From: Escherichia phage ime
Sequence record: MN850576.1
Direction: 5' to 3' (one strand)
Length of the DNA stretch: 64,000 nucleotides
Position numbers and translations under genes: made by a program
Notes under the pieces: generated by a model
The model's input: the letters and a program-made list of their open reading frames with translations, nothing else
What the model was told of the DNA's origin: nothing
Database searches by the model: none
Shown: positions 1 through 64,000 of the stretch, piece after piece
How the letters are laid out: the number at the start of each line of letters is the position of its first letter
Numbering within the stretch: the first letter of the stretch is position 1

Positions 1-564
1 CGGATTCTCCTCGGTATTTGCGGATTTTGCAACATCATCCACCTCGGTAGTTTTATCCACCTCAGCAGGTTCCTGTACCGCCTTGATCAGGTTCCCTTCT
101 TTATCGAAGAGATCAGCGGTTACTTGTTCAAAAATCTGTTGTGTTTTTAACAGGCTGTACTGATCTACCACACTAAGCTGCTTGCCTTCTTTTGCAGCCT
201 TATGAATGGTCACGTTATCACAACGCTCTTCCAGCCATGCAATACAAGACTCTGCGTCAGCTTGCGCCCATTCCCAATCAGGATGCTCTTTAGCCCAAGC
301 CTCCTCTTCAATCTCAAAACCAAGCATGTGTGCAAGTGCTTTAGCATCATCATACCACATATCGAAGAAACGACGCAGGTATTCTTCAAAACTAAGCTCC
401 ACAGTAACTTGGCGAAGTGCCTTAACAATATCGTCTGTTAACTGCTCAGGCTTAAGATCACTCTTCATCAAAAGAGATACAGGTCTGTTGTTAGCGCTAT
501 AGCCTTGCGCCTTATGGCACAGGGCAATCCCCTTCTCTTTAATAGTAATCGTTTTTTCAGACAT
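1..564 (-). CDS. hypothetical acidic protein, partial (3' end beyond window); possible scaffold/head-assembly protein
   Basis: Minus-strand ATG at 562-564 overlaps stop of upstream gene (TAATG); frame stays open to window edge; absent from ORF track because truncated; SD-like GAAGAGGG upstream; lies downstream of portal candidate. Confidence 0.4.
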   Translation of the reverse strand, partial: MSEKTITIKEKGIALCHKAQGYSANNRPVSLLMKSDLKPEQLTDDIVKALRQVTVELSFEEYLRRFFDMWYDDAKALAHMLGFEIEEEAWAKEHPDWEWAQADAESCIAWLEERCDNVTIHKAAKEGKQLSVVDQYSLLKTQQIFEQVTADLFDKEGNLIKAVQEPAEVDKTTEVDDVAKSANTEENP

Positions 565-995
565 TATTCATTGCCCTCTTCTACAACACTGATCCCGAAG
601 TTTACGTTGGTAATTTCACCAGTTTCTTCATCAACATTACCTGTTGCCTGAATGCTTAGGCCACCAACAATGCCAGCCTTCTTAGCTTCCCATAATTCAG
701 GATTATTGTATTTAACTTTAGCAACCCAAGAGCCAGCCTTGATGACCTGCTCAGTGCCAATTACTACAACATCAAACTCTTCTTGAATCCACGTCTTTTC
801 AATAGTGAAAGCATCTGTAGAGGTCAAGTGGAAAAGGTTTTCAGAAACTAGGCCTGCAGCGTATGCTGCGTCCCAGTTATCTTTAGCCTTTTTGATGGTG
901 TCTTTACTCATCCACTCACCGTGAGCATCTTTAGTGTCAGGCTCGTAGATGATTTCGTAGGAAATCATTTCTTCCTGTGGCATCTTATTCCCCAT
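564..995 (-). CDS. hypothetical protein (head-module gene downstream of portal); start uncertain
   Basis: ORF 564-1139 overlaps portal 3' end; internal Met starts at 995/983/968 avoid overlap, AGGAAG SD precedes the 968 Met. Confidence 0.35.
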   Translation of the reverse strand: MGNKMPQEEMISYEIIYEPDTKDAHGEWMSKDTIKKAKDNWDAAYAAGLVSENLFHLTSTDAFTIEKTWIQEEFDVVVIGTEQVIKAGSWVAKVKYNNPELWEAKKAGIVGGLSIQATGNVDEETGEITNVNFGISVVEEGNE

Positions 996-1050
996 GTGGA
1001 TTATTTTATCACGCCAAAGGAGGTTTTGCAACCCCCTGTGTTGATAATTT

Positions 1051-2607
1051 TTAATTTTCCATGTTGGATATGGAATTATCTCTGGTTGATGATATCTTAG
1101 AAGTGCCGTTGCCAGTGGATCCTGCAGCCATTCCATCACCAGCTCTACTGATGTCCTGGCCCAAGAGCTTCATCAGCTCTTCCTGATCCATGTCCTCGTC
1201 AAATCTTTCATCAAACCCGCCTACTTCAAGAATCTTATTAATTACTGCAGGAGTTTTTGGCAAGTAACCTACAGCACCGATCCTCTGGACAAACTTGGAG
1301 AAGCTCTCCATATCCACTTCTTCAATCAGACCAGGTTTCAGTTTAGGCATATCATCATCTTCAAGGATGATACCATTCAATGCCAGAAGCTGTGGAATAA
1401 GATCCTTATTGAAGGCTTCAGTGATAATATCTATATCACGCTGAACAAAATGACCATGGATAGACTGTTTTGACTCAGACAGAGAGAAGGATCCAACGTT
1501 ATCGTTACCGAGGTTAATAAAGCCAGCACCGAAACGGTCAAGAATCGCCTTCTTACGGGCATCAATCAAATCTTTAGTGGAATACTGCTTACCCATACCG
1601 TCAACCCCCTTCAGGGTCATGGAGTAAAGCTCTTTACCAGACTTATCTCTATCAGACGGAAGTATAAAGAAACTTTGCTCACCACTATGGGCGTTTGCTG
1701 CGTCAAGCATAAGATCTGCAACCATTCTCCCTTCCATTGAATTCGGGTCAATGCTGGCCTTGTTCAAAATATTGGAAGGAATTTTCAGCTCAAGTACACC
1801 ACCAAGGTCTTTGGAACAGCCAACAACCTCAAGGTTTTCAATCAGAACTTTCTCACGGAAAGATCTGTAGCAACCTATCATCGGTGACACACCTGCAGGG
1901 TTAGATTCTGTTCCTGACAGGGTCATGAGCATAAGCTTTTTAGCAGGGATGAAAATTTCAGGCTCATTAAAGCCTTTTGAAGGCATTGCAGCAAGAGGTC
2001 CAGCCCAGCGTGCATTCTGAGTGTTTAGAAATGCATTAGGTGACTGATAAATACCTGTCAGTGTTCTACTATTCTTGTCAAAAACAAACGGCTCTGATCT
2101 GGACAGGCTGGCCTGAGGTCGGAATGCAATTTTATCAATAAGAAGCATCCCGGCATATTTACCTTCTTTCTCTCTGCGGTATACTTTCTCAAACAGTGAA
2201 AAACCATACTCGTTAAAGGTAGCTGCGCTTCTTGCAATATCTCGAAGAGTTTGTTGGTTTGCCAAATTACGCAAAGAATACTCTATAAGCTCGGCAGCTT
2301 TCTTAGAGTCTTCACTTTTAACATTATAAAGGATCTTAAAATCATTGAATGCTTTCGTGATGAAAACATATTTTGTATCTAAGGCAGTAGCAACTGTGGA
2401 ATCACATTTCATAGTCTCCACTGTGGCAATCAGCTGAGGCCAACGCAATTCCTCAACCATCATAGATTGCGATTCTGCCATAATTTGGGAAAGTGCGCCA
2501 GAACCGATCTCACTCATACGAACATTATGAGTTGGTGCGCCTGCGTTCCCAGATTTATTCACAGTTTTGGCTGTGGCGTTGTGTTTCCTGCGGTTCTTTT
2601 TGGACAC
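1051..2607 (-). CDS. putative portal protein
   Basis: 518-aa ORF immediately downstream and co-directional with large terminase; size and position typical of portal; no motif-level confirmation. Confidence 0.5.
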   Translation of the reverse strand: MSKKNRRKHNATAKTVNKSGNAGAPTHNVRMSEIGSGALSQIMAESQSMMVEELRWPQLIATVETMKCDSTVATALDTKYVFITKAFNDFKILYNVKSEDSKKAAELIEYSLRNLANQQTLRDIARSAATFNEYGFSLFEKVYRREKEGKYAGMLLIDKIAFRPQASLSRSEPFVFDKNSRTLTGIYQSPNAFLNTQNARWAGPLAAMPSKGFNEPEIFIPAKKLMLMTLSGTESNPAGVSPMIGCYRSFREKVLIENLEVVGCSKDLGGVLELKIPSNILNKASIDPNSMEGRMVADLMLDAANAHSGEQSFFILPSDRDKSGKELYSMTLKGVDGMGKQYSTKDLIDARKKAILDRFGAGFINLGNDNVGSFSLSESKQSIHGHFVQRDIDIITEAFNKDLIPQLLALNGIILEDDDMPKLKPGLIEEVDMESFSKFVQRIGAVGYLPKTPAVINKILEVGGFDERFDEDMDQEELMKLLGQDISRAGDGMAAGSTGNGTSKISSTRDNSISNMEN

Positions 2608-2707
2608 AAGCTTTACCCCTCAAAACAGTATAACAAAATAGCCCTCGTCAGAGGGCTAGTATCTCCAATTACTTTATTGTACCACATCTAATTAAGATTG
2701 GCAACAC

Positions 2708-4255
2708 TTAGATAAAACGCTTGAACATAGAAGGTGATGAGATTGATGGAATCACACAAGGAAGTGCTACCTCCTCTTTCTCCAGGAAATTAATCGCAGA
2801 AGCTACACAGTCGGCCCAGTCGTCTTTTCTGTTAAATGTTGATCTTTCCCCGTTGAATTTTTCAAGTTCAGTCAGAAATGCTTCCAGAGTATCAGGATGG
2901 AAACTGGATTTTACAATCCTCACCATTCCTTGTTGGGCAAGATTGGCAAAAGGTGAGAACCTTGTCAGTTTAGACTTGTTGGAAGGCATTGGGTCTTCTT
3001 CAACCCTGAACCCTTCGGCAAGCAAGGATCTGGAGGAGGTTAAGAACTCACTCTTACCTGCCTGCCCTGGGTCCACAGAGAAGACGATTATGCAATCATC
3101 ACCATCGAACTGCGCCTGTTTCCTGATGATCACATCTCGTTCACCAGCCTTTTTACAGAACTTGCCTTCCAGACCTGTGGAATACCTCCCGTCATCCACG
3201 TTCTCAGGACAATAATCACCGGACAGGTAATAAAAGCCGTCGCTATCTTTACTTACCTTAACACTGGCAGTAAAGTCAGGAAATTTATTACCGGAAGTTC
3301 TCTCGGTTCCTGCCTTATCCCATGCCCTGCAAGATACTGACCCAAGAGGTACTCTATCGGCATCACGAAGGAAAGATCTTTGAAAATAGTTTGCACCCTC
3401 AGGCTTTGCAAACCAGTTACCATGGAGAAGCTGAGCTTTTTCCAGCTCTGGTAGACCTTCGAGGAAAGCAAGGTATTCTGGGTTGTCTCTCAAACAGACA
3501 GGATTATCGAATATTGTTGCGCCTATGAACGAGAATGACAACGGTCTTGGCTTGATCTCTACGCCAAGTCCGTTAACCGTGGTGTATTTCTCTATCAACT
3601 CTTCTTTAGAGTCTCCCCAGATAAATTCACCGTCGCGTCGGATAAAATATCTTTTCTTACCGCATTTCTCCGGATCTGGATACCCTTCATCGTCCAACCA
3701 CCATCTAACCAGTTTGGCAAGCATGTGTTCTGAATCGGGGTTACAGCTGATAACCATTCTTGATGGATACTTTGACTGAGATCGCAGACGAGACATCAGA
3801 TAGTCTATCTGCTCCCATTCGAACTGCGTGCCCTCATCGAAGCAAACCATGGTGTACTCAAGCCCCTGATGGTTAAGCTTATCTTGTACATACTCCATAT
3901 GGCAGTATTTTACAACAGCTCCCTTTTTGCTTCTATCCCACTTACCAGTGTTCGGATCAAACCGTGGAAAAATGAACTTATGATCCTTCTCTCTGAACTT
4001 TGGCTTAATGTTTTCAGGCAGATCACTGTAAATAGCTACTGCTTTAGGCCATAGTCCACCCTCACCTTCCAACTGTGGGGTTGTTCTTCGGAACATAACC
4101 ACAGAGCTGTGGGGGTCATCAATAATTTTAAGTGGCATCAACTGCAAGAGGAACGACTTGCCAGACCCTGCGGCACCGCCGATTACCAAAATATCTGCAT
4201 CGTTTTCTAGGATCATCTTCTGCTTTTCAGAACACGGTCCGTAAATCTTAGACAT
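2708..4255 (-). CDS. terL: terminase large subunit
   Basis: 515 aa; N-terminal Walker A ILVIGGAAGSGKSF; size and two-domain architecture typical of phage TerL. Confidence 0.8.
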   Translation of the reverse strand: MSKIYGPCSEKQKMILENDADILVIGGAAGSGKSFLLQLMPLKIIDDPHSSVVMFRRTTPQLEGEGGLWPKAVAIYSDLPENIKPKFREKDHKFIFPRFDPNTGKWDRSKKGAVVKYCHMEYVQDKLNHQGLEYTMVCFDEGTQFEWEQIDYLMSRLRSQSKYPSRMVISCNPDSEHMLAKLVRWWLDDEGYPDPEKCGKKRYFIRRDGEFIWGDSKEELIEKYTTVNGLGVEIKPRPLSFSFIGATIFDNPVCLRDNPEYLAFLEGLPELEKAQLLHGNWFAKPEGANYFQRSFLRDADRVPLGSVSCRAWDKAGTERTSGNKFPDFTASVKVSKDSDGFYYLSGDYCPENVDDGRYSTGLEGKFCKKAGERDVIIRKQAQFDGDDCIIVFSVDPGQAGKSEFLTSSRSLLAEGFRVEEDPMPSNKSKLTRFSPFANLAQQGMVRIVKSSFHPDTLEAFLTELEKFNGERSTFNRKDDWADCVASAINFLEKEEVALPCVIPSISSPSMFKRFI

Positions 4256-4542
4256 TAACCTCTCTCCTTTGGAAACAGTGTTCTAATATAGTCTTGCAAA
4301 ATGATCAATTTAGCTCTATCATTGCTACAAGACAGATTATTATCCCTCATAATGCCAGAATTCACTGCATCTGGCGCACCTTTCTTCAAAGGCATAGCTT
4401 TAGCAGGTGGTTTCATGGCACCTTCCGGGGGTTTAACAATCAACCTTCCTACATCCGGAGGGTCAATCTTGTATTCTCTCTCAACGCTGGTTGCACACCC
4501 ACATAATAACAAGCACACAATAAACAGTGTAGCAACTCTCAT
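4255..4542 (-). CDS. putative o-spanin (outer-membrane lipoprotein, Rz1-like)
   Basis: 95 aa; N-terminal signal with Cys-containing lipobox-like LLLCGCATS; proline-rich mature part; 4-nt overlap with upstream i-spanin candidate. Confidence 0.55.
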   Translation of the reverse strand: MRVATLFIVCLLLCGCATSVEREYKIDPPDVGRLIVKPPEGAMKPPAKAMPLKKGAPDAVNSGIMRDNNLSCSNDRAKLIILQDYIRTLFPKERG

Positions 4543-4937
4543 CTACCCTCCTGATTAATACTCTCATTATAAATATCTATAAGCTGATCAGGGAGTGTTG
4601 ACTTCTTACCCTCAGGTGACTGGAGGTAAATAATCTGCTTTTCTTTACCTGCCTTCTCAGCCATATTTAATTTATCCTGTAGATCAGAAAGGGATTTTTC
4701 AAGGTTTTTAACCTCCTCTGCGTGGCCCATTTTAATTTTGTCGGCCTGCTTTTGTTGCTGATCAAGGATCCGTTCCCACTTTAACTCTGTTGCTGACACA
4801 CCTTCTTGGTAGGCATCATTAAGCTTAGAGTTAAACCAATACACGGCCCCAAGATAAGCTGTACCTATCGCAGCTGCAAAAACTAAACCTTTTATGATCC
4901 CTCTATACCTGCTCAGCCATGTTAAAACTGAAATCAT
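4539..4937 (-). CDS. putative i-spanin (Rz-like)
   Basis: 132 aa; N-terminal TM segment (LVFAAAIGTAYLGAVYWF) then coiled-coil-like charged region; paired with overlapping lipoprotein gene. Confidence 0.55.
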   Translation of the reverse strand: MISVLTWLSRYRGIIKGLVFAAAIGTAYLGAVYWFNSKLNDAYQEGVSATELKWERILDQQQKQADKIKMGHAEEVKNLEKSLSDLQDKLNMAEKAGKEKQIIYLQSPEGKKSTLPDQLIDIYNESINQEGR

Positions 4938-4950
4938 TTTAAGGCTCCAG

Positions 4951-4990
4951 AAACGAAAAAACCCCGCAGCTATACAGCTAACGGGGCGGG
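4951..4990 (-). terminator. rho-independent terminator (minus strand)
   Basis: On minus strand: GC stem CCCCG...CGGGG with inner palindrome, followed by TTTTTTCG; downstream of gene 5043-5312. Confidence 0.5.
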
Positions 4991-5042
4991 TTAAAATTGA
5001 GTAACCTAAATAGATCGAAACTAACTAAAAGGAGACTAATAC

Positions 5043-5312
5043 TTATCGAGGCACTCGGTGGATGATTCTAACAGTAACTGCATTTTCATTCATCAAGTAT
5101 GCATCTACATCTCTGTAAATATAAAACTTCTGCTCACTATCAACAACACAAGCTACCGCCCCTTCAGAGTTGTCTTCAAAAAAGACCACCACTGCATCGC
5201 AGCTGAGTTCATGATATGACTCTCGAAGATTTACAGCCAGAGGATTGAAATCGTCACGAAAATCTACGGTATGGGTTGGATTTACACGCTCTACAATTTT
5301 AAGTGTATACAT
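5043..5312 (-). CDS. hypothetical protein
   Basis: ORF track 5043-5402 trimmed to Met at 5310-5312 because N-terminal extension overlaps tRNA-Pro; SD AAGGA 9 nt upstream. Confidence 0.4.
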   Translation of the reverse strand: MYTLKIVERVNPTHTVDFRDDFNPLAVNLRESYHELSCDAVVVFFEDNSEGAVACVVDSEQKFYIYRDVDAYLMNENAVTVRIIHRVPR

Positions 5313-5358
5313 TTTAAAGGTTCCTTTTGTTTGTATATGTTTAAAGTATAACTGAAAG

Positions 5359-5435
5359 TGGTCTCCACGGAGTGATTCGAACACTCGACCTCCTGATCCC
5401 AAATCAGGCGCTCTACCAAGCTGAGCTACGCGGAG
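5359..5435 (-). tRNA. tRNA-Pro (anticodon TGG)
   Basis: Manual cloverleaf: C1-G72 acceptor (typical of Pro), D-arm TAGCTCAGCTTGGTAGAGC, anticodon stem CCTGA/TCAGG with loop TTTGGGA, T-loop TTCGAAT, encoded CCA. Confidence 0.85.
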
Positions 5436-5446
5436 TATTTATTATT

Positions 5447-5521
5447 TGGTGGCCCTGGGTGGAATTGAACCACCGTCTGGCGATTATGAGTCGCTTGCTT
5501 GAACCTTCCAGCTACAGGGCC
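5447..5521 (-). tRNA. tRNA-Met (anticodon CAT; elongator-type or Ile-CAT not distinguishable)
   Basis: Manual fold: acceptor GGCCCTG/CAGGGCC, anticodon loop CTCATAA, T-arm GGTGG-TTCAATT-CCACC, encoded CCA; G1-C72 pair argues against initiator. Confidence 0.75.
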
Positions 5522-5522
5522 A

Positions 5523-5598
5523 TGGTGCTGATGGCAGGACTTGAACCTGCAACCTATTGATTACAAATCAATTGCACTACCAATTGTGCTACATCAGC
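5523..5598 (-). tRNA. tRNA-Thr (anticodon TGT)
   Basis: Manual fold: acceptor GCTGATG/CATCAGC, D-stem GCAC/GTGC, anticodon stem ATTGA/TCAAT loop TTTGTAA, T-arm GCAGG-TTCAAGT-CCTGC, CCA. Confidence 0.85.
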
Positions 5599-5603
5599 AA
5601 AAA

Positions 5604-5702
5604 GGTGCTAGGTGATGGAATCGAACCACCTATGTATTCAACGACTACCTCGTCTATTTTCAGGATTAAAAATCCTCGCCCTTGCCAAAGGGCTTACCTA
5701 GC
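5604..5702 (-). tRNA. aberrant tRNA-like element (Lys-TTT-like anticodon arm; about 25-nt insertion in variable region); possible pseudo-tRNA
   Basis: Perfect 7-bp acceptor GCTAGGT/ACCTAGC, D-arm GCCC-TTTGGCAA-GGGC, T-arm GGTGG-TTCGATT-CCATC, anticodon arm AGGA-TTTTTAA-TCCT; about 30 nt between anticodon and T arms; CC but no terminal A encoded. Confidence 0.4.
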
Positions 5703-5800
5703 TCAGTATGTTGACCATGTTGCTAGTCGGCGATGACGACTGTAACATTTGATAATCCGGTTCTGCTTCCGGCTTTCGCTTAATTACAAGGTCAACAATA

Positions 5801-5891
5801 TGGCTGAGGGTAATGGAATCGAACCATCATCAAGTCATCCTCAACGGGACGGTTTTCAAGACCGCTTGAGCACCATTGCTCCCTACCCTCA
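5801..5891 (-). tRNA. tRNA-Ser (anticodon TGA), type II with long variable arm
   Basis: Manual fold: acceptor TGAGGGT/ACCCTCA, anticodon stem GCGGT/ACCGT loop CTTGAAA, long variable arm, T-loop TTCGATT, encoded CCA; 91 nt. Confidence 0.8.
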
Positions 5892-6005
5892 TTTATAAAC
5901 AATACTGATAATGACACTGATTTTCGAGCAGTTAGTGACTAGTATAAACGACGATAAATATCAATGCCATTATCTGTATGATTTATGCATTTAAAACTAT
6001 AAATT

Positions 6006-6092
6006 TGGTGGGGAGTGGTGGAGTCGAACCACCCGAGTCGCAATGACAATAGATTTACAGTCTACACCGCTACCCCTACGGGATAACTCCCC
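6006..6092 (-). tRNA. tRNA-Tyr (anticodon GTA), type II
   Basis: Anticodon arm GTAGA-CTGTAAA-TCTAT, variable arm about 15 nt, T-arm GGTGG-TTCGACT-CCACC, acceptor GGGGAGT/ACTCCCC, CCA; resembles bacterial tRNA-Tyr layout. Confidence 0.8.
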
Positions 6093-6096
6093 AATT

Positions 6097-6171
6097 TGGC
6101 ACCCCGTACTGGACTCGAACCAGTGTCAACGGCTTAGAAGGCCGCTGCTTTATCCACTAAGCTAACAGGGC
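6097..6171 (-). tRNA. tRNA-Arg (anticodon TCT)
   Basis: Acceptor GCCCTGT/ACGGGGT (2 G-U pairs), D-stem GCTT/AAGC, anticodon stem GCGGC/GCCGT loop CTTCTAA, T-arm ACTGG-TTCGAGT-CCAGT, CCA. Confidence 0.8.
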
Positions 6172-6267
6172 ACTGGGTGGCTTTCTTTTACACCTTAGCC
6201 GCCAGAAAAGGTGGGAGACCATGTTTACAATATTACACTGTTAAGCAAAGTTTGTCAAGAAAATATT

Positions 6268-6606
6268 TTAGCTATTGCCAACAGGTTGTATTTCTGTGGT
6301 AAATGGCATAAAAGGTGCTGGTTTTTCAGCCTCTTCTACTACCACCTCTTCCTCTTCACCAAACATCTCATCATATTCTTCCTGCATTCGGTCTGCCTTA
6401 TCAAGAACATACTCTGCAATGCTTTGACGAATATTTTGTTTGGTTTTCGGGTCCAACATCAGCTCTCTTAAAACTTTGTGAGCTTCTGGAACCATCGCTA
6501 TAAAAGATTCCTTCATATCAAGGATGTTCTTCTCTAGCTGAATGGCGTTGGACTCCTCTTTCAGAGGTCTGCCTCTACGGCGACGCTTTTTAGTTGTATC
6601 CGCCAT
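6268..6606 (-). CDS. hypothetical protein with AT-hook-like basic motif (KKRRRRGRP) and acidic tail
   Basis: ORF track 6268-6726 trimmed to Met at 6604-6606 preceded by GGAGG SD; RGRP AT-hook-like motif near N-terminus. Confidence 0.45.
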   Translation of the reverse strand: MADTTKKRRRRGRPLKEESNAIQLEKNILDMKESFIAMVPEAHKVLRELMLDPKTKQNIRQSIAEYVLDKADRMQEEYDEMFGEEEEVVVEEAEKPAPFMPFTTEIQPVGNS

Positions 6607-6950
6607 GTTTCCTCCATTATCACGTGATAGGTGGATTTTATCATAGCAAATACTGATTGTCAAGTTCGCCGCAGGGTGGTATTCCCTGCGACTTGTCCAG
6701 CGTCCTGGACCAGCAAGACCCAACAAGTGGGTTACCAGAGCCCATTACCGCACTTTGGCTCGACCTTATTACAGGTTGGCTGGGGTCACATCGTCATGTG
6801 CTGGCTGCCCCTACCATTTTAAGTGTGGTGCACTATCAAGCCCTCTAAGGGGAACTCAGCCTTCTCCGAACCCTGTTTCAAAGCATCCGGAGATAAAGCC
6901 ATCAAATTCATCTTTAAATTGGATATTCATCATGATACACGAAAACAACC

Positions 6951-7193
6951 TCATTGTAAAGCACAAATAAATAAAACATACTTAATTTGTTTGTTATCAG
7001 GCTCAGGGTAGAAGTAGAAGATCTTGCTATCACCGATCTGAACACCACCATCCCAACAGCATAGCCCATAACCCGTATTCATACAAGCTAAGTCGTTGGC
7101 AAAATCTATTGCATCATCCAGTGCACGAAATTCACCTTCATCTTCTAAATAATCCTCATTCATGGAACGAAAAACGAGCTTAACCTTAAACAT
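6951..7193 (-). CDS. hypothetical protein
   Basis: 80-aa ORF in leftward block; no recognisable domain. Confidence 0.35.
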   Translation of the reverse strand: MFKVKLVFRSMNEDYLEDEGEFRALDDAIDFANDLACMNTGYGLCCWDGGVQIGDSKIFYFYPEPDNKQIKYVLFICALQ

Positions 7194-7269
7194 AGCATTA
7201 CCTGTAGACCTCGTAAGTTAAAATTGCATCACATCATATTGCAGATCTTATCAGGTAACACTATTTTTG

Positions 7270-7479
7270 TCAACAGATTCCTGCCTTATCCTTCCTGTCT
7301 GCGTATTCTTTAATCGCAACCTCATCTGCATTAGTGACCAGGTCTTCAAAGTAACTCTCAAGCTCCTCGTCAATGTCAGGAGACCAGCTCTTTTTCCTGT
7401 CAGTGTGAATTGCAGACTTGTTGAACTTATTACAGTTCTTTGCTACCGGGTTGTTCATTAAGCGCTCCTCAGCGTTCAT
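7270..7479 (-). CDS. hypothetical protein
   Basis: 69-aa ORF, co-directional, overlaps next gene start by 11 nt. Confidence 0.35.
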   Translation of the reverse strand: MNAEERLMNNPVAKNCNKFNKSAIHTDRKKSWSPDIDEELESYFEDLVTNADEVAIKEYADRKDKAGIC

Positions 7480-8047
7480 AGTAAATCTTATTTAACATTA
7501 CCTCATCCTTTGCAGAAAGGATATCAAGATATGCATCACCAAATCTTCCTGCAACAACCTCTGCATGATACATCACTTCGTTAACATCGTCAAGAGTGAT
7601 AACCGGATGACCATATCTTTCTGAATATTGTCTCAGGGTGCGATGTAACGAGTCGTCATCATATGCAGACTTTTTAATATCACAAACACGACGAATAGCC
7701 TTGATGTCGAAAAAACCTGTGCGATACCACCCAAGAAAAAGGTTTCGTGCAGTGTCAACATCTACATTGATACCATCAAGAACCTTATCTACAAGATAGC
7801 TGTCATCCTTTGGACCAGCGTCCTTAGTGCGAATGTAGTTGCCATCTTTTCCAGGCGACATCTCCTTCTCATCCCCAACCTGCATGCCATCATTTGGCGG
7901 TGTTAGCCACTTATCCGGATGCTTACGATCACGAGCGTTAGAATGATTACGCTGGAAACCGGGCTTCCACTTGAAAGTTTTCTCCATCTGTTCTTCATTC
8001 TGATAACGTTTTGCAATCTTTTCACGGTCATCTTTGCGTGAACCCAT
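7469..8047 (-). CDS. hypothetical protein
   Basis: 192-aa ORF; GAGGAGG SD immediately upstream of ATG at 8045-8047. Confidence 0.5.
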   Translation of the reverse strand: MGSRKDDREKIAKRYQNEEQMEKTFKWKPGFQRNHSNARDRKHPDKWLTPPNDGMQVGDEKEMSPGKDGNYIRTKDAGPKDDSYLVDKVLDGINVDVDTARNLFLGWYRTGFFDIKAIRRVCDIKKSAYDDDSLHRTLRQYSERYGHPVITLDDVNEVMYHAEVVAGRFGDAYLDILSAKDEVMLNKIYYER

Positions 8048-8132
8048 AGCTGCCTCCTCTTCAAGTTATAGAAAAACTAACTGTATCGCTTTGTAACGAG
8101 CTTTTCTATCAAACTGGTGCGATTGCATTACC

Positions 8133-8141
8133 TGGTATAGT
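8133..8141 (+). promoter_or_regulatory. candidate extended -10 promoter element (TGGTATAGT)
   Basis: TGnTATAGT matches the extended -10 consensus; sits just upstream of the GC-rich ORF-free island. Confidence 0.3.
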
Positions 8142-8149
8142 TTATATAG

Positions 8150-8450
8150 CTGTGGAGCGATTTAGGGGCCTTCTTGTCAGTTTCCACACATAAACTTCAT
8201 CCAAGCTCGCGCGGGAGACTCTCAACCGACTCCTTACGGCGCTGGCAAGCTTTCGTCGGTGGTCCACATCAGTGCTCGGCCTTTGGCCTGCGCTATCGCT
8301 TCGCTCCCACACATGTTAACAGACCTGTATGTATGAACTTCTGTTATTGTGTGCACCAAAGAGGCCCGGCATCTCGCCCCTCGTAGGCGAGTGCCAATGA
8401 AGGGCCGACACTGCCCATAGTAAGTAATAAATTTAAAACATGGTACTTAG
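8150..8450 (+). ncRNA. candidate non-coding RNA (GC-rich ORF-free island between extended -10 and strong terminator)
   Basis: About 250 bp visibly GC-richer than surroundings; only one RBS-less TTG-initiated ORF; bounded by promoter-like element and hairpin plus T-run; no match to any RNA family I can recognise. Confidence 0.25.
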
Positions 8451-8523
8451 GATCTAGTATATTCTACATAAGTTAAGTATATGTACTTGGTACCATAAGT
8501 ACTAGATCTTTTATTTTTTTTTT
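8451..8523 (+). terminator. rho-independent terminator (plus strand), long-loop hairpin plus T-run
   Basis: GATCTAGTA (8451-8459) pairs with TACTAGATC (8500-8508), followed by TTTTATTTTTTTTTT. Confidence 0.5.
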
Positions 8524-8555
8524 ATTATTTAGTTATTTTAGTTATATTCTTTATG

Positions 8556-8636
8556 TGTCCGTATCACGGACAGTTAGTGTCCGTATTACGGGCAGATGTG
8601 TCCGCGTGACGGACAGTAGTGTCCGTATCACGGACA
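8556..8636. repeat. array of four phased 17-bp palindromes TGTCCGYRTNACGGRCA (operator- or iteron-like)
   Basis: Copies at 8556-8572, 8578-8594, 8599-8615, 8620-8636 (21-22 bp period) plus degenerate fifth copy about 8643-8662; half-sites TGTCCGT / ACGGACA. Confidence 0.8.
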
Positions 8637-8711
8637 GTTAATAGTATCCGTTCCATGGCGAACATAAAACATACGAATCCTTATAGTACAGATATTTAAG
8701 TTTTTACTGGT

Positions 8712-9062
8712 CTAACCAGTTGTTGACATCCGAATAACTTCTTCTGGTGGCAAAACTTTGGAAAATGTGCATCTTTTACCTCTCCCTTGTGTGGATGTCT
8801 CAACCACTCCTGCACATTCTAAAGTTTTAACGCACGCTGCTGCTTTTGTTTTCTTTATCCCAACATCTGCTGCAATTTTCCTTGTGCTTGGTGTGAAGCG
8901 TGAATTTCCTCCAAGCTTATACCAGTTATGCAGGTAGCAGTATACGATCTTGTCATACAAGTCAAGAACAACAACCTCCCCAGTTGTGTCATTCAAAACT
9001 TTTGACATAGATAGTATTTCAAGGGGGACTTTAAGATATAGCAGCTTATCCCCATCTTTCAT
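8712..9062 (-). CDS. putative helix-turn-helix DNA-binding protein
   Basis: 116 aa; C-terminal segment STRKIAADVGIKKTKAAACVKTLECAGVV resembles a winged-HTH recognition region; adjacent to palindrome array. Confidence 0.45.
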   Translation of the reverse strand: MKDGDKLLYLKVPLEILSMSKVLNDTTGEVVVLDLYDKIVYCYLHNWYKLGGNSRFTPSTRKIAADVGIKKTKAAACVKTLECAGVVETSTQGRGKRCTFSKVLPPEEVIRMSTTG

Positions 9063-9109
9063 ATCTCCTGATTCTCCTTGTGTGGCAATTTTCTTTAAAA
9101 TAGCAGGGA

Positions 9110-9664
9110 TTACTCCCTGCTGTCAATATCAAAACTCATTGCAATACGGTATGCCTCTTCTAATGGTAAGAGTCTCCCCCACACATCCCAACCGACATCA
9201 AGCTGCCTGCCAAACAACTGTTGTGTGGTTCCGTGAGCATGACCGAACAGTTGGACTGATCCGTGAGGCTTTCTGTTCCACTTTGCAAACTGGTAATGGC
9301 TCATACAGATCAAATTCTTGTTGTGGCGAAGCTCGTAATAATCTACAACCTCATGACCGAACTCTTTCATAATTCTGACAGTCGTCCTTGTGTCATGGTT
9401 GCCACGAACAAGAATAATATGTCCGTTCAACATATTTAGAATATCTGGAAGCAAGTTGTTGATATTCTTATCATTAGTGCACGCAATATCTCCCAAGTGG
9501 AACACAGTGTCTGCAGGTGACACAACAGAGTTCCACTCGGCGATGATTCCCGCATTCATACTGTCAAGATTGTGATCATACTGAGATCTGTGTTTTTGAC
9601 ATGAATCAAACTCCATGACCCGCTGGTGGAGAAAGTGTGTGTCGCTTGTTACAAAGTATTTCAT
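9110..9664 (-). CDS. calcineurin-like metallophosphoesterase
   Basis: Starts MKYFVTSDTHF; motifs GDIACTNDKN and GNHD typical of metallophosphoesterases; ORF track start trimmed to Met at 9662-9664 with GAGGA SD; directly follows kinase stop. Confidence 0.7.
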   Translation of the reverse strand: MKYFVTSDTHFLHQRVMEFDSCQKHRSQYDHNLDSMNAGIIAEWNSVVSPADTVFHLGDIACTNDKNINNLLPDILNMLNGHIILVRGNHDTRTTVRIMKEFGHEVVDYYELRHNKNLICMSHYQFAKWNRKPHGSVQLFGHAHGTTQQLFGRQLDVGWDVWGRLLPLEEAYRIAMSFDIDSRE

Positions 9665-9671
9665 ACATTCC

Positions 9672-10139
9672 TCATTTAAGTTTAATGCAGTTTTTAAGCT
9701 GGCGTTCCATACGATCCACAACCTTGTCTGGAACATCATGAATGCTTTTATTACCGTGGCGGTTTTCAACCACGATCACGGTATAACTATACCCATGACT
9801 GATTGCCATGTCAACATATTCCTGCACATGTTTTTCTTTTGTAAACGTATTACTTACCACGATACGGTCGTATCCCATACGCATCATATCTTCTACGTTA
9901 TCTTTGCACCATTTTGCTGCGAGTGTTACTTTACTTGCATCCCAGTTGTAATTGCCGTCATCGTCATACCAGAACATGTCGTTCTCAAAATGTGGATACA
10001 GACCCTCTAAAGATAGCGCATTTGCCAGTGTTGATTTGCCAGACCCTGGTAGACCACGCACGATATATAGCATTTTAGACATAGTGACCCTCCGTTTTAA
10101 TTTCAACGGTAGTATACCTAACTGTTTTGTTAATTTCAA
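9672..10139 (-). CDS. P-loop kinase, polynucleotide-kinase-like
   Basis: 155 aa; Walker A GLPGSGKSTLA near N-terminus as in T4 Pnk kinase domain; followed by phosphoesterase gene. Confidence 0.55.
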   Translation of the reverse strand: MKLTKQLGILPLKLKRRVTMSKMLYIVRGLPGSGKSTLANALSLEGLYPHFENDMFWYDDDGNYNWDASKVTLAAKWCKDNVEDMMRMGYDRIVVSNTFTKEKHVQEYVDMAISHGYSYTVIVVENRHGNKSIHDVPDKVVDRMERQLKNCIKLK

Positions 10140-10203
10140 GTGTTGACACTAGGTTATTTGTGTGGCAGGATAGACTGACAAAATGACAAATGAGGAACGT
10201 ATA

Positions 10204-11118
10204 ATGAAGTATTTTAATGCAGACGACCTGGTTGACAAAGGTCTTGTAACCAGTAGGTATTACCCAGATCTCGGGTTAAAGATCTATAAATATGCTAGAA
10301 AAGTATTTTACAACAATTTATGGCATTTGTCCCCTCGTTTACTGGAGTGCCGAGGCATTGTTGTAGGTAATGAAGGAAATGTTGTGGCATGGCCCTTCAC
10401 AAAAGTGTTTAACTTGGGAGAAAACTCCACCAACCTGCCTGACAATAAGCTTGTGACTGCGGTAGAGAAAAAGAACGGATTCCTTGGTGTGGTATCATCT
10501 CATAAAGGTGACCTATTGTTCTCAACAACCGGGTCTCTTGATTCTCCATATTGTAACCTTGCAAAGGAAACCATCCAAGAGCAATGTGGTAATTTAGATC
10601 TTATCAAGAAGGTTATGGGCAATGAAAACATGACATTCATGTTTGAAATTTGTCACCCTTCAGATCCGCATATTGTTCAAGAAGACCATGGCGCATATTT
10701 GATAGGTTGCAGATATAATGATTCTGGAATAATGCTACCAGAAGCAGCTTTAGATGGGATTGCCAAATACCTTGGTGCAAAACGTCCTCACACTGTGCGT
10801 GAAATCCCGTTCAGCTATGCAAAAGAATTAGCCGCAGAAACAAGGGGCGAAGGGTATATGATCCGTAAGCCTTACTACCCTTATGACCTGCAGCTGAAGA
10901 TCAAGTCTCCATACTACCTGGCACGGAAGGCCGTAATGAGGGGTAAAGCTTGGAAGATTTGGGATGATGATATCTTTAAACGTGTTGACGAAGAGTTTTA
11001 CGGCATGGTAAACTTCATTCGTAACAATTACACAGAAGATGTGTGGAACTGCCTCCTGGAGCAGGAACGCCGTGAGATACTTGATTACTATTTCCACAAC
11101 GAGAACTATATGCAATGA
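10204..11118 (+). CDS. putative RNA ligase-like nucleotidyltransferase
   Basis: Covalent nucleotidyltransferase motifs: motif I KKNGF (KxNG), motif IV-like EGYMIRK, motif V-like LKIK; start set at Met 10204 with GAGGA SD (ORF track start 10183). Confidence 0.5.
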   Translation: MKYFNADDLVDKGLVTSRYYPDLGLKIYKYARKVFYNNLWHLSPRLLECRGIVVGNEGNVVAWPFTKVFNLGENSTNLPDNKLVTAVEKKNGFLGVVSSHKGDLLFSTTGSLDSPYCNLAKETIQEQCGNLDLIKKVMGNENMTFMFEICHPSDPHIVQEDHGAYLIGCRYNDSGIMLPEAALDGIAKYLGAKRPHTVREIPFSYAKELAAETRGEGYMIRKPYYPYDLQLKIKSPYYLARKAVMRGKAWKIWDDDIFKRVDEEFYGMVNFIRNNYTEDVWNCLLEQERREILDYYFHNENYMQ

Positions 11119-11465
11119 AGAAGTTGATTGTGTGGCTGGATGACTTGAGAGATCCGTCAAATTATGGGCTCCCCGACGCTATTTGGCTAAAGAATTCCTC
11201 CGAGTTTATAGATTTTATTAACGATAGGGGAAAGCTCTACAGACGCGTTTCTGAGTGGCACATGGACAACGACCTTGGAGAGTTGTTCGAAGGGTACGAT
11301 TGCCTATCTATGTTGGAGGAAAAATTTGTATTTGGTAAGCCCCCTGTAGTTGACAACGTGAAGATTTTCGTGCATACTTCTAACCCATCAGCGGCTCGTA
11401 AATTCATGCTTGCAGCTGACTCGTTTAAAAAGTTTGGAATAGAGATTAAACAAAACATCTACTGA
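11115..11465 (+). CDS. hypothetical protein (inside RNA-repair/Sir2 cluster)
   Basis: 116-aa ORF with ATGA overlap to upstream gene; no domain recognised. Confidence 0.45.
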   Translation: MKKLIVWLDDLRDPSNYGLPDAIWLKNSSEFIDFINDRGKLYRRVSEWHMDNDLGELFEGYDCLSMLEEKFVFGKPPVVDNVKIFVHTSNPSAARKFMLAADSFKKFGIEIKQNIY

Positions 11466-11473
11466 GGACACTT

Positions 11474-12235
11474 ATGCGACGACTGATTATTATCTCCGGT
11501 GCTGGTTTGAGCGCTGAATCTGGTATTCCCACTTTCCGATCTGGTAGCACTGCAATGTGGGAGAATTTCAGCATCGATGAGGTGTGCAACATCCACACCT
11601 TTGCCAAGAACTACTACAAGGTGCATGACTTTTACAATGCACGTCGTGTAGCTCTAGGCGGTGTTGAGCCTAACCTTGCACATCTTCGGATCGCTGAGTG
11701 GTATTCCCGCTGGTCTGGTCGTGTGATCAACCTTACCACCAATGTAGATGATTTGCTGGAGCGTGCTGGTGTAAAACATGAAGATATTTTACATGTTCAC
11801 GGGTATTTGCCAGAAATAGTCTATGAGGACGATGAAGGAAGTGACGTCATTAAGGACATTGGATACTCTGAGGTAGATGCAGGAAAGTATACCTGGGTTA
11901 AACCTAATGTGGTGTTCTTCGGAGAAGTAGCTCCGAAGTATACAGACATGTATGACCTGTTGACTTCTCTTACAAGCAATGATATGGTTATCCTTGTAGG
12001 GTGTTCCAACACAGTTATCAATTTTAACTGGGAGCTATTCCCTGCCTGCAATAAGGGCACCAAACTGCTGATCGTTAACAAATACGACTCACAGCATCTA
12101 GAGGAGAATGGCATTTCACGTAGTGATATTTACCAGTACGAGGATCGCGGCATCCCGGTTTGGTTTAACGGGGCGGTTGACGCTTTCTCTGATAAAACAT
12201 TCATTGAGACCGTAGAAAACTTTATGGAACTTTAA
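11474..12235 (+). CDS. Sir2-family (sirtuin-like) NAD-binding protein lacking the zinc-ribbon module
   Basis: N-terminal GAGLSAESGIPTFRSG, TTNVDDLLERAG and HVHG motifs match sirtuin NAD-binding/catalytic signatures; no CxxC pairs anywhere in the protein. Confidence 0.8.
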   Translation: MRRLIIISGAGLSAESGIPTFRSGSTAMWENFSIDEVCNIHTFAKNYYKVHDFYNARRVALGGVEPNLAHLRIAEWYSRWSGRVINLTTNVDDLLERAGVKHEDILHVHGYLPEIVYEDDEGSDVIKDIGYSEVDAGKYTWVKPNVVFFGEVAPKYTDMYDLLTSLTSNDMVILVGCSNTVINFNWELFPACNKGTKLLIVNKYDSQHLEENGISRSDIYQYEDRGIPVWFNGAVDAFSDKTFIETVENFMEL

Positions 12236-12248
12236 AAGGAGACCTTTA

Positions 12249-12962
12249 ATGCTGAATACTAAACTGATCGACAACCTGGAAAAACTGTCTCAGCCTGAAA
12301 ACTACCTTTGGTCTGCCAACTGGGTGGAAAACTGGAACCGTGTGGCAGCTAAAGTGAAAAAATCATACACACCATTCGAATTACAGCTTAGCTTCATTGA
12401 GGAAGAGTTCAATGAGGTTTTGGAAGAGCTGGAGAAAGGTGATGGTGGAGATCACCTGCTAAAAGAGGCCTGCGATCTTCACGTTGTCACAAGTTATGCC
12501 GCTTATCTTGTTAATGATAATCACGAAAAGTGGTCAAACCTGTTTGATAATCCACGAGGTCTTAAGTTCAAGATCGGTGAGTTCTATGATACACTGATCG
12601 CTGCGAAAAACACATCCAAGCAAAGAGCGTCAGCTTACCGCTTAGCGGAGTTGTCAACAGCTTTGCTGTTCCAGCTTCGCGGCGATGTGTGTGGGATGAT
12701 GCGGAAGGTTCTCAAATCTAATGACAGCAAGTTTGCACGGATCAACCATCTACGATATTCTCACGGTGCCAGTGCAGATATGTCTACTGAATTGCTCATA
12801 GAGTTAGAGATTGAAGATCTTGAGCGTCGTTTTGGTGGTCGCTACGAAGGTTTCGTTGCTAAAGAGGAGTTCTACAACGGTAATAAAGTTATTATATTCC
12901 TTGACAGTAAAGGTAAGATTATGAAGCCTTCGAGCTTCAAGGATGTAACAGAGTATATTTAA
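12249..12962 (+). CDS. hypothetical protein, possible MazG-like nucleotide pyrophosphohydrolase domain
   Basis: EEEFNEVLEEL ... KEACD segment resembles MazG EExxE...ExxD metal-binding pattern; weak. Confidence 0.3.
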   Translation: MLNTKLIDNLEKLSQPENYLWSANWVENWNRVAAKVKKSYTPFELQLSFIEEEFNEVLEELEKGDGGDHLLKEACDLHVVTSYAAYLVNDNHEKWSNLFDNPRGLKFKIGEFYDTLIAAKNTSKQRASAYRLAELSTALLFQLRGDVCGMMRKVLKSNDSKFARINHLRYSHGASADMSTELLIELEIEDLERRFGGRYEGFVAKEEFYNGNKVIIFLDSKGKIMKPSSFKDVTEYI

Positions 12963-12968
12963 CAACAT

Positions 12969-12997
12969 AGCCGGGATTACCCGGCTTTACTTATTAT
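12969..12997 (+). terminator. rho-independent terminator
   Basis: Hairpin AGCCGGG-ATTA-CCCGGCT followed by T-rich TTACTTATTAT, immediately after stop at 12960-12962. Confidence 0.5.
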
Positions 12998-13024
12998 GGA
13001 AAGTATGCAGTGAGGTAGTTAGTT

Positions 13025-13333
13025 ATGTACAAGCATTCCAGAGATCTTGAAAAAGATGCTGTGTTTGGCGACCAGATGAAGGAGCTGATCAAACTTATAG
13101 GTAGAATGGAAGATAAGTTTGACACTAAAATCTACATCGATAGCAAGATCTTCAACCACAAAATATGGACAAATGTGTGTGTTGGGCTACATGGTGATAA
13201 AGATATTGTAAATTTGGTTGTAATAAAGTTCATAGTGTGGCAGAATAGGACTATACGTTATTCCGATCCACACTTACTTGTTTATCCTATAAAAGACCTA
13301 CTACAGAAGGAGGACTGCAATGCCGTTATTTAA
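13025..13333 (+). CDS. hypothetical protein
   Basis: 102-aa ORF in rightward block. Confidence 0.4.
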   Translation: MYKHSRDLEKDAVFGDQMKELIKLIGRMEDKFDTKIYIDSKIFNHKIWTNVCVGLHGDKDIVNLVVIKFIVWQNRTIRYSDPHLLVYPIKDLLQKEDCNAVI

Positions 13334-13589
13334 TCTTGCTAAACCTGTAGAAGCACACCAGTTTGATGGAAGCTCTTCATCAGTATCTGATCTGCAACGG
13401 TGGATTGATACAGGTGTGTTTACATCGTCACCTGTTCGGACCAGAGATATTCGTCGCATGTGTGAGCTTGTTGAGCCGTTTGGCAACTTGGTTTTGTACC
13501 AGGGAGATTGGTTAGTTGACTTTATGGGAGACTGGTTGGTAATGAGTAAAGAAGAGATGTTTAAAATTTTTAAGGAAGAGGCCGAGTAA
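13320..13589 (+). CDS. hypothetical protein
   Basis: 89-aa ORF; overlaps neighbours by a few nt (coupled). Confidence 0.4.
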   Translation: MPLFNLAKPVEAHQFDGSSSSVSDLQRWIDTGVFTSSPVRTRDIRRMCELVEPFGNLVLYQGDWLVDFMGDWLVMSKEEMFKIFKEEAE

Positions 13590-14872
13590 TGCATCAAATC
13601 AAAACAACACTGTACGCACTGAACAAAGATGGCAGCTACCAACAGTGGAAAGTATTCACTGATGGCGAAAAGGTTATCGTAGAGTTTGGCAAGCTTGACG
13701 GTAAATTGCAGTACAAAGAGACGGTATGTACACCTAAAAACGTAGGTCGTGCCAACGAGACTACAGCTGAGCAACAGGCCGAGCTTGAGGCTATCAGCAA
13801 GTGGGAAAAACAAGTCCGTCTGGGGTATGTTGAAAACATGGAAGATTGCGAGCAGGGTGTTGATCTTTTACCTATGCTGGTGCATGACTACCTGAAGCGT
13901 GGCAAGGCACTTAAATTACCTTGCTGGATCTTGCGTAAGTTAGATGGCCTTCGTCTGCTTGTTGTTTTCCAAAATGGTGAGCCTAAATTTATTTCCCGTG
14001 GTAATAAGTCCTACCCTATTCAAGGAAAGCTTTTAGAGCAACTTCGTTCTTTCCATTCTACCACTGGGATTAAACAACTTGATGGGGAACTATACATTCA
14101 TGGTCTTCCTTTGCAGAAAATAGTGTCTCTTGCTAAACGGTGGCGCACACAGGAAGAGATTCAGGCCGAGATCGATAAAGACTATGAGGCAGATAAAAAA
14201 CGCCGTCATGCAGCAATTAAGGCAGGCTTATCAACATACAAAAACTTCAACAAGGTAGATATTCCTGTCGATGTTGAGCCTGTTCGTGATGATTTGCGTT
14301 ACGGTGGATACTGTAGCTACGATCTGGAGTATCACATTTTTGATATTCCTAGCGACAAGGTGTGGTGGGATCCAGAAACAGAGTCTGGACGCTGCAAGGA
14401 TCTTATGGATGCAGAGGATACCGTTACCACTCTGATGCTTGATCATATCAAGGTTGTTGACGCAGAGCTTGCGTACACAGTTGATCATTGCGAAGAATCT
14501 GTTGGTATATTCATGTCCGAAGGATATGAAGGTACTATCATGCGTAATTTCTGCGGTAAATATGAGTATGGTCAGCGAACATCTGAAGCATTGAAATGGA
14601 AAAAGTTCAACGACGCAGAGGTGAAAGTTATTGACGTTGAGAAAGATAAGAATGATGAAGGTGTTCTTATCTGTGTTGACAAGGAAGGTGTTGTTGTTAA
14701 AATGAAGATGAAAGGCACGCACGAGGAGCGTAGCTATGACAGGATGCAGGAAATGATCGGCAAGTTTGTCACCTTCAAATACCAAGCAAGGACAGAAGAC
14801 AACAACTACCAATTCCCTGTCGGTATCTGCGTCCGAAATGTTAACCCAGACACTTGGGAGGTGCTTGAATGA
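13589..14872 (+). CDS. ATP-dependent DNA ligase
   Basis: Motif I KLDGLR (KxDGxR), motif III-like LDGELYIHG; 427 aa. Confidence 0.75.
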   Translation: MHQIKTTLYALNKDGSYQQWKVFTDGEKVIVEFGKLDGKLQYKETVCTPKNVGRANETTAEQQAELEAISKWEKQVRLGYVENMEDCEQGVDLLPMLVHDYLKRGKALKLPCWILRKLDGLRLLVVFQNGEPKFISRGNKSYPIQGKLLEQLRSFHSTTGIKQLDGELYIHGLPLQKIVSLAKRWRTQEEIQAEIDKDYEADKKRRHAAIKAGLSTYKNFNKVDIPVDVEPVRDDLRYGGYCSYDLEYHIFDIPSDKVWWDPETESGRCKDLMDAEDTVTTLMLDHIKVVDAELAYTVDHCEESVGIFMSEGYEGTIMRNFCGKYEYGQRTSEALKWKKFNDAEVKVIDVEKDKNDEGVLICVDKEGVVVKMKMKGTHEERSYDRMQEMIGKFVTFKYQARTEDNNYQFPVGICVRNVNPDTWEVLE

Positions 14873-14995
14873 TGTAGGAAGGTTCAGTAGGTAACGGTAG
14901 CCAATTGAATGATGGTTTTCAATCGGCACCTACATAACCACACTGTGTAGTGTTGTTGATCGTGTTAGTTATGAGTAAACTGGAGAGTATGAAAA

Positions 14996-15466
14996 ATGAA
15001 ACTTGATAAAAATGTTCAACGAAAAGCTTTCTTGGACATGATCGCATATTCGGAAGGTACAGATAATGGTAGGCAACCCACTAAGGATCGGGGATACGAT
15101 GTCATAGTTGGTGGCAAGCTGTTTAGCGATTACAGCAAGCATCCAGGTGTGTACGTTAAGCTAAATGCTAAACTTACCTCCTCCGCTGCTGGTCGTTACC
15201 AGGTTTTGGAGAAGTTTGCTAAACACTACATGGAACAGTTAGGATTGCCAGATTTTGGCCCCGCCAGTCAGGACAAGATTGCGTTGCAACTGATCCGTGA
15301 GTGCAAGGCTCTCGCCGACATTGACGAAGGGCGTATCCACGAGGCTATCCATAAATGCCGTTCCCGCTGGGCTTCGTTACCTGGTGCTGGATATGGTCAG
15401 CATGAACAGAAGATCGAGAAGTTGATCGAGGTGTTTAAAAAGGCAGGCGGTGTTGTCCTTGATTGA
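14996..15466 (+). CDS. endolysin, lambda R-like lytic transglycosylase
   Basis: N-terminal KAFLDMIAYSEGTDNGRQPTKDRGYDVIVGG and C-terminal WASLPGAGYGQHEQK closely recall phage lambda R. Confidence 0.85.
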   Translation: MKLDKNVQRKAFLDMIAYSEGTDNGRQPTKDRGYDVIVGGKLFSDYSKHPGVYVKLNAKLTSSAAGRYQVLEKFAKHYMEQLGLPDFGPASQDKIALQLIRECKALADIDEGRIHEAIHKCRSRWASLPGAGYGQHEQKIEKLIEVFKKAGGVVLD

Positions 15467-15529
15467 TCATTGACATAACCACACGGACGTGGTATTGTTA
15501 CCTCATAAAATGTTTAGGAGGGCTTAACC

Positions 15530-15736
15530 ATGAAAGATTTTCTGTTGGCAATTTTGTTCATGGTAGCATGTCTGTCCTGTGGTGTCGTGTTTGCAGGTGA
15601 AACAGCGTATCTTGTCGATGTATATCGGGACAATGGTAAACGTATTTGCCTTTATGAGACAAGTCAAGGTGAGCTCTACGAGCTTGTGAAACAAGGTGAG
15701 GCAGGTTCCTGCCCTCGCACCCATTTCTTTGAATGA
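15530..15736 (+). CDS. small secreted protein or lipoprotein
   Basis: 68 aa; strong SD AGGAGGG; N-terminal hydrophobic signal with Cys residues (MVACLSCG); adjacent to endolysin. Confidence 0.45.
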   Translation: MKDFLLAILFMVACLSCGVVFAGETAYLVDVYRDNGKRICLYETSQGELYELVKQGEAGSCPRTHFFE

Positions 15737-15764
15737 GGGAGAACACGTGGAAGACGGACGTTTA

Positions 15765-16211
15765 ATGAAGTCTGAACGCAGGCTTATTGTGCAACTGATC
15801 CCAGAAACAGCTTGGTATAATAACCTCCGAAACGCTGTGAAGAAGAGTGAGTGGGATAAGATACGTAAGAAGTGCTATAGAGAAGCCAACTACACTTGTG
15901 AGGTGTGCGGCGGTAAAGGCAGCAAACACCCAGTGGAGTGTCATGAACTTTACACTTTCGAAGAGGGAGTGATCCGGCTTGTCGGACTGATAGCACTGTG
16001 CCCGGATTGTCACACATCGGTGCATCCTGGGTTAGCAAATATCCGTGGAAAGTATGCTCAGGCAGTTAATCAGTTGGCTAAGGTGAATAAGATCACCAAG
16101 AGTATGGCAGAGGCGTATTACCGAGACTGCTTTGCAGAGTGGCGTGAGCTTAGTAAAGTTCCAGAATGGAAGACTGACTTTTCGTGGATAGAGGGTTACC
16201 TTGATGGCTAA
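15765..16211 (+). CDS. HNH endonuclease
   Basis: CEVCGGKG ... HELY ... CPDCH: His-Me finger with two Cys pairs; start set at Met 15765 (ORF track 15696 overlaps upstream gene). Confidence 0.7.
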   Translation: MKSERRLIVQLIPETAWYNNLRNAVKKSEWDKIRKKCYREANYTCEVCGGKGSKHPVECHELYTFEEGVIRLVGLIALCPDCHTSVHPGLANIRGKYAQAVNQLAKVNKITKSMAEAYYRDCFAEWRELSKVPEWKTDFSWIEGYLDG

Positions 16212-16494
16212 GAGACCTGTAAAAGAGAAATTCGATAAGACAGCTTTTGTATTCGATACACCTCTGGACGACATCATTAGAGGTATGCAATCATTGTATC
16301 GGAAGGCTGAATCTGAGCAGCTGTCGGAATCAGAACTTTACTGGCTCGGTTGGTGGGAGTTAAACCTGCCTAAAGCTGAAAGTTCTTCTCTGAGAACTGT
16401 TAAAACGTGCGCCCAAGAAAACGCTGCACTTGGAATCTACCACAAAAGGAAAAGATCAACAAAAAGCTCTCCAAGAAAGACTAAAAAGTCTTGA
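16201..16494 (+). CDS. hypothetical protein
   Basis: 97-aa ORF, basic C-terminus. Confidence 0.4.
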   Translation: MMAKRPVKEKFDKTAFVFDTPLDDIIRGMQSLYRKAESEQLSESELYWLGWWELNLPKAESSSLRTVKTCAQENAALGIYHKRKRSTKSSPRKTKKS

Positions 16495-16520
16495 CAAAAG
16501 TGTTATTAATCTGATATTAT
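16491..16520 (+). promoter_or_regulatory. sigma70-like promoter (TTGACA-N18-TATTAT)
   Basis: -35 TTGACA 16491-16496, -10 TATTAT 16515-16520; upstream of gene 16554. Confidence 0.5.
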
Positions 16521-16553
16521 CGGTCAGATATCTATAAACTAGGAGAACTAGAT

Positions 16554-16862
16554 ATGCTTAAAATTTTTATTGTTGAAGATAAAGATATTGTCCAGTTGTA
16601 TGCAAACGAGAATCATAAAGGTATGATTCTGAAGAAGGCAAGCAACCTTCATGAAAACACAATTCAACCTGGCGATGTAATTAAGATCTGTGGTTATATG
16701 ATACCAGACTCCTTGATGAAAATAACCCACCACTGGGGGTCTAATCCGTTCCTTTTTGAAAAGTATTGGGATGTTGAGTCACTTATTGCAGAGAGTGATG
16801 ATGCATTCCATTACAGCATCCAACCATCTTGCAGAATAACTAACAGGAGGGTCTTTGAGTAG
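16554..16862 (+). CDS. hypothetical protein
   Basis: 102-aa ORF following promoter. Confidence 0.45.
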   Translation: MLKIFIVEDKDIVQLYANENHKGMILKKASNLHENTIQPGDVIKICGYMIPDSLMKITHHWGSNPFLFEKYWDVESLIAESDDAFHYSIQPSCRITNRRVFE

Positions 16863-17994
16863 AGAATATCCACTTATTGAGTCCATAGATTGTCTGGCTG
16901 ATCTTCTTGAACCTGACGCTATAGTTTATTATGACTTCGATCAGGTTGCATATCAAGCTGCAGCAAGTTGTGAAAAAAGGACAATTGAGGTAACACACAA
17001 AGCCTCCGGACGTAAGAAGATGTTTAAAACACGAACAGAGTTCTGGGGGCGGCAGAAGAACACAGTTGGTGGTTGGTTAAAAGCTGAGAATACCAACCGT
17101 GAAGCTGCATGTAAAAAGGCTGGCAAGGAGTTTATTCCGTGGACACGAGAAGATTTCGATGTCTTGGATATCCAAACCCCTGATCCTGTAGAGAACTGCT
17201 TGCACACAATTAAGTGTAAAGCGAATGCAGTCCTTAATTATCTCGGTATTCCGGAAGATCGGTGCGTGGGGGTACTTGGAGGCACAGGTAATTTCAGACT
17301 AGATCTTCCCATGCCGGAAAGATATAAAGCCAACCGTAACAATACTCTTCGACCACTGCTGCTTGGAGATGCAAGACAGTATCTCCAAAAGCAGTATAAT
17401 GCTCAAGTGATCAACGGTATCGAGGCTGACGACTGGTTAGCTATCCAGCAATTTGAAGGTTGGAACCACTACCAAAAAACAGGTAAGTTCAACAAGTTTA
17501 TTATCTCTATTGATAAGGACCAAAGAACACTGCCGGGGCTTGTGTTCGATCCCATGCGAAACGATAAGGGAGATTTTGTAAGGGAAACCCCTATGCTGAT
17601 CGATAACGGTATGGGGAACATCTTCATGAAGCCTAATGGAGAGGTTGGTGGTTACGGAATGCTGTTCTTCGGATACCAAATGCTGTGTGGTGACTCTGCC
17701 GACAATATCAAGCCGTATCAAGGACTTATCGGTAAGGGTAAGTTCGGGGATGCCTCAGCATTCTACCTACTGTCTCAGTGCAGCACTCCAAAGGAGATGT
17801 GGGTGGCTATTATTGATCAGTACAAGAAGTGGTTCCCGAAAGGTGTTGTTAAGTATACTGACTTCAATGGTGTTGATCGTAGAATTTCCGTAGGTCAATG
17901 GATGAGTATAATTTTTGACTGTTTGTATATGAAGCGAACATTCAATGATCAAACAAAACTTGTTAACGTTCTTAGAAATGTTGGAGCAATTTGA
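16855..17994 (+). CDS. flap endonuclease / 5'-3' exonuclease (FEN family)
   Basis: INGIEADDWLA and CGDSADNIKPYQGLIGKGKFGDASAFYLL match FEN metal-binding and helix-hairpin-helix signatures; TTG start after GGAGGG. Confidence 0.7.
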   Translation: MSREYPLIESIDCLADLLEPDAIVYYDFDQVAYQAAASCEKRTIEVTHKASGRKKMFKTRTEFWGRQKNTVGGWLKAENTNREAACKKAGKEFIPWTREDFDVLDIQTPDPVENCLHTIKCKANAVLNYLGIPEDRCVGVLGGTGNFRLDLPMPERYKANRNNTLRPLLLGDARQYLQKQYNAQVINGIEADDWLAIQQFEGWNHYQKTGKFNKFIISIDKDQRTLPGLVFDPMRNDKGDFVRETPMLIDNGMGNIFMKPNGEVGGYGMLFFGYQMLCGDSADNIKPYQGLIGKGKFGDASAFYLLSQCSTPKEMWVAIIDQYKKWFPKGVVKYTDFNGVDRRISVGQWMSIIFDCLYMKRTFNDQTKLVNVLRNVGAI

Positions 17995-18326
17995 TGACTA
18001 AAAATTCTGTAGATAGTGCAATTATGGAAGCTGTTTTTGAGGATGATCATACAACAGGGACACTTAAAACAAAAAATACATTCGTTGTTGCCACAGGTAT
18101 GTGGCGGTTGTATGAAGATGACACCATTTCATACATCCTGTACACTGATGATTACGCAGATGACCGTGTATGGTCTGCTGTTTTAAAAGAGGATTGTGAA
18201 CTGATTGAGGGCGAGCGGTTATGCATGTTCACCAGTGTGGAAACAGATGTTAAGCTTTGCTCTCTCGTCTTGTTCAAAGATAAGGCTTATGCTCCTGATG
18301 AAGGAGAGGAGGATGAGGAAGTATGA
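17991..18326 (+). CDS. hypothetical acidic protein
   Basis: 111-aa ORF, ATGA-coupled. Confidence 0.4.
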   Translation: MMTKNSVDSAIMEAVFEDDHTTGTLKTKNTFVVATGMWRLYEDDTISYILYTDDYADDRVWSAVLKEDCELIEGERLCMFTSVETDVKLCSLVLFKDKAYAPDEGEEDEEV

Positions 18327-18952
18327 GAGAGCGTCTATTATCCATAGACCAGTCGTTGACACACACAGCTTGCGTTGTATGGGACGATGGAAAGCCTGTT
18401 CATAAGGTTGTGTTACGAACTCAAAGCTCATCTGCAAAAGAGAAGAAACCAGGGACGGTTTCTTTTGCAACAGCTGCTGAGCGTATTGACTGGATCTGCA
18501 AACAGGTCAGATATTATATCCACACGCACGGAGTTGACACCGTGGTTATGGAAGGACTTTCCTTCGGATCTCGCGGGGATGCCACACGTGAACTGGCTGG
18601 GTTGTTTTACGGTCTCGAAGTTATGCTTTGGGATGCTTTAGCTGATTGTGAAAATGACGGCCTGTTTAAGGTTCACACAGTGACACCAACAACTGCCAAA
18701 AAGTTTGCTCGTAGTCATCTTCCTGAAGAACTTGCTTTTGAGGAGAAGAAAAAGCTTGACAAAAAGACAGGTAAAGAGCATACTGTGAAGAAACCTGTTA
18801 CGATGGATAAAAAGTTGATGGTTAAGGCCTGCGAAGTATCTGAACCAGGGTTCCTAGATGGGATCAATTTGGTACAAGGTAAGGCCGATCTCGCAGATGC
18901 TTATTGGATAGGCAGGGCGCATCTGGAGGGGTTATCGCAAAGCGTAAAATAA
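18323..18952 (+). CDS. putative RuvC-like (RNase H-fold) junction-resolving nuclease
   Basis: N-terminal LSIDQSLTHTACVVWD and VVMEGL segments resemble RuvC/YqgF fold motifs; weak. Confidence 0.35.
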   Translation: MRERLLSIDQSLTHTACVVWDDGKPVHKVVLRTQSSSAKEKKPGTVSFATAAERIDWICKQVRYYIHTHGVDTVVMEGLSFGSRGDATRELAGLFYGLEVMLWDALADCENDGLFKVHTVTPTTAKKFARSHLPEELAFEEKKKLDKKTGKEHTVKKPVTMDKKLMVKACEVSEPGFLDGINLVQGKADLADAYWIGRAHLEGLSQSVK

Positions 18953-19509
18953 GAAAGAAAGCTGTCAAAGCCCCCGTTCATAGCGGGTGGCTAAAAGATT
19001 CTAAGGACATAGCCAACTTTCGAAAAGAATTGTCAGAGGAGCAGGATGGTCTTGATCCGATCTTGTGCGAGCCACTTCGTAAGCCTTGTTTAGATCATGA
19101 TCATCTGACTGGTCGTTGCAGGGGTGTTTTGTCTCAGTGCACTAATACCTTTGAGGGGTATGTGCTTAAATACTGGATGAAATACTGTAACGAGTATACA
19201 GATTGCAGTTTATCAGAGGCGTTGCGCCGGATGGCTGACTATCTGGAGAAAGACTACAGCGACTTCCCGCTCCACAAAAACTACAGAGATGATATGACAA
19301 AGTTCTTGAGGAGATGCTCTAAAGCTACGATTATTGCACGAGCAGAATCAGATCTCAATCTTGTCATTAATCCAGAGTGCACCAAGCATGAGGCTATTGA
19401 GTCCTACATGCAGGAGTTTATAAAGAAAACTGAGGAGAGAGATTTCTATGGGGATGAAAAAGGTATTCAATCCTTGCGACTCAGTCCTGATCAGGATGAA
19501 ATACCGTAA
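18904..19509 (+). CDS. endonuclease VII-like (T4 gp49-type) nuclease; start codon uncertain
   Basis: CLDHDHLTGRCRGVLSQCTNTFEG matches the Endo VII Zn/His-Me core; ORF track start is TTG without SD and overlaps upstream gene. Confidence 0.55.
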   Translation: MDRQGASGGVIAKRKIRKKAVKAPVHSGWLKDSKDIANFRKELSEEQDGLDPILCEPLRKPCLDHDHLTGRCRGVLSQCTNTFEGYVLKYWMKYCNEYTDCSLSEALRRMADYLEKDYSDFPLHKNYRDDMTKFLRRCSKATIIARAESDLNLVINPECTKHEAIESYMQEFIKKTEERDFYGDEKGIQSLRLSPDQDEIP

Positions 19510-19669
19510 CTGGAAAGGTGTTGTTGCAGATCGCTGCGTTACTGAGCCTAATTTATGGTTTGGCTCTACAGAGTATCATAAAGAAGAGCAGTGGTTGATG
19601 CATGCCTTTGATGTAGACAAGGGCGAATATCGTGACTTCGCTTTAAAAGACATTCTTCAGTTTTACTAA
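19448..19669 (+). CDS. hypothetical protein
   Basis: 73-aa ORF; overlaps upstream gene, start uncertain. Confidence 0.3.
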   Translation: MGMKKVFNPCDSVLIRMKYRNWKGVVADRCVTEPNLWFGSTEYHKEEQWLMHAFDVDKGEYRDFALKDILQFY

Positions 19670-19681
19670 GGAATTTTGACG

Positions 19682-20665
19682 ATGATGACAAAGTTAACTC
19701 TTGAGCAAATTTTAACACTAAAGCAGCAGGGATACACTAATAGACAAATTGCTCGTGAATTTTTAGGCCGTGAGTCACGTGAGAGTTGGATCCGACTACA
19801 GCTTAAACGTGCACAAGAGAATATGTCAGAGATTGTAGGAGAAGCAACGGAGCGCTTCCTTGAAGAACACAAAGGAGCTAAAGTTTGGGTGTATGATACA
19901 GAAACATCACCAACAAACGGCTGGTTCTTTGGGCACTATAAGACCAACATTCAAACCTGCGGTATTGAAATTATGCCCTATATGCTAACTTTCGCAGGTA
20001 AGTGGTTAGACAGTCCTAGTGTGGTTGACTGCGCTCTTCCCGATTACAAAATGTGGGATGAGGATATTCACAATGACCTCGAATTGATTCAGGACTTGTG
20101 GTATTATCTGGATAAATGTGATGTCGCAGTAGCCCACAATTCAGGTTTTGACTGTGGGTGGGCAAACCAACGATTTGCATTTCACGGGTTGCCTCCAACA
20201 AGCCCATACAAAGAGGTTGACACCCTTAAAATGATCAAGAAGGCATTCCGTTTGAATGCAAACACTTTGGAGTATGCATGCAAATACTTCCAACTTGCCA
20301 GACAGAAACTGATTGACCACACATTTGAAATGTGGATCAAGTGTGTTCATGGTGATCTTGAGGCGTTTAAACAGATGCGGGAGTACAATGTTGGTGATAT
20401 CCTATCTCTGGAAGGCCTGTATTTGCTGGCACGCCCGTTTGCTAAGCAGCACCCCAACATGTCATTGTACTACCAGGATGAGGAGCCAAAAGTTCGTTGC
20501 CCACGCTGCGGTGGAGAACACCTTCACGAGGAAGAAGCTTTGGCGTATACTCAACTGAGTGCATTTAAAACATATCGCTGCGAAGGTTGTGGATCTGTTG
20601 TTCGTGACCGTAACAACATCCGTACCAGAGAAGAAATGAAAAACACCCTGATTCAGATAATCTAA
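19682..20665 (+). CDS. DEDD-family 3'-5' exonuclease with C-terminal zinc ribbon
   Basis: VWVYDTETS (Exo I), AVAHNSGFD (Exo II), HGDL...YNVGD (Exo III-like); C-terminal CPRCG...CEGCG; ATG 19682 with AAGGA SD. Confidence 0.6.
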   Translation: MMTKLTLEQILTLKQQGYTNRQIAREFLGRESRESWIRLQLKRAQENMSEIVGEATERFLEEHKGAKVWVYDTETSPTNGWFFGHYKTNIQTCGIEIMPYMLTFAGKWLDSPSVVDCALPDYKMWDEDIHNDLELIQDLWYYLDKCDVAVAHNSGFDCGWANQRFAFHGLPPTSPYKEVDTLKMIKKAFRLNANTLEYACKYFQLARQKLIDHTFEMWIKCVHGDLEAFKQMREYNVGDILSLEGLYLLARPFAKQHPNMSLYYQDEEPKVRCPRCGGEHLHEEEALAYTQLSAFKTYRCEGCGSVVRDRNNIRTREEMKNTLIQII

Positions 20666-20674
20666 TCAAGTATA

Positions 20675-20702
20675 GGGAGGCTTGCGCCTCCCTTTTCCTT
20701 TT
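20675..20702 (+). terminator. rho-independent terminator
   Basis: GGGAGGC-TTGC-GCCTCCC hairpin followed by TTTTCCTTTT, right after stop at 20663-20665. Confidence 0.6.
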
Positions 20703-20711
20703 GGAGGCACT

Positions 20712-21530
20712 TTGAGCAAGAAAGAGTCCAACGACAAATATTACACAAACCCTGAGTATGCAGAATATCTTGTTGGTAAAGTAAAAGATAAGTATGGAAA
20801 TTGTGCATACGTTGAGCCTTCTGCTGGAAGGGGTTCTTTTTCAAAACTATTTTCAGAGATACTGTCTTACGATCTAGTACCAGATCCTGAATTTGAAGGA
20901 CCAACACCGTGCATTCAGGCAAACTTCTTGGAGGTGCATCCCAAGGCAGATGTCTTCATAGGTAACCCACCATTTGGCAAGAATTCATCTTTAGCTTGCA
21001 AATTCTTTAACCATTGTGCATCATTGCTAGAGCTTGGAGGGGCTATAGCCTTCATCTTGCCACGGACATTTGAAAAAATATTTTTTGCAAACAAACTGGA
21101 CATGTCGATGCACCTTGTCTACAGTGAAAGGTGCCCTAAGAACTCGTTTCTACTTAATGGCAAACCTTATGACGTGCCGTGTGTTTTCCAAATTTGGGAG
21201 AAAAAGGCGTGCAACAGGGATCCTGTAGAGATTGGGGAGAATAAGTTATTTTCTTTTAGCACTCCAGATGACTACGACTTCTGTGTAAGACGTGTTGGGT
21301 ATAATGCTGGAAAAGTATTGGGGGAGGATGACCCAAAATCTGAAGAATCAACATATTTCATAAAATCTTTAGTTGACGGTGTTGACAGAGTGTTTGCTGA
21401 ATGCTATTCTTCTTTTCAAGAAGAAGCAGGTAAGACTGCCGGAATGAAGAGTATAGGTAAGAAAGAACTACAATACATTTTGGAGACTAGGTATGATCAA
21501 AAGCATAGACTTGACCAAAGAACTTACTGA
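20712..21530 (+). CDS. N6-adenine DNA methyltransferase
   Basis: Motif I-like EPSAGRGSF and motif IV IGNPPFG; ORF-track start 20682 lies inside the terminator hairpin, so in-frame TTG 20712 after GGAGG is proposed. Confidence 0.65.
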   Translation: MSKKESNDKYYTNPEYAEYLVGKVKDKYGNCAYVEPSAGRGSFSKLFSEILSYDLVPDPEFEGPTPCIQANFLEVHPKADVFIGNPPFGKNSSLACKFFNHCASLLELGGAIAFILPRTFEKIFFANKLDMSMHLVYSERCPKNSFLLNGKPYDVPCVFQIWEKKACNRDPVEIGENKLFSFSTPDDYDFCVRRVGYNAGKVLGEDDPKSEESTYFIKSLVDGVDRVFAECYSSFQEEAGKTAGMKSIGKKELQYILETRYDQKHRLDQRTY

Positions 21531-21951
21531 TGCAAAAGCTTTTGGTGAGACAGCGGTACAAAGGGGGCAGGCGATGGGACTGGCACTACCTTTCGTATTA
21601 AAAGAGCACTTTACAGATTTTCAACTTATCAAGGGTGATAAGGGAATGCTTATCCTGGAGCATAAGTTGAGTAAGAAACGCTATAAAGTTGTTTTTAATT
21701 CTAAAGCTCCAACAAAACTGGGATTCAGAACTTACAATCTTAACCCATCCTACACTAAGGGTGTTGGAAGGGTAGAACAACAGCATTTCAGCGCCAGAGC
21801 TTCTTTAGCCCCTTTGATGCTAAATTTCTCAGGGGTGGCTTTAGGATACCTTGATAAGAAAAGAGTTCTTCATGTCCGTTTCACAGACTTTGTAACGCTT
21901 CTAGCCAACAACGAGGTTGATGAAAAGGGACGTGTAAAAACAAACTTCTAA
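21493..21951 (+). CDS. hypothetical protein
   Basis: 152-aa ORF; ATG preceded by GGAGACTAGG. Confidence 0.45.
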   Translation: MIKSIDLTKELTDAKAFGETAVQRGQAMGLALPFVLKEHFTDFQLIKGDKGMLILEHKLSKKRYKVVFNSKAPTKLGFRTYNLNPSYTKGVGRVEQQHFSARASLAPLMLNFSGVALGYLDKKRVLHVRFTDFVTLLANNEVDEKGRVKTNF

Positions 21952-21966
21952 TAACGCATAGTATGA

Positions 21967-22170
21967 TTGGAGAACGCAATGACACTAAAGTTAACAATTC
22001 CAGACAGCTTTTCAGAAGACTTTATCCCAGAAATGATGGGTAAGATGCGATCATTGCTTGATCAGATCGAGGAAGCTGTTTGGGAAGACGATGCTGTAGT
22101 GGCTAACGAGCTGGTAGATAAGTGTAAAAGTATTATTGATGCAGTTGAAGAATACCACGGAGGTTTTTGA
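21967..22170 (+). CDS. hypothetical acidic protein
   Basis: 67-aa ORF, ATGA-coupled to next gene. Confidence 0.4.
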   Translation: MENAMTLKLTIPDSFSEDFIPEMMGKMRSLLDQIEEAVWEDDAVVANELVDKCKSIIDAVEEYHGGF

Positions 22171-22784
22171 TGGATATTATTGTTCTTAACGCCCCACCCA
22201 GCAGTGGTAAGGATCACATTGCAGATCTCTTGTTGGAAGCTATTCCTAACTCACACCACCGTGAGGTTAAGGAGATGCTCTTCAGTGTGGCAATTAAGGC
22301 AGCTGGTGTAACTCCTCAACTCTGGAATGCACTTTATGACCGCCACTACAAAGAAGAGCCTTGCCCTTTCTTAATGATAGACGGCAAGCATGTTTCTCCG
22401 CGAGAATGGATGATCCATTGTAGTGAAAATCTGATTAAACCTATCTTTGGTGAAGATGCTTTCGGTAAAGCCGCAGTCGCATCTTTGAAGAAAGATTTCC
22501 CTAAAGGTAAAGGGGTTGTTGTTTACTCCGATGGTGGATTCAAAGAGGAGCTGGCATGCCTTAGCGAGTACGCGTACAGCACAGGTGGAGATCTGTTGTT
22601 GTTCCGTATTCACCGTGTCGGATATGACTGGGGAAATGATTCCAGAACCTATCTAAGTCTGGAAAAGAACGGAATAAAAGGAATTGAGTTCGATGTTGTA
22701 AACCCTGAAGGTGCACCTTGGGAATGTGCATCGGAGATTGTGTGCAAGTATATTGATGCTAAAGAGGCCCAAGAAGAATGTTAA
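22167..22784 (+). CDS. deoxynucleoside monophosphate kinase-like P-loop kinase
   Basis: N-terminal IIVLNAPPSSGKDHIADLL resembles T4 gp1 dNMP kinase P-loop (GxxxSGKD). Confidence 0.55.
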   Translation: MMDIIVLNAPPSSGKDHIADLLLEAIPNSHHREVKEMLFSVAIKAAGVTPQLWNALYDRHYKEEPCPFLMIDGKHVSPREWMIHCSENLIKPIFGEDAFGKAAVASLKKDFPKGKGVVVYSDGGFKEELACLSEYAYSTGGDLLLFRIHRVGYDWGNDSRTYLSLEKNGIKGIEFDVVNPEGAPWECASEIVCKYIDAKEAQEEC

Positions 22785-23371
22785 TCGGTATTGATGTAGA
22801 TTTGACACTGGTAGATTCAGGAACAGCATGGTGGGAGTGGTTGGAGCGTTTATATGGTCCAGCCAGTAAGACAGTCACTAAACCTTCTAATGGGTTAATG
22901 TATTACGATCTGTCAAAGTATTGGCCTAATCGCCCCAAAGAAAACATCATAGGGCCTTTTGATTTCTGGAGTGACCCGTTCCTCTACGACTTTCTTAAGC
23001 CTGAAGAGGGGGCTATTGAGGTTATGAAAGATTTGGTGGCTCGTGGTCACAAGCTTGCATTTATCTCGGTATGCAAGAAAGGTCACCTTGCATCTAAATC
23101 AAGGTTCTTAAAGCGTTGGACTAGTGATTTTATGGATCTGGACGATCACACCCAGGGTCACGGCTTCTACGCCACGCATTTCAAGGGAAATGTGGCTGTA
23201 GATGTTATAATTGACGACAGGCATGAATACCTGAACCAATTCGCTTCACGCCCTGAAGTTATTAAAATCCTAAAAGATACGCCTTATGAGCAATTTGAGG
23301 AGTTAAAGGTTAGTGTTGACTATACCGCTAATAGCTGGTATAAAATAGGAAAGTTTTTAGAAGGTATTTGA
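22778..23371 (+). CDS. HAD-superfamily hydrolase (possible 5'-nucleotidase)
   Basis: N-terminal IGIDVDLTL = HAD motif I (DxDxT); sits between dNMP kinase and thymidylate synthase genes. Confidence 0.5.
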   Translation: MLIGIDVDLTLVDSGTAWWEWLERLYGPASKTVTKPSNGLMYYDLSKYWPNRPKENIIGPFDFWSDPFLYDFLKPEEGAIEVMKDLVARGHKLAFISVCKKGHLASKSRFLKRWTSDFMDLDDHTQGHGFYATHFKGNVAVDVIIDDRHEYLNQFASRPEVIKILKDTPYEQFEELKVSVDYTANSWYKIGKFLEGI

Positions 23372-23372
23372 A

Positions 23373-23573
23373 ATGGGCAGATGTTCTAAAGGTGGCGATC
23401 CTGTAGTCAGATACGGTGACTGGCTAGAGGTGTATGATCTGGGAGGTAAGCTGGTGTATGCCTCCAGGATCACCCAAGACATGTGCTCCGATATGCTCAA
23501 CAGATACCTTGCATTTAAGGCCAACATAAACCCAGACGAAATTTCCAAAATTAAAACAAGGAGAGCTAAATAA
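23373..23573 (+). CDS. hypothetical protein
   Basis: 66-aa ORF, coupled to thyX-like gene. Confidence 0.4.
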   Translation: MGRCSKGGDPVVRYGDWLEVYDLGGKLVYASRITQDMCSDMLNRYLAFKANINPDEISKIKTRRAK

Positions 23574-24556
23574 TGCTAAAACTGTGCACTGCAAAGATCA
23601 TTGCTGACAGCATTTCCGAGAAAGGTAAGCGCATCACAACTTTTGAGCTAGAGTATCCTCGAATTATTCACTCAGAGCTTATGACGCACCGAGTGTTCAG
23701 CCGAAACGCCATGTCTTCCCGTGCAGTGCCTGTCGGAAAGATGCTGCAACAGATTGTGGAGAATCCGGCAATGCCAGTTCGCTTCGGTGTAAATAAGCGA
23801 GGAATGGAAGATGGTGGGGAACACGATCAAAAGATCCGTGTAGAGTACACTGATATGGAGCTAACTCCGGAAGAGTTTTGGAAAGAAGCTGCAAAAAACG
23901 CCGCTTGGCATGCAGAGAAGTTTGCCCTTGCTGGTTACCATAAGCAAGTATGTAACCGCTTAGTGGAGCCTTTTCAGCGCATGAAAACAGTTGTAACAAG
24001 CACCGAGTGGAATAATTTTTTCCACCTCCGTTGCTGGCACGATGCGGATCCTACGATTCAGATGTTAGCTAATTGTATGTGGGAGGCTCTTGTGAATAGC
24101 ACTCCTGAAATCCTTAAACCGGGTCAATGGCACACTCCATATGTAGAGCACGTTTATTTGGACGGGGAGTTTAACTACGCTGTACGTGACACAGAAGGAA
24201 AGCTCTGCATTCTCGATACTAAAGAAGCTCTGTCTATCAGTGCTAGTTGCTGTGCACAAGTATCTTATCGAAATATTGACAGCACGTTTGAAAAGGCAGA
24301 CAGTGTGGCTAAAAAATTGATTGGTGGGGATCGTATTCATGCAAGCCCTTACGAGCACCAGGCAACACCTATGGATCACGATAACGCAATGGAACGTTTA
24401 AACTACTACCTGTCTTCATGTGAAATCACACAAGACATCAGTACTTGGCAGGAAGGTGTAACCCATCAAGACCGTGATGGTAAATTCTGGTCTGCCAACT
24501 TTTGTGGGTGGGTTCAGCACAGACAACTGCTTAATAACCACTTCGTGAAAGGTTAA
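23573..24556 (+). CDS. thyX: flavin-dependent thymidylate synthase (ThyX-like)
   Basis: HSELMTHRVFSRNAMSSRA fits the ThyX RHR-x7-S signature (T substituting first R); nucleotide-metabolism context. Confidence 0.55.
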   Translation: MLKLCTAKIIADSISEKGKRITTFELEYPRIIHSELMTHRVFSRNAMSSRAVPVGKMLQQIVENPAMPVRFGVNKRGMEDGGEHDQKIRVEYTDMELTPEEFWKEAAKNAAWHAEKFALAGYHKQVCNRLVEPFQRMKTVVTSTEWNNFFHLRCWHDADPTIQMLANCMWEALVNSTPEILKPGQWHTPYVEHVYLDGEFNYAVRDTEGKLCILDTKEALSISASCCAQVSYRNIDSTFEKADSVAKKLIGGDRIHASPYEHQATPMDHDNAMERLNYYLSSCEITQDISTWQEGVTHQDRDGKFWSANFCGWVQHRQLLNNHFVKG

Positions 24557-24585
24557 TCCTATCACAGCGATAGGTAACTTTTGTG

Positions 24586-24614
24586 TTGACTAATAGTATT
24601 AGATAATCTATAAT
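24586..24614 (+). promoter_or_regulatory. sigma70-like promoter (TTGACT-N17-TATAAT)
   Basis: -35 TTGACT 24586-24591, 17-nt spacer, -10 TATAAT 24609-24614. Confidence 0.6.
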
Positions 24615-24642
24615 AATGGCTCACTTTGTTGGTGAGCCAGAA

Positions 24643-25116
24643 ATGGAGACAGATATGAGTAATGTTATGATTCCTAAAAAGACATTTATTTCAGTTACTT
24701 TGGATTTCCTATCTACCGTTCCCGGGTTTAACGTTCGCACACGAAACGGTCTCCGAGCTGCACTCTTTGCCGTAGGGTTTGATTTAAAAAGTATTGATGT
24801 TCTTCGTGGAAAAAACGTTCGATGCAAAAATAAGCCAACACATTATCGAAAGGCAGATGTATTTGCTGGTGTCATGCGTGCAGACTTTAGATACCCGCAA
24901 ATGTATAACGGTGTAGATATTTTAGATGTGGATAAAGCACCTGGTGAGGCAATGCTTGTTCAAGATCTTCCGTATGATATTCCTGTAGAGGATCGTGTTA
25001 ATGTAAGAAAGTATACAAAACAATCTGAAAAGGCTGAAGATATTCATATTGTTGATGAACCTTTCAATTTTGAAGATCTGCATCGCCTGGAAAAATTATT
25101 CGGTATTGAAAGCTAA
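24643..25116 (+). CDS. hypothetical protein
   Basis: ORF track start 24616 lies upstream of predicted transcription start; in-frame Met at 24643 or 24655 proposed. Confidence 0.4.
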   Translation: METDMSNVMIPKKTFISVTLDFLSTVPGFNVRTRNGLRAALFAVGFDLKSIDVLRGKNVRCKNKPTHYRKADVFAGVMRADFRYPQMYNGVDILDVDKAPGEAMLVQDLPYDIPVEDRVNVRKYTKQSEKAEDIHIVDEPFNFEDLHRLEKLFGIES

Positions 25117-25126
25117 GGTGGTGAAG

Positions 25127-25357
25127 ATGAGTCATAACTCCAAGTGGAAGGATCTTGGTTTTGCAAGTCGGTCAGAGTATGTTGGTTGGCTTTGGTTCAA
25201 CGGCCTGACAAACGATATTAAAATGTATGATGATGTTTATTATGACGAGTATACAGGCAAAATTATAAATATCTCTGTAGAAGAGGATACCTTTATCCAG
25301 CAAGATACTGATACCTGCCTTGATAAATACGTTGATGAAGTGGAGGAAGCAAATTGA
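25127..25357 (+). CDS. hypothetical protein
   Basis: Met at 25127 after AAGGTGGTGAAG; 4-nt overlap with nrdA start. Confidence 0.4.
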   Translation: MSHNSKWKDLGFASRSEYVGWLWFNGLTNDIKMYDDVYYDEYTGKIINISVEEDTFIQQDTDTCLDKYVDEVEEAN

Positions 25358-27669
25358 TCACCAAGGTAATTAAAAGCAACGGATGTGAAGTGGCATTCGA
25401 TCCAGAACGTTTAAATAAGGCAGCTATTTTCGGTGACGACGGTAACGGCAATTGGTCACATATTGCACTGGATGCATACAAACGACTGTATGATGGATGT
25501 ACAACCAAAGAAGTTAACCAAGCTATCATAGACTCCTGTGTTAGCCGTAAAGACGAAGCACATTCCCGTATGGCTGGTCGTGTTCTTATTGGTCAGATTT
25601 ATAAAGAGGCTTTTGGAGGGTTTACAAAGATCCCTTCCTTACCATCATTTTACAACGACATGGTTGAGAAAGGGTATTGGGAGGATATGGGATATAGCTT
25701 TACCGAGCTAAACACTTTAGACGCTGTTATTGACCACAGTAAAGATCTCGGTTATGGCTATGCAGTCCTTAAACAGTTTCGCGACAAATACGGGATCAAG
25801 GATACTCTTAAAGACACCTTGTTTGAATCTCCCCAGATGATGTTTATGGGGATAGCAATGGCTGTCATGAAGAATATGCCGAAAGAACGTCGTATCAACG
25901 ATGTTGTAAAATTATACACTTATCTGTCCGACTTAAAGATCAATGCCCCGACACCGTACTTAAACGGGCTGCGCACAGGTAAGACAGGGTATGCATCTTG
26001 TTGTGTAATAAAAGCTGACGATACAGCAAAATCTATTGGTGTGGCACGTGAAGTTGCGTACACAATGACGGTTAACCAAGCAGGTATCGGCTACTATTTA
26101 TCATCAAGATCTGCAGGTGATGGTGTTCGCGGTAACACTATTAAACACATGGGTAAGATTCCATATTATCGAGGTATTGACGCTGGGGTTAAGGAGAACA
26201 GGCAACAATCACGTGGCGGTTCTGCAACAGTATCATTCCTTGCACTAGACCCGCAGATTGATGAGCTAATCCGCTTGAGAAACCCTATGACTGTTGCTTC
26301 AAAAAGAATCAACACCATGGACTACTCCATCGGTATTAATAGGTCGTTTATCAACCGTGTGGCTAAGAATTTAGATTGGATGCTTGTTTCTTATAAGCAC
26401 GCTCCTCAACTGCATGAGGGTATCTTCACCATGTCTATGGAGGAGTTTGATGCAGAGGTTGATCGTATTGCTAAAGATGACAGTATCCCTAAAACATGGA
26501 TCCGAGCCAGAGATCTTGCTGTTGAACTGATCACGCAGCGTACTGAGGTGGGAAGGCTGTATGTATACTGGACAGATGAGATGAATAGACATACACCTTT
26601 TAAAGATGTGATCTATTCAAGTAACCTGTGTGCAGAAATAGCCCTCCCTACAAAAGGCTATTCAGATATGCGTAATATCTTCAAGTACGATGCTGATGAT
26701 GGAGAGGTTGCATTGTGCTTCCTGTCATCTCTTGTAGCTGGAAGGGTTACTCCAGAGGAGTATGAGGATGTTGCATACTACACGGTGCTTATGATTGACA
26801 ATGTTATGGAAATCATGACATATCCGTATGAAAATATGGAAAGCACAGTTAAAAAACGCAGATCCATCGGGGTTGGCCTTACCAATGCTGCACATTTTAT
26901 TGCCAGCCACAAGGTTACTTACGGATCTCCTGAAAGTAAACAGCTTGTTCACGATCTTGCAGAACTTCACAGCTACAGCTTGCATAAGGCAAGTTTACGG
27001 TTGGCAAAAGAGCGTGGTGTCTGCGAGTGGATGCATAAAACAAAATATCCAGAAGGTTGGTTACCAATCGACACCTATAACAAAGAGGTCGATAGCGTGG
27101 TGAAAGATCCTTCTCTTAAACAGGATTGGGAAGGGTTACGTAAAGAAATTATTGAAAATGGTGGGCTACGTAATAGCGTTCTTGAAGCATATATGCCTAA
27201 TGAAAGCTCTTCGCTGGCAACAAACACCACTAACGGGGTTTATCCTGTCCGTGAGCACATTATCTTTAAAAAGTCGCCACAAGGGCAGGTGCTGTTTATC
27301 GTTCCTGACTATGATGAGTTGAAAGAGTATTACACCTCGGCTTGGGACGTTGATACTAACGACATGATCGATATGTATGCTGTGATTCAAAAATTTACAG
27401 GTCAGGCAATCAGCGCGGATTTATACATAGACTACACCAAGTTGAAAGATGGTAAAATTTCAATGAAGGAGCAGCTAGGGTACCTTATCCGTGCCACTAA
27501 ATTCGGGATGAAGACATGGTATTATTTAAACTCCAGGGTTGGTGCTGGTGACTCATTGGCAGAGGAACTTCATGCCAAGAAACAGGCTGAAGATGAAACC
27601 AGAAAGAACTACCCTTTGATTGCAGATAGTTCGGTTGAAGATCCGTATTGCGAAAGTTGTGCACTATAA
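25354..27669 (+). CDS. nrdA: ribonucleoside-diphosphate reductase large subunit (class I)
   Basis: 771 aa; SSNLCAEIALPT catalytic-site motif, C-terminal CESCAL Cys pair as in E. coli NrdA; TTG start after GGAGG. Confidence 0.9.
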   Translation: MITKVIKSNGCEVAFDPERLNKAAIFGDDGNGNWSHIALDAYKRLYDGCTTKEVNQAIIDSCVSRKDEAHSRMAGRVLIGQIYKEAFGGFTKIPSLPSFYNDMVEKGYWEDMGYSFTELNTLDAVIDHSKDLGYGYAVLKQFRDKYGIKDTLKDTLFESPQMMFMGIAMAVMKNMPKERRINDVVKLYTYLSDLKINAPTPYLNGLRTGKTGYASCCVIKADDTAKSIGVAREVAYTMTVNQAGIGYYLSSRSAGDGVRGNTIKHMGKIPYYRGIDAGVKENRQQSRGGSATVSFLALDPQIDELIRLRNPMTVASKRINTMDYSIGINRSFINRVAKNLDWMLVSYKHAPQLHEGIFTMSMEEFDAEVDRIAKDDSIPKTWIRARDLAVELITQRTEVGRLYVYWTDEMNRHTPFKDVIYSSNLCAEIALPTKGYSDMRNIFKYDADDGEVALCFLSSLVAGRVTPEEYEDVAYYTVLMIDNVMEIMTYPYENMESTVKKRRSIGVGLTNAAHFIASHKVTYGSPESKQLVHDLAELHSYSLHKASLRLAKERGVCEWMHKTKYPEGWLPIDTYNKEVDSVVKDPSLKQDWEGLRKEIIENGGLRNSVLEAYMPNESSSLATNTTNGVYPVREHIIFKKSPQGQVLFIVPDYDELKEYYTSAWDVDTNDMIDMYAVIQKFTGQAISADLYIDYTKLKDGKISMKEQLGYLIRATKFGMKTWYYLNSRVGAGDSLAEELHAKKQAEDETRKNYPLIADSSVEDPYCESCAL

Positions 27670-27676
27670 TTTTAAA

Positions 27677-27696
27677 GGGGCTTCGGCCCCATTTTA
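27677..27696 (+). terminator. intra-operon terminator or attenuator between nrdA and nrdB
   Basis: GGGGC-TTCG-GCCCC hairpin followed by ATTTTA. Confidence 0.45.
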
Positions 27697-27708
27697 GAGG
27701 TTAGAATA

Positions 27709-28797
27709 ATGGCTGTATTTAATGCTGAGAACACCGCTCATAAAACTGGTGACTATCCGCTGTTTCTAGGACAGCAAATGGGTATGTATGACTCTATCAA
27801 CAAAAAATATCCACAACTGTTTGAACTATACAAAAAACAAAAAGAGCAAGATTGGGCAGAGGATGAAGTGGATTTGTCGCAATCTATTTCAGATTTTGTA
27901 ACATGCTCCAAGTCAACTTATGACGTGATGGTGCAGACCTTGATGTGGCAATGGGAGGCTGATAGCGTTGCGGCAAGATCGATCATCTGCCTCTTTTCAC
28001 CATTCATCACTAATAGTGAGCTTTTCACTCTATTGATGAAACAGTCAGAGATTGAAGTTCTTCACGCACTAACTTACTCAGAGATTGTTAGACAATGCCT
28101 CCCCAATGCCCGTGAGATTATAGAAGAGATTCAGGAAAACCAAAACGTTCTGAGCAGATCTGGCGTTATTGTCAAATACATGCAAGAGCTTGAGGTTATT
28201 GGTGCAAAATACCGACTGGATCCTTCTAGTGTTGAAGAAGATATTGTGCGGAAATGCATTCTTAGAGCGCTTTTTGCACTTTTAGCCCTGGAAAGTATTG
28301 AGTTTATTGCAAGTTTTGCATGCACTTTCGCAGTAGCTGAACAGGGTATTTTTGTTCAGGTGGCGCAGCTTGTTCAAAAAATCATGCTTGACGAAATGCT
28401 ACACTCGAAAGGTGATTTTGCCATCATTGATATCCTGCTTAATGATCCCACATGGGAGAAAAGCTTCCTTGAGATAAAGGGGGAGTTAAAAGAGATTCTT
28501 GATGAAGTACGAACCAAAGAGTACGGTTGGAGTGACTATATTTTCAGCGAAGGAAGGGCGATTATAGGTCTTAACTCACCGTTGCTTAAAGAATGGGTTG
28601 ACTATAACTGCTCACCGATTTATGATTACTACGACATCGACAAAGACTTTGTGCCGCCAACAAAGGACCCGCTACCGTTTATGCAGGTGTGGATGAAACC
28701 TTCATTGCAACAGACGGCGAACCAAGAAATGTCGAACACTGACTACCGCGTCAACACAACTGTTAACGACGCTGAAGAAGAAATTTGGGAGTTTTAA
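27709..28797 (+). CDS. nrdB: ribonucleoside-diphosphate reductase small subunit (class I)
   Basis: 362 aa directly after nrdA; helical ferritin-like protein with conserved E/H-rich segments typical of R2. Confidence 0.8.
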   Translation: MAVFNAENTAHKTGDYPLFLGQQMGMYDSINKKYPQLFELYKKQKEQDWAEDEVDLSQSISDFVTCSKSTYDVMVQTLMWQWEADSVAARSIICLFSPFITNSELFTLLMKQSEIEVLHALTYSEIVRQCLPNAREIIEEIQENQNVLSRSGVIVKYMQELEVIGAKYRLDPSSVEEDIVRKCILRALFALLALESIEFIASFACTFAVAEQGIFVQVAQLVQKIMLDEMLHSKGDFAIIDILLNDPTWEKSFLEIKGELKEILDEVRTKEYGWSDYIFSEGRAIIGLNSPLLKEWVDYNCSPIYDYYDIDKDFVPPTKDPLPFMQVWMKPSLQQTANQEMSNTDYRVNTTVNDAEEEIWEF

Positions 28798-28800
28798 TAT

Positions 28801-29079
28801 ATGAGCTGCGAAAAATCTTTTTTCATCATCATTTACGGTAAGGATAACTGCCCACATTGTGTCAGAGCAAAAGAATTTGCAATCAGCAAAGGTCTGCCTT
28901 TTGTATATAAGACACTTGGCGAGGGCTACACAAAAGAAGAGCTTATTGAGAAGTGTAGTCCAATCGTCCCCCGAACGTTGCCGCAGATCTTCTTAGAAAG
29001 CGATCTTGACAGTATCCATATAGGCGGTGCCGACGATTTCATCTCTTTTGTTAAGAATGGTTTTGGAGAGAAAAAGTGA
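28801..29079 (+). CDS. nrdH: glutaredoxin-like protein (NrdH-like redoxin)
   Basis: 92 aa with CPHC redox motif near N-terminus; between nrdB and nrdD. Confidence 0.65.
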   Translation: MSCEKSFFIIIYGKDNCPHCVRAKEFAISKGLPFVYKTLGEGYTKEELIEKCSPIVPRTLPQIFLESDLDSIHIGGADDFISFVKNGFGEKK

Positions 29080-31199
29080 AAGTTGTAAAACGGGACGGTA
29101 GAGAAGAGTTCTATAACGGAATTAAGGTGATCAAGGCGGCAGAGTCCGCCTTACTTGAGTCTGGACATACTGAAGAAGAAGCTTACCGGATCGCCTGCGC
29201 GGTTAATGAAGTTGTTGCTAACAATCTACCAACCGACCAGTGCACAATCTCTGTAAAAAATATCCATATCCTTGTTGAAGATGCTCTTATGGATATGGGT
29301 TTAAAATGTGCAGCCAGAGAATACATCCAGTATAGACAGACAAGAGATAATAACAGAGAGGCAGGTGGAAAACTGCTTGCAGATATTAGTGGCTTCTTGG
29401 ATCGAACTTGTGATGAATTTACAAAAGAAAACGCAAATAAGCCTACTAATCATGTACACACTCATCGCGACCTGCTTGCAGGTATTCTTAGCAAACACCT
29501 TGCATCAACACAGATCCTGCCAGACCGTGTCTCCGAAGAGCACAATAAAGGCTTCATCCATGTGCATGATCTTGACTACTTGATCAGTCCGTTAACAAAC
29601 TGTTGTTTGGTAAATTATCCAGATATGTTGGAAAACGGATTCAACATTGGTAACGCCCATGTCAGTAAGCCGAAGTCAATAGGGGTTGCAACAACAATCC
29701 TTAGCCAAATTTCTAGTGCGGTAGCTAGTGCTCAATATGGTGGTCAGACTATGAGCCATATTGATCATTATCTGGCACAGTATGCTGAAGCAACCTATGA
29801 GAAGAACCTTAAATTTTGCCAGGAACATTGGTTGCCAAATGCTGAGAGTGTTGCAATGCAAATGACAGATAAAGACGTATTTGACAGCATGCAGACTTTG
29901 CTCTATCAAATCAATACGTTAACTTCTGTCAACGGGCAAACTCCATTCATCACATTGAGTTTAGGACTGGATACCTCGGTCTTTGGTAGAATGATTACCA
30001 AAAACTACCTGAAAGTCCACAAAATGGGTCTTGGTGAAGAACGTATTACACCTGTGTTCCCTAAAGTGCTGTTCTTCCTAGAAGAGGGTGTCAACATGAA
30101 CCCTGGGGATCCTAACTATGATTTGAAACGATTAGCTCTGGAATGCTGTGCAGAACGTATCTACCCTGACTTCGTATCTGTACCACTAAATAGAAAAGTG
30201 ACAGGCTCGACAGATGGCAAAGTAACGAGCATGGGTTGCCGGAGTTTTCTTAGCAAATACAATGACTTGGAAACAGGCGAGGAGAAATATCTTGGTAGAT
30301 TTAACTTAGGCGTTGTTAGCCTTAACCTGCCAATGATTGCGGCAAAAGCCAAGACGGAAGGTGTTGATTTCTTTGCAGTTCTTGACGAATACTTGGATCT
30401 TGCATACGAGGCTCACCTTGTAAGGGTTAATCGTCTAAAAGGAACAAAGGCAGGGCAGAACCCCATCATGTGGTGTGAAGGCGCTCTTGCTCGCCTGGAT
30501 CCTGAAGAGAGTATTGATAAACTCTTCTATGACGGGTACGCTTCCATCAGTATTGGGTATATCGGTGTGTATGAAACCTGTCAGATTTTGGGTAGAGAGG
30601 GTGACAAGGCTTTAGCTCTTGAAATCCTTCAGCACATGAGAGATGCTTGTGAGCGATACAAGAAGGAAAGTAGACTAGCATTTAGCTTGTACGGCACTCC
30701 TTCTGAGAGTCTATGCTATAAAGCTGCAACCTGTCTGGATCGTGAATATCCGGAAGTGTTGAAGCACGAGCATGAATATCTCACCAACAGTTTCCATCAG
30801 CCAGTATGGATAAATAGCTCTCCTTTTGATAAGTGGGAGTATGAGGAAGGTTTTGCTATGATCTCCTCTGGTGGCAACATCGGATACGTAGAAACACCTA
30901 ACCTGAAAAACAACCTGGATGCTTTAGAGGCTCTTGTTGACTTCGGGTATAAACACATTATGTATTTTGGTATTAACCAACCTGTAGATAAATGTCTCAA
31001 GTGTGGTTTCTCTGGTGAGTTCAGTGCAACAGCTAAAGGCTTTGTATGCCCAGAGTGTGGAAACCATGAAGAGGGAACTATCAGTGTAATTCGACGTGTG
31101 TCTGGATACCTTTCCAGTCCTAACTCCCGTCCTTACAATAAAGGTAAGCAAGCGGAAGTTATCGAGCGAGTTAAGCACTATGGAAGTTGTAGTTGCTGA
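29076..31199 (+). CDS. nrdD: anaerobic ribonucleoside-triphosphate reductase
   Basis: 707 aa; C-terminal zinc ribbon CLKCG...CPECG and glycyl-radical motif RRVSGYL. Confidence 0.9.
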   Translation: MKVVKRDGREEFYNGIKVIKAAESALLESGHTEEEAYRIACAVNEVVANNLPTDQCTISVKNIHILVEDALMDMGLKCAAREYIQYRQTRDNNREAGGKLLADISGFLDRTCDEFTKENANKPTNHVHTHRDLLAGILSKHLASTQILPDRVSEEHNKGFIHVHDLDYLISPLTNCCLVNYPDMLENGFNIGNAHVSKPKSIGVATTILSQISSAVASAQYGGQTMSHIDHYLAQYAEATYEKNLKFCQEHWLPNAESVAMQMTDKDVFDSMQTLLYQINTLTSVNGQTPFITLSLGLDTSVFGRMITKNYLKVHKMGLGEERITPVFPKVLFFLEEGVNMNPGDPNYDLKRLALECCAERIYPDFVSVPLNRKVTGSTDGKVTSMGCRSFLSKYNDLETGEEKYLGRFNLGVVSLNLPMIAAKAKTEGVDFFAVLDEYLDLAYEAHLVRVNRLKGTKAGQNPIMWCEGALARLDPEESIDKLFYDGYASISIGYIGVYETCQILGREGDKALALEILQHMRDACERYKKESRLAFSLYGTPSESLCYKAATCLDREYPEVLKHEHEYLTNSFHQPVWINSSPFDKWEYEEGFAMISSGGNIGYVETPNLKNNLDALEALVDFGYKHIMYFGINQPVDKCLKCGFSGEFSATAKGFVCPECGNHEEGTISVIRRVSGYLSSPNSRPYNKGKQAEVIERVKHYGSCSC

Positions 31200-31262
31200 T
31201 ACTTGACAAAAGCCACAAGGATGTGGCATATTATTGACACACAGTGAGCTAGGAGGTGCAGT

Positions 31263-31379
31263 ATGTCTAAAGGTATTTATAAAATTTGCAAGTGTGGTTG
31301 TCGTTGTAATCTTCGTTGGTGCAAGGCATTGGACGATTTTATTTGGCATTGCCCTGAATGCGATGCGGAGTACTTATAA
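31263..31379 (+). CDS. small Cys-rich (zinc-ribbon-like) peptide, 38 aa
   Basis: ATG 31263 preceded by AGGAGGTG at ideal spacing; MSKGIYKICKCGCRCNLRWCKALDDFIWHCPECDAEYL; below ORF-track length cut-off. Confidence 0.45.
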   Translation: MSKGIYKICKCGCRCNLRWCKALDDFIWHCPECDAEYL

Positions 31380-31530
31380 GCATAAGGGGTCGAAATGCGG
31401 AAATCTATCAAGAAAATCAAGATAAAATTGTTAGCATTGAAGCGTAAGTATAAAAAGTTATACGGCTTCATCAAATGGACTTTTATAGGTTTATCTTGAA
31501 TAGAAGCACACCACAGAAGAGAGGTTCCTT

Positions 31531-31767
31531 ATGATAGGTGTCTGTGTAAAAGATAACAGATGGTTTACATTCGGCAAGGATTACGAAATTATCTTTCATT
31601 CGGACAGAGCCACAACAGTAGAAAGTGATGATGGGTGCTACTGGTTCGTTAGTTACCAGGGTGATGGGTATTATAGATCTACTGATTCCAGAGGGGAAGA
31701 AGCTGTTTTCTTAGATAGAGCTTATTGTGGGCCTGAATATCCCTATCTCAAAGAGGGTAAGGAATGA
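31531..31767 (+). CDS. hypothetical protein
   Basis: 78-aa ORF, ATGA-coupled to nrdG. Confidence 0.4.
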   Translation: MIGVCVKDNRWFTFGKDYEIIFHSDRATTVESDDGCYWFVSYQGDGYYRSTDSRGEEAVFLDRAYCGPEYPYLKEGKE

Positions 31768-32237
31768 ATGTTGTCAATATTATAGAGTGTAGCATGGTTG
31801 ACGGCCCAGGTATCAGGACAACGGTGTTCTGTTCTGGTTGTCCACATCACTGCGTCGGTTGCCAAAACAAAAGTGTTTGGTCCCCCGCTAAAGGGGAACC
31901 GTTAACAAATGACACAATCGAGAGCATACTTAGCTCTATAGAACCAAACCATATTACCGGCGTTACATTATGCGGTGGAGAGCCTTTAGCGCCTTACAAT
32001 ATTGATGGTATGTATTCAATCATTTGCGCTATCCGTGAACGCTTCGGCAACACAAAAACTATCTGGGTGTACACAGGGTATTTGTTTGAAGAAGTCCCCG
32101 ATTACATTAAAGATAGTGTTGATTACATTATGGACGGTAAGTACGAAAAAGATAACCCCACCAAAAAACCCTTTAGAGGCAGTGATAACCAAAGAATGTT
32201 TAAAAAGGTAGCAGATGGTTGGGTTCAGGTTGACTAA
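31764..32237 (+). CDS. nrdG: anaerobic RNR activating protein (radical SAM)
   Basis: CPHHCVGC = CxxxCxxC radical-SAM cluster motif; 157 aa; follows nrdD. Confidence 0.8.
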   Translation: MNVVNIIECSMVDGPGIRTTVFCSGCPHHCVGCQNKSVWSPAKGEPLTNDTIESILSSIEPNHITGVTLCGGEPLAPYNIDGMYSIICAIRERFGNTKTIWVYTGYLFEEVPDYIKDSVDYIMDGKYEKDNPTKKPFRGSDNQRMFKKVADGWVQVD

Positions 32238-32240
32238 TCG

Positions 32241-32270
32241 TTGACAAAGCTTTGTTAAGTCGGTTATAAT
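32241..32270 (+). promoter_or_regulatory. sigma70-like promoter (TTGACA-N18-TATAAT)
   Basis: -35 32241-32246, -10 32265-32270. Confidence 0.6.
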
Positions 32271-32299
32271 TGTCGTAATGAAAGCAGAGGAGGTGCCAA

Positions 32300-32413
32300 A
32301 TGGCTAAAAAAGCCTTGAAGAAGGCGTACAAGAAAGAGATTGCGCTTGAGCTTAAGAAAAAACACAAGCGTGAAAAGAAACATCATGAAGATGAAGAGGG
32401 GGTGCAACAGTGA
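32300..32413 (+). CDS. small highly basic peptide, 37 aa
   Basis: ATG 32300 after GAGGAGGTG; MAKKALKKAYKKEIALELKKKHKREKKHHEDEEGVQQ; below ORF-track cut-off. Confidence 0.4.
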   Translation: MAKKALKKAYKKEIALELKKKHKREKKHHEDEEGVQQ

Positions 32414-32760
32414 CACAAGAACGTATCGATTTGGCTAATAAGTTTGTAGATCTCATTTTGCCACGGTTAGTTACTCAACATGCAGATGCTATTTCCACTA
32501 ATCTTGATGGCTTACGCCTAATGCTGAATCGCACAGATGACCCTCGTATTCGGGCTGATTTAGAAGCCTCTGCCAACAAACTGGAAAAGTTCTTGCAAGT
32601 AGACACGCAAGAAGCCTTGCACAAGATTATGGTGGAAGGTTTCTCTAAAGAATTTACCATTAAAGAGCTTAAGGAGCTGATCCACCAAGAAGAGATGAAT
32701 ATTCGAGTTCAGGCTGTTGCAAGCAGCATGGAAGCGGCTATTGAAAAACTGTTGCAGTAA
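32410..32760 (+). CDS. hypothetical protein
   Basis: 116-aa ORF, GTG start overlapping upstream stop. Confidence 0.4.
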   Translation: MTQERIDLANKFVDLILPRLVTQHADAISTNLDGLRLMLNRTDDPRIRADLEASANKLEKFLQVDTQEALHKIMVEGFSKEFTIKELKELIHQEEMNIRVQAVASSMEAAIEKLLQ

Positions 32761-32798
32761 AAGTACTTGGCACATCTCAATCTGAAAGGAGTCCCAAC

Positions 32799-33587
32799 AT
32801 GGGTCGAGCTAAAGAAACAAAACGCATGCGTGATGAAGCTAGAGAGGCTCGCAAATCTGATCGCCTGCGTAAGGCTGCTGAGAAATTTGCTGACGAAAGA
32901 GAGCACACCGCTCCAGCTCTCCGACCAATGAATAAGAAGCAGCAAAAGTATCTTGATTATCTAGGGTCACGTAAGATTATTATTGTAAACGGTGTGTTTG
33001 GATCCGGTAAGACATTTATGGCATCTGCATATGCAGGTGATCTTCTGCGTAAGAACGAGATTGATAAGATCATTGTTGCACGTCCTTACGTCCAGACAGG
33101 AAAGACTTCAGGATTTAAACCCGGAAATGCAATGCAGAAACTGTGGCCCTATCTTCGAAGCATGATGGACACGATTTGTCGTCGTGTTGGCAAAGGTGCT
33201 TTTGCCGCAATGCTGGGAGACGGTCAGAACAGTCGTATCGAGATTTGTGAAGTTGAAAGCATTCGTGGTCGTAGTTTCGATGAGCGATGCTTTGTCCTGA
33301 TTGACGAGGCACAGCAAACTAACCCTGAAGAAATGTTGTCAATTATCACAAGGATCTCTGATCAAGCCACCCTTGTAATTATGGGTGATAATAGCCAACG
33401 TGACATCCCTGGTAAATCTGGCCTTGCATGGGTGACGGATTTCTTTACTCGTCATCCAGATCCTGAGGTTGGAATGATCAGCTTTGATAGTCCAGACGAT
33501 GTCGTTCGTTCCGGGTTGGGTCGTCAAATCGCACTCAATCTTATTGAGGATCGTGCAAATCATATTTGGACCCCTGTTTCCGAGTAA
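32799..33587 (+). CDS. phoH: PhoH-like ATPase
   Basis: P-loop GVFGSGKTF and overall PhoH-like layout; 262 aa. Confidence 0.8.
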   Translation: MGRAKETKRMRDEAREARKSDRLRKAAEKFADEREHTAPALRPMNKKQQKYLDYLGSRKIIIVNGVFGSGKTFMASAYAGDLLRKNEIDKIIVARPYVQTGKTSGFKPGNAMQKLWPYLRSMMDTICRRVGKGAFAAMLGDGQNSRIEICEVESIRGRSFDERCFVLIDEAQQTNPEEMLSIITRISDQATLVIMGDNSQRDIPGKSGLAWVTDFFTRHPDPEVGMISFDSPDDVVRSGLGRQIALNLIEDRANHIWTPVSE

Positions 33588-33631
33588 TACAGAAGGGTGG
33601 TTATTCCACCCTTAAATATCTAAAACAGTTG

Positions 33632-33660
33632 TTGACAAATAGGCAAGCTTTAGATATTAT
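33632..33660 (+). promoter_or_regulatory. sigma70-like promoter (TTGACA-N17-TATTAT)
   Basis: -35 33632-33637, -10 33655-33660. Confidence 0.6.
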
Positions 33661-33688
33661 TATCGGACAAAACAAAGAGAAGGACAGT

Positions 33689-34000
33689 ATGGCTACAATA
33701 CAAGAGAAACTGAATAAAATATACTGCCTATTTGTCTATAACGGTGAGACAATTTTGGCAAATAAAGGATCCAAGAATGTGTGGACCAAGGACAGCGGTG
33801 GTAATATAATCAACTTAGCGTTGCTACGTGAGCGCCGACACAGATTCTTTATCGAGTCTCGAATTATTGAAAGCAGCACTTGCTACAGAACAGGCGATAA
33901 AGTAATTGTTGACAATGATACGTGGTATGTGGTAGATTGGCAATCATTGAGTTGTGATGCTTCTGACAATCGTAAGTACTCCATAGTGATTGCTAAATAA
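33689..34000 (+). CDS. hypothetical protein
   Basis: ORF track start 33566 precedes the promoter; Met 33689 after AGAAGGACAG proposed. Confidence 0.45.
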   Translation: MATIQEKLNKIYCLFVYNGETILANKGSKNVWTKDSGGNIINLALLRERRHRFFIESRIIESSTCYRTGDKVIVDNDTWYVVDWQSLSCDASDNRKYSIVIAK

Positions 34001-34060
34001 AGGTAAATGTGAATCAGGTTTAAATAAATAGCTTTCAACTTCCAATATTAAGGATTTCTC

Positions 34061-35110
34061 ATGAATTTAACACCTCGCAGCACCATGGTACACGGCATGA
34101 AAGAAAAACAGAACGGTTTCGAACCTATGAGTAATAAAATGTTTGGTATGCCGGGCGGTATCATGGAAACATACAGCTACCCAACACCTGTTGTTGACCA
34201 CGTTCTTTATATCGACGATTTGGAGGACCTGCAGGATCATATGTCTCGTCTGCAGACGATCCGTATGGCTCAGCCGGAAGAAAGCATTCGTGTGATCATC
34301 AATAGCCCTGGTGGTTGCGTGCACATTGCAATGGCCTATCTGCAGGCATTCCGCGAGTCTCAGGCAAGCGTTGTTGCACATGCTGAAGGGATGTGCTGCT
34401 CTGCTGGAACAATCTTATGGCTTGGTTGCAAAGAACGTACTGTGGCTCCGGACACAGAATTTATGTTCCACTACTATCAAGGTGGCACTTATGGTAACGG
34501 TGTTAACATGAATACTCAGGTCAGCTACTGGAAAAAACGTTTTGAACACCTGATCGAAAAATACTACGGTGGGGTGCTGACAGAAGATGAGATAGCATCC
34601 ATCACAGCTGGTGGCGAAGTGTGGTTGGACGGAGAAGAGTTGGCAGCACGCACTGGAGCTATTATTCTGGATGAAGGCAACATACAACGCATCCAGAACG
34701 GACAAAAACCGAAAAAGCTTCTGGCAAAAGGTGATGAAGAAGGCGTGTTAGGTGAAGCAGGTCTTCCGGAGATTCATCAGTGCACATCTTTAGATGAGTT
34801 AGTTCATGCTGTTGAATCTGCAAAAGCGGGTGGTTCGAAAGGTGATGTTCACACTGTGTTCCTGAATCTGCAGATGGAAAGTGGCGAGACCGTCCGAATT
34901 GCCCTGGGTGAGATTACTTCAGAAGATCTGCAGAGATTCTCTGTCGTTGAACTTCAGGATATTCTGTCTCAATTGAAGACTACTCTGAACGGCGGTGAAG
35001 AGGTTAAGGTGAAAGATAAGACTCGCAAGCGTCTTGTGGACAATATTATTAAAACAGCAAAAGAGCTCAATGAAAAAATCCTGGGTGCAGGAATTGTCGA
35101 AGAAGCTTAA
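34061..35110 (+). CDS. ClpP-family serine protease with acidic C-terminal extension (possible prohead protease/scaffold fusion)
   Basis: IRVIINSPGGCVHIAMAYL and GMCCSAGTILWLG match the ClpP INSPGG / GxAASMG active-site region; C-terminal 150 aa acidic. Confidence 0.7.
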   Translation: MNLTPRSTMVHGMKEKQNGFEPMSNKMFGMPGGIMETYSYPTPVVDHVLYIDDLEDLQDHMSRLQTIRMAQPEESIRVIINSPGGCVHIAMAYLQAFRESQASVVAHAEGMCCSAGTILWLGCKERTVAPDTEFMFHYYQGGTYGNGVNMNTQVSYWKKRFEHLIEKYYGGVLTEDEIASITAGGEVWLDGEELAARTGAIILDEGNIQRIQNGQKPKKLLAKGDEEGVLGEAGLPEIHQCTSLDELVHAVESAKAGGSKGDVHTVFLNLQMESGETVRIALGEITSEDLQRFSVVELQDILSQLKTTLNGGEEVKVKDKTRKRLVDNIIKTAKELNEKILGAGIVEEA

Positions 35111-35122
35111 ACATTAATTCTA

Positions 35123-35145
35123 AAGCCCTCTTCGGAGGGCTTTTA
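35123..35145 (+). terminator. rho-independent terminator
   Basis: AGCCCTC-TTCG-GAGGGCT hairpin followed by TTTA, just after stop. Confidence 0.6.
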
Positions 35146-35161
35146 TGATCTGGAGATTTGC

Positions 35162-35695
35162 ATGACTTGTGCTAGAAAACCTGATGAACAACGTAACGCC
35201 TACGATGAGTATGTGACACCGGAGTGGTGTGCAGAAGGGCTGTATGACCTTATTCCGTTCCCAGAAGACTGGACCTACTTAGAGCCTTGCAGGAATAGTG
35301 CCTCAGGTGTGTTCTACTCCCGTATGCCGTTAGGATCTGCATGGGGAGAAATCCAAGAAGGTGTTGACTATCTGAATACAGAATACAACCATGTTGACTG
35401 TATTATCACCAACCCGCCGTACAGCCTGGCTCGTGAGTTTGTGGACAAGGCGTTGAAAGATGCCGACGTAGTTATTATGCTTTTGCGTCTTAATTTTCTG
35501 GAAAGCAAGGCCAGATTTGAATGGTGGCTTGATAATGCACCTACCACTGTGATCACAATATCTAAGCGTCCGTCATTCCAATCTAATGGTAGAACGGATG
35601 GGCAGGCATATGCATATTTTGTATGGGACAAGAAAAACCGTCTAGACTTGCCGCCATTTATGTGGTTGGCACCACCAGAGGCAGACTTGAAATGA
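35162..35695 (+). CDS. N6-adenine DNA methyltransferase (small, NPPY-type)
   Basis: DCIITNPPYS catalytic motif; 177 aa. Confidence 0.6.
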   Translation: MTCARKPDEQRNAYDEYVTPEWCAEGLYDLIPFPEDWTYLEPCRNSASGVFYSRMPLGSAWGEIQEGVDYLNTEYNHVDCIITNPPYSLAREFVDKALKDADVVIMLLRLNFLESKARFEWWLDNAPTTVITISKRPSFQSNGRTDGQAYAYFVWDKKNRLDLPPFMWLAPPEADLK

Positions 35696-35976
35696 AAATG
35701 AGTGCTAAGGACAAGTTGCACCAGTTAGCGCTAAAACGTCCTGTAACGCTTCCTGACGAGCTTAACTCTATTTATGATGCGATTGTTGGGGAGATACAAA
35801 ATAAAGCGTTAGCAGGCTTTCTGGGATGTGGATTTTCGATAAATCTCCCATCACACCTCTCAGACTACTTCCCACACATTGTTGGGGATTTGAGGGCAGG
35901 AGGTCTGCAGGTGGATGTTGTTGGCATCTCTCCGGAGAAAAATAACACAGTTGCCTACTTGACAGTGACCTGGTAG
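35692..35976 (+). CDS. hypothetical protein
   Basis: Met 35692 overlapping upstream stop (ATGA); ORF track start 35623 trimmed. Confidence 0.4.
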   Translation: MKMSAKDKLHQLALKRPVTLPDELNSIYDAIVGEIQNKALAGFLGCGFSINLPSHLSDYFPHIVGDLRAGGLQVDVVGISPEKNNTVAYLTVTW

Positions 35977-36011
35977 TAGTGTATTTTGTTTTCAACAAGA
36001 GGGGGCCATTT

Positions 36012-36251
36012 ATGTACAAGTCATTCTCAATCTACTCAAGACAGGCGAAACACTACACAGAGATCCTGATCACTCAGAAAAAGTCTGTAGAAGGTGAGTG
36101 GGAGTATCACCATAAAATGTTGCGTCCAGATTGGGTTTTTGATAGACTTATTGCTATGATCCCTCTTGGAGAAGTATACCCTCTGACAGGTCATAGGGAT
36201 GCTTGGGATTTAATTGATTACATAGATTCATTTAAGGAGCCTAGATTATGA
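36012..36251 (+). CDS. hypothetical protein
   Basis: Met 36012 after GAGGGGG. Confidence 0.4.
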   Translation: MYKSFSIYSRQAKHYTEILITQKKSVEGEWEYHHKMLRPDWVFDRLIAMIPLGEVYPLTGHRDAWDLIDYIDSFKEPRL

Positions 36252-36646
36252 AGATTGAGATTACTAAAGAAGGTAAGAAAGTGTCCGGCAACTATGCAAC
36301 AGTAATTCGGGATTTAATGTTTGAAGCCACCAAGATCGGTACATCTAAAGTTGGTCAAACTGTTAGTGTGAAAAGTAATATCGCCACAGGAGAGAAGGTA
36401 TTCATTGTGGTCAAAGGGCAGGATCCCGTGGAAGGAACAGTGGGCCGAGGTGGCTACCTGTGCATTTCTGAAGAGCCGCGTATGTTAGTGGCTGACGCTA
36501 CTATGGGTGGGAAACGTGTGTGCGAGGCGGATGAGGTAATGATTATCCAACCTGTTGATCCAGATGACCCAGCAACTTGGGTGGTAGGAAATGAAATCTT
36601 CTCTTTAGAAGAGTTATCCTTCCCAGCACCGCGCTCTGTTCAGTAA
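36248..36646 (+). CDS. hypothetical protein
   Basis: 132-aa ORF, ATGA-coupled. Confidence 0.45.
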   Translation: MKIEITKEGKKVSGNYATVIRDLMFEATKIGTSKVGQTVSVKSNIATGEKVFIVVKGQDPVEGTVGRGGYLCISEEPRMLVADATMGGKRVCEADEVMIIQPVDPDDPATWVVGNEIFSLEELSFPAPRSVQ

Positions 36647-36683
36647 TAATTTATCTTACCAGGGACGGTAGGTAGGAGGTAGC

Positions 36684-36917
36684 ATGAAAGTTAAATTTCT
36701 TACAGATTTAGGGTACCCTTCCTTGGTTGACTGTGTTGGTAAAATTGTGGAAGCAAAACGGCTATCTGCAAACGAGAATGTTGTCCTGGTTAAAGGGAAT
36801 GATTTACTAGCTGCAGGTGCAGAGTCTGGCAGGATCTCTCCTGATTATATGTATTACCTATCTTTAAGTAATCTGCCAGAGCGAGGCGGTAAAGGCCTTG
36901 AAGTTGTGGAGGAGTGA
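36684..36917 (+). CDS. small acidic protein, paralog family A
   Basis: Strong SD AGGAGG; MKVKFL...VLVKGNDLLAAGAES...LEVVEE shares N-terminal, central VKG-DL-AAGA and acidic C-terminal patterns with 40329, 40546, 42418, 42686. Confidence 0.5.
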   Translation: MKVKFLTDLGYPSLVDCVGKIVEAKRLSANENVVLVKGNDLLAAGAESGRISPDYMYYLSLSNLPERGGKGLEVVEE

Positions 36918-36922
36918 CAGGT

Positions 36923-37447
36923 ATGCTTCTGATTAACTGGGAAGACCTCTATGGGGACAAAGACCCTGTTGCGTTTGTTGATCGTAGGTGGAGATATACT
37001 GAAGAACAACTGGCGGCAAAAAATTTAACTGCAAAACGCAGAAAGATCATCCAGTGCAAGTACAAATACGCACAGTTCGCTGCAAAAGTGTCTCCACAAA
37101 TCGAGAGCTTTGTGCTTAAATTGTATGACGAGTACCTCAAATTCAAATTGGATTTTGTGCAGGTGTACCGTGCACAGGTACGACCAGATACCAACATATG
37201 TAGATGGAAGGTTGTTTGTGAAGGTAAAGATTTGCCGCTCAGCTTGACAATTGAGTGGCGTTATGGGTATCATGAGTGTGGTCTGTATGATATTTGGGAT
37301 GTCATTGTAGATCCTGCTAAGCATCTGAACACAGAGGAGCTGGAATATATCAATAAGGTTATTCTCGATATGTTTTTCAGCTACACACATGAAAACTCTG
37401 AGAAAGAACGGGATAATTTTCTTGACACCCTCAGCGACCATTTGTAG
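36923..37447 (+). CDS. hypothetical protein
   Basis: ATG 36923 after GGAGGAG. Confidence 0.45.
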   Translation: MLLINWEDLYGDKDPVAFVDRRWRYTEEQLAAKNLTAKRRKIIQCKYKYAQFAAKVSPQIESFVLKLYDEYLKFKLDFVQVYRAQVRPDTNICRWKVVCEGKDLPLSLTIEWRYGYHECGLYDIWDVIVDPAKHLNTEELEYINKVILDMFFSYTHENSEKERDNFLDTLSDHL

Positions 37448-37477
37448 TGTACAATTTAACCTACAAAGGGAGGACCA

Positions 37478-37705
37478 ATGAGTATAAATGTTGTGCTAAT
37501 AGCTTACCTGGTAATGTCCGTTATAACAGCGGTATTCTTGACAGGTGTATGCATCGTGTCCAGACGAAGGGTGAAGTTTGATGATTTTATCACCATCATC
37601 ACTGCTGCACCTTTTTGGCCTGTTGTTATCTTCATCGTAATAATGTGCCTAGTTGATTACTACAAGAATATCAGGAAGGAGAGTAGGGATGGAGACCGCA
37701 CCTAA
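37478..37705 (+). CDS. small membrane protein (two predicted TM helices)
   Basis: SD AGGGAGGA; hydrophobic segments VVLIAYLVMSVITAVFLTGVCIV and AAPFWPVVIFIVIMCLV. Confidence 0.45.
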   Translation: MSINVVLIAYLVMSVITAVFLTGVCIVSRRRVKFDDFITIITAAPFWPVVIFIVIMCLVDYYKNIRKESRDGDRT

Positions 37706-37841
37706 AACTATCTATACTGTTCTTAAAGAGATTGCGTTCTACGCAGATCTTAGCCAGGCACCTTTATGGGAAAAGAGCATGTATTTAAAATGGTGCGTTA
37801 ATTTAGGGAGACCTTCCAGTGTTTCAAGCCATGTTTATTGA
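37689..37841 (+). CDS. hypothetical small protein
   Basis: Met 37689 after GGAAGGAG; overlaps end of previous gene. Confidence 0.3.
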   Translation: METAPKTIYTVLKEIAFYADLSQAPLWEKSMYLKWCVNLGRPSSVSSHVY

Positions 37842-37924
37842 GATGCTATCTGGGATATTGTTACTGGTAGCCATCTTAGGTGGTGCAGTTCTGATGTATA
37901 ACTATCTTGAAAAAGGAGACAGCA

Positions 37925-38110
37925 ATGGCAAAAAATAAATCTTTAGAGCAGGCTGAAAACCTTCTCCACGAGCTGGTAAAGGAGTGGAAAGTTGAATACT
38001 CAGATTTTAATGCACGAGAGGGTGAAGATTATTGGCCTACGGAGCGCTCAGAGGGCGAATGGTATCAAGATTTCATAGAGTGGTTATATCAGACGTGCGA
38101 TGAGGGGTGA
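37925..38110 (+). CDS. hypothetical small acidic protein
   Basis: Met 37925 after AAAGGAGA. Confidence 0.35.
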   Translation: MAKNKSLEQAENLLHELVKEWKVEYSDFNAREGEDYWPTERSEGEWYQDFIEWLYQTCDEG

Positions 38111-38568
38111 CGATGTTTGTTAAATATGTAAAAACGTGCCTCAACAATCTTGGTAGAGAGCATTGGTACACCTTGCTTGAAAAAGGAGAAATTTTAACAA
38201 AATCTGGAAAGATAACTTTAATACCCTTGGACGATAAAGACCCGTCACTACTTATCATAGATGATTACGTTACAGGTGTGTCGTACGAGGTCTCTGTGGA
38301 GAGGTTAATACGCAGATCTGGAGGTCCTTATGACCGAAGAGAGTATGTTTTCGATTCTATTACAGAGAAGGAAGATCCGTCTCTAATGTTTAGGATGGTA
38401 ATCAGGGATATGAAATCATCTATAAATAGGATCGTAAAGGACATTAAGGAACCTTTTAGAGTAAAAGTTAAGAAGTTTTTCGATTCTAAGATTAACATAC
38501 TCGCCGTTGCACTAGGTGTAGTTCAACTTCTGTTAATTTTGCACTATTTTGGACTACTATTTAAGTAG
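38107..38568 (+). CDS. hypothetical protein with C-terminal TM anchor
   Basis: 153-aa ORF, ATGA-coupled; C-terminal hydrophobic LAVALGVVQLLLILHYFGLLF. Confidence 0.45.
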   Translation: MTMFVKYVKTCLNNLGREHWYTLLEKGEILTKSGKITLIPLDDKDPSLLIIDDYVTGVSYEVSVERLIRRSGGPYDRREYVFDSITEKEDPSLMFRMVIRDMKSSINRIVKDIKEPFRVKVKKFFDSKINILAVALGVVQLLLILHYFGLLFK

Positions 38569-38630
38569 TGGTTGAGATATGGCACAAAGGATGTGCCATA
38601 GTGAAATAAACTAAGAAAGAGGTAGAGAGA

Positions 38631-38978
38631 ATGCCAAAGATTAAAACGTTATTAATGTGGGTAGCTGTTTTAGCTTTTATAGGGTACTGGACTTGGGAAA
38701 CTGAATTAAAAGATATCGGATATACCAGTCTTGAGAGCAAGGCGTGCATTGGTATAACCGATGCATTCAGGCAAAATGCTATGGATCACGAATGTGTCGA
38801 TGCAGACATAGATGATAAACTGTCTAAGGACAAAGACTTCTACCACGGGTATGCTTTGCTTGACAGTGGGGACACTGTAGAGTTCTGGTCGTGGTTTCGT
38901 GAAGATGGAACAATAAAAACAGCAGTAAAAATCTCCAACAAAGAGTTAATGCTGTTGCAGCAGAAGGAGGTTCAATGA
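38631..38978 (+). CDS. hypothetical protein with N-terminal TM/signal segment
   Basis: SD AAGAGG; N-terminal LLMWVAVLAFIGYW. Confidence 0.45.
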   Translation: MPKIKTLLMWVAVLAFIGYWTWETELKDIGYTSLESKACIGITDAFRQNAMDHECVDADIDDKLSKDKDFYHGYALLDSGDTVEFWSWFREDGTIKTAVKISNKELMLLQQKEVQ

Positions 38979-39262
38979 TCTGGATATCCTATGCGGATGG
39001 CACCATGCTGTATACTGCGGGTACCCGATACGAAGTTCAGGAGAACGATAAAAAATTTATCGTAAGAACATTTGACAAGGACGACAACCTTTTGCTAGAA
39101 TTGACTTACAAGGTTGGAGAGGTATCCAATATCCAATTGGATTGTGGTCATAAAGATAACCCACTCAAAAAACCTGGAATAGGCAAGGCTTCAGAAGAAC
39201 GTTTGTCTCGTATTGCAGAAAGCGTTTCTACACAAAAATCTAAGAAGGGGACTAGAAAATGA
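38975..39262 (+). CDS. hypothetical protein
   Basis: 95-aa coupled ORF. Confidence 0.4.
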   Translation: MIWISYADGTMLYTAGTRYEVQENDKKFIVRTFDKDDNLLLELTYKVGEVSNIQLDCGHKDNPLKKPGIGKASEERLSRIAESVSTQKSKKGTRK

Positions 39263-39453
39263 AAAACTTACGTTTTAACACTTATTACTACAACACATTG
39301 AATGATTTGTATTATATTGTTCGAAGTAAAAGTCCTGAAACAGTCCTATTCTGCCGCGAACCTTTCAAAGGGGAGGAAGTAGAGTCTGAGATGAATGTTA
39401 GCCAGATCACCTCTTTGTTGCTCTCAGGTGCAATGGAAGAAGCAATATTCTAA
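39259..39453 (+). CDS. hypothetical protein
   Basis: 64-aa coupled ORF. Confidence 0.4.
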   Translation: MKNLRFNTYYYNTLNDLYYIVRSKSPETVLFCREPFKGEEVESEMNVSQITSLLLSGAMEEAIF

Positions 39454-39470
39454 ACCAGGCGGGGGGTTTT

Positions 39471-39656
39471 ATGAAGCACTATTGCCTGTCTGGTAGAATG
39501 GGTGCAGATTGTGATTGGGTTTTCTTAAAACTTGTCAGCATTCGAGAGTTCATCCCAGAGGAAGAGCAAGAAAGCGAGCTGATGTCATGGATCAACCATT
39601 ACGGTAACACTTTTCGGCATGTTAAGGTAGAAGAGTTGCCAAGCGAGGCTGATTGA
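39471..39656 (+). CDS. hypothetical protein
   Basis: 61-aa ORF. Confidence 0.35.
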   Translation: MKHYCLSGRMGADCDWVFLKLVSIREFIPEEEQESELMSWINHYGNTFRHVKVEELPSEAD

Positions 39657-39658
39657 CT

Positions 39659-39748
39659 ATGATTGCATCAATATTAACGTTTATGGGTGGCGTGGCATTC
39701 GGATTCATTGTTTGCCTGTTTATAGTGATTATGTCTATGCGAGGCTGA
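39659..39748 (+). CDS. hydrophobic micro-peptide, 29 aa
   Basis: ATG 39659 overlapping upstream stop; MIASILTFMGGVAFGFIVCLFIVIMSMRG; below ORF-track cut-off. Confidence 0.3.
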   Translation: MIASILTFMGGVAFGFIVCLFIVIMSMRG

Positions 39749-39751
39749 ATT

Positions 39752-40048
39752 ATGAAACTTTTTGAGTGGTTTAAAAAGTTTAAATATAAAGCTGTAGCCA
39801 TCGTGCCGTGGTCCATTCAGTGGGTTGATGAAGGTGGTCTACCGATACCTGGTGACAAAGATACTGGGTACTGGATTATGATGGAGAACGGGTTTGGAAA
39901 GCGAAAGTATACGTGCACAAACTCTACTCGATCTGCACTTAATAGAGTTCCTGGTTACAAACTTATGGTTGTGTGGAAAATGTCAGGCGTGCCTCCAGCC
40001 AATGCTCAATTTCTTACTGACAATCCGACCACGGTAGAGGGAGATTGA
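39752..40048 (+). CDS. hypothetical protein
   Basis: 98-aa ORF. Confidence 0.4.
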   Translation: MKLFEWFKKFKYKAVAIVPWSIQWVDEGGLPIPGDKDTGYWIMMENGFGKRKYTCTNSTRSALNRVPGYKLMVVWKMSGVPPANAQFLTDNPTTVEGD

Positions 40049-40332
40049 TAATGAAAAAGATTAACAGTAGTGAAGTAGAGTTTAAACTTGTCGGAAAAGG
40101 CACTTACTGGGAAGTTCGTCAAAAGGTATATTTGTTCGGTATTATTCCCTACTGGTCTAAATTCTACTGGGGAGCTAACGAGTGGGGAAGATACGCCACC
40201 AAATCAATGGCACTTATTGGTATAGCAGAGTACATTGCAGCCCGAGATAGGGTTGGAACCACTTATTACTACACTGCTGACGATATTCGTAACAGTGTTT
40301 ACATCCCACAACCGCCTGAGGGAGACCGTTGA
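40045..40332 (+). CDS. hypothetical protein
   Basis: 95-aa coupled ORF. Confidence 0.4.
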   Translation: MIMKKINSSEVEFKLVGKGTYWEVRQKVYLFGIIPYWSKFYWGANEWGRYATKSMALIGIAEYIAARDRVGTTYYYTADDIRNSVYIPQPPEGDR

Positions 40333-40556
40333 TGAAAGTTAAAGTTTTAGATTCAAGCTTCTATATTGGTCAGGAGCCCTTAGTGGGGAAAGTGTTTACC
40401 GCTATCCCTAACGAAGATTATCCTGACCTTTTAAAAATAAAAGGTGCAGATCTTATTTCCGCTGGTGCATCTCAGGACTGCTTTGACAGCCAGTGGACCT
40501 ACAACTTTGCCCTTGGTGAGGATGTAGAGATAGTGGAGGACGAGAATGAAGGTTAA
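40329..40556 (+). CDS. small acidic protein, paralog family A
   Basis: MMKVKVLDSSFYIGQEPLVGKV...LLKIKGADLISAGAS...VEIVEDENEG; first gene of duplicated cassette copy 1. Confidence 0.5.
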   Translation: MMKVKVLDSSFYIGQEPLVGKVFTAIPNEDYPDLLKIKGADLISAGASQDCFDSQWTYNFALGEDVEIVEDENEG

Positions 40557-40800
40557 AATTCTTGATTCTAACGTCTACTTGGGACAATCCTTCCTGAAGG
40601 GAAAGGTCGTTCCTGCGGTATACTTTGAAGGGTTGCCGTGGGATGATCCTGTGCGGCAACATCGCAGTTATGTAGGCCACAACGTGGTGTTTATCTTGGG
40701 ATCAGACCTGATCGCTGCTGGTGCACCGGAATATTATTTCGGGGAAGAATCCTATTATGCCTTTGGGGCAGGGTCAGATGCAGAGATTGTAGAGCTGTGA
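40546..40800 (+). CDS. small acidic protein, paralog family A
   Basis: MKVKILDSNVYLGQSFLKGKV...VVFILGSDLIAAGAPE...AEIVEL; second gene of cassette copy 1. Confidence 0.5.
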   Translation: MKVKILDSNVYLGQSFLKGKVVPAVYFEGLPWDDPVRQHRSYVGHNVVFILGSDLIAAGAPEYYFGEESYYAFGAGSDAEIVEL

Positions 40801-40812
40801 TGGGTAACCGTT

Positions 40813-41211
40813 GTGAAAAATAAACTGTTCAAAGTTACAATGAAAATTCGCGGAGCTTGGAGCGTAAAGCAAGGGCGTATCCCAGAATTTGAGAAAGACT
40901 TCTACGTAGTCTCCACCTCGGAGGAGGCTGCATGCTGGCAGGCTGGCTATGCATATGCAAGAACCTGGTACGAAGGATACCAGACTGGTGGCTATGACGG
41001 AGAAATTATCAGCAAGGGTGTAGAAGAAATTAATGTGTTGACAAGTGAAAAAGTTTTTGTTATAGTGCATCCAGATTCCAGAGTGAAGCATTACTGGAAT
41101 GCCAGAACAAAAACTTGGACACCGTTTGCAGATTCTGCTACACCACTTTTAAACCAGAAAGCTCTTGACTCTGTCCCGAGCTATGGGGTTGTTGAAGAAA
41201 AGCTAAACTGA
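40813..41211 (+). CDS. hypothetical protein, paralog family B
   Basis: VFVIVHPDSRVKHYWNARTKTWTPFADSATPLL aligns with 43018 gene (KFVMRHPHSNIAYYWDVLNNEWTPDLQKATVLTPFL); third gene of cassette copy 1. Confidence 0.5.
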   Translation: MKNKLFKVTMKIRGAWSVKQGRIPEFEKDFYVVSTSEEAACWQAGYAYARTWYEGYQTGGYDGEIISKGVEEINVLTSEKVFVIVHPDSRVKHYWNARTKTWTPFADSATPLLNQKALDSVPSYGVVEEKLN

Positions 41212-41228
41212 AACGGTGAGGTACTAAC

Positions 41229-41519
41229 ATGATTGATTTAGTTCTAGACACTGATAACACCGGAGCGTTTAAAAAGGATGGTGTAACAAGCGTTGACCAA
41301 TCATTCCCTGCCAAGATTGACTCAAAATGGACCTACAAGTTTGATGGAGAGATCTTCGCAAATGATGAGAAGGTTGTAGATGCTGCAGCCATTTTGAACG
41401 CTCTAGGGTACGACCCTGTGAATTCTTTGATCAAGGATCCTGTTGAGTTTGCAGAGTATGTTCGAAAAATGGCAGATCTTGCTGTGGATATTTTAAAAAC
41501 TATCGACAACAATCTGTAA
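41229..41519 (+). CDS. hypothetical protein
   Basis: 96-aa ORF. Confidence 0.4.
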   Translation: MIDLVLDTDNTGAFKKDGVTSVDQSFPAKIDSKWTYKFDGEIFANDEKVVDAAAILNALGYDPVNSLIKDPVEFAEYVRKMADLAVDILKTIDNNL

Positions 41520-41524
41520 AAACT

Positions 41525-41553
41525 GTTGACACAACGCTTCAGATTTAGTATCA
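41525..41553 (+). promoter_or_regulatory. sigma70-like promoter (TTGACA-N17-TATCAT)
   Basis: -35 41525-41530, -10 41548-41553; directly upstream of HPF-like gene. Confidence 0.55.
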
Positions 41554-41601
41554 TTGTTTTCAAAGAGGGTTTGGTTCCCTCTTCTTTAAAAGGAACACGT
41601 T

Positions 41602-41919
41602 ATGCAAATTGAAATCACTGGCAACGTAGAAATCACTGAAGGTATGGTGTCTTTCATTTCCCACAAAATGTCTAAGCTGGAGCGTTTGCATCCCTCTGCC
41701 AACTATGCACGTGTGAGTGTAAAAGTTGAAAATGATCACCAGGAAGTTATGGCGTTCATTTTTGACAATTCTGGAAAAGAAGTTATTGCCAAAGCTAAAG
41801 GCAGTGATGCTTACGAGGCAACTGACCGTATGGTAGATGTTGCAGCACGTCAACTGGCTAAATGCGGTGGAAAGAAAGGTAAGGGGAAAGGCAAAGTAAA
41901 GATTGACTTTGGAGAATGA
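41602..41919 (+). CDS. hpf: ribosome hibernation promoting factor / RaiA (YfiA) family homolog
   Basis: MQIEITGNVEITEGMVSFISHKMSKLERL ... VSVKVEND ... AKAKGSDAYEATDRMVDVAARQLAK parallels E. coli HPF/RaiA along its whole length (from memory); own promoter; Lys/Gly-rich tail. Confidence 0.8.
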   Translation: MQIEITGNVEITEGMVSFISHKMSKLERLHPSANYARVSVKVENDHQEVMAFIFDNSGKEVIAKAKGSDAYEATDRMVDVAARQLAKCGGKKGKGKGKVKIDFGE

Positions 41920-41928
41920 GGTGCTACA

Positions 41929-42030
41929 ATGGGTGTGATCAAGAAATTAGTCCCAAATGTAGAGATTGCATGCTTTGAAATTATGTTTGCAATCGCAGTT
42001 GTAGTTAATGTGTTAGGTTACGGCTATTAA
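41929..42030 (+). CDS. hydrophobic micro-peptide, 33 aa
   Basis: ATG 41929 after GAGGTG; MGVIKKLVPNVEIACFEIMFAIAVVVNVLGYGY; below ORF-track cut-off. Confidence 0.3.
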   Translation: MGVIKKLVPNVEIACFEIMFAIAVVVNVLGYGY

Positions 42031-42056
42031 TATCAAATAATTGAGGAGACCTCTAA

Positions 42057-42326
42057 ATGAAAATTAAATTATTCAAAACTGAGCTGGCAGACAAAAACTG
42101 TGGACTGGTTGAAGGTATGATTGTCGAAGCACAACCAGTTGACTATATGAAGGTGGTTCGTGATGCCCTGGGTGAAGGTTTTGATCTGATGGAGCCAGCT
42201 CTGCGAGAAGATGTTATCGAGATGGCTAAAAAGCACACACCTGAAGGCATGGTGGTGTTTGTTGCACCGGGTAACGGAGAAGAGTTGATTGTAACTCCGG
42301 ATGTGTATGAGATTGTAGAGGAATAA
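42057..42326 (+). CDS. small acidic protein (distantly family A-like)
   Basis: MKIKLFKTELADKNCGLVEGMIVEA...EIVEE; N- and C-terminal patterns as in family A. Confidence 0.4.
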   Translation: MKIKLFKTELADKNCGLVEGMIVEAQPVDYMKVVRDALGEGFDLMEPALREDVIEMAKKHTPEGMVVFVAPGNGEELIVTPDVYEIVEE

Positions 42327-42417
42327 TCCTGCTTGGATTAGCATACTTCCTCGATAAGGAAGGTTTGTAATTATTTGTGGGAAAGGAATCCCAATCTCTT
42401 ACCAGAGGTGATACTAT

Positions 42418-42681
42418 ATGATTGTTTATTTTAAAACTTCAGGTGGATACCCTGATTCTCAAAGCTTGATCGGAAAAACGTGCACAGCATACTCACCTCT
42501 TGATGAGGAGGTAGGCGATATTCTACGAAATATGTATCGGATTGATCCTCAAGAAGCTTTTGATCAAAACCTTGTATTTGTCAAGGGCTCAGACATGAAG
42601 TCTTTGGGAGCATTCCCTGAAGCAGATGATGATGCCGTTTATTCGTTCATGACCCCTTTTGAAGCTATGGTTGTTGGGTGA
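42418..42681 (+). CDS. small acidic protein, paralog family A
   Basis: ...YPDSQSLIGKTCTA...LVFVKGSDMKSLGAFPE; first gene of cassette copy 2. Confidence 0.45.
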   Translation: MIVYFKTSGGYPDSQSLIGKTCTAYSPLDEEVGDILRNMYRIDPQEAFDQNLVFVKGSDMKSLGAFPEADDDAVYSFMTPFEAMVVG

Positions 42682-42685
42682 TAAT

Positions 42686-43018
42686 ATGAAAGTACGCTTT
42701 ATTGGTGAAACAATTCCTGTGCATCTCCGGTCGCCTGAGGATTCTGCAGATCTTGCATCTCAAAAGGCGAGAGGTTATGATAAGAAAGTAACCTCAACTG
42801 ATGTAGTGCTTGAGGCTACTAGTCTACCTGACCCTGCTGCATTCTTTAATCATTATGGGTACTATTTCAGCAATCTGATGAATATCGGTGAGCTTGTGTT
42901 TATTAGTGGTGGAGAGATTGTTAGCAAGCTTGGCGGCGATCCGGATGTCTTTCATGAAACCTGTCCTTTTGCATTTGTGGTAGGTTCAGATGTGGAAGTT
43001 ATTGAGGAGGTGCGGTAA
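42686..43018 (+). CDS. small acidic protein, paralog family A
   Basis: MKVRFIGE...LVFISGGEIVSKLGGDPD...VEVIEEVR; start set at Met 42686; second gene of cassette copy 2. Confidence 0.45.
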   Translation: MKVRFIGETIPVHLRSPEDSADLASQKARGYDKKVTSTDVVLEATSLPDPAAFFNHYGYYFSNLMNIGELVFISGGEIVSKLGGDPDVFHETCPFAFVVGSDVEVIEEVR

Positions 43019-43413
43019 TGGTAAGCCTATACCGTGTTGAGTATAGCTCAGATACTGTATACAACGTAAGAAGCAAAGATCGCAGCGACAGAGTGCAAGA
43101 AATGTATGTTCTTGCCGACAGTCCGTTATCTGCAGCGTTCAAGGCAGGGGCTCTTGCATCTCGTTGGAAATTTGAAGGCGGATCTTTCTATGAAGAAACC
43201 CTTGAAGATTCTGTTGTTATTTCTTCTGTAGAGGTTTCAGATGACTACGAAGGGAAAAAGTTCGTAATGCGGCACCCACACAGCAACATTGCGTACTACT
43301 GGGATGTTCTGAACAACGAGTGGACCCCAGATCTTCAGAAGGCTACTGTGCTAACACCGTTTTTGGCAGATAAGTTCCCACCAGAAGGTAATTTATCCGC
43401 ACTGTTTCAGTAA
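43018..43413 (+). CDS. hypothetical protein, paralog family B
   Basis: Paralog of 40813-41211 (shared HP-S---YW------WTP and A-KAG-A--W-EG segments); third gene of cassette copy 2. Confidence 0.5.
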   Translation: MVSLYRVEYSSDTVYNVRSKDRSDRVQEMYVLADSPLSAAFKAGALASRWKFEGGSFYEETLEDSVVISSVEVSDDYEGKKFVMRHPHSNIAYYWDVLNNEWTPDLQKATVLTPFLADKFPPEGNLSALFQ

Positions 43414-43489
43414 TTTTCTTGCACACAGGTGTTGACAACGCCAACCCTGTGTGAAATAATACCTTCATCTTAACAAGACAGGAGACCGA

Positions 43490-43750
43490 TTGATGAAGAT
43501 TAAATTGAAAAACCTTGAAACGGCAGAGATTCAGGACGGTGTTGATTTCCGTTCTAAAGATGGTGACATCTTAGAGGTAAATATTCCAACCTACGAGCTG
43601 ATTAAAGGTTTTGGCAACGTTCCGGAAGAGGATATTACAGAAATTCTTATGATGTTGATTCTTGACGGAACTGTGTTTGTAGGTGAAGGTGAGAACGCTA
43701 TTGCAATCCCAGGCCATTTTTATGAAGTAGTTGACGAAGAGGTGCTGTAA
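43490..43750 (+). CDS. small acidic protein
   Basis: MMKIKLKNLE...EVVDEEVL; preceded by TTGACA-type promoter at about 43432. Confidence 0.4.
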   Translation: MMKIKLKNLETAEIQDGVDFRSKDGDILEVNIPTYELIKGFGNVPEEDITEILMMLILDGTVFVGEGENAIAIPGHFYEVVDEEVL

Positions 43751-44101
43751 ATGAAAGTAGAAATTACCGGTTTTGATGTGAATGTGGTTCCGGAAGATAT
43801 TTTAGCTAAACTTCCAGAAGGTTTTGGTAACGGCGTTGTGGTGGATGCTGTTCCTCCTACCAAAGACATTCTGCTGCAGTATGGTGTAGCAGAGGAAGAT
43901 GTCGATAAAGTTCTTACAATGATGGCAATCGATCGTGTTGTCGTTGTTAAAGGTCTCGATAATTTTGAGAGTGATCCCCTGATTATTCGTGGAGATGACT
44001 ACAAAATCATCGATAATGAAGGCCAAGAGTTCTATGAACCTTGTGCAGAAGATATTCTTAACTTATTACTGGAAGCAGGCACCGAAGAGGAGGACGAATA
44101 A
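43751..44101 (+). CDS. small acidic protein (family A-like)
   Basis: MKVEITG...VVVVKGLDNFESDP...; 116 aa. Confidence 0.4.
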   Translation: MKVEITGFDVNVVPEDILAKLPEGFGNGVVVDAVPPTKDILLQYGVAEEDVDKVLTMMAIDRVVVVKGLDNFESDPLIIRGDDYKIIDNEGQEFYEPCAEDILNLLLEAGTEEEDE

Positions 44102-44430
44102 TGAAGATTGACCCGTTACTGAAGGCTCGTGCAGAAAAAGCGTACACTATTAAGCTGACTAATCTGGTTCCTACTTGTCATCCGGATGTAGGTTGGCCCG
44201 AAGGTCTGGTAGAGGGAACTGTAACAGCTGCATACCTTCCTAACATCAAGTACCTTATGGAGATCTTAGAGATGGATGAGGAAACTGCAGAACAGTTCCA
44301 GTTAGATATGAAACAGAGTGGGACTCTGGTTATTCACGGGTGGTATAATACTAAAGATGCAGAAGACCCTCTGGTAACTTCTAATCTGGCATATGAAATC
44401 TTAGGGCCTTTGAACCTGGAGGAAGACTAA
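44101..44430 (+). CDS. hypothetical acidic protein
   Basis: 109-aa coupled ORF. Confidence 0.4.
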   Translation: MKIDPLLKARAEKAYTIKLTNLVPTCHPDVGWPEGLVEGTVTAAYLPNIKYLMEILEMDEETAEQFQLDMKQSGTLVIHGWYNTKDAEDPLVTSNLAYEILGPLNLEED

Positions 44431-44717
44431 TGAAAGATCTGGTTAAGATTAAGATTAAAGATACCAATGGAGAACTCAGCCATTTTGGAATTAATGATGG
44501 TGACGAGCTGATCGCACACCTGCCTACTAAGGAGGTTGTAAGCAAAGCAGTTGCCGGAGAAGAAGCTGCAATGCAGGCTGCAGGTGTGGATGAAAACTAT
44601 GTAGCTATGTGCATGTGCCGAGATCAGGTTGTTCTGTATAAAGCGTATCGACCAAACGGAGCCACGGAGTGGCTTGTATTCCGACCCGAAGGATATGAAA
44701 TCTTAGAGGCACTATGA
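44430..44717 (+). CDS. hypothetical protein
   Basis: 95-aa coupled ORF. Confidence 0.4.
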   Translation: MKDLVKIKIKDTNGELSHFGINDGDELIAHLPTKEVVSKAVAGEEAAMQAAGVDENYVAMCMCRDQVVLYKAYRPNGATEWLVFRPEGYEILEAL

Positions 44718-44806
44718 TAAATCTTGCCAAGGTTGCAACGGCACTGTTAATTATTTGCTGGTCTGTAACCTTAACACTGTGTCTTGTATTTCAGTGAGGT
44801 GCTTGT

Positions 44807-45070
44807 ATGAACATCCTGATGTGGGTTATAGCAGTGGCGTTTGTTGCATGTTTTTGCTGCTGGGTTGCGGTGAGGATTTCTGTAGCTACCCTTCGGAAGT
44901 TGGGGTTCTCAGAATGGGATATTAATATCCTTTCTTTTCGCAATGAAACAATCTCAGCCGCCCTGCTTTGTAAGAAATTCAAGTGGGAACCTTGTGAGGT
45001 CATGAGCTATCTAAGAACAGGCGATATCCCTGAAAGATTTAAAAAAGTTCTTGACGGCAAGGATAAATGA
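44807..45070 (+). CDS. membrane protein (N-terminal TM helix)
   Basis: N-terminal ILMWVIAVAFVACFCCWVAV. Confidence 0.4.
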   Translation: MNILMWVIAVAFVACFCCWVAVRISVATLRKLGFSEWDINILSFRNETISAALLCKKFKWEPCEVMSYLRTGDIPERFKKVLDGKDK

Positions 45071-45225
45071 CAGTATAGTGACTAACAAGAGGTGAGGAGT
45101 GACTGATTTTACTGAAGCTTTAATGATGGCCTTGTCTGTTTTAGCGCTATCGGTGTGTTTTGGGGCGTTATTCACATCTCTGGTTAAAGTTTTACATACA
45201 GTATTATTACCCAAGGAGCGCAGTA

Positions 45226-45477
45226 ATGACGAAGATTGACTTGAATGCTGGCGACCATGTTGTTGTCAAATGCATCGGAGATTATCTTGGATTCACAATC
45301 GGTAATACTTACGAGGCGGTAGTGGCGAAGGTTTATCATGATAAAGTCCTCAGTCTTGTATTTGACTGCGATGATGATGGAGATGACCGATACGTCTGTG
45401 AGGTGCTGGCACGAGACGACAGTGAAGACCAGAAATTCTTGGTTATTGAACTGAACGGTATTTTTGTAGAACGTTAA
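45226..45477 (+). CDS. hypothetical protein
   Basis: Met 45226 after AAGGAG; ORF-track start 45160 trimmed. Confidence 0.4.
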   Translation: MTKIDLNAGDHVVVKCIGDYLGFTIGNTYEAVVAKVYHDKVLSLVFDCDDDGDDRYVCEVLARDDSEDQKFLVIELNGIFVER

Positions 45478-45505
45478 TTTAAAACAACATAAGGGGACTC
45501 TTACT

Positions 45506-45811
45506 ATGGCTAAATCTAAAGTTGAACTGTTCACCTCTCTTCCTTCTGACACTGCAGAGCGTGATCGCCTTCGCAAGACAATCGAAGAACTGGTGGAACT
45601 CCAACTTCAGATTAAAGATCTGAAAGATGCCATTAAGGATATCATTCTCGTTGAGAAGCAGGATCACCTGTATTCTCCTAAATTCATCAAATCTCTGGTG
45701 GCTACCGAGTTCGATATTCGCTATGAGGCTGAAAAACGTCGAGCTAAAATCGAAGAAGAGGTTGAGCACATGTCCGAGGCAGACATTCTGTTCAAACGCT
45801 CTGTAGAATAA
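45506..45811 (+). CDS. hypothetical coiled-coil protein
   Basis: ATG after AAGGGGA; heptad-like charged sequence. Confidence 0.45.
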   Translation: MAKSKVELFTSLPSDTAERDRLRKTIEELVELQLQIKDLKDAIKDIILVEKQDHLYSPKFIKSLVATEFDIRYEAEKRRAKIEEEVEHMSEADILFKRSVE

Positions 45812-45819
45812 TGACAAAA

Positions 45820-45843
45820 AGAGGGGCCCAAGCCCCTCTTTTT
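45820..45843 (+). terminator. rho-independent terminator
   Basis: AGAGGGGC-CCAA-GCCCCTCT hairpin followed by TTTTT. Confidence 0.65.
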
Positions 45844-45866
45844 ACTATCTATGAAGGAGATTTGAG

Positions 45867-46199
45867 ATGGGTATACCGATCACTGTAAAAGAATTGAATG
45901 AACGTGATGCAGGTGGTCTATGGCCTGCACGAAAAATACGCTGCATCCGTATGAAAGAGAACCTTGAGCATCTTGAGCAACAGAAACGGATTGAGGTTGG
46001 TGATATTTTCGAAGTATTTTATTCTGATCGCCGTAACTGGGAAACCATTCAACCTTCCGGTTTTGTTCTTGCTAAGCTTGACACTGGAGAAGTGATTGTT
46101 CCTGGGTTGGATATTGTCTTCGAAATTATCCAGGAGTGGGATCCGGACAAGATTAGATACGAAGAGCTATTCGGTGAAGGTATTATCAAACCTGTGTGA
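45867..46199 (+). CDS. hypothetical protein
   Basis: 110-aa ORF after AAGGAG. Confidence 0.45.
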   Translation: MGIPITVKELNERDAGGLWPARKIRCIRMKENLEHLEQQKRIEVGDIFEVFYSDRRNWETIQPSGFVLAKLDTGEVIVPGLDIVFEIIQEWDPDKIRYEELFGEGIIKPV

Positions 46200-46207
46200 G
46201 GTGGATT

Positions 46208-46507
46208 ATGTCTACAAAGGCGGCTAAATACTCCTACATGCCATCAACCTCTGCAGAGGTAGACTTTAGTTTCGATGTGTTTCCACTGTTTGAGGTGGTT
46301 CTGGCATACCCAACAATACTATCTACTCCTGAATCACTTGTGCCTGTTAAGTTGCAGAACGCTATGCATTCCATGCACTACAACAACAAATGTAGGCACA
46401 GATGGTGTCAGGACGAGGAAAAAGATTTGGATAGTTTGAGAGATTTTGACAGTCACCTTTTGACACCTTTCAGCTACTCCAACCTTGATAAGCCCTCGTG
46501 GGTATAG
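46208..46507 (+). CDS. hypothetical protein
   Basis: Met 46208 after GAGGTGG. Confidence 0.4.
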   Translation: MSTKAAKYSYMPSTSAEVDFSFDVFPLFEVVLAYPTILSTPESLVPVKLQNAMHSMHYNNKCRHRWCQDEEKDLDSLRDFDSHLLTPFSYSNLDKPSWV

Positions 46508-46531
46508 CAAAATATCAAATTTAAGACACCT

Positions 46532-46558
46532 AGGACGCTCTGTGGCGTCCTTTTCTTT
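46532..46558 (+). terminator. rho-independent terminator
   Basis: AGGACGC-TCTGTG-GCGTCC(T) hairpin followed by TTTTCTTT. Confidence 0.6.
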
Positions 46559-46720
46559 ATCTGGTGCACGATTGCATACCTTGGGCAGTTAATCTCATTA
46601 CAGAGCGTTTAAGAGCTCCCTACAAACAACTCCATATTTCGAGCGTAGCGAGAACGCACGTCCGTTTTGACCCAAATCACCATACGCTCGGATTTTAACC
46701 AAACCCTCGCGGCGTTTCTG

Positions 46721-46749
46721 TTGACACATTACCGATCCAGTGATAGTAT
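46721..46749 (+). promoter_or_regulatory. sigma70-like promoter (TTGACA-N17-TAGTAT)
   Basis: -35 46721-46726, -10 46744-46749. Confidence 0.5.
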
Positions 46750-46781
46750 CCACACATAGTTTGTAGAATATGGAGTACACA

Positions 46782-46871
46782 ATGAGAACATTGTCCGAAG
46801 TTTTAGTGGTGATCCTGATGATCATTACGTCCATAGCGGCTGTTGCCGGAATACTCACGGGTGGAACATGA
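46782..46871 (+). CDS. hydrophobic micro-peptide, 29 aa
   Basis: ATG 46782 after GGAG; MRTLSEVLVVILMIITSIAAVAGILTGGT; ATGA-coupled to next ORF. Confidence 0.35.
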   Translation: MRTLSEVLVVILMIITSIAAVAGILTGGT

Positions 46872-47080
46872 TAAACACACATGCATCTGAAGAGACATCC
46901 AAAGGAGTGACTATATGTCCCTTGGCTGAGCCAGTGAAAGAGGAAAACTTAGATTCTGAAGATTCTCCATCTTCGCTCCAGGTAGATCCTGAGGCTGATG
47001 ACCTAACGTGGGAAGACATCGTAGATATCTGGTTCTCTATTATGCCTGAGCACGAAGAGTTCAGGGGTGGTAGACTATGA
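46868..47080 (+). CDS. hypothetical acidic protein
   Basis: 70-aa ORF. Confidence 0.4.
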   Translation: MINTHASEETSKGVTICPLAEPVKEENLDSEDSPSSLQVDPEADDLTWEDIVDIWFSIMPEHEEFRGGRL

Positions 47081-47201
47081 AGCACCGAGCCCACACAGGT
47101 TCCTCATGCTAAAGCATGGCCTGAAGAGGCAAACGTGCATAATTCCTGTGCATCGGAACGTATAAAACCCTGTTCACACTCTCATTTCCAGAGGAGATTT
47201 C

Positions 47202-47417
47202 ATGAAGATAGAAATATTTGGTGGAGCTGACAACACTCGTGGCCTGATTTACCTTGAATTCGATGAATCATACCTGCCAGAGGTGTTAAATATGGACTCT
47301 GTTGCTGATGCTTTGGGAGTAAGTCCTAAAGATCTCTACTCTGGTGCTGAGATTGATGGTTGGGAGGAGACCATGAACATTGATTTCAGTGAAGTAGGTG
47401 ATGAACCACTGGACTGA
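47202..47417 (+). CDS. small acidic protein (family A-like N-terminus MKIEIFGG)
   Basis: 71-aa ORF after GGAGA. Confidence 0.4.
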   Translation: MKIEIFGGADNTRGLIYLEFDESYLPEVLNMDSVADALGVSPKDLYSGAEIDGWEETMNIDFSEVGDEPLD

Positions 47418-47546
47418 CACACAATTAGCTGCCAGGCTAAAGTGCTGGAAGCGCACCTATAACACATCTTTCAACTAAATTTCCTACCACCACAATCACT
47501 TACCTCCCACACATGACTGTTTGCTTGTTTAGTGAGCAGTCATGCC

Positions 47547-47574
47547 TTGACATTCTTGCCTATCCTGATAAAAT
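47547..47574 (+). promoter_or_regulatory. sigma70-like promoter (TTGACA-N16-TAAAAT) facing an ORF-free region
   Basis: -35 47547-47552, -10 47569-47574; no ORF of 60 aa or more downstream on plus strand for over 2 kb. Confidence 0.45.
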
Positions 47575-47579
47575 TAAGT

Positions 47580-47860
47580 TCTTCTCTTTTCTTTTACCGA
47601 GTAATTCGGGTTTTCTGTTCTCTTCGGTTTGAAGGGGTATGGAGATACACCTGAGTGAACAGGGTGAACAACCGAACCATTGGCTATGGCATTAGCATGG
47701 CGAAGCGGACGGGTGACGAAAGAGGGGCCGGAGGACACCAGTCACTGCCATATGGTATATGGGTGATAACCTGAAGAGTCTGAATAAGTGTTTAAGTACC
47801 AGTCAGAGGAAAAGGTGAATGGTAGCCGAAGGGGGAGGGGGGTTTCTTGTATCTTTAATT
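47580..47860 (+). ncRNA. candidate non-coding transcript (unclassified)
   Basis: Promoter-proximal ORF-free stretch with locally elevated GC and G-rich tract (GAAGGGGGAGGGGGG) followed by TTTCTTGTATCTTT. Confidence 0.2.
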
Positions 47861-48912
47861 TGTATATTATGTATACACTTGTAAACCAATCTCATCTGAA
47901 TCTGTTTACCACACAAAGCGGATAGAGACAAATATCACCTATTAAACTTGAATTATTTATAGAAAATACCACAACACCACTTAAGTCTTTGATTTTACAC
48001 ACAAATCCTACAGATATTCAACCTCCATATTTAACATACTTGTAACATATTCCATACTCTACCTGTCTGATCAATCTACCCAACCACATCCTTCATATTT
48101 TCCCTGTCTGTACCACCCCTGCCCCGCCGGGAGTCCCGTCATATCTGGCTTTCCAGTAAATAGCACACCCACAAATATCATTGCCTGAAGAGGGTTTCAT
48201 CCCATAATACATGCCTTACCTGAAGAGCGCTTCATACACCACGTAAATTTTTTAATTGACCTGCAATTTTCCCGTCATGACCCCCCCCCTGCCCCGCCGG
48301 AGAGGTTGGCTTTTCCCACACAGACCTGAAGAGTCAGCCAGAAATATCTGAACAGGTCCAGTTCTGCCTTGTCATGAGCCGTAGCGACTGGAGTGCTGCC
48401 AGGCGGACGGAATGGGAATACTTCTCATTCTTATAATAATTCTCAAATATCGAGGCAGTGAGGCAAATTAATAGGTGAGGCCGTTCACACAGTGGCACAA
48501 CATTTGCAATCTATTTTGTGAGGGTGAATGAGAATACCTATCATTGTGAGAACCTTTATCATTACGGGCAATTTAACATAATACCCATTATGCGCACCAC
48601 TGGCGATACATACAGGGATTGATACCATGAGTTACAGTTTACGCATATAACAATCATATTTCTTACTATTTGTGTGGGATATAGTTAGCAACCAATAGAT
48701 TAGATATTGACCTACAGACTTCCAACCGTCTAGACGTCTAAACGCCCACACACCAAGGGTTATACATACATTACTGAATGTAAACAGGGCCGCAAAAATG
48801 CTACCATACCAGTTTGTAAATTTTTCATGCAGCACTTGACAAAGAGGAGAAAAACTTGTCTGACATAATGTGACCTAACTGACACAACATGACACTTTTA
48901 CACACCTATTAG

Positions 48913-48984
48913 TTTACACACTGGATTGTTTACATTCCTGATTGTTCACATGCTAACCATTTACATGATTGACTGTTTACACAC
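48913..48984. repeat. iteron-like direct repeats (five TTTACA/TTCACA copies, loosely DnaA-box-like)
   Basis: GTTTACACA 48913-48921, TGTTTACAT 48927-48935, TTGTTCACA 48942-48950, ATTTACAT 48959-48966, TGTTTACACA 48975-48984; further copies near 49395-49455. Confidence 0.55.
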
Positions 48985-48993
48985 CGATAATCA

Positions 48994-49251
48994 GCCATGC
49001 CATTCGTTTGCATGACAATAATTATACATGACAATAATCGCACTGATTATAATTAGCATGACATAATATAAAAGCAGGGCAACTATTAGCAGATCTATAG
49101 TTGCCTTGCTTGTTATGTCATGATTAACTAAATACAAGGCAACTATGATCTGATTAATAGTTTGCAGACAAACTATCACGGGGGTGATGGTTACTGCTTT
49201 TATATTATGTCGCGACTCCGTCGCGCCATGCCATTCGTTTGCATAGTTGCC
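48994..49251. repeat. composite repeat: 20-bp direct repeat, 18-20 bp inverted repeat, four GGCAACTAT/ATAGTTGCC copies
   Basis: GCCATGCCATTCGTTTGCAT at 48994-49013 and 49225-49244; ATGACATAATATAAAAGCAG 49058-49077 vs its reverse complement 49194-49211; GGCAACTAT at 49078, 49138 and ATAGTTGCC at 49097, 49243. Confidence 0.7.
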
Positions 49252-49861
49252 TTATTGTTACAGATAAAATAATTGTATTGTTAATTATTTCTTATCTTTC
49301 TATTAGTCATCTAATGATTTCAGTTAATATAGTAACGTACAGTAAACATTAGACGACTAAAGATTTCTCTGCTTATGGTAACCTAACGTGACAATTCCAG
49401 ACTGTTTACGAAAAATGTTGACACCTGGGCCGATTTATGTTATGCAGTTTACACGAATAATTATTTTATGCAGGTATTGACTATTCCGTTATTCTATGGT
49501 TGGAATAAATGCTTAGCAGGCTATAGAATGGCGAGCGTACGTAAATTCTGAGATCTGGCGGCTATAGTTATACTCGATTTTTCACGTAGAAAACGCTTTT
49601 GTAGCTATGTAAGTGTATGACTTATAAAGATTTTTAGTTGTTGACAAGATATTGGAGATGTGCATCAGATTAAATTTTGTGCAATAGCTACATTACGTGC
49701 ACTTTTGGAAGAAAAAACGTGTAAAAATGGCCCTGCTACCACACAATGAAAGATTATGCAATAGTTATTTTATATGTATATTTGTACAGTGTGTGGGATT
49801 AATGGCTAGTCAATTATTCCACTTGCCAGGTAGGGCCGTTTATGGTAGGAGAAGAGCAGAC

Positions 49862-49886
49862 AAAAAGAAAGGGGCCTTTAAGCCCC
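49862..49886 (-). terminator. rho-independent terminator (minus strand)
   Basis: On minus strand GGGGC...GCCCC hairpin followed by TTTCTTTTTG; downstream of gene 49907-50326. Confidence 0.55.
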
Positions 49887-49906
49887 TTGATAATTCAGTT
49901 AAGAAA

Positions 49907-50326
49907 TTATAATGATTCGTATATTTCAAAAATCCGATTTGCCAGGTCGTTACGGTAGCGGAATTTTTCATCACGCTTGATCATTAAATCCTTATAGCCG
50001 TACTCTTTAAGCACTTCATTAACTTTATGGCGGCATACCTGCATATTATCTTGAGCGTCACCAATAAACTTGTTGCTGTGGTGCATTGCTTTAATTTCTT
50101 CTTCCAGGACCAGGGCAACTACCCGGACCGGATCAAGCTGGTAGGCGGTAACATCCATGCGGCATTGTAGACGGCTTTTAACGTCTGCCACCGGATATAC
50201 TGCAACCTCTTCCCCGTCAACATTAACAATAACTAGTTTACCATCGATTTCGAATCCTTTCGCCGCCGGACCGTGACAAAAAGCGTTATCAAAGCTATAT
50301 GCCGGATTATCAGATTTAATGTTCAT
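49907..50326 (-). CDS. hypothetical protein
   Basis: 139-aa ORF; minus-strand promoter TTGACA-N17-TATATT and SD AAGAGG upstream. Confidence 0.5.
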   Translation of the reverse strand: MNIKSDNPAYSFDNAFCHGPAAKGFEIDGKLVIVNVDGEEVAVYPVADVKSRLQCRMDVTAYQLDPVRVVALVLEEEIKAMHHSNKFIGDAQDNMQVCRHKVNEVLKEYGYKDLMIKRDEKFRYRNDLANRIFEIYESL

Positions 50327-50469
50327 GGTGTTTTTACCTCTTAGTTAATTTTCTTACAACTTCCCTTCAAAAAGAATATAGCAAAACTGCCGATCCCTGT
50401 CAACCAAGGATAGCATAATTTTTATGTGATCAAGGGGCTTTATTGCCCCTGACCATGTAACTTGTTGTA

Positions 50470-50733
50470 TTATTTGTTGCTCATCCAGTTTTCCCAAGCT
50501 GCCTGATAATCTGCCTCACTACGGCGGATCTCTTCTTGTTCTTCACGCCGGATCTCTTCTTCCAGGTACCCCAGTATATCGGCTTTTTTGGTCTGGCGTA
50601 ACATCCAATCATCTTTTTTACGAGTAAAGATCTTATAAGCTTTCTCGCAAACCTCTTTTTTGCTACCTTTCTGGACTTCAAGAATTCTGTAGGCCATGTA
50701 CTGAACTAATTTAAGCTGATCCAGACGTTTCAT
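50470..50733 (-). CDS. hypothetical protein
   Basis: 87-aa ORF in leftward block. Confidence 0.4.
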   Translation of the reverse strand: MKRLDQLKLVQYMAYRILEVQKGSKKEVCEKAYKIFTRKKDDWMLRQTKKADILGYLEEEIRREEQEEIRRSEADYQAAWENWMSNK

Positions 50734-50810
50734 GATGTTTCCTCTTTATGTGGTTCGTTTTGATTAGTTGATAATACAGCAGTTCGCAGATCAGTCTTTA
50801 GCAATTCATG

Positions 50811-51029
50811 CTATTTACTCACAACGGTGTCGAAAACAAATTTTTCTTTATTGTCTAAACTCACGTATCCGATTCGACCACGCAAGCCGCAAGTAGTGCC
50901 GTACTCGTAACCATTAAGGCCTTTAACCTTCCAATCCGTACCCATTAAAACCGCATTATATTCCTGACCAACTACAAAAGCGCCCCCAGTCGATTCAATG
51001 CAAACAACTTTAATTTTACGGGTTGTCAT
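50811..51029 (-). CDS. hypothetical protein
   Basis: 72-aa ORF. Confidence 0.4.
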   Translation of the reverse strand: MTTRKIKVVCIESTGGAFVVGQEYNAVLMGTDWKVKGLNGYEYGTTCGLRGRIGYVSLDNKEKFVFDTVVSK

Positions 51030-51089
51030 TTTCTTTCTCTCTTTGTGTGGTTCTGATTAGTGGACCTTTTGGCCCGTGTCATTATCTTA

Positions 51090-51362
51090 TTACTTGCGGC
51101 GGCAGAATTCAAGCGTTTTTAATTGATAATCTTCCTCAGCCTGGAGTACTACCGCCTCGATCATTTCGTTGGCATTGTTAAAGCCATAACCTTTAGCGAA
51201 CTCATCCGCGCCACCTTCGTGATCATGTTCTGCGTTCATCGCTTCCACAAAATGGAATTCCAAATTGTTGAGGTAGGGGCTTGATGTGCCGTCTTCTTTT
51301 TCGATGAGATCCCAAATAGCATTAAAACGTGATTCGACTTCTTGATTAATCCAGCTTGACAT
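51090..51362 (-). CDS. hypothetical acidic protein
   Basis: 90-aa ORF; SD GGAGAGAGG; GC hairpin in leader. Confidence 0.45.
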   Translation of the reverse strand: MSSWINQEVESRFNAIWDLIEKEDGTSSPYLNNLEFHFVEAMNAEHDHEGGADEFAKGYGFNNANEMIEAVVLQAEEDYQLKTLEFCRRK

Positions 51363-51573
51363 AGTGTTTTCCTCTCTCCTGGTTATTGTGTGGGCACTTT
51401 TGCCCCTTCAAGATAAATGTTACCCCACCCCATGGCAGATGTCAACGGTTTTTATAGTTCTTATATGACAGGCAGGCCCGGTGATTGTCTCCACCCGTCG
51501 CCAGGTGCCTGCCGTGAAACAAGTATAACAAAAAACAGGACCATTGCAAGCCCTGTTTTGTAGTTTATAAGGA

Positions 51574-51765
51574 TTATATTTTTTCGCCTATGTAGTCCGG
51601 TCGGTTTTTCTCTGTCATGCGCTTGAGCAATTCTTGCATGTTGCTTATGGCTTGCAGTGTATCCCCTTCCAGACTTGAATCAACATAATCAGGATCGTCT
51701 ATAACCTTTCTATGATTATGATAACGCAGTACCGCCAATACCTTTCTAACTTGTTCGATATTCAT
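51574..51765 (-). CDS. hypothetical protein
   Basis: 63-aa ORF. Confidence 0.35.
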   Translation of the reverse strand: MNIEQVRKVLAVLRYHNHRKVIDDPDYVDSSLEGDTLQAISNMQELLKRMTEKNRPDYIGEKI

Positions 51766-51914
51766 TTTTATCGCTCTTTAAAACAAGGTGCCAACCGTTC
51801 CCAATAGATCACTGACTACCAGGACAATACTGATCAGCACATACCTAACCATAAGGGGAAAGAGCGCCAGCGATCCAGCCACAATCCCCAAGGTGATGAT
51901 TATCTTTCTCATGG

Positions 51915-52199
51915 TTAACGGTTTACGTAAGCTTTACCGTTTACGGTGATGGGCAGGTCTTCCAGGTCTGGATCTTCCTTAAGGTCGCGAGCAAGCTCAC
52001 CGCACCGGATACCCTCGAATCCGTAGTACTCTGTTGTGCCGTCATTAAAAGTTTTAGCGGCAAGGCATAAGCGATAAGTAACCCCGATTTGATTGACGGC
52101 ATGGATATCCGTTAGATTAACCTCTTTTGCCAGCTCTTTAGCCATTACAGGCGCATTAAGTCCAACAACCAGGGCAACTACTGCGATCATCTTTTTCAT
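51915..52199 (-). CDS. secreted/periplasmic protein (signal peptide)
   Basis: N-terminal MKKMIAVVALVVGLNAPVMA signal-like sequence. Confidence 0.45.
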   Translation of the reverse strand: MKKMIAVVALVVGLNAPVMAKELAKEVNLTDIHAVNQIGVTYRLCLAAKTFNDGTTEYYGFEGIRCGELARDLKEDPDLEDLPITVNGKAYVNR

Positions 52200-52290
52200 T
52201 GTGTCTAGCCTCTTTCTGCTACGTTTAAGGCGGCGGTAACCGCCTGTTTATGATTTATTGGTTAATTTTCAGGTATCGCTATAAATTAAA

Positions 52291-52515
52291 CTATGCTGTA
52301 CGCTCAACTATAACAACGGTTTGAGGGATCTCACCTTCTACCACTATCAAGGCCTTTTTCTGCGTGATGGATATCTTTACCCGTTGCAGCGTGGCGGTGA
52401 AGTCTTTCATTTCGTCACGTGGTGTTTTAGTGCAATGCCAGATCTCAGGCTTACCTATTTGCAAGCCGCGTAAAAATTCTGTTTTACCTGTCTTATTCGT
52501 GATCATTTGATTCAC
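52291..52515 (-). CDS. hypothetical protein
   Basis: 74-aa ORF. Confidence 0.35.
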   Translation of the reverse strand: MNQMITNKTGKTEFLRGLQIGKPEIWHCTKTPRDEMKDFTATLQRVKISITQKKALIVVEGEIPQTVVIVERTA

Positions 52516-52516
52516 C

Positions 52517-52621
52517 TTAACCGATACCGTGGGAAGATAGGATCATGTTAGCCATAGTTGCAACCACTCCAACCGATAATGCCAGGCCAACTACTACAAC
52601 CGTGAAAATTTTCTCTAACAT
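52517..52621 (-). CDS. hydrophobic micro-peptide, 34 aa
   Basis: ORF track 52517-52720 trimmed to Met at 52619-52621 preceded by GAGGGTAG; leader TTAATGAGGGTA shared with next small ORF. Confidence 0.3.
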   Translation of the reverse strand: MLEKIFTVVVVGLALSVGVVATMANMILSSHGIG

Positions 52622-52704
52622 GATTCTACCCTCATTAATGGGCGTTGCCTTATTGCCCCGCCCTACGAAATACAGTCTATCAAGTAATAAACTATTGTCA
52701 AGAT

Positions 52705-52842
52705 TTATTTTACTTCCCAAACGGAAAATTCACTACCTGGCGGAATCATCTTTTTAATCTTGTTTGCTGCTGCTACCAGATCCACGGCTTGTACTGTAAT
52801 AATATAACCAATTGTCGAGGCTGTTGCGTTGAAAGTTTTCAT
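52705..52842 (-). CDS. small protein, 45 aa
   Basis: Met at 52840-52842 preceded by GAGGGTAA and palindrome GGCGGGAA-N3-TTCCCGCG; below ORF-track cut-off. Confidence 0.3.
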   Translation of the reverse strand: MKTFNATASTIGYIITVQAVDLVAAANKIKKMIPPGSEFSVWEVK

Positions 52843-52860
52843 TAAATTACCCTCATTAAT

Positions 52861-52878
52861 GGCGGGAAGTATTCCCGC
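52861..52878 (-). promoter_or_regulatory. leader palindrome GGCGGGAA-N3-TTCCCGC (copy 1 of 3)
   Basis: Inverted repeat about 20 nt upstream of a minus-strand start codon; see copies at 56939 and 58828. Confidence 0.45.
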
Positions 52879-52926
52879 GCTATGTAGTACACTTTACCAG
52901 ATTGTTGACTGTTGTCAAACTATTTT

Positions 52927-53100
52927 AACGATAATCATCATATGCTTTATTGACCTGGCGAATATAACATTCAAAAGCTAAATCAATAGATTTATATTCA
53001 CGGATATATTCACCATAGGAAACCACATACATTTCTATAGCTTCCTCATATGCGAGGAGAATAGAATCTAAGCCTACGATCTCAGTCTTTGCAATAATAG
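52927..53100 (-). CDS. small protein, 57 aa
   Basis: Minus-strand ORF MAIIAKTEIVGLDS... with SD AAGAGGA; GC hairpin in leader; below ORF-track cut-off. Confidence 0.3.
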
Positions 53101-53179
53101 CCATGATTTTTATCCTCTTTGTGGTTGGTGGGGCTTGTTGCCCCCTTTGATTTATATTCTACAGTCTTATAAGGTCATG

Positions 53180-53389
53180 TCAACTATTTTCAAAAAATTT
53201 TTCTGCTGTAATATTTTTCCCGGTAGGGTTCGCTACTTTCAAAATTTTATCATGCACTGGACGCCCAAAAGAATAATCGCCGTCAGGCTGTACTATTACA
53301 GCCGCATAGGGTACGCCTTTTTCGTTTTTGCTGACAAAATAGATCACGTTGCCATTAATAGCCTCGGCGCGTTTAATTTGTTCCATCAT
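53180..53389 (-). CDS. hypothetical protein
   Basis: 69-aa ORF; SD AGAGAGG. Confidence 0.4.
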   Translation of the reverse strand: MMEQIKRAEAINGNVIYFVSKNEKGVPYAAVIVQPDGDYSFGRPVHDKILKVANPTGKNITAEKFFENS

Positions 53390-53445
53390 GATGATTTGCC
53401 TCTCTTTATTTTCATAATTGGGGGGCCTTTTCGGCCCCGCCAGGT

Positions 53446-53730
53446 TTATTTATTGATAGCGTGCAGCGGGAAAGGTACGCCAGGTTGATAGATAACTTTT
53501 ACAACCTCATCAGAGCAAAAGAAATTACAAAATTCACCCTGGTAAGCCTCATCCTCTTTTAATTCTTCATCAACATACTGGAAAAAGTAGTCAATGCTTG
53601 GATAATCCTGACCGGGATTATATTCAACCATGGTTAATAACAATTCTTGATCATTCCGTATGATATGCATACCAGCTTTTAAGTATTTGGCTTCCATTTC
53701 TACTACATCGCCAACGGTAACAATAGCCAT
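53446..53730 (-). CDS. hypothetical acidic protein
   Basis: 94-aa ORF. Confidence 0.4.
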   Translation of the reverse strand: MAIVTVGDVVEMEAKYLKAGMHIIRNDQELLLTMVEYNPGQDYPSIDYFFQYVDEELKEDEAYQGEFCNFFCSDEVVKVIYQPGVPFPLHAINK

Positions 53731-53870
53731 GGTTTTAACTCCTATCTATCCGGTTAATGATTGGAGGCCTCACCGCCCCCCCCCGACACCCTTTATTATC
53801 CATATTGTAGGACTTGATGCAAGTACTTCTTTAAAAATTTTTTAAGCGCCTTGGGGGCCGCTGTAACGCC

Positions 53871-53902
53871 AAAATAATAAAGGCTATGCAACCGCATAGC
53901 CT
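53871..53902 (-). terminator. rho-independent terminator (minus strand)
   Basis: On minus strand AAGGCTATGC-GGTT-GCATAGCCTT followed by TATTATTTT. Confidence 0.5.
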
Positions 53903-53939
53903 TTATGTGATTATATCGCTGCAGGCCCTGCCAGGGGCC

Positions 53940-54290
53940 TTATTTTGCATTCTTTCCTATATTGCCGCTACGGTACCAGCGTTTACGGTGAAAATGGTAA
54001 TAATCACCATCGGCATTAAACATCAGATGATTTTCAATAACCAGCTTACGAAGGTGGGCCGGATCTTGTTCCATTCTTGCCAGATTCTGGCGGCTGTTAC
54101 GTAAGCGGATAAATTCTATATTCAGGCCGTTGATTGCAGCATGGATGTCAAAGTAACCACCTTTGAGACGTTCACGCATGGCGTTAAGCTCAACACAATA
54201 TACAGATTTCTCACAAATCAAGGTATTAGCCAGGGCGCGGACCTGGGCAAGGGGGTTAAGCTCATTAAGGTAATATAGTTTTACTTTCAT
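53940..54290 (-). CDS. hypothetical protein
   Basis: 116-aa ORF. Confidence 0.4.
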   Translation of the reverse strand: MKVKLYYLNELNPLAQVRALANTLICEKSVYCVELNAMRERLKGGYFDIHAAINGLNIEFIRLRNSRQNLARMEQDPAHLRKLVIENHLMFNADGDYYHFHRKRWYRSGNIGKNAK

Positions 54291-54307
54291 AAAATCACCT
54301 GCTGAAA

Positions 54308-54628
54308 TTAGTTTGAGAAAACATCGTTCACAATAGCGATCACAATGCCGCCCACCTTGTCACGGTCAACAATGCACAAATCACCATAAATCATGTGGTA
54401 GTCTGGATGATCTTTGACGGAATAGTCGATAAGTGTTTTCTTGTCATCCAGCTTACTAACTTCCATTCTCATAACGATATGAGAATCATCAAAGGCATTA
54501 TTCCGAAAAGTCATAACCTGACCGCCAGGGCACCCGGTGATTTCCACCTCCACGCCGTCTACGATCTGACCATCAAAGAAATAAAGATTATTAGCCTGGA
54601 TAAACATGATCATTACTCCTTTTTGCAC
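54308..54628 (-). CDS. hypothetical protein
   Basis: 106-aa ORF. Confidence 0.4.
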   Translation of the reverse strand: MQKGVMIMFIQANNLYFFDGQIVDGVEVEITGCPGGQVMTFRNNAFDDSHIVMRMEVSKLDDKKTLIDYSVKDHPDYHMIYGDLCIVDRDKVGGIVIAIVNDVFSN

Positions 54629-54651
54629 TGATTATTTTAACAGGGTTTAAA

Positions 54652-54696
54652 TTTACTTTATTGATGGCCCTGGAGTCAAGGCCATCTAAAAATAAA
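54652..54696. repeat. 45-bp exact repeat containing a hairpin (copy 1)
   Basis: TTTACTTTATTGATGGCCCTGGAGTCAAGGCCATCTAAAAATAAA; identical to 58367-58411; lies 2 nt beyond a minus-strand stop codon. Confidence 0.8.
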
Positions 54697-54698
54697 TT

Positions 54699-54899
54699 TT
54701 ACAGGCCTACAATCTCTTTAATTCGTTTTACTGCTGCCTCAGCGCCTTGAGGGTAAAAATTATGGTAACCAATCACGCGAGTGATACTAATCGCCGTTTG
54801 ATGATCTTCATAATCACCTTTAAAGATTTCTTGACCGTCAATCAGCACGGCAATTTTTTCTTCTTTTTTGAAGTTAATAACGCGGATATTGTTGCTCAT
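54699..54899 (-). CDS. hypothetical protein
   Basis: 66-aa ORF. Confidence 0.35.
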   Translation of the reverse strand: MSNNIRVINFKKEEKIAVLIDGQEIFKGDYEDHQTAISITRVIGYHNFYPQGAEAAVKRIKEIVGL

Positions 54900-55379
54900 T
54901 TTGTTTCTCCTTTTGGAACTTTGTCTATGCGGTGGGGAGTGTCTCCCCGTTGATTGTTATTATCCATATTCTGGATCGGATTGCAACACTCAGGGAGAAA
55001 AAAATTTGAAAAGTTAGGCCCCCATGATCGGGGGCCGTTCTTAGTTACTTACAGCGATAAAGTACATCCCTACGCCTAGCAATATTTCAAGGGCGATAAT
55101 CTCAAGCCATACCATAACGCGGCGCACCTTATCGGTGCATGGCTTATCCTTGGTTGTCATCGTCTCCCCCTTTCCTTCTGGTAGTAGTGACGCGATCTAC
55201 AATGGCCCCCAGGAGTCCTATCACGACACACACCACAAGAAAAATTATCTCCGCTGTTGTTCGATCCATTGTTATAAAATTCCTCAAGATCAGGCCTGAA
55301 AATAAAGCGTTCGTTATTGAATCCGTCACGCCAGGCGGCTGGCTTCAAATCTCCACTAAAGGGATTAATTAACGTGGCA

Positions 55380-55784
55380 TTATTTAAACGGTTGGCCCAC
55401 ATATTTTCTATTCCTCTCAAATAGGCGATCCGCCTCAGTTAAACAAATCTCATGGGCGTGATCTCTGGTTTTAGCTTCATCGAAAACCTGTTGTGCAAGG
55501 CTGCAACGTAGGGAGACTGGAAGATCACTATAATAGGCGTTGACAAACGTTTGAGCGTCGTACAGGTCTGAAAATACTTTACCCTTTCTATTATTCCCCT
55601 TGTCAACAATTGCAAGGATAACCAATACAATAGTTGCAACCACCCCCAGGAAAATAGATATAATAAACCATAAAAAGGCGGATCTTCCCATCTTGCCAGC
55701 GATCCAGGCGTTAAACAAGGCAACCAATACAGCCAAAATAATAAATTCCATTCTATGTACCTCTTTTACAGTTCTGATTAACAA
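55380..55784 (-). CDS. membrane protein (two TM helices)
   Basis: FIILAVLVALFNAWIAG and FLWFIISIFLGVVATIVLVILAIV hydrophobic segments. Confidence 0.4.
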   Translation of the reverse strand: MLIRTVKEVHRMEFIILAVLVALFNAWIAGKMGRSAFLWFIISIFLGVVATIVLVILAIVDKGNNRKGKVFSDLYDAQTFVNAYYSDLPVSLRCSLAQQVFDEAKTRDHAHEICLTEADRLFERNRKYVGQPFK

Positions 55785-55815
55785 TAAGGCGGCAAATATG
55801 CCGCCTGCTACCTGA

Positions 55816-56196
55816 TTAAAAATTATCGCCGTAAATCTTTCCGCTTTCTACCCATACCACCACGCGAGGCATACTATCCCACACGTCTTGTTTTAGATTG
55901 AGCGCGTGCAATTCTTCGGTGGTGCTCATACCGGGCACGGGCTGATTGTATACTGCAAAACGACCGCCTGCATAATCATAGGCCAGGGTTAAATCACACT
56001 GGATCATCTTTTTGATCATGGCATTAAGCATGGCGTTAGCCGCATATTGATCACGTTTTAAAGGCAACTCTTTGATTAGTTTGCGATAGTTTTCGATATG
56101 GTCGCACACTGTTTCACGAGGAAGATCTTTCATATCTTCACGGAATGTAACCAGGTTAAACATAACGGTGTCAATAGCCTTGGTAGTGTTTTTCAT
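55816..56196 (-). CDS. hypothetical protein
   Basis: 126-aa ORF; minus-strand promoter TTGCAA-N16-TATATT, GC leader hairpin and SD AGAGGA upstream. Confidence 0.45.
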   Translation of the reverse strand: MKNTTKAIDTVMFNLVTFREDMKDLPRETVCDHIENYRKLIKELPLKRDQYAANAMLNAMIKKMIQCDLTLAYDYAGGRFAVYNQPVPGMSTTEELHALNLKQDVWDSMPRVVVWVESGKIYGDNF

Positions 56197-56286
56197 GATG
56201 TTATCCTCTTTGTTTTGTGTTGGGGCAAACGTCTTGCCCCCTTGAGTTTTAATATAGCAGGTTTTTAGGTTATTGCAACACTTTAT

Positions 56287-56910
56287 TTATGAAAAAGTCA
56301 TCTCACCATATTCATCGACATCAAACCGCCAATCATTGGCCTCGATAAGGCCGATCAGGTTTTCTGCGGTGAACTGTTCTAGATAGGCCTCCTCCAGGTC
56401 TACGTAAACCTTGCGGGATAGCTCCCGTACCGTCTCGGTGATCAGTTCTTCCAGGTCTTCCACTTTGTTTTCTTGTTTGGCGGTCAGATCTAGCCAAGTG
56501 GTATCAATGTACCCGCTTACAGTGTTTTCATGGCTGTAATGGCTGTACTTGTCGCGTTCAACACTGGCTGATAACTCGCCATCGTGCATTGTGCCGAACA
56601 AGTGACGAATTGATCGGAACTTGGTCAGGGCCTTTACTTTACGCAAAAATTTTTCTAAATCCACGTTTTCAGCACTGATTGACGCGCCGTCACCCTGGCA
56701 CCAAAAGCCTGACCAATGTACTTCGGTATCTTCAAGGCCATACTCTGGAAAAACATATTCTTTATAGTATTCAATTACACTTTCTGCAAAAAAGTTATCC
56801 CCGCTGTGTTCTTCTCTTTCGCGGACCATTTCAACGGCTTTTTCTTTTTGTTCGTCGGTCAGCACGTCGAAAGATAAATTGTAACCTGCGGTAATGTTAA
56901 CGGTGGTCAT
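56287..56910 (-). CDS. hypothetical strongly acidic protein
   Basis: 207-aa ORF rich in Glu/Asp; conserved-looking HWSGFWCQGDGAS motif of unknown family; own promoter TTGACA-N16-TATACT. Confidence 0.45.
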   Translation of the reverse strand: MTTVNITAGYNLSFDVLTDEQKEKAVEMVREREEHSGDNFFAESVIEYYKEYVFPEYGLEDTEVHWSGFWCQGDGASISAENVDLEKFLRKVKALTKFRSIRHLFGTMHDGELSASVERDKYSHYSHENTVSGYIDTTWLDLTAKQENKVEDLEELITETVRELSRKVYVDLEEAYLEQFTAENLIGLIEANDWRFDVDEYGEMTFS

Positions 56911-56938
56911 GATATTTTCTCCTATTTTCTTTGTTAGT

Positions 56939-56957
56939 GGCGGGAAGTTTTCCCGCC
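56939..56957 (-). promoter_or_regulatory. leader palindrome GGCGGGAA-GTT-TTCCCGCC (copy 2 of 3)
   Basis: Perfect 8-bp arms; between predicted promoter and SD of gene 56287-56910. Confidence 0.5.
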
Positions 56958-56984
56958 TGTGTGTTTAAGTATACTTATTGAGGC

Positions 56985-57245
56985 TTACTTGTCAACACTA
57001 TTTTTTAAATTATTGTGGCGCAAAATGTTTAAAATCTCCTCAACGTCATCAACACGGCGGCAATTTTTAAACGCTACCAATTGCCCCATGATTTTAATCA
57101 CTGGGCGGCCTTGCCAGTGCCCCTGAAGAAAGCGCGCCCTGACTTTATCGGTGGAACTATCACGCCACCAAATAGCCTTGTTGTTGCAGTAGTAAAAATT
57201 ATTCAGGATAACATCAACTTTATCAAAATTTTTTAATTTACGCAT
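56985..57245 (-). CDS. hypothetical protein
   Basis: 86-aa ORF. Confidence 0.4.
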   Translation of the reverse strand: MRKLKNFDKVDVILNNFYYCNNKAIWWRDSSTDKVRARFLQGHWQGRPVIKIMGQLVAFKNCRRVDDVEEILNILRHNNLKNSVDK

Positions 57246-57427
57246 GGCGTTTACTCCTTTCTCTCTTTGATGTGGTTAGTATAGCTAACCTGTTGACGAT
57301 GTCAATGATATTTTTAACGCCATGAAACGGCCCTGGGCGATGTTTTCAGGTTAAGGGGGGCGATTGCATAGGTGGGGGCCTTTTTGGCGCTTACAGGGCC
57401 AACCAGGGGCGCTATTCGTAGGATAGA

Positions 57428-57455
57428 AATAAAAAGCCCCGCACAATGGCGGGGC
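57428..57455 (-). terminator. rho-independent terminator (minus strand)
   Basis: On minus strand GCCCCGC-CATTGT-GCGGGGC followed by TTTTTATTT. Confidence 0.55.
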
Positions 57456-57463
57456 GTTGGTTG

Positions 57464-57685
57464 TTATTTGTCTTTATGGCGGTATCGTTCTGCCTGTCGT
57501 TCACGTTCCAAAAGTAGGCCGGGCAATTTACGATCATAATGATTACGCCAGATCTTCCCAAACCTTTTTGGCTTATTCAGTTTATTGTTACGCTGGCGGC
57601 GTTCTGGCAGCTCTTCGGAATCATGAGGGCGCTTTACAATTTTCTCGAAATTAATTTTCATATATTCCCCCCTTGCTAACTTCAA
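57464..57685 (-). CDS. hypothetical basic protein
   Basis: 73-aa ORF. Confidence 0.35.
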   Translation of the reverse strand: MKLARGEYMKINFEKIVKRPHDSEELPERRQRNNKLNKPKRFGKIWRNHYDRKLPGLLLERERQAERYRHKDK

Positions 57686-58004
57686 TATTGGCCTGAATAG
57701 CCCGGATACGGCGCTTTATAACTTCCTGATCTGTGTGGTCGTATCCCCAAAAGTCTACAATTTTTGCGCCCCCCGCCTTCAGGCGGTATAGTGTTTCCTG
57801 CATTTTGTAAGCCGGGATCGGTCGCGGTGTTACTTGGTCACCTTCTTTATTTTTATACTTTATAATATAATCTTCGTTATCGTTGAATGCCCAAAATGGA
57901 TATTCTGCAAGGGCGGTACTTCCTCTTTCCTTTTTATCCTGGATCTTATTTACAATTAAAGCCGTAGCAATAGCGCCAATAATAAAACTTGCCCCGCTGA
58001 TCAT
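57651..58004 (-). CDS. membrane-anchored protein
   Basis: N-terminal ISGASFIIGAIATALIV hydrophobic segment. Confidence 0.4.
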   Translation of the reverse strand: MISGASFIIGAIATALIVNKIQDKKERGSTALAEYPFWAFNDNEDYIIKYKNKEGDQVTPRPIPAYKMQETLYRLKAGGAKIVDFWGYDHTDQEVIKRRIRAIQANIEVSKGGIYEN

Positions 58005-58077
58005 GTACTTTCTCCTTTCATGGTGTTAATAAATTATCTTTATAGATGGCCCTGCAACCAGGACCACCGAAAAATAA

Positions 58078-58323
58078 CTATTTCACAATGCCTACAAAAC
58101 AGATCCCGCCTTCACCTATATAAGCAATATCGGTCACTTTATAACTTGTCAAGATCTGCTTATTTAGTTCATTAATAAAATCGGTCATTGCGTTGGTGTA
58201 GTTGTCTTCCGTGTCTAAGGCATAATCCCAGGTGTACACCTTTTTACGTCCGAAGCCTTTTACCATGATACGGGCGCTTTTGGTGTTGGTAGGGGCATAA
58301 TATTTGGTGATTAGTGCTGCCAT
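58078..58323 (-). CDS. hypothetical protein
   Basis: 81-aa ORF. Confidence 0.4.
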   Translation of the reverse strand: MAALITKYYAPTNTKSARIMVKGFGRKKVYTWDYALDTEDNYTNAMTDFINELNKQILTSYKVTDIAYIGEGGICFVGIVK

Positions 58324-58366
58324 GGTTTTAACTCCTATGCATTAGTTCAGTGTTAACAGTATAAAG

Positions 58367-58411
58367 TTTACTTTATTGATGGCCCTGGAGTCAAGGCCAT
58401 CTAAAAATAAA
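58367..58411. repeat. 45-bp exact repeat containing a hairpin (copy 2)
   Basis: Identical to 54652-54696; lies 1 nt beyond stop codon of gene 58413-58808. Confidence 0.8.
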
Positions 58412-58412
58412 C

Positions 58413-58808
58413 TCAATAAGTTTTTAGTACTTTCCCGTCCAATCTGTCAAGCTGGATCTCGATAGCTGCAGAAAACCTATTGTAAACCACATCGCCCAGG
58501 GAGTCCAGCCAATCTATGACGTTATATACCTGCTCTTTATTCTTGCAAGTCCGGATCCGTTTCATTACGTAAGACGGATCAATATTAGCGCTCTCGTTGT
58601 TGTGGTCCTGCGCCTGGCCTGCTGCGCTAGTTATAGATTTTACAACCACCTGAAAGGGCTTTAAGGTGCCTTTTGCGTTCATCTCACGCGCTTTTGCGGC
58701 GCGGTTGTTATATGTTACACAACGGCGGCAAATGTTGACCAAATGCATATCAATAATTTTTTCATCGTTTGCCAGTTCGTTCATGATGCGGCGTACGTTC
58801 TTATTCAT
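58413..58808 (-). CDS. hypothetical protein
   Basis: 131-aa ORF; SD AAGGA; leader palindrome upstream. Confidence 0.45.
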   Translation of the reverse strand: MNKNVRRIMNELANDEKIIDMHLVNICRRCVTYNNRAAKAREMNAKGTLKPFQVVVKSITSAAGQAQDHNNESANIDPSYVMKRIRTCKNKEQVYNVIDWLDSLGDVVYNRFSAAIEIQLDRLDGKVLKTY

Positions 58809-58827
58809 GATCTTTTTCCTTTGTGCT

Positions 58828-58846
58828 GGCGGGAAACATTCCCGCC
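58828..58846 (-). promoter_or_regulatory. leader palindrome GGCGGGAA-ACA-TTCCCGCC (copy 3 of 3)
   Basis: Perfect 8-bp arms 20 nt upstream of start codon at 58806-58808. Confidence 0.5.
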
Positions 58847-58890
58847 TTTTGTGTCTAGTTTACTTAAATTTTGCAGCGTGTCAATGATTT

Positions 58891-59289
58891 TTATTCGTGG
58901 GCGCATGTTACAATGTGTTTTTTATAGCCCAGGTGGTCAGCAAGTGCCGACAAAAACTCTTCTTCGTAGATCCAGCCGTCGGCAGTGATCCCCATAGCAT
59001 TTAATGCGCTCTCAAGTGCTGCGTTAGCTTTATCGTAACCGTGACCGCTCGCCTTGCCGCCAGTATAACCGTACTTATTGTTCTTGTTGTCGTGAATCCA
59101 AAACACGCAGTAGTGAGTGTTCCCGCTGGCGGCGGCATAATACCGGATCTCAGCTACTTCGTGCAAATTATTGTCATCGTCCAGGCCCACCAGATTATAA
59201 GCCTTGTAAAATCCACGATCACGGCGGCAGTTCTTGACATCAGAAAAAGAAAAGTCCGCATTATCAAAATTAAAGGTGGTGGTTTTCAT
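58891..59289 (-). CDS. hypothetical protein
   Basis: 132-aa ORF. Confidence 0.4.
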   Translation of the reverse strand: MKTTTFNFDNADFSFSDVKNCRRDRGFYKAYNLVGLDDDNNLHEVAEIRYYAAASGNTHYCVFWIHDNKNNKYGYTGGKASGHGYDKANAALESALNAMGITADGWIYEEEFLSALADHLGYKKHIVTCAHE

Positions 59290-59353
59290 GATTTTATCCT
59301 CTTAGTGTCTTTTGTGCTTTTAGTGTATTTGGTGTCGGACTATATGTCAATAC

Positions 59354-59629
59354 TTATTTTTTATTAAACCAGTGGTTGATCTGTCCTTTTGTCAGGGCGC
59401 AACGATTAAGCTGTTGCCGGGTATAGCTCTGACCGCGACGGAATTTATAAAGGCCTTGCCCGTTGTTGATGGTTACGTCCACCTGGCAAACCATTTGATC
59501 GGTGACCACCTGGCGAGTGTTGCGACGTACTTTGATCCCGTATGCGTTCATAAATTTATCCTCTTTACTGGTTAGTGCGGTGTTGTTCACCTTGTAGGGT
59601 AATAATACCATGATTAACCTTGTTGTCAA
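59354..59629 (-). CDS. hypothetical protein
   Basis: 91-aa ORF. Confidence 0.4.
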   Translation of the reverse strand: MTTRLIMVLLPYKVNNTALTSKEDKFMNAYGIKVRRNTRQVVTDQMVCQVDVTINNGQGLYKFRRGQSYTRQQLNRCALTKGQINHWFNKK

Positions 59630-60304
59630 CGATTATTTTAAATTATTTTTATGATAGAATCCACCTGCCGCCCCCGCCAGGTTAACCACCATTTTTTCGT
59701 ACTCTTCTTTATGTTCCCGCGCTTCTGTATCATTAATCACTACATTTCCCAGGTGAGTAGCATTACCTTTCATTTTTGTACCTCCTCTTCAATTGTTTAC
59801 CCTACAGCATGGGCCTACCAGGTTTGCAAGATTTCACCCTCTCCCACCTGGTCAGTTAGGTCCTGCCAGGCTGGCCCCGCCAGGTTGCAACGGTTAGCGC
59901 ATCAGGTTAGAAAAATTTTTTGAAAAGGTGTTGACAGCGGCCCCGCCAGGGGGCACAATATACCTATCGAAAGGACGGCAGGCACCGGTGACGGTGGAGA
60001 CAACCACCGGGGATGGGCGCTGCATAAAATGAGAACGGTTATCATTATCATTTAAAAATTTATGCAAAAAATCCTTGCCTTCTTTGTCCTGTGTGATACT
60101 ATAATAACAAGCCGGGGCAACAGGGGCCGGGAGACAATCACCGGGCCTGCCCGTTATTCTGCAAACGAGAATGATTATCATTCAAAATTCTAAATGAGAA
60201 CTCCTCGCATTTAATAAATTTAATTAGCATGCTAATTACCCTCCGTAACAATTTCCTATAAAACAGTATCCCATAAAATATTCCCATATAGAAATTTTAA
60301 AAAT

Positions 60305-60486
60305 CCATTTCTGAAAACGAAAAATCGATTTCGTCCCCAAAAATTTCAGGTCGAGAGCTGGAACGATTTCCAGAAAATCCGATTCAGAAAACGAAAAACA
60401 GATCGAGTACTTGGAAATTTATCGAGAAAAATTTTCAGAAAATTCAATCTTTGAAACGAAAAACAGATCGAGTACTTGGAAAGCTG
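60305..60486. repeat. tandem direct repeats, about 66-bp period, 2.5 copies
   Basis: AAACGAAAAACAGATCGAGTACTTGGAAA at 60388-60417 and 60454-60483 nearly identical; degenerate copy at 60314-60345; TTCAGAAAA sub-motif recurs. Confidence 0.75.
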
Positions 60487-60787
60487 TACCGCAACTTCAA
60501 GATAGTGGCTGGATTATTGCCATAAAAGGCCAAGGGCGAGTGGGAAAGTTCTGGTAGAAGGATGTGAGCATGTGTGGGAAAATCTATAATGGTGGCCTGG
60601 AATATGGTGCAAACGATAGGATGAGTTATTCAGCTTGTCGCGCCTACTCTGAAAAATCCATTTTAGTTTTCGATCCATTTTCTGATTTTCTAAGAATTTT
60701 AAAATATCCAGCCCGGTGAAATATCAAAAGGAGGAAATCCATTTTAGAAATCCCCCTTATACTTGATATGCCAGGAATTTTCAAGTA

Positions 60788-61117
60788 TCAGTTGTCTTTG
60801 TTTTTAGGTTTGTACATGCGCAGAGGTATGGTCTTTGTAACATTCCATTTCCTCAACCCTTCCCAGCTCCAGTTGTGGGCGTGGTATCCGGTTATGCATG
60901 CACTACTGGAGTGATCGTAAGCATAAGAGAACGCTAAGCGCACCAGGTGGGGCCAGTCCTTCCATGGTTGTGGACCGTAAGCTTTTCTCCAACACCGACA
61001 CAAACTAAATGTCTCAAGGATAGGAAGGATAACAAACCCATACACTGTCACCAAAATAGTCAGTGCAATGATTGTCAGGAACACATACCCTGCAGTTGAA
61101 ATGATGATCTCTGTCAT
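60788..61117 (-). CDS. membrane protein
   Basis: N-terminal IIISTAGYVFLTIIALTILVTVYGFVILPI hydrophobic segment. Confidence 0.4.
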   Translation of the reverse strand: MTEIIISTAGYVFLTIIALTILVTVYGFVILPILETFSLCRCWRKAYGPQPWKDWPHLVRLAFSYAYDHSSSACITGYHAHNWSWEGLRKWNVTKTIPLRMYKPKNKDN

Positions 61118-61317
61118 TTGTCGTCCCCTTTCTTACGGATATAGATGTGAGAACCTGCCTGTATATAAATTTCTCGACCATCTTCTGCGAAGATGTGGAA
61201 TACACGGTCACCTTCGTACTCAATACGAGATATCTTCATAATGGTCTTTCCACCTGGGATACGGATCTCGTCCCCCACAGCGATGTTCCATGCAGATTTA
61301 AGCTTAAACATCTGCAC
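61114..61317 (-). CDS. hypothetical protein
   Basis: 67-aa coupled ORF. Confidence 0.4.
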   Translation of the reverse strand: MQMFKLKSAWNIAVGDEIRIPGGKTIMKISRIEYEGDRVFHIFAEDGREIYIQAGSHIYIRKKGDDK

Positions 61318-61549
61318 CCTCCTTTGGGAACTTGAACTCTGGCATAGCCATATACGCTACAACAGGGTTGTGATCAAAGTAGAACTGACCGTTAATTATC
61401 CCGGTTTTACTCACATAGTTACCAGATCCTGCAAGAACAACCTCGCAAGCTCCGAAATCTACATTGCCATCCTCATCAGCCATGGCTACGATATACTTTC
61501 CTAGAGGCATGTTTTTAACGCCGTCTACAAATGTCCACCCTTTGTTCAT
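61304..61549 (-). CDS. hypothetical protein
   Basis: 81-aa ORF. Confidence 0.4.
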   Translation of the reverse strand: MNKGWTFVDGVKNMPLGKYIVAMADEDGNVDFGACEVVLAGSGNYVSKTGIINGQFYFDHNPVVAYMAMPEFKFPKEGADV

Positions 61550-61569
61550 ACTTTATCTCCTGCACTTTT

Positions 61570-61902
61570 TTAAGGTAACCAGTAAACAATCTCGCCTTTC
61601 AGCTTCATGTCGTTTCCAACATAAATTTCCCAGCCATCCATCTTAGCAACTGTAGGCCCAAAGTCATCCGCACCCCTTACCTCTTTCCAGGCTCCGTAGT
61701 CAGGTTGCCAGATATAGAATCCACCTTCTTTGTCCCATGCTCCGTACACTACGTTTAACAGGTTTCCCATTGCAACAATGGTGGGCCGTGGGAATAATAC
61801 ATCTACAGATGCGCCACAATTTCGGGTATCTTTTAAGTTGCAATCCCAAAAGATGTCTGCCAGTGTGGCGGCGATAGCTTTACGTCTTTCCAATGTTACC
61901 AT
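61570..61902 (-). CDS. hypothetical protein
   Basis: 110-aa ORF. Confidence 0.4.
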   Translation of the reverse strand: MVTLERRKAIAATLADIFWDCNLKDTRNCGASVDVLFPRPTIVAMGNLLNVVYGAWDKEGGFYIWQPDYGAWKEVRGADDFGPTVAKMDGWEIYVGNDMKLKGEIVYWLP

Positions 61903-61912
61903 GGCACGATAC

Positions 61913-62104
61913 TCACTTGTTGTTAATAAGTTCTAAAACTTTCTGTCTTACTTTGTCAAGGTCTGTTGATTCAAAAACTGTGCGATATCCCCAACTTTGC
62001 CCATAGGAGTGACTGCAATCCCCGTAGCACCATTGCTCAATTTGATAGTATTCAAGGAACGGGTGCTGTCTAACTATGATACCATCCCGGTTAAAAATTA
62101 CCAT
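61913..62104 (-). CDS. hypothetical protein
   Basis: 63-aa ORF. Confidence 0.35.
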   Translation of the reverse strand: MVIFNRDGIIVRQHPFLEYYQIEQWCYGDCSHSYGQSWGYRTVFESTDLDKVRQKVLELINNK

Positions 62105-62167
62105 AATACATCGCTCTCTGTTAGTTTATGCGTATATTATACACTGCAGTTTTCAGATGTCAACCTC

Positions 62168-62419
62168 TTACAGATTGCTCCAGTACAATCGGCATTTACA
62201 TTTTTGGCAATGAGGTTCTTTTATGTAATAACCGTCAGTCTTTGGAACACTTTTTGGTGCAGTTTTAATATTGTACCTGGTAAAACATCGGAAGCAGGTT
62301 ACCTCTCCGATCTGTTGATCGTTAATCCACTCGCCAGAGTGAAGCTCTTTCTTGTTTCTCATAATTCTCTTCAAAATCCTCTGCAATCTTATACCAAAAT
62401 CTCCAGCCAGAAAGCACAC
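62168..62419 (-). CDS. zinc-ribbon protein
   Basis: CFRCF ... CQKCKC Cys pairs. Confidence 0.4.
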   Translation of the reverse strand: MCFLAGDFGIRLQRILKRIMRNKKELHSGEWINDQQIGEVTCFRCFTRYNIKTAPKSVPKTDGYYIKEPHCQKCKCRLYWSNL

Positions 62420-62613
62420 GGGAACACTTTGAGGATTGAATCTTTACTTGGCTCGGAAGTTCTTTTTCCGTATGGTAGGTAGAAATACCCTCCTGCAGAT
62501 TCGAATATAGCTCCTTCGGTTGTATCTACCACAGCAAGAATTAAGATTTTAGTCTCCACAGTGCTCCCCTCTCTTAGTTGTTGTGGTGACTATACCATCT
62601 CAAAAACCAGCTG

Positions 62614-63111
62614 TCAACACTTTTTGTACTCCACCACGATAATATCCATATCAAAAGTGGCAAGGTTAATAACGTCCTCTACGTGCTCCCACTTCAAACC
62701 GCCTATGCCGCACCCGATCTTAGGGATGTAGAATGGTAAAGTCGATCCACTGAATACCTCATTGACTAGCTCAAAGCCTTTCAGGATTGAGAAATATTCA
62801 GCATTAGGTCCTGGGTAGAACTGAGTATACAGATTGATTCCGTAGACAATACCTCTCGGAGATAAGTGCTCCCATCGGGAGAACGCACCCAGTTTACTTA
62901 GGCAACCATGTCTGGTCTCTTTGTCAGCTGCCAATGCTTGAGGGAACTCACGGGTAATCTGTTTTGCTATCCCCTTGCCCATTGTGTGGAAGCAGTTACA
63001 ACCGTGGATCAGGTGACCAGCACCACTCTTAAAAAGGGAGATTAAATCTCCCTCTACAGTATCAATAATCACGGTATGCCAGCTCCTCTTCCACAATTTC
63101 AAAAAACTCAT
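62614..63111 (-). CDS. macro-domain protein (ADP-ribose binding/processing)
   Basis: GHLIHGCNCFHTMGKGIAKQI matches macro-domain NAAN-x6-GGG-[IV]A motif (C for A); C-terminal GCGIGG glycine-rich loop; start set at Met 63109-63111. Confidence 0.55.
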   Translation of the reverse strand: MSFLKLWKRSWHTVIIDTVEGDLISLFKSGAGHLIHGCNCFHTMGKGIAKQITREFPQALAADKETRHGCLSKLGAFSRWEHLSPRGIVYGINLYTQFYPGPNAEYFSILKGFELVNEVFSGSTLPFYIPKIGCGIGGLKWEHVEDVINLATFDMDIIVVEYKKC

Positions 63112-63487
63112 CCCAACCTTGTGGCATATTTGAGTTGCCGAAGTGGCTTTCATAGTAAAGGTTCTCACCACTTGGGAGATAGAAATCTGTTACCTCGTAG
63201 AGTCCACAATCGTCGCACTCACCTTCTTCGAACTTGGCCTCAACCTTAATACCTAGGAAGGTGAAAAGTTTATGGATATCTTCAGTTTCGAACTCCCAGC
63301 AGATATTGTTTTCCGCATCGGTGTAGAACTGGATCAGCAGACCATTATCCAGTTTACCAAAATATTCTGTGAAGTAACTACCTTCCCAGAAATCTTTATG
63401 ACAAATAATATCCATGCGCTTGCCCATGATAAAGGTGTGGGCGTTTTGGGCATCGTCACGAATCAGTTTTGGCATTTCATAGATCAT
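63062..63487 (-). CDS. hypothetical acidic protein
   Basis: 141-aa ORF. Confidence 0.4.
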   Translation of the reverse strand: MIYEMPKLIRDDAQNAHTFIMGKRMDIICHKDFWEGSYFTEYFGKLDNGLLIQFYTDAENNICWEFETEDIHKLFTFLGIKVEAKFEEGECDDCGLYEVTDFYLPSGENLYYESHFGNSNMPQGWDEFFEIVEEELAYRDY

Positions 63488-63555
63488 CTTAGTTCTCCGG
63501 GTTCAACAGGTGGTGGTGCTACAGGAAGATCATAAAACATAGCTATCACAGTCTC

Positions 63556-63753
63556 TTACACAGGAATTGCTTCAAACAGGCCGTTATCTATACCGTCCTT
63601 CAGATAGAGATTATATTCTATGTCGGTATCTGTATAAAGGGCAGCATCCAGCATTCTATCTGTGAGTCCATCCATTGGGTGGAGAAACCACCACCCACGC
63701 CAGTCAAAGTAACAGCCTGGTGCATCTTCTCTTACACGGATTCGATAAATCAT
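63556..63753 (-). CDS. hypothetical protein
   Basis: 65-aa ORF. Confidence 0.35.
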   Translation of the reverse strand: MIYRIRVREDAPGCYFDWRGWWFLHPMDGLTDRMLDAALYTDTDIEYNLYLKDGIDNGLFEAIPV

Positions 63754-64000
63754 GGGCAGTGGCCTCCTGTTAGTTATACATCCCAGTTTTCTTCGTTCAT
63801 CACGTCCTCCCGTTCTATGAAGTTATAATTGCACACCTTTCCACCTGTGTCAACAGAAAACTTCAACAAATTCTTCCACAGTTTTAATGTCGTGTGAAAA
63901 AGGTTTACGGCTATAACGGGCAATAGCACTATCAACCACCGCCCGGTACTCCAAATCTTCAGAATATTTCATGAAGCATTGCAGCGTCTCTGGGCAGATA

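Follow-up and report, generated by a model that had tools for sequence, protein, structure and literature searches.

Large virulent phages such as the T4-like and T5-like phages carry arrays of small paralogous accessory early genes. Still-uncharacterised host-takeover and counter-defence functions reside chiefly in the small early genes of virulent phages, and an expanded set of paralogues is one sign that genes engage host targets. The two small gene families considered here, A and B, are represented in PHROGs by phrog_5009 (A) and phrog_7379 (B), both of 'unknown function'; each B copy aligns with phrog_7379 over its whole length, and the paralogy is already implicit in this clustering. PHROGs splits two A genes off into separate groups (Table 1), gives no fold, function or history, and does not include the fifth A gene, the prophage homologue or the clade comparison described below. 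In the rV5 genome paper paralogues or duplication are nowhere mentioned, and a literature search on the cassette genes found neither functional nor transcriptomic data.

The window, that is the whole stretch of 64,000 nucleotides analysed here (Escherichia phage ime, MN850576.1), belongs to Vequintavirus, being that of an rV5-like E. coli myophage, and shares 99.8% identity with phages naam and RudolfGeigy. The six ORFs of the two cassettes, all on the + strand, are present at the coordinates given in Table 1 (single genes are called below by their first position), and they carry the annotation "hypothetical protein" in 99.8%-identical Vequintavirus genomes. As a preliminary description of the sequence had noted, each cassette consists of two A genes followed by a B gene, so that A-A-B is found twice, order and orientation being alike. 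In the window and in the rest of the RudolfGeigy genome, HMM scans gave exactly five A genes, two B genes and five genes of a further family, A', all at 36.7-44.7 kb. From the sequence comparisons reported here, we conclude that the cassettes consist of old gene copies kept by selection, and that they were probably built stepwise, not by one block copy; the neat-looking 'cassette duplication' falls apart on comparison with relatives.

Table 1. Genes of families A, B and A' and the genes lying between the cassettes
Feature	Position	Strand	Product and evidence
Family A, fifth member, outside both cassettes	36684-36917	+	77 aa; hmmsearch 7.6e-7
Family A, cassette 1, gene one	40329-40556	+	75 aa counted from TTG 40329; phrog_5009 E=1e-36
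Family A, cassette 1, gene two	40546-40800	+	84 aa; phrog_5009 E=4e-32
Family B, copy 1 (B1)	40813-41211	+	132 aa from GTG 40813; phrog_7379 E=5e-74, residues 2-132
o41229, intervening gene	41229-41519	+	96 aa; phrog_12029; restricted to clades I and II
HPF/RaiA-type ribosome hibernation factor homologue	41602-41919	+	PF02482 E=1.8e-12
Family A', one of five	42057-42326	+	immediately upstream of cassette 2
Family A, cassette 2, gene one, diverged	42418-42681	+	87 aa; phrog_13920, also phrog_5009 weakly, E=1e-4
Family A, cassette 2, gene two, most diverged member	42686-43018	+	110 aa from ATG 42686; phrog_13661
Family B, copy 2 (B2)	43018-43413	+	131 aa, pI 4.7; phrog_7379 E=2e-66
Family A'	43490-43750		profile evidence
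Family A'	43751-44101		profile evidence
Family A'	44101-44430		profile evidence
Family A'	44430-44717		profile evidence

B1 and B2 are 28% identical across 119 aa (BLASTP, E=7e-10). The pair had been described as sharing long collinear motifs, and the motifs then named (HP-S, YW, WTP and ATxL) indeed correspond to invariant columns of the alignment, H86-P87-x-S89, Y94-W95, W102-T103-P104 and A109-T110. In the RudolfGeigy annotation, B1 is a shorter ORF starting from ATG 40840; we favour the longer N-terminus, since homology extends into it, the N-terminal strand having its match in B2 and in the homologue of clade III. The latter shares 38% identity with B1 and 25-29% with B2. B2 is predicted to be an alpha+beta protein, in which a beta-beta-alpha-beta domain at the N-terminus precedes a small beta-sheet bearing the conserved HPxS...YW...WTP motif. 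In the Seunavirus phage 4MG, the protein 4MG_194 is marginally like B in its N-terminal domain, with a Foldseek E of 1e-3 and an HMM E of 0.017, and A or A' genes were not found in the 98.5 kb of that phage examined, all outside positions 50,001-100,000.

The closest A pair, 40329/40546, lies within cassette 1 (BLASTP, 41% identity, E=5e-15). Both positional pairs are weak in BLASTP, with E=0.004 for 40329/42418 and E=2e-5 for 40546/42686, the latter with 38% identity over 39 aa of the C-terminal part; in the comparisons of 42686 with 40329 (E=2.5e-5) and with 40546 (E=4e-4) the match is likewise confined to the C-terminal part. Leave-one-out HMMs run on 470 window ORFs recovered every A member (40329 at 9e-18, 40546 at 1e-17, 42418 at 2e-6, 42686 at 6e-6 and 36684 at 2e-9). 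On this sequence evidence, the four cassette A genes and 36684 are homologous. The annotated start of 40329 is ATG 40332, with a GAGGGAGA ribosome-binding site, and its product is acidic (pI 4.05) with a predicted SH3-like beta-barrel. An insertion of about 20 aa separates strands 2 and 3 in 40546; 42686 has N-terminal and central insertions; and these two genes, directly upstream of B1 and B2, both carry an LP..DP-type insertion. The predicted A proteins have a high-confidence common fold, a five-stranded small barrel that superposes on SH3, KOW and PsaE domains; for these sequence families no Pfam match at E<=1, no NCBIfam match and no credible PDB sequence match was obtained with A. Family A is predicted to consist of acidic SH3-like beta-barrel proteins.

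The weakness of the two positional A pairs, each taken individually, might suggest chance or compositional resemblance, or non-coding ORFs, with no true paralogy. We regard this reading as refuted by the B1/B2 match, by the significant leave-one-out profiles for every A member, by the common predicted fold, by the presence of orthologues in three clades and by selection. Indeed, all six cassette genes have a within-genus pN/pS of 0.06-0.17 (0.14 for 40546, 0.07 for B1, 0.12 for 42418 and 0.08 for 42686); they are under purifying selection, which bears out the retention under selection proposed earlier. The pairwise protein comparison of corresponding members that had been put forward as a check thus agrees with homology for the B pair and, with the profiles, for the A genes. 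The nucleotide divergence of the copies was also confirmed, the best blastn match between cassette 1 and cassette 2 being 26 nt long (E=0.035).

The idea of a segmental duplication fared less well: old paralogy, order and orientation stand, and the three-gene unit is disfavoured. In a neighbour-joining tree of family A, built by this method only from about 70 aligned columns, with moderate bootstrap and with 42418 and 42686 on long branches where long-branch effects are possible, the within-cassette pairs are joined at 67.8% and 66.8%, compared with 5.2% and 7.0% for the positional pairs 40329+42418 and 40546+42686. In the same tree, the cassette-1 A genes fall with the prophage homologue and with 36684, apart from the A genes of cassette 2 (66.8%). 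A single duplication of an A-A-B or a larger A-A-[C-X]-B block would by itself pair the A genes by position; on this reading, later gene conversion between neighbouring copies would account for the likeness of the A genes within a cassette, and lineage-specific losses for the differences among relatives. We hold this alternative to be doubtful. It would explain why order and orientation are alike in both cassettes and why the three pairs are homologous, an arrangement that is not random: by our own count, A-A-B twice under random gene order has p of about 0.001, or about 0.015 when A-A pairs are taken as units. It could also call on the C-terminal match of 40546/42686, their LP..DP-type insertion and the only collinear nucleotide match, which is not significant. 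Homogenisation is mechanistically possible too, since adjacent A copies do recombine: in L025, a 230-bp deletion (window 40473-40702) fuses 40329 with 40546.

The comparison with relatives also argues against a block. We looked at about 16-20 kb around the B gene per locus in clade II (L002, L020 and L021) and in clade III (L009 and L015-L017). Mean orthologue identity is 60.5% between clades I and II, and 45.5% both between I and III and between II and III; clade III, with the lower identity to both others, was taken as the outgroup. Clade II keeps A-A-B2, with a 42418 orthologue at 57% identity; at its other site A-A is followed by an unrelated gene of 96-106 aa, 'C', and there is no B1. In clade III the order is o40045-C-X-B1-like, with neither adjacent A genes nor A pairs, o41229, HPF or cassette 2. 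The only A gene conserved across all three clades is 36684, outside both cassettes (clade II/III orthologues at 66-73% identity). At the loci examined, no pseudogene remnants were found, whether of B1 in clade II or, in clade III, of HPF, the A pair or cassette 2. The cassettes do not come and go as units across relatives. A block duplication has to accommodate an outgroup that has B1 without A genes and without cassette 2, and, in clades II and III alike, a gene C that separates the B1 position from o40045 or A-A; it needs more losses than a stepwise model.

With gains and losses polarised by parsimony and with clade III as an outgroup chosen by overall identity rather than by a rooted genome phylogeny, the clade III order suggests that the A-A-B1 adjacency of the window is most simply secondary, arising via loss of C and X. 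C occupies that interval in clade II as well as in clade III, so that A-A and B1 were probably not neighbours at the time B2 arose. In the stepwise history that we prefer, two families of small cytoplasmic proteins would have been amplified by old local duplications and would then have diverged past nucleotide recognition. These events would have occurred probably on the branch ancestral to clades I and II: an ancestral B1-type gene would have been duplicated to give B2; the A genes at the two sites would have arisen by separate tandem duplications, or come to resemble each other by homogenisation; and the intervening genes C and X would have been lost later in the lineage of the window. The A copies are still recombining at the conserved GxDLIxAGA-coding segment, as the fusion in L025 and the hybrid in L027 (below) indicate. 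Given the repeated A-A-B order, A and B may plausibly have been coupled to some extent as they were duplicated.

Family A is also represented in lambdoid E. coli prophages, by a lone gene that lies between those of the Q antiterminator and the holin. This homologue, P0034 (75 aa, 309 member sequences), is nearest to 36684 among the A genes (46% identity, E=1e-18). In L027, an N-terminus of the prophage type (91% nucleotide identity) is joined to 40329 at the conserved motif, giving a natural hybrid. It could therefore be imagined that the cassettes, or their A genes, came from other phages or prophages by horizontal exchange and that the copies are xenologues: family A is mobile, as its isolated moron-like homologue and the hybrid indicate, and the outgroup clade lacks o41229-HPF, cassette 2 and the A pairs alike, a pattern that one or more insertions could have produced. 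We find this origin unlikely, as no source for B is detectable beyond rV5-like phages. A full HMMER search with the B profile against 1.84 billion representatives gave five real matches, all rV5-like, and three long repetitive proteins judged spurious; a word-indexed homologue search for B gave two clusters only; and by tblastn against 50,697 phage records A, B and HPF were found in Vequintavirus only. Searches with B in Pfam, in NCBIfam and among PDB sequences gave no match. Family B consists of two-domain alpha+beta proteins, present in two copies and confined to rV5-like phages. In addition, composition is uniform throughout 36-46 kb (GC 0.40-0.43), and the cassettes showed no direct repeats at their flanks, no recurring promoter or stem-loop elements and no signature of a mobile element. 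Missing flanking repeats and missing nucleotide or intergenic similarity, being expected after an old event, are by themselves uninformative on the origin of the copies.

The HPF homologue lies between the cassettes, as had been described, together with o41229, a 33-aa ORF and the A' gene at 42057. It scores 48.3 bits against a Pfam gathering cut-off of 23.7, covers profile positions 1-83 of 88, shares 42% identity with a ribosomal subunit interface protein of Salmonella and is preceded by a sigma-70-like promoter (41526-41554). It is found in clades I and II and is absent at the clade III loci. A short DS[QK]WTY[NK]F motif and a 27-nt stretch are common to o41229 and 40329. For family A', an HMM built from 43490, 43751 and 44101 recovers 44430 at 0.0025 and 42057 at 0.01, and an enriched profile separates the five members cleanly. 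A' and A proteins have a common MK[IV]K start and YEIVE end. We rejected A' as part of family A, with an hhalign probability of 46% for the small profiles and of 24% (global) or 4-5% (local) for the enriched ones; A' members appear only as sub-threshold next-best matches to A profiles (E 0.15-0.85). One could read the whole of 40.3-43.4 kb as a translation-takeover module, in which the HPF homologue and proteins with ribosomal-protein-like folds (eL20/LX for B, KOW/L24-type SH3 barrel for A) would bind and reprogram host ribosomes, the duplicated copies targeting different ribosomal states or sites; we judge this highly improbable.

The genes of the region lie on one strand, a promoter scan found sigma-70-like, early-type promoters there, and the region is probably part of an accessory early-gene block of this rV5-like phage. 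In phage EduardKellenberger, isolated on K-12, a deletion running from the glycosidase gene into B1 has removed cassette 1, which indicates that this cassette is dispensable for growth on E. coli K-12. Judging only from genomic position, small size, acidity and fold, we infer that the A and B proteins act early in infection by binding host macromolecules, in host takeover or counter-defence. They do not appear to be obligate partners. For two uncharacterised Vequintavirus families, the analysis provides a predicted fold, a count of the copies, their distribution and signs of selection. As biology the finding is modest, duplication and recombination in an accessory region being an ordinary mechanism.

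The lambdoid prophage morons of the Q-to-lysis interval contain, like the window, a family-A member; however, the prophage A gene is single and without a B neighbour, and no other gene of that interval is common to the window. In its predicted fold, family A resembles the SH3-like small barrels of PsaE, Spt5 KOW, eukaryotic SH3 and the retroviral integrase C-terminal domain. The resemblance of family B to the ribosomal protein eL20/LX and to the PurS-type alpha+beta fold is one of fold only, with 4-18% identity and no sequence-profile match, and the conserved HPxS...YW...WTP half of B has no counterpart in these proteins. On the sequence profiles, B was rejected as a member of the eL20/LX family. 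To our knowledge, eL20 is absent from bacteria. Unlike those of the T4-like and T5-like arrays, the units described here have no flanking repeated promoter or stem-loop elements, and the two families have no relatives in those phages. As in those arrays, the numerous short genes of the locus share one strand and follow sigma-70-type promoters; they are non-essential and lineage-specific, and their copy number is altered by illegitimate or homologous recombination.

We found all six genes of the two cassettes exactly where the preliminary description had placed them when it proposed an old segmental duplication of a three-gene A-A-B cassette bracketing an HPF homologue. As it claimed, the family-B proteins B1 and B2 are homologous (28% identity over 119 residues, E=7e-10, by protein alignment); the motifs it named are invariant columns of this alignment, and each of the two matches phrog_7379 from end to end. 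When the family-A genes were compared by position in the cassette, BLASTP gave weak similarities (E=0.004 and 2e-5), yet homology was borne out by leave-one-out profiles: each gene was recovered from 470 window ORFs with E values of 9e-18 to 6e-6 by profiles built without that gene and its orthologues. A profile search added a fifth member, and an HMM census over the window plus the remainder of one complete genome counted exactly five A and two B genes. At the nucleotide level the cassettes show no detectable similarity (best match 26 nt, E=0.035), and pN/pS within the genus is 0.06-0.17 in all six genes. The bracketed gene is a true member of PF02482 (HPF/RaiA). The paralogy is thus confirmed; it is old and under purifying selection. 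As to the start of B1, GenBank records such as RudolfGeigy use ATG 40840 (123 aa); the PHROG profile and alignment with both B2 and a clade III homologue favour GTG 40813 (132 aa).

Features of the region and of compared loci (positions without prefix refer to the window)
Feature	Position	Remarks
Fifth family-A gene	36684-36917
Cassette 1, A genes	40329-40556, 40546-40800
Cassette 1, B1	40813-41211
HPF homologue	41602-41919
Cassette 2, A genes	42418-42681, 42686-43018
Cassette 2, B2	43018-43413
Family A' genes	42057-42326 and 43490-44717	42057, 43490, 43751, 44101, 44430
sigma-70-type promoter	41526-41554	near-consensus, upstream of HPF gene
sigma-70-type promoter	43432-43460	near-consensus, downstream of cassette 2
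tRNA cluster	5359-6171, - strand	seven genes (Pro, Met, Thr, Ser, Tyr, Arg)
Gene order, clade I	window	o40045-A-A-B1-o41229-HPF-A'-A-A-B2-A'x4
Gene order, clade II	L002, L020, L021	o40045-A-A-C-o41229-HPF-A'-A-A-B2-(P22_Y8K6-like gene)-A'x4
Gene order, clade III	L009, L015-L017	o40045-C-X-B(1-like), then A'(42057)-A'-A'-A'
Phage_P22_Y8K6 gene (PF27050)	L002:11092-11388, L020:4063-4359	clade II, directly after B2; not in window
IS605 OrfB/TnpB-type gene (PF01385 + PF07282)	L009:13532-14644	clade III contig, early region, downstream of o45506 orthologue
Prophage A gene, P0034	L003:10001-10228, L004:10001-10228, L005:371-598	between Q antiterminator and holin
40329/40546 fusion	L025:2501-2713	70 aa
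Hybrid A gene	L027:203-340 and 309-1570; L028
Glycosidase-B1 fusion	L022:3135-3602	EduardKellenberger; annotated as glycosidase only
4MG_194	L024:15924-16481	185-aa hypothetical protein

Diverged rV5-like genomes were obtained from metagenomes via profile searches. Mean identity over 30 orthologue triplets was 60.5% between clades I (the window type) and II, higher than the 45.5% of both I-III and II-III, so that clade III is the outgroup. Across these relatives the A-A-B blocks are not constant, since clade II lacks B1 and clade III lacks cassette 2. No B1 remnant was found at the three clade II loci, where the unrelated gene C encodes 96-106 aa. At the clade III loci o41229, HPF and cassette 2 are all missing, and no A genes adjoin B; the B gene of these loci shares 38% identity with B1 versus 25-29% with B2. 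Judged from gene order, the simplest reading would be an ancestor with a single B1-type gene 3' of C; the A pairs, o41229-HPF and A-A-B2 would then have been gained on the common stem of clades I and II, after which clade II would have lost B1 and clade I would have lost C/X. Because of this last loss, the adjacency of A-A and B1, seen in clade I only, would be secondary.

The closest A pair lies within a cassette (40329/40546, 41% identity, E=5e-15 by BLASTP). A neighbour-joining tree was built from the orthologues of clades I and II together with the 36684 lineage and one prophage homologue. It gave bootstrap values of 67-68% for within-cassette pairs and 5-7% for positional pairs, and placed the cassette-1 A genes in one group (66.8%) with 36684 and the prophage homologue. 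Positional orthology is thus disfavoured, though no more than that, given an alignment of 70 columns and the long branches of 42418 and 42686. The unrooted four-taxon B tree is compatible with early and late duplication alike. By our own count, A-A-B would arise twice by chance in 45 of 45,045 orderings of four A, two B and eight other genes, or in 45 of 2,970 if A-A pairs move as units. Since the repeated order is improbable by chance, some coupling of A and B, or copying of a larger block followed by losses and conversion, is a live rival, although the A genes pair within cassettes and the cassettes are not units in clades II and III. Stepwise assembly accounts for the data better than a three-gene segmental duplication, which is not established; the preliminary interpretation is therefore partly supported, its paralogy standing and its single-block copying not.

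The copies keep recombining, and lineages gain and lose them. Recombination among A copies at a conserved GxDLIxAGA-coding segment is still seen in natural variants. In L025, a 133-kb Vequintavirus contig missing window 40473-40702, the fusion of 40329 and 40546 is a product of unequal recombination; therefore the family-A copy number of cassette 1 varies within the genus. Contigs from two independent metagenome samples (L027, L028) carry a hybrid gene whose 5' half is of the prophage A type (91% nucleotide identity to the prophage loci) and whose 3' half is rV5-type 40329, with the junction at the GADLIxAGA-coding segment; neither source is matched by the 200 nt upstream. Protein P0040 is B1 fused to o41229. 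In EduardKellenberger, a K-12 isolate, a deletion (approximately window 36.9-41.1 kb) has taken out cassette 1 and about a dozen neighbouring early genes, leaving an upstream 'putative glycosidase' gene in an in-frame fusion with the final 33 codons of B1; as this phage is viable, cassette 1 can be dispensed with under laboratory conditions. Separately, o41229 and 40329 have in common a 27-nt stretch (41317-41343 and 40483-40509, 78% identity) and the peptide DS[QK]WTY[NK]F, which may be a recombination remnant with an A gene, or chance.

Family-A proteins are acidic, with pI values of 4.05-5.07. For 40329, an AlphaFold2 model based on an alignment of 23 sequences predicts a barrel of five strands plus a single short helix (pLDDT 90.5). 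The B2 model (pLDDT 77, pTM 0.72) predicts a beta-beta-alpha-beta domain at the N-terminus, plus a small beta-sheet that carries the conserved HPxS...YW...WTP motif. Neither family matched Pfam, NCBIfam or PDB sequences. A structural search of BFVD with family B matched B1 of phage V18 and, at a marginal level, 4MG_194 of Escherichia phage 4MG (Seunavirus), the sole non-Vequintavirus match (Foldseek E 1e-3). In that genome 4MG_194 likewise ranks first with the B profile, though marginally (E 0.017) and confined to the N-terminal domain. Outside rV5-like phages, the only family-A exception is the moron-like P0034 of lambdoid E. coli prophages (75 aa, 309 member sequences, 46% identical to 36684), an isolated gene and the sole one that the Q-holin interval has in common with the window. 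The five small acidic A' proteins start with MK[IV]K and end with YE[IV][IVL]; four of them occur in all three clades, 44101 being absent from clade III. Profile comparisons did not support merging A' into family A, and the A' genes make up a family of their own. Together, A and A' make up 10 of about 16 genes over an 8-kb stretch.

By megablast, 40000-44000 matched 120 phage records, 115 of which cover at least 80% of the query; the best (99.8% identical) are Escherichia phages naam, PMBT16 and RudolfGeigy, all rV5-like Vequintavirus myophages. Eighteen records titled 'Campylobacter phage', with C. jejuni given as host, match E. coli Vequintavirus at 95-100% identity over the region and are probably mislabelled or contaminated. 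RudolfGeigy annotates every gene here as 'hypothetical protein' except one 'ribosome hibernation factor'; in several public records the label 'ATP-dependent protease La type I' is given to the HPF homologue. GC skew puts all genes between about 10 and 47 kb on the + strand. The tRNA cluster includes a 99-nt ARAGORN call (5604-5702), a candidate with a four-base anticodon (atcc).

A promoter scan found several near-consensus sigma-70-type promoters in the region, and promoters of E. coli type, scattered across the genome, are also reported in the rV5 genome paper, which mentions no paralogues or duplications. The cassette proteins are probably expressed early from host-type promoters and would bind host macromolecules, for takeover or counter-defence. 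Since at the cassette-1 position clade II has A without B and clade III has B without A, the two are presumably not an obligate pair. A ribosome-directed role, suggested by HPF and ribosomal-protein-like folds, is very improbable, these folds being generic. The feature is real but ordinary: the paralogue grouping is already partly present in PHROGs, and the region serves as a better-described case of accessory early genes that form paralogous families, in a phage genus already well sampled.

Follow-up and report, generated by a model that had tools for sequence, protein, structure and literature searches.

A Vequintavirus homolog of the short hibernation promoting factor HPF and its predicted promoter

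Hibernation factors of E. coli and its phages

HPF genes have been listed in the phages rV5, FV3, JES-2013, FFH2, O157 typing phage 14 and Cronobacter phage GAP32, and a fairly recent transfer of HPF to phage was suggested (Mizuno et al. 2019, Nat Commun, PMC6375957). When rV5 HPF was expressed from pBAD24 in E. coli NM522, its peptides were found in crude extract with none in purified 70S or 100S ribosomes, and both the ribosome profiles and the levels of 100S were unchanged (Mizuno et al. 2019, PMC6375957). E. coli HPF promotes 100S formation with RMF, whereas expression of the phage protein was without effect on 100S (PMC6375957). The cells were uninfected and harvested at an OD600 of 1, the end of exponential phase, with a 500 mM NH4Cl cushion, and the authors gave growth phase, stripping by salt and a genuine loss of binding as candidate reasons for the negative result (PMC6375957). 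They proposed that the viral HPF might compete with the cellular factor, preventing ribosome dimerisation (PMC6375957). No later functional work on a phage HPF was found in the literature, and the LL12 host-factor screen makes no mention of these hibernation genes (hpf, rmf, raiA).

The interaction of the host factors with the ribosome is described in residue detail. K80, R83, K87, and K91 are basic ribosome contacts common to HPF and YfiA, with R83 of HPF contacting m4C1402, and further HPF contacts are K26/Q29, T53, H55/E60 (to uS9), H62, and K89 (bioRxiv 10.1101/2025.10.07.680626). Contacts to the E-site tRNA are made by R33 and K93 in the structure of the E. coli 100S particle, where the C-terminal residue H95 is stacked on G693 (bioRxiv 10.1101/382572). 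The C-terminal extension of YfiA heads to the RMF site and is tied to 70S rather than 100S hibernation (bioRxiv 10.1101/2025.10.07.680626).

Prior annotation, gene layout and promoter

The locus compared here with these systems lies in a 64-kb window, the whole stretch of DNA that was analysed, to which all coordinates refer. The 1.5 kb around the gene is 98–99.9% identical to many Vequintavirus (rV5-like myovirus) Escherichia phages, with 118 matching records and 99.9% identity to phages nomine and PMBT16. Judged by these matches, the window is another isolate of the genus Vequintavirus, the lytic rV5-like coliphages. The encoded protein is 100% identical to rV5 gp139/ORF144 (YP_002003641, ABI79209), and the gene, its genomic position, its neighbours and the annotated sigma70-type promoter are the same in both, with no substantive difference. 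In the rV5 record NC_011041 it is described as 'ORF 144; similar to Klebsiella oxytoca probable sigma(54) modulation protein' with the product name 'ribosome-associated translation inhibitor RaiA', and the element directly upstream is annotated 'Sigma70-type promoter; P144'. The prediction procedure for rV5-type promoters is given by Kropinski et al. 2013 (PMC3606486).

The gene is carried by 118 phage records and is 94–100% conserved, with an intact ORF, in 117 phage records, and within the phage collection it is confined to Vequintavirus records plus one bacterial chromosome record. Gene and promoter are already known, both being annotated in the rV5 reference and the gene also in >100 relatives, and Mizuno et al. 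2019 have described HPF from phages. The novelty implied by an earlier note on this DNA, made from the sequence, is therefore lost. What the present analysis adds is the isolation of the lineage, the purifying selection acting on it, the mapping of ribosome contacts, the disordered tail and the conserved -35 block.

Names used for the gene in other records are ribosome hibernation factor, HPF, and sigma-54 modulation factor. The last of these implies a protein acting on RpoN-dependent transcription, and the case for it consists of the historical family name (PF02482 'Sigma 54 modulation protein') and of annotations copied between records. The family owes this name to the location of hpf within the rpoN operon. 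In solved structures, members of the family occupy the ribosomal decoding centre and nothing in the window ties the gene to sigma-54, leaving a role in sigma-54 modulation with a negligible probability.

The ORF for the 105-aa protein occupies 41602..41919 (+) with an ATG start, and its translation includes all the strings quoted in the earlier note, the tail CGGKKGKGKGKVKIDFGE among them. The stop codon of the upstream ORF is at 41517–41519, leaving a gap of 82 bp to the ATG, and a 33-aa ORF lies downstream at 41929–42030. The gene sits in a block of small genes, presumably early ones; the neighbours have no Pfam matches, and their PHROG matches are all of unknown function. The features of the locus are as follows.

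41526..41531, + strand: -35 hexamer TTGACA of a sigma70-type promoter-like site (rV5 'P144'), from sequence, conservation and the NC_011041 annotation
41549..41554, + strand: predicted -10 hexamer TATCAT with a 17-nt spacer from the -35, together matching the consensus at 11/12 positions
41563..41583, + strand: hairpin with a 7-bp stem, AAGAGGG / CCCTCTT, downstream of the -10 and ahead of the Shine-Dalgarno sequence in the predicted 5' UTR
41590..41594, + strand: Shine-Dalgarno sequence AAGGA, 7 nt 5' of the ATG, read directly from the sequence
41602..41868, + strand: S30AE (HPF-like) core, residues 1–89, from Pfam, TIGR00741, the PDB match, the AF2 model and its superposition
41869..41916, + strand: Lys/Gly-rich tail, residues 90–105, GKKGKGKGKVKIDFGE, predicted disordered and in place of the K89–H95 end of HPF
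41917..41919, + strand: stop codon TGA, from sequence and translation
41903..41930, + strand: second promoter-like site, TTGACT-16-TACAAT with TG, a 10/12 match by pattern only

The promoter claimed in the earlier note is present, with TTGACA-17-TATCAT located in the intergenic gap 5' of the gene. Hexamers close to the -35 and -10 consensus, a spacing of 16–18 nt, an intergenic position and conservation were taken to define a sigma70-type promoter, and the predicted site has all of these. Sites matching at ≥11/12 positions number 11 on the (+) strand and 9 on the (-) strand of the window against ~0.95 per strand in shuffles (n=200), an enrichment of approximately tenfold, and they are oriented with the coding strand. 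As these near-consensus sites are far above chance and follow the genes, the TTGACA-17-TATCAT site is, on sequence grounds, one member of a population of host-type promoters in the window. This differs from E. coli hpf, which is found in a stress-regulated host context rather than behind a sigma70 phage promoter.

Conservation of the site is concentrated in the -35 block, AAACTGTTGACAC, which is invariant in nine aligned genomes, namely eight Vequintavirus phages and the divergent sister lineage L003, where the HPF-homolog protein is just 64% identical. Phage A142 has the -10 variant TATTAT, and L003 carries an extended -10 (TGcAATTAT) at the position equivalent to TATCAT. The Shine-Dalgarno sequence AAGGA is kept in the eight Vequintavirus sequences. 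The start given for the locus in the earlier note, 41525, is one base 5' of the -35 hexamer.

Describing the promoter as dedicated to this gene goes too far. The terminator scan returned no canonical terminator upstream of the gene, the first terminator-like sequence to follow on the (+) strand, a weak one at 42346–42362, lies beyond two further small ORFs, and the second promoter-like site (41903–41930) overlaps the 3' end of the gene, 5' of the 33-aa ORF. A search of the literature found no Vequintavirus transcriptome or TSS data.

The hairpin at 41563–41583 is probably not a conserved functional structure. Its fold of -11.1 kcal/mol is no better than that of shuffles (z = -0.15), an uncompensated G>A and loop indels are found in nomo, V18, Murica, and A142, and it is missing from L003. 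The terminator scan did not call it as a terminator. In 41000–42500, no RNA family of Rfam, the raiA motif included, was matched at E<=1.

Family membership, predicted fold and evolution

The protein is securely a homolog of the HPF/RaiA (S30AE) family. The Pfam profile Ribosomal_S30AE (PF02482) matches residues 3–88 over profile positions 1–83 of 88 with 48.3 bits (E = 1.8e-12) against a gathering threshold of 23.7 bits, and TIGR00741 (HPF/YfiA family) gives 45.9 bits against a cut-off of 40.9. In the profile search that the earlier note proposed, the protein is hence above the curated family thresholds. The more specific models behave differently. The E. coli HPF equivalog NF007780 (short, YhbH type) scores 55.8, below its cut-off of 125, and the HPF C-terminus (K93, H95) is absent; the RaiA/YfiA equivalog NF007654 scores 17.6, below its cut-off of 158, and the composition of the tail is also unlike RaiA. 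By these scores, the phage protein falls outside the equivalog groups of both E. coli paralogs. Its core is clearly derived from HPF and not from RaiA, with BLASTP identities of 43% to E. coli HPF over 88 aa and 25% to RaiA. A sequence search of the PDB likewise matches residues 1–89 to chains of E. coli HPF (2RQL, 4V8H, 6H4N) at E ~5e-12. The protein has a PHROG to itself, one of unknown function, and a weak profile match to phrog_8990 (PHROG 8990) at 1.5e-6.

Structure prediction agrees with this assignment. An AF2 model built with a 22-sequence alignment has a pLDDT of 82.3 and of ~90 in the core, an earlier single-sequence model having been poor (pLDDT 58). Its secondary elements are E2-7, H13-29, E33-43, E46-55, E60-67, and H70-89, and tail residues 90–95 and 97–105 have a pLDDT of <50. 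The top 35 Foldseek matches in the PDB are all HPF/YfiA/pY. The model superposes on 4hei (V. cholerae HPF) with an rmsd of 1.0 Å and a TM of 0.91–0.93, and on 6h4n_x, the ribosome-bound E. coli HPF, with an rmsd of 1.1 Å and a TM of 0.87, the latter being the kind of comparison suggested in the earlier note. The model shows a predicted single-domain S30AE protein with the HPF fold. With profiles above curated thresholds, matches to solved HPF structures and this predicted fold, the identification as an HPF/RaiA homolog stands, and a Vequintavirus homolog of the short gammaproteobacterial hibernation promoting factor HPF is the best explanation of the gene.

E. coli short HPF (YhbH) is also a single-domain protein, and E. 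coli RaiA (YfiA, protein Y; 1N3G, 4V8I) has the same fold and presumably the same binding site. Long HPF of Firmicutes, Thermus, and others has an N-terminal S30AE domain of the same fold followed by a C-terminal dimerisation domain. The 105-aa phage protein, in which no second Pfam domain was found, has a disordered tail and lacks this dimerisation domain; hence it cannot dimerise ribosomes by the long-HPF mechanism.

To trace the origin of the phage gene, 1.84 billion representatives were scanned exhaustively with HMMER, as a word-indexed homolog search gave just five proteins and was of little use for this purpose. At E<=1e-3 the scan returned 22 proteins, the best bacterial one being 45% identical. 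The second match, P0006, a 1160-aa repeat protein, is a repeat-driven artefact. In this sequence space the phage HPF clade is isolated, and this speaks against the gene having been captured recently from the host. The GC content of the gene is 0.421, compared to 0.426 for the window.

A divergent ortholog, P0004 of the sister lineage, is encoded in synteny on uncultivated rV5-like contigs, 124–137 kb long, in which just a third of the region is alignable, at ~73–76% nucleotide identity. It has 103 aa and is 64% identical. Compared with P0004, synonymous sites are saturated (pS = 0.79) and pN is 0.22 in the core. As synonymous change has reached saturation at so low a pN, this comparison shows that the gene has been under long-term purifying selection in a lytic phage lineage.

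These observations bear on whether the gene could be a passenger, a recent and functionless capture of host hpf that is now decaying. HPF is a host gene family, a recent transfer was suggested by Mizuno et al. (PMC6375957), and the tail is shorter in Murica and truncated also in APECc02. However, identity to E. coli HPF is 43% and no bacterial protein exceeds 45%, the composition is fully phage-like, the ORF is intact in 117 phage records, the -35 block of the promoter is conserved, and the syntenic ortholog shows saturated synonymous sites with the low pN given above. A decaying passenger is thus very improbable, and recent capture from the host was rejected on bacterial identity and GC content. 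The functional question becomes why a strictly lytic coliphage keeps, under purifying selection, a homolog of a ribosome-silencing factor, together with whether this homolog contacts the ribosome at all. Both points are relevant to the way in which phages deal with hosts that are dormant or starved.

Ribosome contacts, tail and candidate roles

Alignment with E. coli HPF gives the state of each described contact in the phage protein.

E. coli HPF K26, phage K25: retained
E. coli HPF Q29, phage R28: basic residue instead
E. coli HPF E60, phage E60: retained
E. coli HPF R83, phage R83: retained
E. coli HPF K87, phage K87: retained
E. coli HPF K91, phage K91: retained
E. coli HPF K80, phage V80: lost
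E. coli HPF H55, phage F54: lost
E. coli HPF T53, phage F52: lost
E. coli HPF R33, phage S32: lost
E. coli HPF K89, phage G89: lost
E. coli HPF K93 and H95 (KHKDKLKQH end), phage Lys/Gly tail: replaced, no counterpart

Three of the four basic contacts that HPF and YfiA share on helix alpha2 (R83, K87, K91) are present, while the K80 position is V in the rV5-type lineage and T in P0004. The phage protein also keeps K22, G58, D69, Y71, and D75, the invariant or nearly invariant positions of the aligned HPF-family sequences (alignment A1), as well as R83. R83, K87, K91, K25, and E60 are conserved in both phage lineages. In this alignment the decoding-centre core of the interface is kept, and peripheral and E-site contacts are lost or remodelled. 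As K80, H55, T53, and R33 are replaced, binding to the ribosome is probably altered, being weaker and more reversible than that of host HPF.

The Lys/Gly-rich tail reported in the earlier note, CGGKKGKGKGKVKIDFGE, is indeed present at the C-terminus and is predicted to be disordered. Where E. coli HPF ends in KHKDKLKQH, the phage protein has a 17-residue tail, and residues 89–105 carry a net charge of +3.8. The tail of P0004 differs in sequence but is alike in length (16 against 17 residues) and charge (+2.8 against +3.8). RaiA and the phage protein both extend C-terminally past the core; however, the RaiA tail ends acidic (EEVEEE), unlike the Lys/Gly-rich phage tail.

The reading preferred here, with a probability of roughly 45%, is that the gene encodes a phage-adapted HPF-type factor which is expressed from a host-type promoter, docks at the 30S A/P region and parks or shields 70S ribosomes in the manner of RaiA. 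Host RNA polymerase would transcribe the gene during infection. The protein would then dock like HPF/RaiA in the 30S decoding region between h30 and h44, where it would cover the A and P sites of ribosomes that are vacant, using the retained contacts K25, R28, E60, R83, K87, and K91, with the weaker and more reversible binding expected from the replaced residues. The flexible tail is ~10 residues longer than the HPF C-terminus and may follow the mRNA/E-site path toward the RMF site, a route that we infer purely by analogy with the RaiA tail. From the same analogy, the expected outcome is parking as 70S rather than 100S, which fits the lack of a 100S increase on expression of the rV5 protein (PMC6375957). 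Idle ribosomes would be parked or shielded with no promotion of 100S, and the host ribosome pool would be preserved or controlled for the phage. Several points stand against this reading. The rV5 protein was unseen in 70S and 100S ribosomes, several HPF contacts are replaced, and the scores are far under the equivalog cut-offs. In addition, the gain for a lytic phage from silencing ribosomes that it needs is not obvious.

The earlier note had inferred deliberate manipulation or protection of host ribosomes by the phage protein. Its identification of the family is upheld, but a lack of ribosome association, which it had named as an outcome that would count against it, is what the sole published experiment reports. 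That result was obtained at high salt with uninfected, end-exponential cells; hence it is not decisive and weakens the ribosome claim without refuting it.

The proposal of Mizuno et al. leads to the opposite effect on hibernation. Here the protein would transiently occupy the HPF/RaiA/RMF sites and thereby keep or free ribosomes from 100S or inactive 70S, allowing phage translation in starved or stationary cells. As the fold is shared and some of the contacts are kept, the protein could compete for the site, and the loss of K80, H55, and T53 with the replaced C-terminus fits weak, easily displaced binding. A basic tail longer than that of HPF could also clash with RMF, as is thought for the YfiA tail, and 100S did not rise on expression of the rV5 protein (PMC6375957). 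However, 100S was not reduced and the profiles did not change either, although with harvest at an OD600 of 1 there is little 100S to lose. A protein sitting in the A/P site is inhibitory in its own right, and a net wake-up would therefore need fast off-rates. Furthermore, tblastn of the 64-kb window found no RMF-like ORF or second HPF, using an approximate RMF query sequence, and no other hibernation-related gene was found there. Competition against hibernation is less probable than the preferred reading. Of similar probability is a broader version in which a tail-bearing HPF mimic sits transiently at the decoding centre with its Lys/Gly tail blocking RMF. Hibernation as 100S or 70S would be prevented or reversed, or 16S rRNA shielded from host nucleases, for replication in starved gut E. 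coli.

A role off the ribosome was also considered, in which the HPF/dsRBD-like scaffold has been exapted to bind another RNA, a nucleotide signal or a host protein. The phage sponge Acb4 has a fold that resembles hibernation factors (bioRxiv 10.1101/2024.12.30.630793). Weak structural matches to Acb4 (E ~1e-2, TM 0.42–0.44) were obtained from the low-confidence model only. Acb4 (9e4w) is absent from the PDB sequence matches at E<=1 and from the top 50 Foldseek matches of the confident AF2 model, and an Acb4-like sponge was accordingly dropped as the leading idea. Other evidence fits exaptation more generally, namely the lack of detectable ribosome association of the rV5 protein (PMC6375957), the replacement of several ribosome contacts, the isolation of the lineage (22 matches at E<=1e-3 in 1.84 billion, the best bacterial one at 45%) and its placement in a PHROG of its own. 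Conversely, R83 (to m4C1402), K87, K91, K25, and E60 are conserved in both phage lineages, HPFs match the confident model at an rmsd of 1.0–1.5 Å, and the high-salt wash suffices to explain the negative ribosome result. Exaptation of the fold away from the ribosome is slightly less probable than competition against hibernation.

Parking or shielding of 70S ribosomes and its alternatives can be approached through several experimental handles. These are the three of four shared contacts that are kept with K80 lost, the disordered basic tail in place of a C-terminus that reaches the E-site, and the 64%-identical ortholog. The rV5-like phages, members of the BASEL collection included, are convenient to work with and have E. 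coli K-12 as a host, which makes a functional experiment feasible.

Other phage HPFs, which Mizuno et al. describe together with that of rV5, come from GAP32 and metagenomic viral contigs (PHROG 8990); they share the same Pfam domain and are likewise found in large lytic phages. The GAP32-type proteins are too divergent from the rV5 type for tblastn at E<=1e-3, and in the HPF tree of Mizuno et al. 2019 (PMC6375957) they group apart from it. This placement suggests that the GAP32-type and rV5-type HPFs were acquired independently.

The hpf gene, its leader and its relatives

The ribosome hibernation factor gene (hpf) is carried by two groups of genomes that deserve a remark. The first comprises 18 phage database records (MG0656xx) named 'Campylobacter phage' and flagged UNVERIFIED, whose genomes are rV5-like Vequintavirus and encode hpf at 97–100% identity. 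The Campylobacter host label of these records looks doubtful. The second comprises four Logan/ENA contigs of 124–137 kb (L003–L006), which represent an uncultivated sister lineage of Vequintavirus that was not found in the phage genome collection searched. Gene order around hpf is identical in these contigs and the window, with the hpf region sharing ~73–76% nucleotide identity over just a third.

The two lineages differ in the hpf leader (window 41563-41583 vs. L003 3985-4000). In the sister lineage GAGGG is the SD, immediately 5' of the ATG, whereas the window lineage carries a ~25-nt insertion after the equivalent GAGGG. With this insertion GAGGG is now paired in the hairpin AAGAGGG/CCCTCTT and a new SD, AAGGA, is brought in. 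In some relatives a G>A change without a compensating mutation weakens this hairpin.

At the other end of the gene, a promoter-like site recognised by sequence pattern shares sequence with the final hpf codons and adjoins the upstream side of a 33-aa ORF (41929-42030).

Promoter-like site at the hpf 3' end
41903-41930, + strand, TTGACT-16-TACAAT with TG extension

Annotation and paralogy of the neighbouring genes

Naming of hpf and a nearby ORF is inconsistent among related records. The true hpf gene is named 'ATP-dependent protease La type I' in some records, and the nearby ORF listed below is named 'sigma 54 modulation factor' in several GenBank records, such as nomine_137 and nomo_102.

Mislabelled ORF
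42057-42326, + strand, 89 aa

No S30AE Pfam match was found for this ORF, which is assigned to PHROG 11868, of unknown function. The 'sigma 54 modulation factor' label looks like an annotation-propagation error.

Within the window, the small genes on either side of hpf form two paralog families. The four members of the first match each other by BLASTP at 1e-4 to 7e-15, with two of them taken in by phrog_5009. The second consists of two proteins, each of ~130 aa, with 31% identity (6e-8). Pfam gave no match for any member of either family, and the only PHROGs matched are of unknown function.

Paralog families flanking hpf
36684-36917, first family
40332-40556, first family
40546-40800, first family
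42686-43018, first family
40840-41211, second family, phrog_7379
43018-43413, second family, phrog_7379

Other features of the window

A stretch of ~2.3 kb (~47600-49900) without a sizeable ORF separates the + strand gene block from the − strand gene block. It is AT-rich at 48.5–50 kb (GC 0.34–0.37); a search for tandem repeats found none in the stretch and no Rfam family matched it. Kropinski et al. (PMC3606486) noted a 'non-coding' block in rV5, of which this stretch is the counterpart.

The window also contains a cluster of tRNA genes.

tRNA cluster
5359-6171, − strand, seven genes: Pro, Met, Thr, Ser, Tyr, Arg and one odd gene

The odd gene (5604-5702, 99 nt) is assigned a 4-base anticodon (atcc) by ARAGORN and scores only 35.5 bits against Rfam tRNA. 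Possible readings are a pseudogene and a tRNA that carries an intron or insertion.

Follow-up and report, generated by a model that had tools for sequence, protein, structure and literature searches.

The closest described counterparts of the locus examined here are the terminal repeats of the coliphages Gotham (459 bp), HdK5 and EdH4 (458 bp), the ends of which were derived from virion sequencing reads by two groups (PMC6563267, PMC7471380). The data of the two laboratories (PacBio, Illumina) agree on the ends; the published notes give the repeat length only, without flanking blocks, arrays or edge motifs. In rV5, a "non-coding" box was drawn between genes 163 and 164, free of ORFs and coincident with a switch in skew (Kropinski et al. 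2013; PMC3606486). That paper assigned no function to the box and annotated no promoter at it, and the chromosome ends were not known at the time. Short terminal repeats have also been reported for two genera of the Stephanstirmvirinae (PMC12210895, PMC12695924). In Phapecoctavirus Mt1B1_P17 (hereafter P17), a 328-bp repeat lies in a non-coding region adjoining a homologue of the 139-aa gene described below, and in Justusliebigvirus BME3 a 342-bp repeat lies in a non-coding region at the record ends. The cos region of lambda (cosQ-cosN-cosB) combines a cut site with an inner array of terminase-binding repeats and an outer, separate short signal. For T7, Dunn and Studier are said to have described, in 1983, arrays of short repeats beside the terminal repeat, as well as the promoter phiOR. 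In T7 and T3, a polymerase paused at the concatemer junction recruits gp18/gp19 to start packaging (PMC3276506).

The phage studied here is a Vequintavirus (an rV5-like coliphage), and the region at 47,420-49,900 of the window, i.e., of the whole 64-kb stretch of DNA analysed, is 90-97% identical to 121 Vequintavirus records. Homology indicates that this is probably the chromosome-end (concatemer-junction) region of the phage. The repeats of Gotham, HdK5 and EdH4 are the same element, with gap-free homology, identical edges and the same location, flanked by the 71-aa gene and by the 139-aa/87-aa genes; the rV5 box is the same locus, as rV5 104,016-106,611 aligns to the region. The find is, in our opinion, real but largely ordinary: its core is already known for close relatives, since the non-coding box was drawn in 2013 and the terminal repeat was published in 2019-2020, and the new contribution is the fine anatomy only. 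The region as a whole is a mosaic of block A, a G-poor tract, the terminal repeat, repeat arrays, block B and an AT-rich stretch, which, together with the bordering genes, are arranged as follows:

47,202-47,417, plus strand: last gene of the rightward block, 71 aa, function unassigned, matching phrog_12108; left border of the non-coding region
47,510-47,844, plus strand: block A, an ultra-conserved non-coding unit with a promoter (47,547-47,574), followed by a G-rich stretch of about 265 nt that terminates in G5AG6 (47,831-47,842)
47,845-48,401, plus strand: G-poor, C/A-rich tract, AT-rich at its start; GC skew -0.25 to -0.56, GC 0.28-0.30 at 47,850-48,074
48,402-48,860, no strand: direct terminal repeat by homology, 459 bp, aligning end to end and without gaps with the Gotham and HdK5 terminal repeats
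48,529-48,563, plus strand: 17-bp motif TGAGAAYNYYTATCATT in two tandem copies, within the terminal repeat (6 matches in the window against 0.51 expected)
48,861-48,896, plus strand: array of 9-10-nt TGACAYNNT-type repeats, read from the sequence, which begins at the first base past the right edge of the terminal repeat
48,897-48,988, plus strand: six 16-nt "iterons" from a repeat search, consensus approximately ACTGTTTACR plus a variable spacer
48,994-49,013, plus strand, with copy 2 at 49,225-49,244: 20-bp direct repeat GCCATGCCATTCGTTTGCAT, a 100% identical pair conserved in relatives
49,056-49,262, no strand: block B, an ultra-conserved cluster of nested palindromes; fraction of variable sites 0.106 (27 genomes), with 77 of 119 records matching at 99% identity or more
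49,263-49,868, no strand: AT-rich spacer, GC 0.30-0.39, variable sites 0.34, with scattered TTGACA hexamers and two GTTTAC copies
49,869-49,888, minus strand: intrinsic terminator of the leftward gene block (8-bp stem with 5 G-C pairs, and a T-run); the Alma, HdK5 and Gotham records carry a terminator annotation for it
49,907-50,326, minus strand: first gene of the leftward block, 139 aa, function unassigned, matching phrog_12277; right border of the region

Conservation was counted in 17 relatives for the retention of motifs and ORFs, and in 27 genomes for fractions of variable sites and for the repeat edges.

The Gotham record carries an annotated repeat_region, 1-459 being the same as 136,567-137,025, which aligns to 48,402-48,860; the identical 459 bp found at both ends of the HdK5 record map to the same interval without gaps. 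As this read-derived repeat of relatives maps here, a packaging or terminus region, which was among the options raised in the preliminary description, is supported. The ends come from virion reads in Gotham, HdK5 and EdH4 and from homology in the present phage. The left edge reads ...GGAGTGCTGCCA|GGCGGACGG and the right edge ...AAAAACTTGTC|TGACATAAT; both are identical to those of Gotham and nearly invariant in the 27 genomes. Beyond the right edge, similarity is lost within 5 nt, and immediately outside the left edge it gives way to indels. By arithmetic on alignment coordinates, the right edge is also the end of the YN3 and ECP2303 records, and the left edge the start of ECP2309. The 64-kb window holds a single copy of the repeat, near-matches to its edge motifs elsewhere in the window stay at chance level, and no clear motif common to the two edges was seen within Vequintavirus. 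A scan of IMG/VR with a conserved 34-mer returned a single contig. Metagenome contigs pass uninterrupted through the region, so that contig ends are uninformative on the termini.

The sequence 48,402-48,860 is thus predicted to lie at both ends of the virion chromosome. As has been shown for the relatives, the packaged DNA would be a unique linear molecule running from 48,402 to position 48,860 of the following genome copy, which would place the 459 bp at both ends. By the model of T7/T3-type phages, replication would yield head-to-tail concatemers with one repeat copy per junction, terminase would recognise sequences at both invariant edges, or close to them, and cut there, and strand-displacement synthesis would duplicate the repeat, giving each virion a full repeat at both ends. 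The conserved and repeated elements that flank the repeat are most likely putative cis-sites for end cutting and packaging. With lower confidence, those positioning the machinery may be the CTGAAGAG boxes of the G-poor tract on the left side and the TGACAY 9-10-mers, the 16-nt repeats and the block B palindromes on the right; the same elements may possibly double as putative cis-sites of replication initiation.

The repeats of the Stephanstirmvirinae resemble the present one in lying inside an approximately 2-kb non-coding region and in carrying two copies of a TGAGAAT..TTATCATT palindrome. Their edges look related by eye: GRRGTGCTT|AACGCG on the left in P17 and BME3 corresponds to GGAGTGCTGCCA|GGCGGA here, and AAGARAR..GCT|CAACAWAT on the right to AGGAGAAAAACTTGTC|TGACATAAT. 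Homologues of the 139-aa gene (about 90% amino-acid identity) adjoin the record ends in several Phapecoctavirus records. Otherwise, however, sequence similarity is not detectable; in the Stephanstirmvirinae, transcription of the left-hand genes runs away from the repeat, and counterparts of block A and of the GGCAACTAT palindrome are absent there. In Septuagintavirus A5-4, the tract equivalent to the G-poor one also contains CTGAAGAG-type boxes, and a pair similar to the 20-bp direct repeat (..CGCCA..CCATACTCTGGCAA) can be recognised by eye. An equivalent locus in Mydovirus and Seunavirus, sought via a nearby gene for a 101-aa regulator, was not located, the gene order being different there.

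The likeness to the T7/T3 junction lies in layout: a short exact repeat in non-coding DNA, arrays of short repeats just outside it, and a promoter with no gene behind it that points at the right end. The two nevertheless differ in that no sequence similarity exists, that the present phage is a 137-kb myovirus that uses the host sigma-70 polymerase, that its large terminase matches T4-type Pfam domains, and that its repeat is 3 times longer. With lambda cos, the locus shares a cut site with flanking repeats, by analogy only, binding of the small terminase being no more than putative here; lambda has 12-nt cohesive ends as opposed to a 459-bp repeat.

The preliminary description had called the region free of any credible ORF, and this holds for both strands. 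The last rightward ORF stops at 47,417 and the first leftward ORF occupies 49,907-50,326. The longest internal ORFs (54-71 aa) are uninterrupted in just 2/17, 8/17, 6/17 and 3/17 relatives and match no PHROG family, for which reasons they were rejected as genes; both border genes do match, and the 71-aa gene is intact in all 17 relatives, with 29 of its 40 variable sites at codon position 3. Independent gene callers predicted no gene within the gap in 10 metagenome contigs. Neighbouring genes gave no recognised domains, Rfam 15 gave no match at E <= 1 in 46,000-51,000, ARAGORN found neither tRNA nor tmRNA in the region, and Chi sites are absent from it. A sliding RNAalifold/SCI screen of the 17-genome alignment showed no conserved structure where sequences vary, high SCI values occurring only at about 98% identity, and none in the AT-rich spacer at 49,263-49,868.

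The features listed in that description are all present, a few coordinates being one base off, and every repeat claimed in it was found and is enriched. Its four-copy motif, CCTGAAGAG, occurs at 47,770, 48,184, 48,219 and 48,325 (the last three on the same strand within the G-poor tract), with a fifth copy at 47,120 and 7 copies in the window against 0.54 expected. The GC-rich motif said to occur twice corresponds to the C-runs CTGCCCCGCCGG of the G-poor tract, at 48,119 and 48,289 (two copies against 0.06 expected). The "TTTACA iteron-like repeats" are real TTTACA units with a 16-nt period. Counted over the whole window, the 7-mer GTTTACA by itself shows no enrichment (15 against 10.9 expected); the signal consists in tandem clustering at a 16-nt period over 48,897-48,981; Tandem Repeats Finder detected no array, the repeats being too degenerate. 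The 20-bp direct repeat (48,994 and 49,225), the 18-20 bp inverted repeat with a 116-bp spacer and the four copies of a paired motif were equally borne out. Block B contains an 18-bp inverted repeat (49,060-49,077 / 49,194-49,211, with 116 nt between the arms), and GGCAACTAT or its complement lies at 49,078, 49,097, 49,138 and 49,243 (window total 5 against 0.43 expected), being essentially confined to this block.

Comparison with the 17 relatives divides these elements. The four CTGAAGAG boxes, the four GGCAACTAT copies and the G5AG6 tract keep their order and orientation in 17/17, but CTGCCCCGCCGG is less conserved (0-2 copies), and the 16-nt repeats range from about 1 copy in LL12, FFH2 and WM to about 10 in rV5, this array being the most variable part of the region (0.81 of sites variable in 27 genomes). 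The TGACAYNNT-type array also varies in copy number and spelling, and the G-poor tract has indel hot spots at 48,260-48,290 and 48,350-48,380. Variability in blocks A and B is 2-3 times lower than in the gene beside them. Block B further comprises two palindromes of the type GGCAACTAT-N10-ATAGTTGCC that lie 60 bp apart and whose spacers contain GATC, a terminator-like hairpin (49,171-49,192) and copy 2 of the 20-bp repeat; its single-strand fold reaches -52.7 kcal/mol (z = -10). In the FV3 record, only block B query positions 166-203 (the last 38 bases) match. Given this gap and the copy range of the 16-nt repeats, neither element is strictly essential, unless the FV3 record is misassembled.

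In block A, the promoter-like element earlier noted as facing an ORF-free stretch proved to be a near-consensus sigma-70 promoter at 47,547-47,574, TTGACA-16-TAAAAT with an upstream TG (extended -10), with 11/12 matches. Over 27 genomes, 0.066 of the sites in block A vary, compared with 0.20 for the neighbouring gene and 0.39-0.45 for flanking non-coding DNA; 117 phage records match the block at 97.3% identity or more, and conservation stops immediately after G5AG6TT. GC skew is +0.30 to +0.44. No similarity to the block was found in 5,426 E. coli genomes or, within the phage collection, outside Vequintavirus, and A5-4, P17 and BME3 have no counterpart. With lower confidence, the promoter would fire a non-coding transcript toward the right end, a layout that resembles, by analogy, phiOR at the T7/T3 junction, where the paused polymerase helps to start packaging. 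The T7 analogy is weak for block A, because the host polymerase is used and because the Stephanstirmvirinae lack a comparable promoter arrangement. Plus-strand RNA of the G-poor tract has hardly any predicted structure (mean -3 to -10 kcal/mol per 120 nt), and such C-rich, G-poor RNA after block A would suit Rho-dependent termination ahead of the repeat. "Regulatory hub", another term of the preliminary description, is only partly apt, as the region offers one very strong, very conserved promoter without a gene behind it. We tentatively suggest, as an idea with perhaps one chance in a few of being right, that block A serves as a dedicated non-coding unit which the host polymerase transcribes early and in the direction of the right end, its transcription or its G-rich RNA with the G5AG6 end being needed in cis, whether to seed a replication R-loop or to mark the junction for terminase in the manner of phiOR and the pause site of T7.

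Two other readings we consider very improbable. If packaging were headful, starting at a pac site and giving circular permutation, the 459-bp repeat of some records would be an artefact of assembly or analysis. Such packaging, with partial permutation, was inferred by PhageTerm for BpE1AUH, a Vequintavirus from a phage cocktail, in a 2026 paper that also reports a terminal repeat, from CheckV (PMC13211470); moreover, the GenBank records of the genus are mostly linearised at arbitrary points, their starts being spread over the genome. Yet two laboratories using PacBio and Illumina arrive at the same ends, several other records share these end coordinates, sharp boundaries of conservation coincide with the repeat edges, and the sister subfamilies likewise have short terminal repeats. 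Slightly less credible still is a mere buffer of decayed genes without specific function. The region does sit between convergent gene blocks, large parts of it are indel-rich, with 0.34-0.81 of sites variable, and the G-poor tract might be no more than a zone of Rho termination, but blocks A and B and both repeat edges, where this reading is contradicted, are far more conserved than neighbouring coding DNA, and the motif sets are kept in 17/17 genomes.

The remaining alternatives would assign a further or different function to the elements beside the repeat. A replication origin, possibly alongside the terminus role, is a reading that we hold to be unlikely on balance, though the best placed of the alternatives: an initiator bound to the 16-nt repeats and the block B palindromes would open the adjacent AT-rich DNA, or an R-loop at block A would prime synthesis. 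Transcript-primed initiation is known from the T7 primary origin, T4 oriF/oriG, ColE1 RNA II and mitochondrial CSBII. In support, tandem repeats and GATC palindromes adjoin about 600 bp of DNA at GC 0.30-0.39, GGCAACTAT is all but restricted to the locus, as expected of a single cis-site, and the AT-rich DNA that should adjoin an iteron origin is present (GC 0.30-0.39 over 49,200-49,870; 0.28-0.30 over 47,850-48,074). On the other hand, the 16-nt period is not helically phased, copy number in viable relatives spans about 1 to about 10, the FV3 record has no match for most of block B, no initiator gene was identified, and the region holds only 2 DnaA boxes (TTWTNCACA), without a cluster, the window total of 10 being close to the 8.2 expected. 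The layout of an R-loop origin is present by composition, with a strong promoter, skew of up to +0.44 on the non-template strand, G5AG6 and then DNA of GC 0.28-0.30. By our own reading of its sequence, A5-4 also has a G5AG5AG5 run near its presumed repeat edge. The lack of a block A counterpart in A5-4, P17 and BME3 counts against an origin. A T7-type primase-helicase and a family-A polymerase occur in the phage family, in keeping with an origin; against it, strand skews, according to the rV5 authors, only follow the direction of transcription (PMC3606486). Neither a transcriptome nor an origin mapping was found in the literature on the genus. Slightly less likely again is a functional non-coding RNA of about 265 nt, encoded by block A and produced very early in infection, in which case the region would in part be a regulatory locus. 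The near-consensus promoter with its extended -10, a variability about one-third that of the neighbouring gene with its sharp end at G5AG6TT, and the lack of a PHROG match or of a conserved or plausible ORF with a ribosome-binding site all fit such an RNA, and the predicted fold pairs a 5' pyrimidine leader with the 3' G-tract. This fold is, however, no better than shuffles (z = -0.65), as is that of the opposite strand, Rfam gives nothing at E <= 1, the 3' end lacks an intrinsic terminator, and homologues are absent outside the genus and from E. coli. Covariation was not seen in block A, where substitutions are too few and the two variable spots do not co-vary.

The chromosome-end reading, which we prefer, has practical consequences. 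True ends matter because most of the approximately 120 deposited genomes of this genus of therapeutic phages are arbitrarily linearised, and some records carry spurious "hypothetical proteins" across the region, e.g., 14 in Mangalyan. The mapped repeat offers a natural coordinate origin for the genus, and the conserved flanking blocks are candidate minimal packaging and replication signals for phage engineering or transducing vectors. The fresh points are modest: a non-coding promoter unit more conserved than the adjoining genes, a palindrome cluster conserved to a similar degree, and edge motifs and a Fur-box-like site that recur in the terminal repeats of three genera. If the proposed role of block A is correct, it would, together with the Fur-box-like palindromes as putative host-factor sites in the repeat, tie end processing to host transcription or physiology.

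The Fur-box-like site is the TGAGAAYNYYTATCATT motif, the sole BLAST-detectable similarity to the P17 terminal repeat; it is present in two copies in that of BME3. Of the two copies within the repeat, the first overlaps a weak sigma-70-like promoter (48,516-48,544). The likeness of these copies to the E. coli Fur box GATAATGATAATCATTATC is moderate (12/15 of the 7-1-7 core and fewer than 14/19), and scores are 17/19 in the BME3 repeat and 15/19 in that of P17. Matches to the motif cluster at 48,529-48,563 and at 60,030-60,211. A second ORF-poor patch lies at about 60 kb; it has only short words in common with the region and was rejected as a duplicate of it for this reason. The Fur-box score is 16/19 at 60,031 and 15/19 at 60,167.

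The region between the two gene blocks (47,420–49,900) is truly non-coding. The preliminary description had found no credible gene there, and three observations agree with it: the internal ORFs of 54–71 aa are broken in most relatives, whereas every relative keeps the flanking gene intact; none of these ORFs has a PHROG match; and in all 10 independent metagenome contigs the gap was free of called genes. The rightward block stops at 47,417, and the leftward block, with an intrinsic terminator at 49,869–49,888, begins at 49,907–50,326; the large terminase, portal and ribonucleotide reductase genes also lie in the window. In the rV5 genome paper the locus appears as a grey "non-coding" box with no function given; for the rightward transcription unit, the paper's authors detected no intrinsic terminator (PMC3606486). 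The 2.5-kb region matched 121 phage records at 90–97% identity, and every one of them is a Vequintavirus (rV5-like coliphage). It should be noted that about 18 UNVERIFIED MG0656xx records labelled "Campylobacter phage" are 87–100% identical to Vequintavirus over the region; this naming almost certainly stems from contamination or wrong labelling of those deposits.

A number of Vequintavirus records in GenBank start at one and the same position inside this region. The Gotham record carries an annotated 459-bp repeat_region at both ends, and HdK5 has the same 459 bp at both ends, unannotated. Aligned without gaps to the window, the repeat runs from 48,402 (GGCGGACGG...) to 48,860 (...AAACTTGTC), which supports the packaging or terminus role, one of several proposed initially. 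In relatives, whose chromosome ends were derived from sequencing reads (PMC6563267, PMC7471380), the ends have been shown to be fixed, with a 459-bp repeat at these positions; the core identity of the locus, a non-coding box holding a short terminal repeat, is already published for phages about 95% identical. A later paper on a Vequintavirus from a phage cocktail infers headful packaging, but itself also reports a terminal repeat (PMC13211470), and we give this alternative little weight.

Independent support for the terminal repeat comes from conservation boundaries, which coincide sharply with its edges in alignments of 17, then 27 genomes. All 27 genomes share the right edge, AAAACTTGTC|TGACA, without variation, and beyond it similarity is lost within five bases. 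At the left edge, at least 25 of the 27 have an unchanged core, GCTGCCAGG|CGGACG; immediately left of this edge is an indel hot spot with duplicated ..GGAGTGCT.. units.

Fraction of variable sites across the region and the adjacent gene (27 genomes)
47,202–47,417 (+), adjacent 71-aa gene: 0.20
47,510–47,844, block A (promoter-bearing conserved unit): 0.066
47,845–48,401, G-poor tract: 0.39–0.45
48,402–48,860, terminal repeat: 0.21
48,861–49,055, repeat arrays: 0.81
49,056–49,262, block B (palindrome cluster): 0.11
49,263–49,868, AT-rich spacer: 0.34

As far as the literature was searched, neither the extremely high conservation seen in blocks A and B nor the match between conservation boundaries and repeat edges has been described before; such undescribed details of the region are, in our opinion, leads rather than findings.

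All features listed in the preliminary description were recovered, with coordinates within 1 base. These are the promoter (TTGACA-16-TAAAAT with an upstream TG, at 47,547); CCTGAAGAG at 47,770, 48,184, 48,219 and 48,325; CTGCCCCGCCGG, present twice; six TTTACA units with a 16-nt period (48,897–48,981); an exact 20-bp direct repeat; an 18-bp inverted repeat with a 116-nt spacer; and four copies of GGCAACTAT/ATAGTTGCC. A further CCTGAAGAG copy lies at 47,120, the window holding 7 against 0.54 expected.

Block A combines this strong promoter with a G-rich stretch of about 265 nt, in which GC skew reaches +0.44. The block ends exactly at G5AG6TT, where conservation ceases, and 117 records share it at 97.3% identity or more. 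Marks of a known or structured RNA are absent from it: no Rfam match was found (46,000–51,000 searched, E ≤ 1), its fold is not unusually stable against shuffles (z = -0.65), and the genome alignment revealed no covariation. Nor does it contain a plausible small ORF or show similarity to any of 5,426 E. coli genomes. The tract that follows is AT-rich at first, then strongly G-poor; its plus-strand RNA is predicted to be nearly unstructured, which suits Rho-dependent termination.

To the right of the repeat, 9–10-nt TGACAY units are followed by 16-nt ACTGTTTACR units, numbering from about 1 to about 10 among relatives. Block B consists of nested palindromes (single-strand fold z = -10); an equally good reading is a pair of GGCAACTAT-N10-ATAGTTGCC operators, separated by 60 bp and carrying GATC in their spacers. 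Within the window, GGCAACTAT is essentially confined to this locus. In the FV3 record, the match to block B is limited to the final 38 bases of the query. Just before block B, several relatives, including rV5, have an insertion about 50 nt long (GGTGACCTTTGGTCACCCCTTCGGGTGTTTCT) that the window lacks. Its two terminator-like hairpins hint at plus-strand transcription leaving the terminal repeat.

By analogy with T7/T3-type phages, concatemers would carry one repeat per junction, terminase would cut at both repeat edges, and strand displacement would duplicate the repeat. More tentatively, the conserved sequences and short repeats that flank the terminal repeat might position the cutting and packaging machinery, and the block A promoter might act like phiOR, the promoter at the T7/T3 concatemer junction, where a paused polymerase recruits gp18/gp19 (PMC3276506). 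A possible origin of replication, built on the iterons and AT-rich DNA or on an R-loop formed by the G-rich transcript of block A, has no direct support: the region has no DnaA-box cluster, repeat number varies among relatives, and no initiator gene was found.

Terminal repeats also occur in the sister groups. Stephanstirmvirinae generally end in direct terminal repeats (PMC12695924); Phapecoctavirus Mt1B1_P17 has identical 328-bp record ends, and Justusliebigvirus BME3 has 342-bp ends, a repeat also reported in the literature (PMC12210895). In both, as in the window, the repeat lies inside about 2 kb of non-coding DNA, which in P17 likewise adjoins a homologue of the 139-aa gene. Compared by eye, the left edges (GAAGTGCTT|AACGCG and GAGGTGCTT|AACGCG in the sister groups, GGAGTGCTGCCA|GGCGGA in the window) and the right edges (AAGAGAAGATGCT|CAACATAT and AAGAAAGTAGGCT|CAACAAAT against AGGAGAAAAACTTGTC|TGACATAAT) look related across the three genera, a possible lead that the literature searched does not describe. 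In Septuagintavirus A5-4 the corresponding gap measures 2.1 kb and holds TGCTGCCAGGC, boxes of the CTGAAGAG type, TTGACAAAGA... and two direct repeats that resemble the pair in the window.

The 139-aa gene itself (49,907–50,326, minus strand) has about 90–92% protein identity to counterparts in Phapecoctavirus, which belongs to another subfamily, and in several Phapecoctavirus records the homologue also lies near the record ends. Some Vequintavirus (nomo, Alma, Gotham, HdK5, WM) lack the gene. Its behaviour resembles that of a mobile "end-adjacent" gene.

The only sequence common to the Vequintavirus, Phapecoctavirus and Justusliebigvirus terminal repeats is the palindrome TGAGAAT..TTATCATT, present twice per repeat (window 48,529–48,563; Mt1B1_P17 ends; BME3 1–342). 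In BME3, one of the two agrees with the E. coli Fur box at 17/19 positions, and a host-factor site there would explain why the palindrome survives amid diverged surroundings. Judged from sequence, this 17-bp Fur-box-like element is a further candidate lead, not previously described in the literature searched.

A second ORF-poor patch, with locally reversed skews, lies within the leftward gene block (59,850–60,420) and contains two sigma-70-like promoters:
59,931, plus strand, TTGACA-17-CACAAT (promoter scan)
about 60,076, plus strand, TTGCCT..TG.TACTAT (by eye)

Downstream of each promoter comes a GC-rich unit about 55 nt long, with GGAGACAAYCACCGGG common to both units, and then the motif TGAGAAYNNTTATCATT (at 60,030, 60,166 and 60,195). 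This motif agrees with the Fur box at 15–16 of 19 positions. The patch could encode small RNAs or be a regulated divergent control region.

Elsewhere in the window, six ordinary tRNA genes form a cluster, inside which ARAGORN calls a 99-nt "tRNA-???" (5,604–5,702, minus strand) whose anticodon has four bases (atcc); this may be a degenerate tRNA or one that contains an intron. Finally, a 105-aa ORF at 41,602–41,919 (plus strand) has counterparts in related contigs with a precomputed Pfam match to Ribosomal_S30AE (hibernation-promoting factor/RaiA family), and would be a phage-encoded ribosome hibernation-factor-like protein.
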